A stretch of 64,000 bases of DNA from assembly GCA_964035545.1 (NCBI GenBank), contig OZ037769.1, positions 15,034,633-15,098,632 of the forward strand. The letters are read 5' to 3'. Source of the stretch: Bugula neritina. Its lineage: Eukaryota > Animalia > Bryozoa. The notes under the pieces were generated by a model. It saw only the letters and a program-made list of their open reading frames with translations, searched no databases and was not told where the DNA came from. Of the stretch, positions 1 through 64,000 are shown piece by piece. The position numbers and the translations under genes are program-made. Numbering within the stretch: position 1 is the first letter of the stretch; every line of letters begins with the position of its first letter.

Positions 1-17
1 GTGTATGTTTATTTGTT

Positions 18-49
<32 letters not shown>

Positions 50-292
50 GTTTCTATAATTAAAAATGAATCAAAAGAACTCAATATTTCGAAAAATAGA
101 GTATTTATATTTGGTACTAATACAATTTTGGATATGAAAATAAACTTAGATCTTCATTCTATTGACTACAATATTGTAGTCAATAGAATGAAGATCTAAG
201 TTTATTTTCATATCCAAAATTGTATTAGTACCAAATATAAATACTCTATTTTTCGAAATATTGAGTTCTTTTGATTCATTTTTAATTATAGA

Positions 293-295
<3 letters not shown>
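50..295. repeat. Perfect ~246-bp palindrome between (TA)n tracts
   Basis: Arms are exact reverse complements about the centre caat|attg (172/173). The same arm sequence recurs at 20533-20741. Confidence 0.95.
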
Positions 296-384
<89 letters not shown>

Positions 385-2260
385 ATATATATATATTTAC
401 ATTTTCTGAAAACAATAACCCTTACACTATCTTTCAGTACATTGAGCAATTAATCATTAATCATTAATCATAATATTAGACAGAATAGTTCATTCACCTC
501 ACTAATCTCTACACCTTGGTAATTATTAGCTCCAGTCTCAAGACTTTCTTCTGAAGGTTTTAAATTATTTGGTGTAGAAGGATTTTGCCCCTTTTTATGC
601 AAGCAATTCAGAAAATTAGGTGATATAACAATGCCTTTTAACAGAAACTGATACTATATAGTTATAAGCAACTTTATAGCATATTTCGCTATATAATAAA
701 AGTAGTACTAACATTTATTGTAATACTTGATAGGATTTCAATTAGATCCATAAACATGTTTTTGATGTTGGTCACAAATACACACATTATATTAGAGTAA
801 CTTAACTACCTAACACTTTTACATCCTGTGGTTCCACAAAAGGAATTCCAGCAATAATATTTATTAAAAGACGTCCACCAGTGTGGTGGTTGCTATATTA
901 CATGCAGTTTACATTGAAGGCTATAGCTTTAACCAAATTGTGGTTAAATGACAGAAGTGAAGAAACAATAAAAACTGAGGCTCTATTTGTTTTGCTCCAT
1001 ACCATATTTTGCGCACACATTGACAATTCAACCAACAATGCAACATAACTGGAAAATATTCACAGAGAACATAGGTATTTACAGACGAAACAGCAAGAAA
1101 AGAAGTAAAGTTACCTCTATATGTTTCAATCCTTAACTGGTTTACTTAGTGTAAGACCATGAGTCTATGTATACATTTAGGCTTATCATGCCAAGCAGCA
1201 AGTACATATAGCGCAACTCCAACGCACTGAGGCAACCTGATTTGATGTTAGCAACAGAGCTAAGTAGCTTTCCATTACCTATGTGTTCCACGAAACTAAT
1301 AATCAGTAATATAAAGTCACTGGCTGTACAAATCAGCTTCAAAATGCTAGCTATATACTCTCCAACACAAAATACATAGTGTGCAATGCAAACATATAAA
1401 TTTGACAAAACAGCATAAATTGAAATAGTTCTACTTTTATGCTGATAACAACATGAAAGTTTTACAAAAAAAATTACATACCTGCACTTTTCAGTATATC
1501 TCTTATCCTATACCACTAAAGTAGTCATAGAAAATTTTGAGACAATCAGTGCTGATGGTCCTTGTATTAAATTAAAATATAGAAATTGTTACCAACCCTT
1601 GCAGACGAGGAACAATTACAATGACTAACTGATTGGGAGTAACTTTAACCAGTTCAATTTGATTGGTCAGATAACAATCATAATAATTTAAACTAGTAGT
1701 AGATAAAGTTAGGATTTATGAATGATTACAGCTACTTCTAGCAGTAATTTGTATTCTAGAACAATTTTTTTATCCAGAAGATTTTAAGAGCTACATTATG
1801 AGTGACGGGTAAAAATAATACGAAATACTATTTTTGATTGACAGGTATCAAAAATGCAGGGCTGATTTCTTATTTAAATCCTCTCCTTTTAAACTTTGTT
1901 CTAAAGAATATCTCTTAACACTGTAGCTATTGGATAAGAAATTAGTCTGGTAACTTTACTCAAAGTTTTCTCACTTTATTTTGGTAATGTAAATTTATAA
2001 CTTTTACTTTATCTTCACTTTAAATATTTGAGTGTATTCTTTAACCTGCTCCTTAATACCAAGGCGCGTTGTGCAAAAAACTTTACAGTCAAAACATTGG
2101 CTCTATATCTTAGTGAAGAGAGTGCTTATGCATTTAGCTTTGATGGACAAGACAGCAACATATGACTGATTTTCATAGTGTTGGTTTTCGGATTGGCAAC
2201 AAATTCCTTTAAAACTTATACCCAAAAGTGCAATTTTTGGGTTCAACTAGCCCCATCCTG

Positions 2261-2355
<95 letters not shown>

Positions 2356-2779
2356 TTATATATATTTATATATATTTATATATATGCATGTATGTAGATT
2401 TATATGCATATATATGTGTATATATATTTATATATATGCATGTATGTAGATTTATATGCATATATATGTGTATATATATTTATATGTATATATAAATATA
2501 CATACACATACGTATTCTGCTCTACGGAGCTATTCTGTCTTTGAATTGGCGGTTTCTTTATAGATGACTTGTATGCATGGTTACCATACAGTCTGGTAAT
2601 AGTAATTAAAATTAAAATCAAAAATTAAAAAAGGATGAAGTAGATAATGATCCTAATACTTATTAAAGGATAATTTATGGGCTAATAAAATTATCTTTCA
2701 AAGACTGCAATGCAATAAATTATTGACTAAGCAGGCAATCAAATATATTTCTGTTAAGTCAGGTTTTTTATAATACTTG

Positions 2780-4929
2780 CTGCATATCAAGTCAAACAGC
2801 AAACAGAAGTTATACCCCAAGCTTCAAGTGAGCGCCCCAATTGTGTCCGATAATAGCATAAATAGGTTCAATGGAGAAACCAGTTTTCTTATCTCACTTT
2901 TGGTAACATTGAGAACAATGATAGTGAGGTATCACAATCCATGAGATTTGATTTATGCAAATCCAATGTTCATAATGTAGCTTTAAATGATTCGAAAACC
3001 TTTTATGAAAAGAGTGAGATCGTTTATATATGTTGCTTTCGGCAAATTTTTCCAGCAGTTACATAAACAGTTAAATGAACCTTACTCAGAGTTTAATAAA
3101 ATTCACACTTAAGTTATTGTGAAACAGTTGAGGAAGATGATAAATATGCAGATTATAGAGTTTTCTCCTCTTTAGACTTGAATGCTTATTATGATGTAGT
3201 GAGACAAACCTATGATGAAGCTGTAATTACCGCTTTTTATAGAAGTAAGTTAGAGCCAGTAGAGTATGACATTAAGTTTACATGCATCTCTGCTAAGCAA
3301 ATGCCACACGATTCAAGTAACTGTGAAATTTTAAAGGAACAAATTTATTTATGTAAGGAATTATCTGCTTAGAAATAATTTAATATAGCAAGGAAAGTTC
3401 ATGTAGATCTAAGAAATTTAATGTTTAATATGTAAACCTCATCTCAAGCTCGAGTTAGCAATTTAAATTTACCTGCTAGCCACGGAAATAGTTCAACTGT
3501 TTTGTCTGGCATCAATAATGCTTATGCAGCGCAGGATTGGCTAGGGCGAGGCATTGTTTGTGATGTAGCAAGTGTTTCATTTGGTAAGGCTTTGCAGCGT
3601 AAACAAATACCAACTGATGACAACTTGAATAAATATCCTGTAGATAATAATGAGTTAGTAAGTTATTCCTATCTAGCAAATAATAGTTTAAACAAATTCC
3701 AGTATCTACGTCATGCAACTCCATCTAGAGATTTTACCAGCAAAATATTATCTATAGTTTAGGCATATGAGAGGTATGAACCTCCACTCATTAAATTTTT
3801 GCTGCGTGAAGCACAAAGCAGCTTAACAATGGGCCTGTAAATCGAGAATATGCTTACAACTCTAAATACAAAATGTTCTTCATACCAACATTTAGTGGCA
3901 TACGTCAAAAATGGTCCAGGTTTTGCGCATCCTGGAGGCGACATGCAGCCTTTAAGTTTCATTTAGATGAGCTTAAAGCAACAGCTCTTAGTAGCAGTCT
4001 TAGAGGTGCAGCATTTGACTGCATAAAATCCATATATTTACACCACTCTTATGAGCCACAGTGGGATAAGCTGGAAAGAAAGTATAGTGACTTGAGTTCT
4101 TGTGTGCAAAATTTATATGGGGAGTTGAGCAGATCATCACCAGTGTTGGGTGAGGACTACAGAACGATAGTTCACAGTGTAGGAGATGAGTTAACTGCTG
4201 TCAACATTAAAGGCAGCGAATGGGTTTCCCATAAAGCTAGTGAACTTCAAGTACAAGGCAATGTTGAAGCTTGTAAGAACTTAGAAGTTTTACAAGAAAT
4301 ACTGCCTGAGCACTATCTATAACAAAGTCACAGTGTGAGTGGGCTTGGTGACAGTAGTGAAGTTAATCACTCAGTGTGTGGCGCAAGCTCCAGCCAACTA
4401 TCTGGATCTCAGTATAGTATTTTGCAGATGAAACAATACAAAGCAAAGATGATACTGAGCATCTGACAACGTTGTTGCTGCAAACTTCAGATTGTTCAGC
4501 AGATGAGCACGATGACGACAACCAAACCCTCATTTGTTCTACAGTCGAAATAGACGAGTCCAACAAACTTTTGAAGTATAAAAAATATACTGCCAAAGCT
4601 GTTAATTATTTTTAGAAAAGCAAAAAATTCCAAGAGGACCAAGAAGAAACTTGAAAGAAGTCACTCCTCAAGATCCACACCAAAAAATGGTCTTTACAAA
4701 TCTAGTGCTTGATAAATCTCAAGCAAGTACTGTGAGGCATTTTGTCGAGGCTATAAACGAAAATAAATATATACAAGCAGACATAAATGTATTACGAGAA
4801 GTTGAGCATCAACTTAGAATTAGACCATATGGTGTCCGCTTCTTATTAGCTGTGTCATCTGTAATTTATTCGTGTAGTAATAAAAACAATTCAATGAAAG
4901 CAAAACATTTTATATATAACTTGAGGTAA
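2780..4929 (+). pseudogene. Decayed intronless coding region of unknown family
   Basis: ORF pieces 3178-3372, 3502-3762 and 4651-4929 share one frame broken by scattered stops; 3873-4322 is frameshifted. Composition is coding-like but I recognise no motif. Confidence 0.5.
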
Positions 4930-4984
4930 TATTTTTCTAAACTAGATTTAATGTAAAAGTTGATTTATTATTGATTTTAGCGTC

Positions 4985-5205
4985 AGAAATGCGTATATAT
5001 GAGCTATATTCGCTATTCCAGTGAAAAATTCCTGACGGAAAAGATTTTTGTTAGAATGAGCTAAAGACTTTTTCAGATGAAGCACAAGGGTAATTATGAT
5101 TGGATGCTTTTCCTCACATCACCAATGGTTTTTGTTGGGGTTTGAACCCATGACTTCATGCTCATAAAGCAAATACTCTAACCCTTAGACTGAAGTTGCT
5201 TCCTG
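4985..5205 (-). mobile_element. tRNA-derived SINE copy
   Basis: Reverse complement matches the 8893 and 41541 copies (ggttagagtatttgc...gggttcaaaccccaacaaaaaccattggt...catccaatcataatt). Confidence 0.75.
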
Positions 5206-6652
5206 GGCAGACTTGGTATATGAGGCAACATAATTAAACTTAAAATTAATTATGATGCTTTCAATACACATCTTTGGAAACAGATAAGATGCGACTGGCG
5301 AGAAATATAGCTGGCACTATTTAGTTCTAGGGTCGGTTTGCATGTATCATAATTACGGGTTAGCTGCATTGTTTTGCAATGTGATAATTATCCCCCCCCC
5401 CCCCCGAAGGTTTTTAAAGTATTACTTCCTTTGATGCAATAATGTTTATATAATTTAAAGTTGAACACCTTGACGGCGCAAAGACACCATGCAATATAAT
5501 ATAGATGTCTATTACTGTTGATGATAACAACCTAAATGCCGTGCACCTTTCATTTACTTACCCTTGCAAGCAATTTTCTATTTTACCTGCTGTACATTCT
5601 CTTCAAACCAAAAGCTGAGCTATAATTGCATAGTTTATGTGAATGTAATGCACCTTATGTTGTATATTTTATCATTCAATTAACAAAATATAGTGTGATC
5701 AACAATTAGTTCAGCCTGTAAACCAATGTCAGTGTCATATTTTATCATTCTAGCTGCTTAATTTCTTTTCATATTTCAACGTTCGCTAACTGCTTAGAAA
5801 AATTATTTAGATTCAGCTGTAATTGGCATGTTGGGCATCAACTTTGGAGTAACCATTTTAGGAAAACAACTTTATACTTTTTGAAAACAATTGTATGATT
5901 AAAGATGATGGTGTTGTGAAAGTTATCATGGTTGGTGAGCATATATATTTACAGAAAGCAAAAATATTTATTTAAAAGGTTCATCATTTTTGCTTTTATA
6001 GCATTTATATTAAATATAGATTATTGTTCATAAATTGGTTAGTTCACAATAGAAAATATTGATTGACCATTATTACTGAATAATTTTACTGAGTGAGCCT
6101 ATGTATATACAGTAAGCAACTAAAGCTTGTTTCTTGTTATCTTAGTTGCTTTTGACTTGTTTATACTGAATAAATATTATAAAGTATGTGTTTGGTGTCA
6201 CAATATTACAATATAATGATTGGTAGTGTAGAAAGTCGTGTTTAAAAATTAATTTTATATCTTCTGTAAAATTTTCCAGATGATATTTAAATATTTTACA
6301 CCCTAGCTAGAGCTGTGTATAAATAGTTAATTTACGCACATCTATTTTCAGTTGATTTACCAGTTAACAAATTCATTATTGTTCGGTAACCATTTAAGTG
6401 AAAGATTTGGTTTAATTAAATTATTGTTATTTATTCTAAAAATTTTTAATTGTTCAAACATAGAAAATTCATTGACATAGGCAAAAAAATTGCAACATAT
6501 TATAGTTATAGTATATGATAACAGGTAGCAAAAAACAGTGCAGCTGCTTAAACATTGCTAAGAAAAGATATTATAGTGAAAAAACCTAAGTATTGTCAAA
6601 AGGTACGCTAATCTTAGATAGTTCTTTGCATCGCCATCATAATCCAAGAGCA

Positions 6653-6746
<94 letters not shown>

Positions 6747-7684
6747 GTAAAATGTACTATATCTGCAACTCCTGATGTTTTTTCACACTTTTGACTATAA
6801 TTGGAAGAATTGCAAAAGTGGCCACGATTCCACAGCAGCCAATAAAGATGATTCCAAATTTTTCACCAGCAGTCTGAGAGATATAAGCTAAAAGAGGAAA
6901 AAGAATGTTTTCGATTTCTATAACGTAATGTACTTTTAGAAAATATATAACTTTATAAGGCTTTCTTTATAGATCAATATCTTTATTTGTCTTTATATAC
7001 TAGAATTGGAGTACAATTTTATAGCTTAATATTTAAAAAATATCTCACCACTGAGGGGGACCAGTGCTATGCCCCCTATTCCTTCAAAGAAACATTCCAT
7101 TCCAAAGAGCATAAATCACTTGCAAATCCTAAGATACTCAGTACAGCCACACCATTTGTCATTCCCCATAGTGTTGTTAGAATGTAATACATTGTCTATT
7201 GAAAGAAAAAGTTGCCAGCAATAATATTATTTGAATTTACATTCAGTATGGACCAATTTTTTCATTTCCTGCATGGTATGCTTCAATGATATCTCGTAAT
7301 TATGTCTTTGTTTAATGTGTTTTTGTGGCTGTTATTATAACATACGCCAGACATCCTATTATTGTTTTCTATGTGCATTACTATAGTATATCTTCCAGTT
7401 TATATGTAAGTTTAGAATAGAACTATAATTTATGTAAGCTCTATGCAAATATATAACTATAAAAATATCTAAAATTCACCTTGTTGCTGGTGAAAGCTGT
7501 AATCAATGTTAGTATACTGGTTAGTCCAATCACAGAGAAATAGAGAATGAATCTGTTGAACTTGAGTGAACCTGTCACAACCAGACAGACGCAAACAACA
7601 ATGTTTCCAATTCCTAAAAATAAAGCAAAGTCAAGTGTGAGTACATATCTTCAAAATTTGTCTATTGTAATAATCATGTGATTT

Positions 7685-7697
7685 ACACACACACACA

Positions 7698-7760
<63 letters not shown>

Positions 7761-7895
7761 GCACACACACGCGCACACACGCGCACACACGCGCACACAC
7801 GCGCACACACGCGCACACACGCGCACACACGCTCACACACGTGCACACACACACACGTCCACACATGCACACGCACACGCACACGCACACACACA
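7685..7895. repeat. Compound (CACG)n/(CGCACACA)n microsatellite
   Basis: Direct inspection. Confidence 0.95.
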
Positions 7896-8892
7896 TATTT
7901 ACAAGTATATTAACTCACCTAACAATGTAATTCCAAATGCTGCCTCATATTCAGTCAACCCGACATTGTAAACAACGTAGTCATTGATTAGAACAAAGAA
8001 TCCCGCATCAGTTGTACACCAAAACATTCCAAAATTATTAAAAACATCCAGACCTGTATCAATAAGCGGGCCAGTGTGTGACAGCTAACCCGTAGCACAT
8101 TGAACAATTGATTTTGTATACTTTTTTGTTTCTATTAACTATAACTGTTCATGCCTAAGAAAAATTTCAAAACAATTGTTGATCACAAAAATGCAGACTT
8201 TTTTACTACTTTTAGCATTATATGACATTGAGTAGCCTACATGCAAGATTGATCCATGTAATGATTTGGAAGTTTAAACATTTGTGCTAAATAAAAGCAG
8301 TGCAGAGTCTAAAAAAATTTCAACTGAAAATCATACTCATGTTCAAATAATAATCAGGTTTTAATGAAATAGCACAGTTGTACATATGTTATTAGGAAAA
8401 GGTTCAAATTGCAAAAACTACTTCCTAGATAGACTGGTTACTAGTAACTATATAGCAGTTATTGTGTCTCTGTAACAATATAACAACTGCCATGGACAAG
8501 TTTACCTTTGGTAACTTTAGAAGTTCCATGAACTCTTGTCTTAGTTTTGTTTTTTGTATTTCATAAGTTTCCTCAACTGGTCTGGCCAATTTAACTTCTA
8601 CCTTCGTTTCTTCCTTAAAGAAATAGACATTTTTTTATCATATATCCTTATTTTAGTAAGATCAAAACTATTAAACAGAATAAATTGAGCAAGCAGTTAT
8701 AATACATTTCTTCTGTCTCTATAAACTTTTAACTATATATAAAAGAAAAAGATAACAAAACTGCTGCAAAATTTTAATATTCCAAATTGTACAAAATTTT
8801 GATATATACCTAATTGAACTTATTATAGTCACTTTAAACTGCCTGAATAAAAAAAATATTTCTGTTATATAACAAGGAATATATATATATAA

Positions 8893-9100
8893 GAGCAGCC
8901 CGTGGTCTATATAGGTTAGAGTGTTTGCGTAGTAAACACAAAGTCGTGGGTTCGAGCCCCAACAAAGGCCATTGGTGATGTTAGAAAGAGCGTCCAGTCA
9001 TAATTGCTCCTGTGCCTTATTTAAAAAATTCTTAGCCACCTTAACAAAAACCCTTTTTATCAGGGGTTTCTCATAAGGATAGTTGGAATATAATGCGGTT
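8893..9100 (+). mobile_element. tRNA-Thr(AGU)-derived SINE
   Basis: A-box-like tggtcta..tagg, anticodon-arm-like gtttgc(g/c)tagtaaac, B box ggttcgagccc. The non-tRNA body that follows is shared with three other copies in the window. Confidence 0.8.
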
Positions 9101-11687
9101 TATAGTCTTTAGCAGATAAGCTACAAGCTAACCTGAGGCGATTGGCTAACTGCCTTACAAGCATTCGGATTCCCTACCGGGTTTCCTACCAGCTTGTACG
9201 GCTTGGATACTGGCTATTGCTAGAGTGAAAGTAAAAGTAAAGACTGCACGAGGGGACTCTTACGCAGACTGTCGAGTAAGTAGGACCTTACGTTACTTTT
9301 TTATATGACTATAGGAATATAATAATTTCCTTAAGCTTTAAGATGCAGTACACAAATTCATTATATACTCTGGGTAAACATTACTTGAATTTAGTCGTTG
9401 TAAAAATATTGGGTTAACCAAGTTAGTTATATTGAGAATGTAGAAGTAGCAAGAGTAATATCAGCCTATTATATAGAATATTTTATTCACTTCATTAATC
9501 TCTACAGCTCTGTTGTCAGCTCCGGTCTCAGAACTTTTTTGTGAAAGCTCTAACTCTTTTGGTTTATCTGAATATTCTTTTTCTTTATAACAAAACGCAA
9601 AAGAAGCAGCTAAGTTATAGTAAAAAAAATTATGTATCATGAAGTGATTAAACACAGTTTTTTCAAACAATTTTTTAACGTTAAAAAACCAACAATGGTA
9701 AAAAATATAATGCATTAAAAATGTACTTGAAAAAAAATACAATTATGTCAAAAGTAGCTGCTTAAATTGTACACATTTCATACATTAAAACACTTAAGGA
9801 ATTTATAAAGTTACCTGAGTCATTGTCAGAAGATAGTTCTACATACAAAATGCCAGTAAGAGTGTTGATCAAAGTAAAAGTGGACATAATTCCCATAGCA
9901 TAGGAATATCCAAATCTATTCAACAAATACTGTGATATCAGTGGCCATAGCACTATTCCAAGGTAAGCTCCTAGCATTGCTGAGGAGAAAGCAACATATT
10001 TGAATCGCTCAAAGTGAAATGTCAGTATGACTGAACTTGCATTGTAACAGAAGGACACCCCAAGTCCTACAAAAGGCAAATCGTCAAATACAAAACACAA
10101 TACGAGTGCTTACAAAATGGAACAAAAATTATTACATGCAGATTTTTTCTATAAATTTCCATATCCGGAAGTCTAAAATTTCTCATTATCCAAGATTCGA
10201 AGGTTGAGTTGAAAATGGAAAAACAGTTGAGTAGAATTTTTAAGCATGCATTGTCAACATGAGACTTTAAGTCACCACACACGCATACAAAATGAAGTAT
10301 TTTCAAAAAGATTTCAAATCTTAAGAAATACTGTCTTTTGTATAACAAAACAATTAAAATATGCTAATGCGATCTGCACAAAAAATGATAACTGGTAGCA
10401 AAAGTATTATCATGCAAGATTAATAAATAGTGTTTCTATACCTGCAAGAACACTGTACAGAATGACAGCATGCCATAACTGTCTAGACAGTATTGATAAA
10501 GCAACTCCAAGTAGAATACAGGTTCCTCCAGTTATCTGGGTAACTCTACAGCCAAACTTCTTTATCATGACAGAAGCCAAAGGACCTGAAATGTTACCAA
10601 TTTTGTTGAAAGATATATTGTCAATTATTTGAAATCAACATCTACTAAAATGATGATTAGTTAAAAAGTTAATTTACAGAATGGTGATGCAATATAATCC
10701 AGGGCTGCTTACTAAACATCAGAAGTATTCCAACATGTGTGGCTCCAGCCAGACTTCCTTTCTGAAGGTCAATGTTAAAGAACTGCTGATGAGCTATAGT
10801 CAAGTTACCAGCAATGCCGTAACTCATCCCAATATGAGTGAAATGTGACAGAAATGATGCAATACTTATGACCCATGCATAGCCTTTGTCTTTCTCAAGA
10901 TTGGACTTAGTGCAGAATCGAAGCATGTTGACTGTTCTAAAACTATATTTAAACTCATATGCAGTTATAAACCTGAAATAATTTGATATTTAATTTGCAA
11001 CAAGTGGCTTCATATACAATATACATATACATATACAAGCAAAATTAACTTTTAAAGATTGAAAAATAGCTTTTGTTAATGGTAATTGTATCAGTTGACT
11101 AATAATTTTCACTATGGCTAAAGACTGAGTTGCACAATAAAATGGTAGTCCGTTTGAATATAAAGACAAAACAGTTTAAACTAGATGCGAAGTAAATCAG
11201 TAGCTTTTAGTTCTAAATCACATTATATTCTCACACTTGACTGCCAAACTATCTAATAACCAATAATATAATAAATAGACTCATAGCAACAATAATTATA
11301 AACGGCCTAAAAGCTATTATGGGACATAAATCACCATTTAGTTTTAATTTCATGCTGCAAACTTTAAGCTAGTTATAGTGCCTTTTATTATATTAACTAA
11401 TATAGCCCTGATATTAGGTCATCATAGACATTGATAATATTGCTATTATATATGGAACAAATATTTTGCCACTTGCATTAGAGTTATAATATGTATTATA
11501 CTTCTCATGTTAAAAATCCACACATATTATTGCATCATGGTAAAATTAAACTATTTTAATTTGCCAACAACAAAATTTATCTTATCGGATTTTAAAAGCA
11601 TTAGTTTTGATTCCTAAAATATCATAGGCAGGGCAACTTTTTTGCAGCAGCACTTATTGCAGCCAATTTTTAGAGCTTCTAACCATG

Positions 11688-11820
11688 GAGCAGCCGTGGT
11701 TTAGGGGTCAGAGTGTTTGCTCAGTAAACACAAAGTCATAGGAGCTCCAACACAAGTAAAAGATAACTCCATCAGAGGTTTCTCACAGGGTTATAGCTAC
11801 CATAAACTTGCGTGAGTCTA
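11688..11820 (+). mobile_element. Internally deleted copy of the same SINE
   Basis: ggagcagccgtggtttaggggtcagagtgtttgctcagtaaacacaaagtc ... atcagaggtttctcacaggg. Confidence 0.7.
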
Positions 11821-12769
11821 CAGCTTAATCTAATTGTATTATAGTAACTATACTCTTTTTAATGTAAGTACAAATATTGGCATATTGAAAATTTAAAACA
11901 ACTTATAGGATTTACTATTCAATGCTACAATCAATGTATATCAGACATTTTGGATGAGCAGGTTAATGTTGATCTTAATTTACACATTATTGGTAAATAA
12001 TGTTGATGTGCAGTTATATATAATAAGCACAACTAAACATATAAGTTAATTATCACCTACCTCCGCTTTGTCCTGTTTGGGTATAGGTAATTTATTATTT
12101 CTTACTAAATTAGTACTACATGCAAGTGTAGACAACCATAGGATTACAATTATTCACTTTGAGTCCAAATTAGCTGTGGTCTATTCATCAGCACTTGTTT
12201 TTACATTTGTGCAATTTGTCTAATTTATTTTACATTTTTCACAACTATTCAATTAGCCTTATAACTACTTCACAATTGAAAAACACTTGTCATAGTTGAA
12301 TAAAACTTGTCATAGTTGCAGTCAACTCAAATGACAGTTGCCTTAGTTTAGCTGTGTCTAACTAAACTGCTGCAGAATGCTGGTTTATTTACCAAACAAA
12401 ACACTATAGGCCTAAAAATCACATTTATACTGTGATATCAAATATCAATGTTTATATAAACTGTCTACAAGTGGTTAATATGTAGCTCTTATATAAAAAC
12501 AACTGCATGAGCCAATGTCATTCATCAAATGCAGTCAAATGCTGCCCCCTACTATCTAATGTATATAATGCATATGAGCATTGTTTGGTGAAACAGCAAT
12601 GGTATCCTAGAGCATAGATATGCTATAATGAAACATAGTATAAGTATTAAGAATTTAAATAGCAACGGTACCCATGCAATAACCAAATAGCATATTGTTA
12701 TAATTTACTGAATTAAATAGAATATTTTAAGAATTCTATAGTAAAATATGGTGCACAAATGTCCCACAT

Positions 12770-13240
12770 TAAAATAGCATATAAGTTTCTAATACTAAAA
12801 TGGCATAGCACACTGTAGTGAAATAGTCTAGCATATTGTAGTGAAATAGCATATAGTATACTGTAGTAAAATAGCATATCATAATGTAGTGAAATAGCAT
12901 AATATCCTGTAGCGAAATAGCATATAGTATACTGCAGTGAAATAGCATATAGTATACTATAGCGAAATAGCATATAGTATACTGTAGTGAAATAGCATAT
13001 CATAATGTAGTGAAATAGCATAATATCCTGTAGCGAAATAGCATATAGTATACTGCAGTGAAATAGCATATATAGTATACTGCAGTGAAATAGCATAGTA
13101 TTATACTGTAGTGAAATAGCATAGTTATATACTGTATAGTAAAATAGCATATAGTATACTATAGCGAAATAGCATATTATACTGTATATAGTAAAATAGT
13201 AAAATATGCTATTTCACTACAGTATACTATGTATGCTATA
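12770..13240. repeat. ~25-bp minisatellite (tgtagtgaaatagcatatagtatac)n ending in an inverted unit
   Basis: Multiple degenerate tandem copies; a reverse-complement unit atatgctatttcactacagtatactat lies at ~13204-13230. Confidence 0.9.
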
Positions 13241-14049
13241 TAAGTTAATTAGCATGTGACTAAGTACTGGTGATGTAGCATAAGCAGATATAATAAAATA
13301 TTACATACATAATTGAATGTAGGAGTAGTTAAGTATTATCTTGCTTCCACTGATGCATGCACATTGCTTACAAATTATCTTCTGCTAGCTTGCTAGTTAT
13401 TCACTGAATGCTGGTATGCATACAGACATTCCTATATGCTGAACCCATGGAATATTGTATAGCAGATTATTGCCTTTAGTATTAGCTGCATGTGTTATAA
13501 ATTAAAAGGAGCATCATATGTTATTTCTAAAGAAGATGGATTCTTTATAGAGTTAAGATAAAAGCAAACCATTCAAATAGAGTGTAAAATGTCTGAGCTT
13601 ATAAAAGAACTTCAATATTTTGATGATTTTAGAAACTTGATAATGTACATATTTGTTAATTTTTATCTGCTTCATTTTGAATGAACTTAAATACGACTAT
13701 AGAACTGGTTTATTGAAATTGAACATCTCAACACTGCCAGTGTGTAAAGAAAACTTACTTATAACTATGAAGAATGTGACATGAATAGAAGTTATAAGCA
13801 TTGTGTATGATAGGGATGTTATAGCAATATAATAATATAACAATTATAATATATAATATATATAACAATTATATAACATCCCAACTTTAATTTTGTTGAT
13901 GTTGAACATATTTACTTTGAATAGTAAAACATTTTATGGCTGATGAAAAAAAGTATAAGGTTTATATACTATATATACACCTTCCGAAGTATATATTTTA
14001 CATAAATAATTTTAAAAAATACTCTGAACTTGCTTTGTTTTATTATTAG

Positions 14050-14640
14050 GGATTGGAAACATTGTTGTTTGTGTATGCCTGGTGGTCACAAGCTCACTTA
14101 GGTTTAACAGATTTATCCTTTATTTCTGTTCACTTGGAATGACCAGTATCCTAACCCTGATTACAGCTTTCACCAGTGACAAGGTAAATTTTGAGACCAT
14201 TTTAATACAAGTTTGCGCCGCAATAATATATGAAAAGCAGCAATATTACAACGCTAGCCTTAACTATATGTGCTATAACAAATACTGTATATTCTAAAAT
14301 GTGTGAAAATTTGTGTAATTGTGTAATTATACAAATTTTCACACATTTACACCCAAACTTGTAGAAACACACACTGAGATGCAAGCGCACACATATACAC
14401 ACTTTCATTAGAAAATAGCCTGCTGCTTTTCTGATGTTGTAATTAATTAAATGAAAACATTGTAATAATATTATTAAAATAGTTTTAGCGTACATCCCTC
14501 AGACTGCAGATAAAAAAGTTGGAATTATCTTTACTGGCTGCTGTGGAATTATGGGTATTTTGGCGATTATTCCTATAATTGTCAAAAATGCAAAGAAGCA
14601 GCAAGAATTACAGTTAAAGTGGATTTTCTTCAAAAGATGA
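14050..14640 (+). pseudogene. Inverted partial paralog of the MFS gene (two 3' exons)
   Basis: Exons 14050-14183 (GIGNIVVCVCLVVTSSLRFNRFILYF...TAFTSDK) and 14489-14640 (AYIPQTADKKVGIIFTGCCGIMG...*) are homologous to the - strand exons at ~7613 and ~6888. The intervening exon and all 5' exons were not found. Confidence 0.8.
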
Positions 14641-15040
14641 ATAGCGGTGTTACGTCCCTAATGCTAGCACAAAGGATTTTATATAATATAAGTTTATCTT
14701 GTCGATATTGGCGCTTGAGTTTCTCACAATGCAATACTATATTTTTCCAAAGTATAGATGACTATATGCTGTTTGCTTCCTGCCTCCTCATAACATGCTC
14801 TAATTCATATGCCGCATTTTTTGTCACTTATGTCAATAAATAATTACCATTTTTTAAACTTTTTTTTGTAGTCTATGAAATATAAGATATATGTCACTTT
14901 TGTGACTCAACCTTCCAGTGCTTGCTAATTATGTCAGCTTCAGTCAGTCATAATTAAGTTGAGAATTAGTTAGTGAGTATATAGTGACCATTACTGATAT
15001 ATATTTTTTAAATAAATATATTTATATGTATATACATATA

Positions 15041-15158
<118 letters not shown>

Positions 15159-15533
15159 ATGTAACAGTTTTAAATCATTCATTTAAAGGAATCCACCATC
15201 GAAAAGTAGCCGAAGCTCTCTACATTAAACAAATAAAACCGCAACTCAATAAACAAAATTACTCCATACCACTAAAACTATATCAATAGCTCCACACTAC
15301 TCAACTCTCACATAGTTTCACTAATTATTGCTGTTTTTATATTTGGATATCTATTTTTTTTGTCAACTCTAATTTATTTTTTATGCAAAAAAATCAGTAT
15401 AATTTTTGACCTGCGTAATATATAAAATAAGATTATCTCCTTTAAGTTTCAATAATTTACAATAACGGTCACTCTCTATTCTTTGTGTCATGCATAACGT
15501 CTAACGTAACATAATAATTTTTGAATTTCATTC

Positions 15534-15582
15534 ATTGCTACTCTGAAGATGGGTACAGTGGTACCTGAAATATCAGTGTAAT
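15534..15582 (+). ncRNA. Minimal type I hammerhead ribozyme motif in the 5' pLTR
   Basis: attgctact-CTGAAGA-t-gggtac-agtg-gtacct-GAAA-ta-TC-agtgtaat: core boxes, stem I, stem II and a minimal palindromic stem III. Confidence 0.7.
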
Positions 15583-18291
15583 TACTTTACCTAATAAAGT
15601 AATAAATAACAATGTTTCTCGTATACCTATTTATAATCAAATTACTAGCTCGTAAAGATATATTTAAATTAATCGAAGAGAAACACGGGCGACAAATGAG
15701 ATTATCAGCAAGACGTTACGAATCACTCAAGATTAAATGAACAAAGATCAAAGCTGACATAAAGTATATTCTAATTTGCAAAAGAGAATCTTTATCTCCT
15801 ACATTTTCTCAAGTGAAATTGTCTATTCCTGGTAAGAACTACAAATTAAAAGCTAAAATTTCGAAACTAATTATGGAACAAGAATTAAAGAACAAACACT
15901 ACCATGCAGAAAAAGAAGGTACAACAATCTATCACTGAAGTCAAGCAATATCTTCAAAAGAAATCAAGTTTACTTTTTTATCTAGTCCTTATAAGTAGAA
16001 TAACCTCTCGTATTTCAAAGGAACGCAAATTTATTCATTGCAAACATGACCGAAAAATTAAACAACTTCGAAACTGCATTCAAGACCCTAAAGCTCAAGA
16101 ATTAGACACTATGAAAAGCCTACACAATTTCTCTTCAGTTCAACTTACAAATCAGCAACAACAAGCTATTGCCAGAGGATTAGATGTACACATTCCTACA
16201 AAAACCAACAATATTCATATTAAATCACAACTCGAATCTTTCTACCAACAAATTTCCTCAAATCAACATCAAGTATCTGAAGATAAGCTTGAAGTAATTA
16301 AAGGTAAACTCTTAGACACGTACTCCAAATTTATAAAGATTAAGATGCCAAAATATTTTGATGATGCTCTAAAGAAATTGAAAAATAATAAGGATATCTC
16401 ATTAATTAAACAAGACAAAGGAAAAGGTACTGTTGTCATGAATAAGAAGGATTACATCAACAAATGTTTAGAAATACTAAATACACCAAAATTTTCAATA
16501 TGTTCCACAGATCCAACAAAAACTATTGAAAATCGAATACAATTAGAATTGCGTATAGTATCAAAAAACATTTTTCTGACACTGACTATAAAAGGATATA
16601 TCCAACAGGTTCAGCACCTGGGAAATTTTACGGGATGGCCAAAATACACAAACTCAAACAAGGAGATGGTATAGAGAAGCTACAAATGCGACCAATAATT
16701 TCTAACATAGGCACTGCATCATACCAACTTGCGAAATACCTGGCCAAAATGCTAAAACCACTTAGTGAATCTGAAAGTAATATCGAATCAACCGATAGTT
16801 TTCTTACATATATACGGCAACTTCATATTCCAGCAAACCATCAACTGATATCATTTGATGTTGTTTCCCTCTTTACTTCTGTACCACTTGACTACACGAT
16901 TTCAGCAATCATAAATGATATTTATGAGAAACAACAAATCCAAACAACTATACCAAAGAAGAAAATGATAAACTTACTCAACCTTTGTACAAAACAAGTT
17001 CACTTTACTTTCAACGACATCATTTATACACAGACGGATGGTGTTGCTATGGGATCTCCTCTAGGACCAATAATTGCGAATATATTCATGACAAAACTAG
17101 AACAGAAAGTAATACTAAAATTGAATTCAATGTCACCTTGGGTGAGATACATAGATGACACATTTGCAACAATAGACCCTGATTATATTAACACATCACT
17201 CAACACACTTAATAATTTTCATCCTAACATAAAATTTACACACGAACTAGAAACCAATAAATCACTTTCTTTTCTGGATGTTACTGTTTTGCGACACAAT
17301 AGCTCAGTGGAAACTACAGTATTCCGCAAACCAACACATAACGATACATACTTACATTGGAACTCTTTCTCACTAAAAACGTGGAAGCTAAGCACACTCA
17401 AGTCACTAGTATTAAGGGCTAATAAAATATGTTCTACTCCAGCACTTAAGACCCAAGAACTAAACTATATTCGAAATGTTTTTGAACATAAAAATGGTTA
17501 CCCTAAATATGTAATAGAGAAAACTATTAACAACATTGGTGACGGACTACTCAGTGAAAAAGACAACAGGAAACACATTTTACTTCAGCTGCCTTATAAA
17601 GGAGTAACAGGAGAAAAACTAATCCGCTCCCTCAATAAATTAATTACAGACTTTTTTTCAAATGAACTCAATGCCCGTATTTTATTTAAAGGAACCCCCT
17701 TAAGTTCACATTTTAATCTCAAAGATAAAACCAATAAAGAACACATTCACAACCTAGTCTACTAAATAACCTGCCCTGAAGCTACCTGTCAACAAACATA
17801 TGTAGGCGAAACCGGACGTCGCCTATCACACAGGATACATGAACACTGCAATGACATCAATTCCAAAATTTATCAACACATCTCTACCACTAATCATGGA
17901 AACATATCAATAGACAATGTAACAGTTTTAAATCATTCATTTAAAGGAATCCACCATCGAAAAGTAGCCGAAGCTCTCTACATTAAACAAATAAAACCGC
18001 AACTCAATAAACAAAATTACTCCATACCACTAAAACTATATCAATAGCTCCACACTACTCAACTCTCACATAGTTTCACTAATTCTTGCTGTTTTTATAT
18101 TTGGATATCTATTTTTTTTGTCAACTCTAATTTATTTTTTATGCAAAAAAACCAGTATAATTTTTGACCTGCGTAATATATAAAATAAGATTATCTCCTT
18201 TAAGTTTCAATAATTTACAATAACTGTCACTCTCTATTCTTTGTGTCATGCATAACGTCTAATGTAACATAATAATTTTTGAATTTCATTC

Positions 18292-18340
18292 ATTGCTACT
18301 CTGAAGATGGGTACAGTGGTACCCGAAATATCAGTGTAAT
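18292..18340 (+). ncRNA. Minimal type I hammerhead ribozyme motif in the 3' pLTR
   Basis: Same motif with a perfect stem II, gggtac/gtaccc. Confidence 0.75.
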
Positions 18341-18401
18341 TACTTTACCTAATAAAGTAATAAATAACAATGTTTCTCGTATACCTATTTATATATATAT
18401 A

Positions 18402-18474
<73 letters not shown>

Positions 18475-19112
18475 GTATGTATAATGTATAATGTATAGTA
18501 ATGTATAATGTATTTTATTTGCAGTTTATCAATTAAATGATTTACCTTTTGCTAAAATCATTGCGTATGAAGCGGTTTAAAGAAGTATTACACATGTGAT
18601 GACTATGCAATCTAGCAAATGATAATTGAATGGTCTTGGTAAACATTCTTTGGAAAATTTCATAATCCGTTGTAATAAAATTAAGCTCTATACTCCCATG
18701 CATTACTATTTTTACATTCTTGAGAAAAGCATCTACTTGTGAGAAATACATTTCGAAACATTTTATTTAAACATAAAACATAACATCATAGTTGTTCATT
18801 TAGTGCTCTGCATCTCAATTCCAAACACCGTGCAAAATTCAGGTTACTTGAAGTTCTACAAAGGTGTGGTAAAGAAAAAAATACATTAATAAATCTCTTC
18901 AGTTAATTTTGTTTGCCTAAATATTAGCCACCCAAAGTTTGCCAGCTACAAATATTGCTAACCTTGAAAGTTTTAAAAACCAATCATTACTAATTTTTTG
19001 ATAAAGCTATGCTTTGGGATAAATTTAACTAAACAATGATACATTCACTGATTTAAAAAAAAATATTTTAGTATAATATAGCAATGCCACATGTTCATTG
19101 CTTAAAAAATCA

Positions 19113-42177
<23,065 letters not shown>

Positions 42178-43796
42178 CTCGCCAGAACAAAAACTGCTGT
42201 TTACTAAAAAAGTCAAATTTTCGCTTAAGGTAAAAAAACAATAAGTTTCAAGAAGATTTAAACTTAGAGTACTTGAAACAGTTATTACAGGTGCGTTTAC
42301 CTTAAATGTAAATCAAATTTGTTCATTTAAGGTTTTGCAGAACTTTTTAAAGTAATAATTGTAATACATATCTGCATATACACAGATAATGCAGTAGCAA
42401 CCCAAAATATTGCATCCTGTCTAAATATTGCAAGTATCAGTCTTTTCATACACTTTTAAAATTGTTAACTGCTTCATGTATTTGCTGACATAATTAAGGC
42501 ACTCCAATTTAAAGGCGCCGTTGAAAAACTTAACAGATCAAAGAAAAGCACAAAGCTCAATAAAATATTTCATAAAAAAACAACAAATTTACAATTCAGG
42601 TTTTCTATAAGGGTAGAATACCCATTGAATTGGAATTACATATATATTTTGGCTTTTGACAGATAATTAAGCACTGGAAATGTTAGAAAAAAAAAGGTTT
42701 TCGGGTAAGTTTGTGTAACCTAATGGACGGTAGTAACATTGTACAAAAGAAAAAATAAAGCTATGAAATAGAAGTGCGGAACTTAATTCTGTTATACAAA
42801 CCTGAAGGCTACAAGAATTACGGTTTGAAACTCCTTATGTTGAAATCTGTATCACAGCATACATGTTCACTTGAGCAACTGAAATCTAGTGAACTTTGCA
42901 TTTGGGTATGTCAAGTTATAAGAGGGAGCCATTTTTAAAGTGAACATCCTTAGTTGGTGTCAAATGAAAATCATATAAATTGAGTAAAACTTACCATGTC
43001 AACTTCTTTATATGTTATAATGTTGTTTTGACAGTTTTAGACACTAAAACAATTGCTCTGCTATAGCAAACCTGAAATAAAATTTGGTCTATCTAATAAC
43101 TCATAAAGATTATTTCAAATTAGTTCAATATAGGCATTGACTGTAAATGACGTAGCCCGTTTTGTTCTGTAGCTGTATAGGCATGGCTATATCAGCTATA
43201 TTTAGCTGATAATAAAAAATACTATAGACCTTGTCAATAATACTAATAAGTTCTAGTGTGTATAATAAATATTTTAACCTGCCTAAATTAAATTTAATGT
43301 TTACTTGCACTGCTAAAAGAAGTTACTTGAGGTTTTTTTCCGAATATTAAATCCGTGGTAATATTTATGTAATATTTATGATATGCATAAATTTGAACAA
43401 AAATAGCGTTAATCTATTTTGAAGCAGTATATTATATAAGTTTTGTACTTGTTGCACTGCACTTTTCATGACCTGCCTTACAGCATTCATAGCTGTAGTT
43501 GATTTTTACAATACACTTACCAAATCTTATGTGTGTTACTTTGCTATAACATAACAAAGCTATGTTAGCTTTGCTATAACATACTTTTAAGACGTGATTA
43601 GATGCTTGCATTTTCTTTTTATTATGCGTTTACTGTATTTATTTACATATAATTGATTTTGGAGTTCCTATAACATGTTTATAATTTTCTTAACAAAAAG
43701 ATAGCAGACTTTATGCTGAAATTTTTGTTCATGATCAATGACCAATGATGAGCTTGTGATGTACTAAAGCTAAAACAATTAAAATGCTGAATTATT

Positions 43797-43907
<111 letters not shown>

Positions 43908-43967
43908 GTGTATAGTTTACCACTTTTACTTTTATTTATATATATATATATATATATGAGTTTACAA

Positions 43968-47967
<4,000 letters not shown>

Positions 47968-47977
47968 GTTGGTAACG

Positions 47978-48072
<95 letters not shown>

Positions 48073-48081
48073 CATATATAC

Positions 48082-48181
<100 letters not shown>

Positions 48182-50117
48182 CTCGCTAACTATATTTGCT
48201 CTAATTAGTTAGTCGGTAGTGTAGTAATATAGACATCTTTAGGCTGAGTGTATTAGATATGCTACGTATTAGGATAACAGAATAAGAGCAGGGGAGTTGT
48301 CCTTTTGATATACAATAGTAACACAACTCCTTACAGTCAGATGTACAAGGGGACACAACTTTTTACAACATGTACTTTCCAATTAAGAATATTATGGAAA
48401 ATGCTTTGGAAGACAGACAATTTTATGATAGCACTCTTATGTGTTTGTCACATTTATTCACTATACTAAAGATACTTGTTGCTTGTGCTTTTGGGATAAC
48501 TGCCGTAAAGTTATGCTAAAATGCAATTTTACTATTAAAAACTGTATTCTGCATTTGAAATCTAAGTCCAATAAAAAACATGCAAAAGTTAAATTCTATA
48601 TACTTTGACAAATGTAGGAACAACCATGCATATTATAGTTACCTCGTGAAGTACATATATACAAAGTGCACTTTCTGAATTAGTGGTGTTGCTATGCACC
48701 CACAAATTTAGAAAACTGTATCTAAAACTTACTAAAAAAAACCTTGTTCACAATGATTTACATTGTGACTTTTCTGTAATCACAAAATAATGTTTCCACA
48801 GTTTTAACTTCAACTACATTGACACAAGTTTACACATAGCATTGGCTACAGTCGGCAATTAATGGTTAACCCATTGATTATTTCAACTTCTACTGAACTA
48901 TATGCATAACAAAGAAAATGATTTTTTAATTAACTCAATGATACTTATCATTGCTATTCAACTTTTTAGTATGAAGAATGCAAATATATTCTTTGATCTG
49001 ATAACTTTTGCTGACTTAACAATGACTAGTGTGAGCATTACGCTTCACGCTATAAGCAACTGACGTTCCAGCAGATTTGTATTCATAGGTGCCATAGTGA
49101 AAAAGCCTTTCAAGTTCCAAATAAATATCAGCTTGAGGCCTGTGTTGAAATTCTTACAAGAGCATGAGTGATTTGAAATTCACCCTTGAGATACGAACAG
49201 GGCAATTAAACTTCAAAGTGACTACAATTAGCTTATTGCTGCATGAATGTTGGGACCACGGTTGACTTGCCAAATCTGCAAAGAATGCATAGAGTTATAA
49301 AGGCATAAACAGGCTAAGAAGAATTTAAAAACTGGCACCATGCAACAAGCATTTATTATACTTCTACACACACAATGTATTGCTATTGAATGAACAGAAT
49401 ACTAGCGCCTATAATGTCATACTAACAATGTCACATTGTACTCACCATGCAACATGCACAATAATTAATATATGTAGCTCAACACTGTAACAACTGTAAT
49501 AAATTGCAGCTTAATCCAAACATACAAACTCAAAGTACTTAAATCTTTGGTAATCGTTTTTTGATATTTGATATGTTCAGTAATGAACTTTTTTGATTCA
49601 GAGATATGCAAAGATATGCTAAAATAATACTTGCAAAGTTTGAAACATAAATTAGGTAGCATTTCTAAATTATAAACAATGTTTTGTATTGCTACAATTG
49701 TTGAATTAGGCCGGAAAGAACTTTACACACTAGTAGGCCTACACAGGAGAAACAACGCTATGCATTGCAAACATTCGCAATACTATAAATGGTATCTTTT
49801 TATTTGGCTTCAAATACGAGATATTGCATTGTGAATGGAATTTAACTTTCTCCTATATATAAGCATCGCATGCAAAATGTGGCTTTTCACATGATTGCAT
49901 CTTTTTTAAACTATTGTTATTTTAAAAACATATTTTGAGTTTTTGATTCCCGTGATTGAACAGATTGTTTAGCATTTTGAATTGACTTGACAAAGCACCT
50001 ATAATCGCATATAGTCTGTGCATGTGTATAATATGTATATACTGCAGCAGTCAAAGCTTGGTAGCCATTTTAACAACAGTTTAACTTTGTAGCAGACCAG
50101 CCACTACAACATTGAGT

Positions 50118-53100
50118 ATGTCAAGTTACAGAACCATCTTAATTGTTTTGGGAGTTGTTCTCAGTGCTGCTTTGGGCTGCCAGGGCAAACAAATTTGTGC
50201 GCCAGAGAAGTTTGAATCGGACTTTGTTTCCAAGGCTGAAATTAAATTTTTTGGGGAAGATTTTGCAATGATTGTGAGTGGAAAGACAGCTGTTGACTAC
50301 GGGAGTGGGGCATCCGCAACAATGATAAAAAATGTCTCAATGCCATTTGTTGGCGAACTCTTTGATGGTTACTCCTTTTTGCTAACAGAGGTAAAGTAAT
50401 AGAGGCAGTTATATTGTTTATCAGATTAGCCTTCATGTTGTTTGTACTCTTGATTAAATTTACATGTTTTTAACAGTCTTCCCTCCATTTATCCTGCACT
50501 CCAAAACATGACTTTGCATAAGAATTTTGACCATAAAGCAATCTGATTTGAATATAAGTAATAATTATTTGCAAGCAAATAACAAGTGAATGTGAAGCTT
50601 CTTGATTTATTATATTCATTCAATATTGAGTTATTAGAACATTGATATTGATATTGACAAATCTCACCTGTTTTAGAAAGTATTTAATGTAATTTGCTGC
50701 ATTTTAAAAATCATATTACATATAAATTGTATATTACAAAGAGATTAGATCATAACATACGAAACTTAATCTTAGTGGTGATAATGGTTGGAATAAAAAA
50801 AGGTTTTCAAAATATAAACTGATTATATAAGTAAGAAATAATCGCTGAAATACGACGGTGGTTCAAAAAGTAACGCCTGTTGTGTAAGATCAGAGAATTT
50901 TTATTTTCTGAATACTTAAACTATATATCAAAATGATCAGCAACAACTTAGGAACACACTCTATTTCTCAATATGGTCTCCTCCATTGTCCACAGCTGCT
51001 GTCCATCGTTTTATGAGAGCATGTATTCCTGCCTCGTAAAATGAGGATGGTTGTGAGCTTCTCAGCATGCATGCAGAAGATGAGACATTTTTGCAAAGGA
51101 TGATCACTGGTGACGAAACTTGGGTTTATCATTATGAGCCAGAAAGCAAAAGAAGGTCAATGGAATGGCAACATGCAGACTCACCCAGAAAGAAGAAATT
51201 CAAATCTCAGCCATCCGCTGGCAAGGTGATGGCTACTGTGTTTTGGGATTATCAGGGTGTGATACTGATTGACTTTATGGCCAAAAGCACTACCATAAAT
51301 TCTGAAGCCTACATTGAGACTCTAAGGAAGTTGAAAACCAGACTTAAGCGTTGCAGACCAAATGTCAACGTGGCTAACGTGCTCCTTCAGCACGACAATG
51401 CCCGCCCCCACACGAGTTTGAGAACAAGAGAGGAAATCACCCGTCATGGGTGGACTACATTGCCTCATCCACCATACAGCCCTGACTTGGCTCCATCAGA
51501 CTTTCATTTGTTTGGTCCGATGAAGGAAAGACTTAGAGGTCAGCAATTCTCTACTGACGAAGAAGTTAAAACGGCTGTACGGTCTTGGCTGCGCTCACAA
51601 CCATCCTCCTTTTACGAGGCAGGAATACATGCTCTCATAAAACGATAGACAGCAGCTGTGGACAATGGAGGAGACCATATTGAAAAATGGAGTGTGTTCC
51701 TAAGTTGTTGCTGATCATTTTGATATATAGTTTAAGTATTCAGAAAATAAAAATTATCTGATCTTACACAACAGGCGTTACTTTTTGAACCACCCTCGTA
51801 ACATGTCATAATTTTAAACTTTTCTCTATTGCAGTCAGCCACGTATTTATCTAACACAGTACAAAAATTCTGCATGAGGTTTCCAGCAGTTGACCTATTG
51901 AAGCTTCAGCAGCCATGTTCTGAAAGTAGTAAGTTAAGTTCAGTTGGGTACCTTGAAAAATGATTATATATGTTTCAGTATTTGTACAAATACCGAAACA
52001 TATATATTAATACGAGAAGTCTCTTATATAATATTACCTAAAAATTTTGTGCATGCAAAGCTACCATTGGCATTTTTAGTTAAATAATGAACTATAAAAA
52101 TAATTTATACATTGTATAAACTGTAAATCAAACAATTTTTTAAATAACGCAAATTATGCATGTTTTTGTCTAATAATCTAATTTTCAAAGTTAGCAGTTT
52201 TATTATTGAAAAAAGTTTTTAAACAAAAAATATATAATTATATTAAAAGCACATTCCTAGCTATTTTTTTATTGTCATATAGGCTTCAGGTTTTTTCTAA
52301 CATTCTGCATTGTATTCAACCCAAATACAAAGATAATGTTTTTAAGCTGAGCATATATGCTATATGACGCATTGAAATATAACTATACAGGATAAAGCAA
52401 GAAACTGTTGAAAGTGGTTTGATTATTTTATTGAAAAGTTGAATTGATGTTTTTATTACTTGCAATAAACGTTCCAGGTTGGCTTACCCATACGGCATCC
52501 TTTTTAATGGATTCACAGTGAATGGACAAGTACCTCAATCATAATAGTTCAGGTATTTTTAAGCATACTATCACCGTGAGGAAAGACGACTTTGCCGTTT
52601 TCTTTGAAGACTTTGTAATAGACATCATGGATTGTAAGTATAGATAAATATTAAACAGATACAGTGTTTTGTACACTTAATCGCAAAGGAATGCTTTGTT
52701 ATATAAATCATACTTTGAACTTCCGGTTTGTTGATAGCCACATGTATTACTGAAGCAGAAGTTTAATTTCAATTTGAGTCATGCAGTGATGATTTTGTAT
52801 TATTTAATGATAATACATGTAATTGATTAAACATAAACTGCAAAAGTATACAAGTATTTTGAATTAACAAAATTGAAAATATTAAGCAGGAAAATTATTA
52901 ATTATAGAGTAATGATGACATTACTTATACGTGCATGTATTTTAGTTTATATTTGAGTATATAAATGTATACTGTTCATGCACATGTGAATAGTATACAT
53001 TTATATACTCAAATATATAACTTAAAATACATTTTAAATATATTTTCTTATTTTAAATATATAGTGTCTGCTTGACATTAAAACAAATATGTAAGTTAAA

Positions 53101-53261
53101 AAATTAAGTTCTGCGGGCTATGTACATTACATCTTTAAAATCATTCTTGAATTTGTTTTATAATTGCAGTTCAACAGCTGATATCAATAGAATATTTCAA
53201 CGTCACCCAGGAAGTTCCAGAAGATAGCATTGTGAATCTACCTAGTTATTGCCCCAACTAA
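50118..53261 (+). CDS. Ependymin-related secreted protein (~204 codons, 4 exons) with an in-frame TGA; possible null allele
   Basis: Phase-consistent exons 50118-50390, 51835-51928, 52478-52633 and 53170-53261. Signal peptide, CAPEKFE motif, DY motif, C...PC pair, C-terminal YFNVTQEVPEDSIVNLPSYC. TGA at 52519-52521. Confidence 0.75.
50853..51798 (+). mobile_element. Rearranged mariner (D,D34D) element in intron 1 of the ependymin-like gene
   Basis: TA on both sides; TGDETW, HDNARPH and YSPDLAPSDF in 51067-51648; inverted arms of 206 bp at 50853-51058 and 51593-51798. Confidence 0.95.
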
Positions 53262-56200
53262 TTTAAAACAACTATTCTGAACGTTGCATTTAATAATTAG
53301 TAGTATGTTAGATTCGACAACTATAATATTTCTAAAAAAACTGTATGCTCTTTCGTTTTTTTACATTTTTAGTGCACCACCTGATTGCCTATATTCATTT
53401 TATCAATACACGGTTTAACTGAAAAACTGCTCCTTGAAAACTATAGCTAACATTTTGCAGAAGTACTAATTTTGTTGCTTGTTTTAGAACAAGTTTCTGT
53501 TACTCTGATTACAATTAAGACACATTTCCAATGAGCTCTGTTATAGAGTTTTTTATACTAATTTTAATCTATTTGGGGGCTTCATACCTGTTCTGCATTG
53601 TGTTTGTTTCTGTAAAAGTGCGAATGTGCATGTGTGTGCCTTTTGCTTGCATTTATGGAAGTTAAGTTGTGCATGTGTTTATATAATGTGTATTTTCATA
53701 AGTGTGTATTATGAAAATAAGTGAATACACCTTATTGTTGCAACTTCTAGCTTCGGAAACATTACTTTTGCCCACAAATCTCTTTACTATTTTGCATTTC
53801 TTTGATGTAAAATATAACAAAATTTAAATTTACAAAGCTAATTTATGTTTGATTTTGATGTAAAATTATTATACTGCAGAGAAAGCCAGTCTAACTAAGA
53901 CATGCTTTGTGACGGACAGCTTGTTATAGAGGAAGTCTGTAACATAGAATATATCTCTGATTACTATATGCAACAATTAAGTTACTCAACTCTGTTTTGA
54001 CATAATTATACATGTATGCTATAGTAGTTATACTAAATCACCTGTTGCTACCTGCTAGCACCTCATTTATATAACTGATAGTATATTCTAGTACATACAT
54101 ATAAACAATGCATTCAGTAAAAAATATACATGCAATCATAGAGTTATCTCTTTTTGTCAAACTAGAAAATGCATAATATAATTTCAGAGTTATGTCTCTT
54201 GTCAATATTGAGAAGATAACTCTCTCTTACATGCAACAGCAGTCAGTTGCTATCAAATACTGGCTTGATAGATAATTGTAACATATTCGAGCATCAATTG
54301 AAGAAAAAAATCTAAAAGTCAGCTTTTCATTATTACATATCGGTGCAGAAAAATTTTAGGTTTCAGTTGTGAACCTTTCCTTTAGTCTACATGTCAATAT
54401 AACATACTGATTAGTACTATATATAGATTTACACACGTTTGACCCACTAAACTGACAATAACACAGAACTTACTTGTGAGGACATGCACTGACTTACAAT
54501 GACTGGAGTCTGACTGAAAAAAACATCTGCATGATACGCATATGTACAACTCATGTTACTGAGAAGAGCAGCTGACTTAGAGGTGCTGATAAAATGCTGC
54601 CATATTGTTGAAAAAATTGTTTTTTTAGTAAATATCATTTTGCATCACAGAGCATACAGCTCTGTTATCTTTGGAGAAAGTTTTAGAAACTTTAGAGAGA
54701 CTTATTTTATAGGTGCACAATAAACTATGTGACCAATAGGCTATGGTTGAGTGTTTCCTAACTTGATGTTATTGGGAATGTAACATACAAGATTTATTCT
54801 AGATTCACTCTCAATTAAGCTGGTTTAATTCAATTTTTCTCACCAACAATACACATATTTATTGTGCTTTATTATTCCATAAATATTATCAGAATTGAGT
54901 TAAGAACAATTTGTCGTTTCATTGTATGTGAAAGTGTAGTCTTTATTATTATACTTTTTAAATAAATAATATTTTTACTGGCGAATCACGTTGGTATGTT
55001 GGCTTTTTTCTCTAATTATGCATAGCTAAGTCAAAAATAAGTAATACTCAATCAAGTTTTATGTTCCAACACAAGGGTAACTACTTCTGCCTACAGTTTA
55101 GCAGTAATATTAGTAATAATATAGTGTGCCAGGGAGTTGTAAAGATGTATATGTATATGTGATTTATAGGAGGTATACTGAGATTTCTCAGCTATATATA
55201 GCTGAGAAATCTCATAGCCTATAGCCTGCTCAGAGGCATGTTGAAGTTCTGCAGTTTAATTCCCATATGTCAGCAGTTGTTCTACATTCCATACTCTTGA
55301 GGATGTAACTTATACAATTTGGGTTAACTATTATATTAATAAATATGAGTGTATAATGTTATGAAGACTTTTGTTTTATTATTATTTTAAAATGTATAAT
55401 ATAAAACAAATAAGTTTTGTCAATCATTTCAGACTAATCAGTGAAATGTAAAGCACATTATATAACTAACAGCACAGATCTTTCCATTATATTGAGCATT
55501 AATTGACTTTTTTCACTTTTAGCCCAGTGTGGTGCAATAAAGTATAAATGATGTAGATATCAGAATGTTACGAAACAGTCTGTGCAATTAAATGTACTGC
55601 AAACATATATAGAATCATATGTTGTTTCTTGTATCTTCACATTGTTCAGATCTGTTTCAAAATGAGTCCTGTGCCAGGAAAATGTTTCAATATATCTCTT
55701 TTACGCATACTTCTTCCATTTACAGATGAACCCAAATTATTATAACTATAATATTGAAGAAAACAATGTTTACATGACATATAACTTTTTGAGTAGATTA
55801 TAATCAATAACCTTGAGCAGATATAAAATAATAATGCATAGCTTTTACTTTTAATGGTAATTAATTATTATATGAATAAATATAGTGTAATGTAAAGCAC
55901 TAATAATGTTTACACACTTCTTTTTAATTAACACTTCTAATCTCATTGATGCAACGTTGATTTATTGAATTTTTTTCTTGCAGTCCATAATTTCTGGAGC
56001 AAATAAATGATGTTGATATCAGAGTATTACAAAACAATTTGTGTGGAATTGATAGGATGTAGAATATAACAGGATTGCTACTGTTGCTAGTGTCTTTACA
56101 CTGTTGCCAGGTGTTTGAACATTTGACTTGTAGTCAAGGATATGTTTCAATGTAACCTTTAAGCATATTTCTCCCATAAAAAGCCAAATTTAACTTCAAA

Positions 56201-56429
56201 CTAATATCATAAGCTATTTTTATTAGTGCTAATAAACGTACACTGACACTGACGATAAAATAACTATAAAAGCTACAATATAAAATTAAATCTGTAAAAG
56301 GCAACAGGCTTTCTGAGTTTCAAAAATTAATTCAAGCAAATTGCAGCATGAAATGTTATACTAAACAGGTAGTTCTATAATGCCTTTTCTATGAAGCTAC
56401 ATGAAATGTGTTGTTTGTGTATCTAAACT

Positions 56430-56642
56430 TGTGTATTGTATGTACTGCATACCCTTTGGGTATGTTATTATATGAATAGTCAGTGTATTGTATGTATTGT
56501 ATACTCTTTGGGTACATTATTATATGAATAATCAGTGTATTGTATGTATTGTATACTCTTTGGGTAATTTATTATATGAATAGTCAGTGTATTGTATGTA
56601 TTGTATACTCTTTGGGTATATTATTACACAAATAGTCAGTGT
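56430..56642. repeat. 52-bp tandem repeat, ~4 copies
   Basis: cagtgta recurs at 56481, 56533, 56585 and 56637. Confidence 0.92.
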
Positions 56643-56805
56643 AATGCAATTTAAAGCACTTAACTCAAAATATGCACCTTAATATTATTATTTATTGACT
56701 AAATTTATTAATTTCCCTTTCTATAGCCTATTCTGGAGGCAAACAATGTTGGTATCAGAAGAGTACAAAAGAAAGTTTCTGTGGTTGACAGGGTACGTAA
56801 TACAG

Positions 56806-57344
56806 TATTTCTGGCATGACACAAATTCTTTTTGAGACATTACTACTTTTGTGGAAAATTTGTGATTTCTACTTTTAGACCAATCTATAAATGTTTATAT
56901 CTCAATCATTTTTCTAGACTGGGCCTTAAAATTTGTTGTGTGATTTAATAATACCTATCAATTTGCACTAGCAGTAACACATACTACAGAATACTTTGTG
57001 TGCATATATGCAACGTCATTGAATATGGGCAAATCTTTATAAATTTTGGAAAATTTCAAATATTCGTCTTATCAAATTTTAAGGCTCAGTCTAGAAAAAT
57101 GATTGAAATATAGACGCTTATAAATTGGTCTAAAAGTATAAATCACAAATTTTCCCCAAAATATTTCCCAAGCTTTGTTCACCAAAGTAGTAATTTTTCA
57201 AAATTTTTTTGTGTCAGGCCAGAAATATTCATGAATAGTAATCTGAACATGTGTAGGTCCATTTAGTGTAAATATGAGCAAAATCTGAGACACAAAGATG
57301 TGGGACCCCTTGGAAGTTGGTTGATTTGGTATGGAATGACCCTA
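56806..57344. mobile_element. MITE-like remnant with internal inverted arms
   Basis: 56806-56935 is an imperfect inverted copy of ~57075-57228. The right end ggaatgacccta looks like a TIR; the left TIR is not seen. Confidence 0.55.
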
Positions 57345-57444
57345 TAGTATCCCTGTTGAGAACAAAAGAGGTTCACCACTGTCAACATTGCCCCTGGTAG
57401 TTGGACCCTAGAAGTGACTTCTATTTATTCATTGTGAGAAAAAA

Positions 57445-57602
57445 GTAATTGTAATTGTAATTAATTACATTGCCATGTAATTGTAATTGTAATTAATTAC
57501 ATTAGTTTTTAACTGTAATTATAATTGTAATTGTAATTGACAAATCTTCATGTAATTGTAATTGTAATTAATTACATTTACATGTAATTGACCCCAACCC
57601 TG
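57445..57602. repeat. (GTAATT)n-rich element end terminating in gaccccaaccctg
   Basis: Degenerate hexamer array with local palindromes (gtaattaattac); probably a MITE terminus. Confidence 0.6.
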
Positions 57603-58580
57603 GTATGTATACAGTATAATAATATATAGGTCATTTGTTTGTTGCTAGAATAATTTTCACACTGTTCACATCTGTTTCAACATGTTACTTGTTTCAGGAA
57701 AATGTTTAGATATCATTTTGGCATATACATATGAACGTTATGAAAAGCTATAAATTTAAATTCAAACTAATATTGAAGTGAATAATGTTTACATATAACA
57801 TAAGATTTTTTTATTTATATTATTAAATACATACTGACAAAAGAGTCTAAAAAAATCAGTATAAAAATTACAATGAACATAATTTTTATGAAACTAGATA
57901 AACTTTCTGAATTTCCAAATTAACTTCAAACAAAATGTGGCATATAAAATGCATCATAATTACAATATTGGTAAAGATACAATTTGCTGAAATCATGAAA
58001 GAAAACTGGAAAAAGCAAAAGGTAAGCTCCGAAAGAGTAAATAATAATATTTCGATAAGAAAATCTTCTAGCTCATCATAGTCATGCAGGAAGTTGATTA
58101 TAACTACCAAAAGCATTGTGGGTAAAATATTCAACATAGTAAAGCATTCAATAATATAAAAAGTTATATAACATAAATCATGTCGTCTCAATATAAACAG
58201 TATAACCAAGTTTCAAAGTTGAGTTACATATAAGACTAACCAAAACTGCTCTCTCAGGGTATAATAAATATATTATAAGTAGTAAAACAACACAGGAACT
58301 ACAGAATTATAATAATTAATATCTATAATGAATCTACATGTATATGCAAAAATAGAGCCAAAAACTATACCGATGAAAGAACCATGCATAATCCTATACA
58401 TGCATTTGTGAAACCAGAATTGACAACTAAAAAACTGCTGGCATGACTGTCGGCATGCTGAAAGCATCACAACACGCAGGGTTGACGCGAAATACAAGAA
58501 AGAAGGAAATGTCGGCCAAAGAAAAGCAAATTCTAGCTTAAAAAATTTGCTAGAGACCATGTGTGTGGCCAGCATTTCTG

Positions 58581-61500
58581 TTAAAAGTGATTGGTTAGGA
58601 TCTTAATGAGATGCAATGAGCCAGAGAGTTGTAGAAGGTGTGTCTTCTTTCGTTTGATAACAGATTCTGTATTGACACCAAGGAGCTTGTTAAAGTTTTC
58701 AAGAGATCTTTGACAATGTTCAAGAGACTGAGTCACATAACCAGTGTGTAGAAGTAGAAGGGATATAGACAGGTGAACTTCACCAAGAAAAAAAACTGCA
58801 TTTCTGGTTTTGGGAAGGGACTGATACAGACAGAGAGCAGAGTACAACCAACACCAACTCTTCTTGTATGATGACATCAACATGTAACATTTACCCATCT
58901 GGTGGTAGTTGTCAGCCTGTTCCATGCTATGTTCAGAGGTTTTAGAAATAGAAATCTGCAGAAACTGAGCAGCTCTTCTGTAGTTTGATGATCTGATGTA
59001 ATCTGCTGATATTCTGTTGAGGACTTTGGACAGACATGGATTACTCAATACAGGAGTATAGCCAAGGGACAGACAGTTTTCATATCTGTTGTATTCTAAA
59101 CATATGTCTATAATAGAAGAGGTTGCAGCTGCAAGATCAGGATGTGCTGAACCTTCCCCATAAACAGCTTTCATTATCTCCACTGACTTGATGTAATATT
59201 CTAATGCTGTGTTATAGTTACCTAGTTCTTTGTGTACATCACCAATATTACAGTAGCTGATAGCTATATTAGAGTGGTTGGTATGTTCGCCATAAACAGA
59301 TTTCATCATCTCCATTGACTTGGTGCAATACTCTAGTGCTATGTCATAGTTACCTAGCTGTTTGTGTACCTGACCAACACTATCATAGCTGGCAGCTATG
59401 TTAGAGTGGTTTGTATGTTCACCATAAACAGCCTTCATCATCTCCATTGACTTGGTGTAATACTCTAGTGCTGTGTCGAAGTTACCTTGTTGATTGTGTA
59501 CATCACCAATATTATTATAGCTGATAGCTATACTATAGTGGGTTGTATGTTCACCATAAACAGCTTTCATCATGTCCAGTGACTTGGTGCAATATTTTAG
59601 TGCTTTGTCATAGTCACCTAGTTGATTGTGTGCAGTACCAATATTACTATAGCTGATAGCTATACTATAGTGGTTTGTATGTTCACCATAAACAGCTTTC
59701 TCCATTTCTATTGACTTGGTGTAATATTCTAGTGCTTTGTTATGATTACCTAGAAATTTGTATTGATCACCAATATTATTATAGCTCATAGCTATACTAG
59801 AGTGATTTGTATGTTCACCATAAACAGTTTTTAGCATTGCCAGTGCCTTAATGTGATATGTCAAGGCTGTCTTATTTTCATTTTTATGTGTGTGCACTTT
59901 TCCTAAATAGTCTAAAATTTGTGATTCCACCATCATGTTTTCTTTTGGATCATTTCCGAAATTTTTTTCACACAACCTTTTGTGAATAGAAAGAGACTGC
60001 ATCAGGTAAGACTTAGCTTCATCTAGATTTGATAAGGACATACTAGTCTGACCCAGTGAGTGGAAGAGATCAGATGTGAATTGAAACATATATAGCATAT
60101 ACTCTGGCAATTGAGTAGAAGTTTCTACCTTTCTTAGTATGTACTCAGTGAGAGATATGTCCTCGTCTATCATGAGCTCTTCTTCTAGTTTAGACTTTAT
60201 CTGAATGAGAATATTCCTAGCAGACTTATATTTGCTTAGACCGTCCATACAGTAAGCTATCATCTTTTTACATTGCACTATTTGGAACCAAGCTGTTTCA
60301 TAACTGCTTAACCAACTCAGGTAGTCAATTGCACTACTATGGTGGTCACTAGTGAATAGCGAATAACAACATATTTCCAAATACTTTTTCTCTCGAGAGT
60401 CTGACTTGTTTGTCTTGTATTTTGATCGTATACATTTCACAAACTCTTCATACCCTACATTTCTGATATCAACACCCGAACCAGCACATATGTATTTAAA
60501 CACTGTGTTTAAGTCTTCAACATAACACAATACTTCACAGATTGTCATGTAATCTTGTTTATCTGTCACCAAGTCAGTGGGAATCACTGATTTCAGGTAT
60601 TCACTCACACGCTTCTCTTTTAATGTTGCCAGTAGCTTATTTCCTTTGTGCATACTCGATATGAGGGATTGCTTTATTGGAATGAGTATTGAGCCAAATG
60701 TCACAAATATATTCCTTGGTATATAGTGATGTTTGCTCTTTTCATGGGCACTTTTCATATTAGCAGTGGGGGTACCTAGCAAAATAATTTCAGCTTTTTG
60801 AGTTTTTATAGTAATGTAAGCCATAGTTCTCATGTATATTGAGAGTCCCAAGGTAATGTGAAGGTATTTCAGGCTTTCTTTAGAAATTACTCCAGTCTGA
60901 TAAAGTGCCTCATAAACCTTCCACGGAAAGTTTAGTTGAAAACAAAGGGCAAGGTTTAGATTAGTAGCCAATAGAGTGATGTAACGGAAAATATCTTCTT
61001 TTACTCTCACATCTTCACCAACAGCAATTTTAAATTCAAACTCAGGGAGAAAATCATATTTTTGTAAATCTAGAGAAAGTCTCTCCAACCTCTTCTGTTT
61101 GATTTTGTGATCATTCTGAGCTGTAACTTTCTCATATGTAGCTATTTCTTTCATAAATCTGTCATGTAACTGTGCCCCATCATCAGAACAGTATATCAAC
61201 TGTGATGTCATGAGCAGATCTGAAAGACTGGCTAGTTCTTCAAATGGTGACATCACTTCCTCTTTGTACAGTTTTACTGCTTGTTCAACTGTAAAGGTGA
61301 GACATCTACCCAATCCATTTCCTGTTGGTATGTTACCAGCATTTGGTGTGAGACCATCTATTCTATATCCTACTGGACAGATCTCACTGAGACAGTCAGG
61401 AGAGTTTTCAACTTTAATGTTGAAGGTTTTCAATGGAGATTCGTTGAGGTTAGTTATTCTAAAATATGTGTCAACGGCCAGTTGAGTGAAATAATCTCTC

Positions 61501-63364
61501 TCAATCTCATTTTCAATGAGAAATGCATATTCAAGGTCGGAATATGGAGTTGCCTCACCTCGAGCTACTGAGCCCAAAGCAATTACAGCAAAATCACAGG
61601 GTGGTTCTACTTGACACCCTTTAAGCAAATCTGTACTTTTTTGAATTACTGAACCAGAAAATTCTACAAATTCTTTGGAACACTCCTCACTTCTAGCAAA
61701 TACATCATTAGACAACTGAGTAGATATTTCTAAATTAGCATCACTAAACACATTGTCTATATCTAACAACTCTACCTCACCATTCAAACTGTCAAAGTTA
61801 ATGAATGTATTCTCTCGATACTCTTTAAGTCGTTGTTTATGGTGTTTTGTCAATTCTTGATGTTCTGTAAAAGTGAGTGGATGTTTTCCTTTGTACCATT
61901 TGTGTTCTATTTCATAGACTTTTTGGTATCTCTGACTGTTTTGTGAATCTATGGTTTGCAGATGATTTGCTATTCCATGACTCTACATCACAAAAAAAGG
62001 CAATTTCTTATACTTATAATTTCTTACTGCTTTATAGGATAATCAATATATTCTTATTAGCTATATAGCTTATACCAAAATTGTTTAAACAATTTTAATG
62101 CAATGTAGATCAATACCTAGCACTGAAAATGCATTCCATGTGAGTGAAATATTATGATTGTAAACTTTTTGACAGTCCACTAAAATTGTTCATATAACGC
62201 CTTTTATCGTGTGTATAGCCTGCACCACACCTCTAATAGTTGTTAGACTTGCACTTATTTTGATCAAATTGACCATTCGCCATCAGATCAGTGTAAGCTG
62301 TACAAATATTTAGTTGTAGCTCTGAAGCCACTTAGTTGTTCAGTCAACACTACTCTTCACAATTATTATGTAATCATCATCACTGAATCTGTATGAAGCC
62401 ACACAGGGTTGATGGGAGCAGAAAGTGTGATCAATGGTACAACTAAATATGTTCAAGCAAAATTTAATTTACATAAGAATTATGGAACCATTGGCAGTTC
62501 TTCACCTAACAACATTATTCGTTCACATGTGTACTAATGATGATCACAAAGCTTTATAGGAAGCTAGGATAGAATGAAAACGCAAGTGCAACCCTGCATT
62601 TGGGTCATTTCAAATAGTGCTTCCGAGTTGGATGCCATTTATGTATTTTACTATAGAAATTAATTTAAATCAATTACTCTTTATAATTGGCGCACAAATA
62701 AATATTCTTTAAAAAAAATTTATTTTCTTCTTTTAATTGCTTTTATCTATAAGTCAATAACCTTAATTATATCATATTGTTGTAATGTGATGTAATGTGC
62801 AGTTGTCTTCTTTGCATTTAAAACAAATATCCATAAATTTAATAGGATTTACTTTATACGCCTATAAGTGAGGGGAAACTTCAAAATGAAATAATTTTCT
62901 TGTATAAAAAATTTTTAAATTAAATTTAATTCTTCAAGTAGTGCATCTAGTTTAACAAATGCATTGAAGTTGATTCAATTCTAAATCAACATGTGTCTTC
63001 AAGCAGGAATAAACTTGAAAGTTTAAAATTAGTATATTTCTTAAACAAGCTATATATATAAAGCTGTCTACAATGAAGATATTTCAGTGTAATAATCTAA
63101 TGAAGATAAGAATGTTATTCATCATGTTATTAATCCAATACTTCACTAATCATAATATTCATTTGTTTATGTCTACAGATAATCGTAACTATAACATTCA
63201 TTTACTGCAGTTCCTGTTCTAAGTCTCAACAATTCTAAAAAGTATTTACAGTAATTATATTACGTATATTTTACCTTGACATAGTCAACCCAGTTTCCTG
63301 TTTTTTCTGCTTTTCCCAAGTGTTTTATTAAAAGTAACTCTAATTCAGCAATGTACTCCTCCAT
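58581..63364 (-). CDS. GlnD/GlnE-like (DUF294-type) nucleotidyltransferase plus helical domain plus TPR array, ~1163 aa, two coding exons
   Basis: Exon 1 is 63364-63275 (MEEYIAELE...GNWVDYVK|gtaaaa). Exon 2 is 61982-58581, stop-free after a polypyrimidine-tag acceptor; both junctions are phase 0. NTase motif FAVIALGSVARGEATPYSDLEYAFL at ~61512-61604; 44-aa TPR units at ~59150-59830. Confidence 0.88.
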
Positions 63365-63532
63365 GATTCACCATGTTATGTTGTATCTGCATGAGTATCG
63401 GATAATAAAGGTGAGTACAGTTTATAAGTCAAAATTTATCATATAGTATAATATGCAGTATTGAGCGTGAATGTTTCAATTTATATCAGTTCAATAGAGA
63501 AATATACATCTGCGAGCATTGACTATAATAAA

Positions 63533-63579
<47 letters not shown>

Positions 63580-64000
63580 GGCTCAAACACTATTTGTTTA
63601 ATTAAACACTGAAACTGATGCACAATTAACATACAATGTTGTAGCAAATTAGCGAAATACTAATTTTAGGGAACACAGTTAGTTTAAGGTCATTACTTTC
63701 CAGATTCAAGCACTGCTTTATGTTATATATAAACGGTTTCCAGGGGATAGCTCGAACAGTTTTTGTCTTACATTAACAAATTATACATGAAAAGATAGCT
63801 CTTGCATTCCTCTTTCATATACTTTTTTAATTTTTAGAAAAGAAATTCCAAAAAAGTTGTTGCATAATAAGTAAAATTTTACTTCCTCCATGTTCCACTA
63901 CTGTATCACAAGGGATTCATTTTATAAAGTCTAAAATTCAAACTTGACATTCCTTGATATGTTTTCTCTAATATACTCCTTTTGTTTTTCGAAATTCTGT

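Follow-up and report, generated by a model that had tools for sequence, protein, structure and literature searches.

Spliced bryozoan genes joining a DrrA/SidM-like nucleotidyltransferase to diversifying TPR arrays: candidate cytosolic enzymes for the capture and modification of variable proteins

Introduction

Animal AMPylation is attributed in reviews to FICD and SelO, while pol-β-type AMPylases, such as GS-ATase and SidM, are described as only bacterial (PMC12409994). Among the latter, Legionella DrrA/SidM is a secreted effector with a documented acidic triad (PMC7815794). TPRs choose the substrate of the human AMPylase FICD (PMC8065156). The fusion of a DUF294 nucleotidyltransferase domain with TPRs is already described in bacteria, in NEX2-family proteins, which are putatively secreted and mostly carry an F-box or OTU domain at their N-terminus (PMC4209131). 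An enzyme-first, repeats-last order is also found in those NLRs of fungi and invertebrates that carry highly conserved TPRs, long units that are internally conserved, vary in number and show positive selection on the concave face (PMC4986451). No description of an animal DUF294-TPR family was found in the literature.

Here, a gene is analyzed within a stretch of 64,000 nucleotides of Bugula neritina DNA (the window; GCA_964035545.1, contig OZ037769.1, positions 15,034,633 to 15,098,632). A preliminary description, made from the sequence alone, had read it as a host gene in which ligand-sensing TPRs gate a GlnD/DUF294-like nucleotidyltransferase, an interpretation that is partly supported by the present results.

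Host-encoded, spliced and multi-copy, the bryozoan gene nonetheless resembles the bacterial effector DrrA/SidM (PDB 6YX5; Pfam SidM_N) across all 450 residues of the module, from the N-terminal helices to the HEPN-like domain, and shares its acidic triad and a near-identical GS...TxYSDxD/E motif. On the contrary, identity is 13–16%, the second acid in the bryozoan protein is Glu, and a TPR array is present, with no Rab GEF or PI4P-binding domain detected by Pfam in the window protein. NEX2 and its endosymbiont kin have a DUF294 domain homologous to that of the bryozoan protein, in which the invariant residues are the same; TPR arrays follow whose long units vary in number, and the genes have likewise expanded in tandem in a lineage-specific way. 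The bryozoan protein differs in the lack of Pfam matches to F-box or OTU and in units of 44 residues, versus 42 in the one bacterial protein checked. Since these nearest bacterial kin show the same DUF294-TPR order, the fusion itself is not new. GlnE, GlnD and CBS-DUF294 regulators of free-living bacteria likewise combine a pol-β core with a HEPN-like helical domain, while HD, ACT and CBS domains and a nitrogen-regulation context are absent from the bryozoan protein. FICD/HYPE is similar as an animal AMPylase with substrate-selecting TPRs, but its fold is unrelated, and it is an ER membrane protein encoded by a single conserved gene. Finally, cGAS-like receptors, OAS and CD-NTases belong to the same superfamily, are multi-copy in invertebrates and include some TPR fusions, although they form a separate branch.

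Gene Structure and Host Origin

The gene, with all features on the minus strand, comprises two coding exons of 30 and 1133 codons. Coding exon 1 (63275..63364) starts with an ATG and ends at a GT donor; the exon as a whole begins at about 63386, behind an upstream acceptor, and a 5' untranslated exon lies further upstream. Because of an in-frame TGA at 63370-63368, the ATG at 63364 is the first start. The phase-0 GT-AG intron (61983..63274, 1292 nt) keeps its position across subfamilies, including one with only 42% identity. Coding exon 2 (58581..61982; 1133 codons plus stop) is open from 61982 to 58584, the in-frame stop being the acceptor AG itself. A TTG start at 61853, already doubted in the preliminary description in favor of the ATG exon, is rejected because the frame stays open up to the acceptor and homology continues upstream. 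Exon 1 was found in 17 copies upstream of paralogues, and the NCBI Bugula neritina model P0003 opens with it.

The splice joint 61982/63275 appears in contigs from three RNA-type runs, whereas a DNA run lacks it. The expected junction is thus observed in RNA, in contigs that are 92–96% like the window, which reflects paralogues or alleles and is not proof for the window copy. Neither signal peptide, transmembrane segment nor P-loop/Walker A was found in the protein.

About 60 loci exist in the genome (57 full-domain matches plus broken copies), sitting in tandem clusters with pseudogenes on nine large scaffolds; flanks of 1.5 kb were read at 30 loci, a third subfamily being known from coordinates only. 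That the gene is a bacterial contaminant, or was recently inserted from an endosymbiont, might be suspected from the mainly bacterial distribution of DUF294 and from the one long exon. Nonetheless, the intron is spliced and kept across subfamilies, the copies occupy clusters on large scaffolds, orthologous clades exist in Watersipora, GC is host-like and identity to any bacterial protein is only 23–37%. The splice joint, together with the bryozoan clade (SH-aLRT 100), rules this explanation out, and the locus is a spliced host gene of the bryozoan, as previously proposed.

The Enzyme Module

Profile searches were run exon by exon, the structure model covers the N-terminal 450 residues, and residue numbers count within exon 2. 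The N-terminal helices and the pol-β nucleotidyltransferase core (61116..61982, residues 1-289) are DrrA/GlnE-like. Within them, the GS-x9-SDxE signature (61530..61574), noted earlier as intact in the 3.4-kb exon, reads GS-x9-SDLE, with G137-S138 as the glycine-serine pair and D149 and E151 as predicted metal ligands (DrrA D110 and D112). D209 (61356..61358), in the GYRIDG motif, is the likely third ligand and would correspond to DrrA D150. The pol-β motif hG[GS]-x9-13-[DE]h[DE]h and third acid are therefore present at positions 99–100% conserved, the triad itself (D149/E151/D209) being 99% conserved and intact in all groups among 144 homologues. A HEPN-like, DUF294_C-type helical domain follows (60624..61115, residues 290-453), with invariant K328, R333, R385 and Y389; it is supported by structure here and by Pfam in homologues, the window protein giving no direct Pfam match to DUF294_C.

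The 450-residue model (pLDDT 92) finds its best fold match in the Legionella AMPylase DrrA/SidM (Z 26.6 over 325 residues; Foldseek E 2e-8), followed by GlnE (Z 20.1 and 18.6), with full-length chains of all other families below Z 8.2 and HEPN chains matching residues 295-450 at Z 7–8. At profile level, DUF294 (PF03445) reaches 31.2 bits versus a cut-off of 21 with partial coverage (columns 16-91 of 138), CBS-DUF294 matches at 95% over 231 columns, and SidM_N gives 17.9 bits, below its cut-off of 27. GlnD and GlnE profile matches are confined to the motif (probability 29% and 4%), their full-length NCBIfam equivalogs score only 14–17 bits versus cut-offs of 519–799, and PADLOC returned motif-level matches only. 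A pol-β nucleotidyltransferase of DUF294 lineage with an intact triad is thus supported; of the GlnD/DUF294-like assignment, the fold and lineage stand, while the closest solved structure is DrrA/SidM and then GlnE, not GlnD, orthology to which is rejected. An active HEPN RNase is also rejected, the motif R-x4-6-H (RxxxxH) being absent from the window protein; the nearest columns carry His in only 25–45% of homologues.

The window protein has no Pfam match to NACHT/NB-ARC and no Walker A, as stated in the preliminary description, and NLR identity is consequently rejected, the effector being a nucleotidyltransferase. Neither is there a Pfam match to Mab-21/OAS, and CD-NTase CdnE appears only at E 0.9 in Foldseek and is absent from the VIA top 50; with similarity at noise level, identity as a cGLR or OAS is rejected too. 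A functionally cGLR- or OAS-like enzyme, activated by a ligand to make a cyclic or linear oligonucleotide signal, would be compatible with the pol-β fold, with the capacity of some NTase-plus-helical-domain enzymes to make oligonucleotides (Hailong HalB, Z 6.0) and with the cGAS-TPR fusions of oysters (PMC8195603). Such second-messenger synthesis is less likely, indeed improbable, considering that the top matches are protein NMP-transferases scoring far above HalB and that all close solved relatives modify proteins.

TPR Array and Selection

The succession of GYRIDG, a helical region and TPRs noted earlier is confirmed and refined. Between enzyme and regular TPRs lies a degenerate helical-repeat linker of about 265 residues (59829..60623, residues 454-718), modeled with low confidence, along which dN/dS climbs from 0.3 to 0.6–0.7 toward the TPRs. 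Five regular KLC/LGN-like units of 44 residues (132 bp) follow (59169..59828), with hypervariable groove positions, and C-terminal degenerate helical repeats, conserved in the subfamily, form a cap (58584..59168). Unit number differs among paralogues, whose open frames of 1045, 1089, 1133, 1177 and 1221 codons advance in steps of 44.

Purifying selection acts on the enzyme (dN/dS 0.21–0.25 in subfamily A, 0.13–0.31 in subfamily B). On the contrary, diversity in groove codons is 0.43 at non-degenerate sites versus 0.11 at four-fold sites (ratio 4.2, bootstrap 2.1–11), minimum changes per site are 11.5 versus 3.4 (p 5e-5), both over 67 TPR units, and the split-half pN/pS is 2.4. These are pairwise or parsimony per-column counts on related, possibly recombining repeats (first five units, 15 genes), and they support diversifying selection on the grooves. 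Sequence patterns show a repertoire under renewal, in which genes duplicate or decay into pseudogenes, repeats come and go, and groove residues are substituted.

A functionless or selfish expansion by unequal crossing-over or as a mobile unit, with groove variation due to relaxed constraint or gene conversion, would account for several broken copies in a transposon-rich genome. It is very unlikely given an enzyme dN/dS of 0.2, the lack of a transposase domain in the gene and a groove whose variation is four times that of silent sites, more than relaxation alone could produce. Non-immune roles, with paralogues specialized on different partners in development, physiology or the management of resident symbionts, agree with the common TPR-directed modification of self proteins (OGT, FICD) and with the transcripts detected in ordinary RNA samples. 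They are nonetheless unlikely, since housekeeping regulators do not typically form birth-and-death clusters, change in repeat number, diversify in the groove alone or expand independently in unrelated eukaryotes, and the distribution is patchy.

Proposed Function

The preferred reading, to which we give a probability of roughly 45%, is a cytosolic "catch and tag" defense enzyme, in which AMPylation follows the capture of a variable protein by the TPRs. The variable protein, probably foreign or non-self, would be held in the TPR groove by an extended peptide; the DrrA-like domain would bind ATP and Mg2+ with D149/E151/D209 and with basic residues from the HEPN-like part; and, by analogy with DrrA and GlnE, a side-chain hydroxyl, most likely that of a tyrosine, would receive AMP or another NMP. 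Either the captured protein or a direct partner of it would be modified in this way and so disabled or marked, and the about 60 paralogues would form a repertoire of specificities. Catalysis, donor nucleotide, target and defensive role are here inferred, protein AMPylation in particular being borrowed from relatives at 10–16% identity. To our knowledge, CBS-DUF294 proteins, the nearest free-living sister family, have no known substrate.

The main rival is a gated receptor, as proposed in the preliminary description, in which the solenoid holds the enzyme off until a groove ligand triggers AMPylation of one conserved host target, for instance a small GTPase; the cell would thereby be killed or alerted, either in infection or in colony allorecognition. 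A groove that diversifies while the enzyme stays conserved fits it, and uniform conservation of the enzyme is no less expected with a single fixed host target; furthermore, allosteric activation is required for DrrA itself (PMC7815794), the effector-first order and TPR evolution are like those of fungal NLRs (PMC4986451), and allo-incompatibility is known in bryozoans (PMC8195603). It appears doubtful because neither a NOD switch nor another known gating module was found in the protein, and the F-box ahead of the same DUF294-TPR order in endosymbiont relatives suggests that the TPRs recruit substrates, capture fitting at least as well as gating.

Together with the catch-and-tag reading, we tentatively consider a new intracellular immune or allorecognition class outside NLRs and cGAS-like receptors, with DrrA-type protein AMPylation as output. 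Intracellular symbionts would have the enzyme in common with animals and may have been its source; a somatically fixed, fast-evolving TPR repertoire would provide the aim; and expansion would have occurred independently in amphioxus, in bryozoans and in one or more further eukaryote lineages. This broader proposal is somewhat short of an even chance. Were a member active, animals would have a third kind of AMPylase, and the Legionella effector fold its first counterpart encoded by a host. A conserved enzyme with a diversifying groove would also permit a direct test of non-self recognition without a NOD switch in colonial invertebrates, and an animal family offers a handle on the function of DUF294 and NEX2-like symbiont proteins.

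Relatives and Direction of Transfer

Bacterial relatives, detected by alignment search (a single-protein scan of bacterial genomes gave none), are almost only intracellular symbionts: Neochlamydia (NEX2), Rickettsiales, Holosporaceae and Amoebophilaceae. A quick tree rooted with CBS-DUF294 places animals within symbionts (SH-aLRT 95), but donor direction is left open because the AU test does not reject symbiont monophyly or sister clades (p 0.79). A viral origin is rejected, no relative being found in viral contigs. An amphioxus "TPRP-like" gene is described as transferred (PMC13350694); no link between it and the DUF294-TPR family could be established. Among eukaryotes, relatives occur in amphioxus, Owenia and others, with a patchy distribution and independent expansions in unrelated lineages, and the animal clade is separate from the chlamydial one in the tree.

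Gene structure and splicing

The studied minus-strand gene comprises exon 1 (63364-63275), of 30 codons and ending at a GT donor, and exon 2 (61982-58584), an open frame of 1133 codons whose upstream limit is an in-frame stop formed by the acceptor AG itself. Both join in phase across a GT..AG intron (61983-63274, minus strand), and the exon-1 ATG is the first start because an in-frame TGA lies two codons 5' of it. The intron is precisely absent from contigs of three RNA-type runs and is not skipped in the DNA run. At 92-96% likeness to the window, these contigs derive from paralogues or alleles; we infer splicing of the studied copy itself from these transcripts together with its own intact splice sites. 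The intron position is shared with a subfamily of just 42% identity, exon 1 has 17 copies upstream of paralogues, and a paralogue modelled by NCBI in Bugula neritina begins with the same exon, which suggests that the host is B. neritina or closely related to it. The preliminary description, a spliced host gene with an ATG exon joined at 63275/61982, is thus borne out.

Upstream of exon 1, one RNA contig diverges from the genomic sequence at an AG acceptor (63386-63388, minus strand); its 31 unaligned letters would belong either to a spliced leader or to an untranslated 5' exon located outside the window. In addition, an out-of-frame ATG in good context (63345-63374, minus strand) starts a 9-codon uORF that overlaps the main start and could damp translation; this ATG is present in paralogue L019 and absent from the distant subfamily.

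Fold and active site of the enzyme module

Database searches were run exon by exon, and the fold model covers exon-2 residues 1-453 (pLDDT 92, pTM 0.92). Against 48,161 solved chains, its top match was Legionella DrrA (Z 26.6 over 325 residues, spanning model positions 1-457), followed by two GlnE domains (Z 20.1 and 18.6), DrrA fragments (Z 13.0 and 9.2) and isolated HEPN chains (Z 7-8 over residues 295-450); Foldseek concurs with the DrrA/GlnE ranking, in agreement with a pol-beta-type fold. Of the residues D110, D112 and D150 used by DrrA (PMC7815794), the first two align with D149 and E151 here, and the third probably corresponds to D209. Across 144 homologues, conservation is 96-99% for D149, E151 and D209 as well as for K328, R333, R385 and Y389 in the helical domain.

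In sequence comparisons, CBS-DUF294 is the closest free-living family (probability 95%), while GlnD and GlnE matches are confined to the motif; thus, of the GlnD/DUF294-like assignment proposed earlier, the DUF294 lineage stands and the GlnD likeness does not extend beyond the motif. The protein belongs to the pol-beta superfamily and the DUF294 lineage. An RxxxxH motif, a P-loop, a signal peptide and a TM segment were looked for in it, and none was found. GlnD or GlnE (motif-only match), an NLR (no P-loop), an active HEPN RNase (no RxxxxH), a cGLR and, despite the best fold match, DrrA proper were all ruled out, consistent with the anticipated place outside the NLR and cGLR classes.

Since the close relatives of solved structure all transfer NMP to a protein, protein AMPylation would by analogy be the most likely chemistry. 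Synthesis of a nucleotide signal, a poorer fit than either substrate capture by the TPRs or a gated receptor, is quite unlikely.

Relatives in animals and symbionts

Homologues form 1043 matching clusters at 50% identity. Named eukaryotic members belong to Bugula, Watersipora, Branchiostoma and Owenia; one Atlas cluster is mostly chordate and another, shorter, is partly ciliate. A eukaryote clade in ENA long-read assemblies holds >100 paralogues among the matches listed (67-77% identity, 965 hits overall); this clade (loci L032 and L077; proteins P0257-P0375) has undergone its own, much larger DUF294-TPR expansion, in which single megabase contigs bear many copies. Prokaryotes contribute 40 matching loci in 185,579 genomes, the named ones being almost all intracellular symbionts (Parachlamydiaceae, Rhabdochlamydiaceae, Rickettsiaceae, Holosporaceae, Amoebophilaceae and related Cytophagales). 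Neochlamydia S13 carries tandem F-box-DUF294-TPR genes, the NEX2 family, for which the same DUF294-TPR order was already described, F-box or OTU being a feature of the symbiont kin (PMC4209131).

The Owenia fusiformis protein P0193 combines an OTU protease, two DUF294 domains and TPRs, an order shared by ten NEX2 members (PMC4209131). Two or three tandem nucleotidyltransferase domains occur in proteins P0097, P0102, P0114 and P0150 (amphioxus clade) and P0180 and P0194 (symbionts).

Trees recovered a bryozoan clade (SH-aLRT 100) and a single eukaryote side (91-98) opposite the symbionts. A quick tree with a distant CBS-DUF294 root nested animals inside symbionts; symbiont monophyly was not rejected by the AU test (p-AU 0.79). 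On this evidence, the family has a long history in animals, which share it with symbionts. The horizontal origin suggested previously is plausible, with transfer possible in either direction. The animal proteins bear the automatic label 'Protein-PII uridylyltransferase N-terminal domain-containing', no paper on the animal family was found in the non-subscription literature searched, and reviews of the pol-beta-type AMPylase fold name bacterial enzymes only (PMC12409994).

Selection and proposed mode of action

The family is real and transcribed, with 66-69 genomic matches on nine scaffolds, 57 spanning the full domain and mostly in tandem clusters (sequence read at 30 loci). Identities fall into classes of 81-89%, 37-44% and about 30%, and several copies are frameshifted or stop-carrying, two of them just outside the window. 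As the preliminary description held, a TPR array lies behind the helical region: a stretch of degenerate helical repeats, about 265 residues long, leads into five regular 44-aa units (132 bp, 84% matches), whose closest natural counterparts are LGN and kinesin light chain; a helical cap follows. Open frames in the nearest class measure 1045, 1089, 1133, 1177 and 1221 codons, i.e. 44-codon steps.

Among 15 close paralogues, dN/dS was 0.21-0.25 in the enzyme, rising to 0.30 in the first linker and to 0.56-0.64 nearer the TPRs; the enzyme of a second subfamily gave 0.13-0.31. The variable positions of 67 TPR units are 2, 5, 6, 9, 12 and 13, which we take to line the ligand groove. Non-degenerate diversity in groove codons was 0.43, versus 0.11 at four-fold and 0.09 at other non-degenerate sites (groove versus four-fold ratio 4.2, bootstrap 2.1-11; minimum changes per site 11.5 versus 3.4, p 5e-5), these being diversity and change counts rather than a codon model, for the first five units of related, possibly recombining sequences. 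The groove set was fixed after viewing the entropy table, but a split-half test gave a pN/pS of 2.4 (minimum 1.9). Repeat likeness was 0.87 within and 0.86 between genes, as expected with shuffling. Fungal NLRs resemble this pattern: their TPRs, too, are under selection on this concave face (PMC4986451).

Considering (i) the conserved enzyme, (ii) the diversifying groove, (iii) the birth-and-death clusters and (iv) the repeated independent expansions, the selection and copy-number pattern would point to conflict with variable partners. Non-immune regulation is unlikely and functionless expansion very unlikely, both fitting less well than substrate capture or a gated receptor. Substrate capture is favoured, at a probability of roughly 0.45: the TPRs would capture a protein that the DrrA-like enzyme would then AMPylate. 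This preference arises because symbiont kin pair the same module with F-box or OTU, where repeats choose targets, and because the TPRs of FICD pick its substrate (PMC8065156). The leading alternative, though a doubtful one, is a gated receptor with a fixed host target, which accounts for the selection data just as well and for which the allosteric activation of DrrA offers a precedent. By inference, the protein would work like DrrA aimed by NLR-like TPRs.

Genomic neighbourhood

Two adjacent copies that lie a short way outside the window, at scaffold positions G000:C5:15101512-15106777 and 15116204-15117585 (loci L018, L020 and L023), are broken, with stops, a frameshift and one copy split into pieces. 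Within the window, ordinary neighbours are a DUF1759 fragment (3873-4322), an MFS transporter exon (9762-10100), a retroelement RT (15904-17765), a gypsy-like LTR retrotransposon in several frames (30291-34164), a non-LTR RT (44810-45796) and a mariner transposase fragment (51067-51648).
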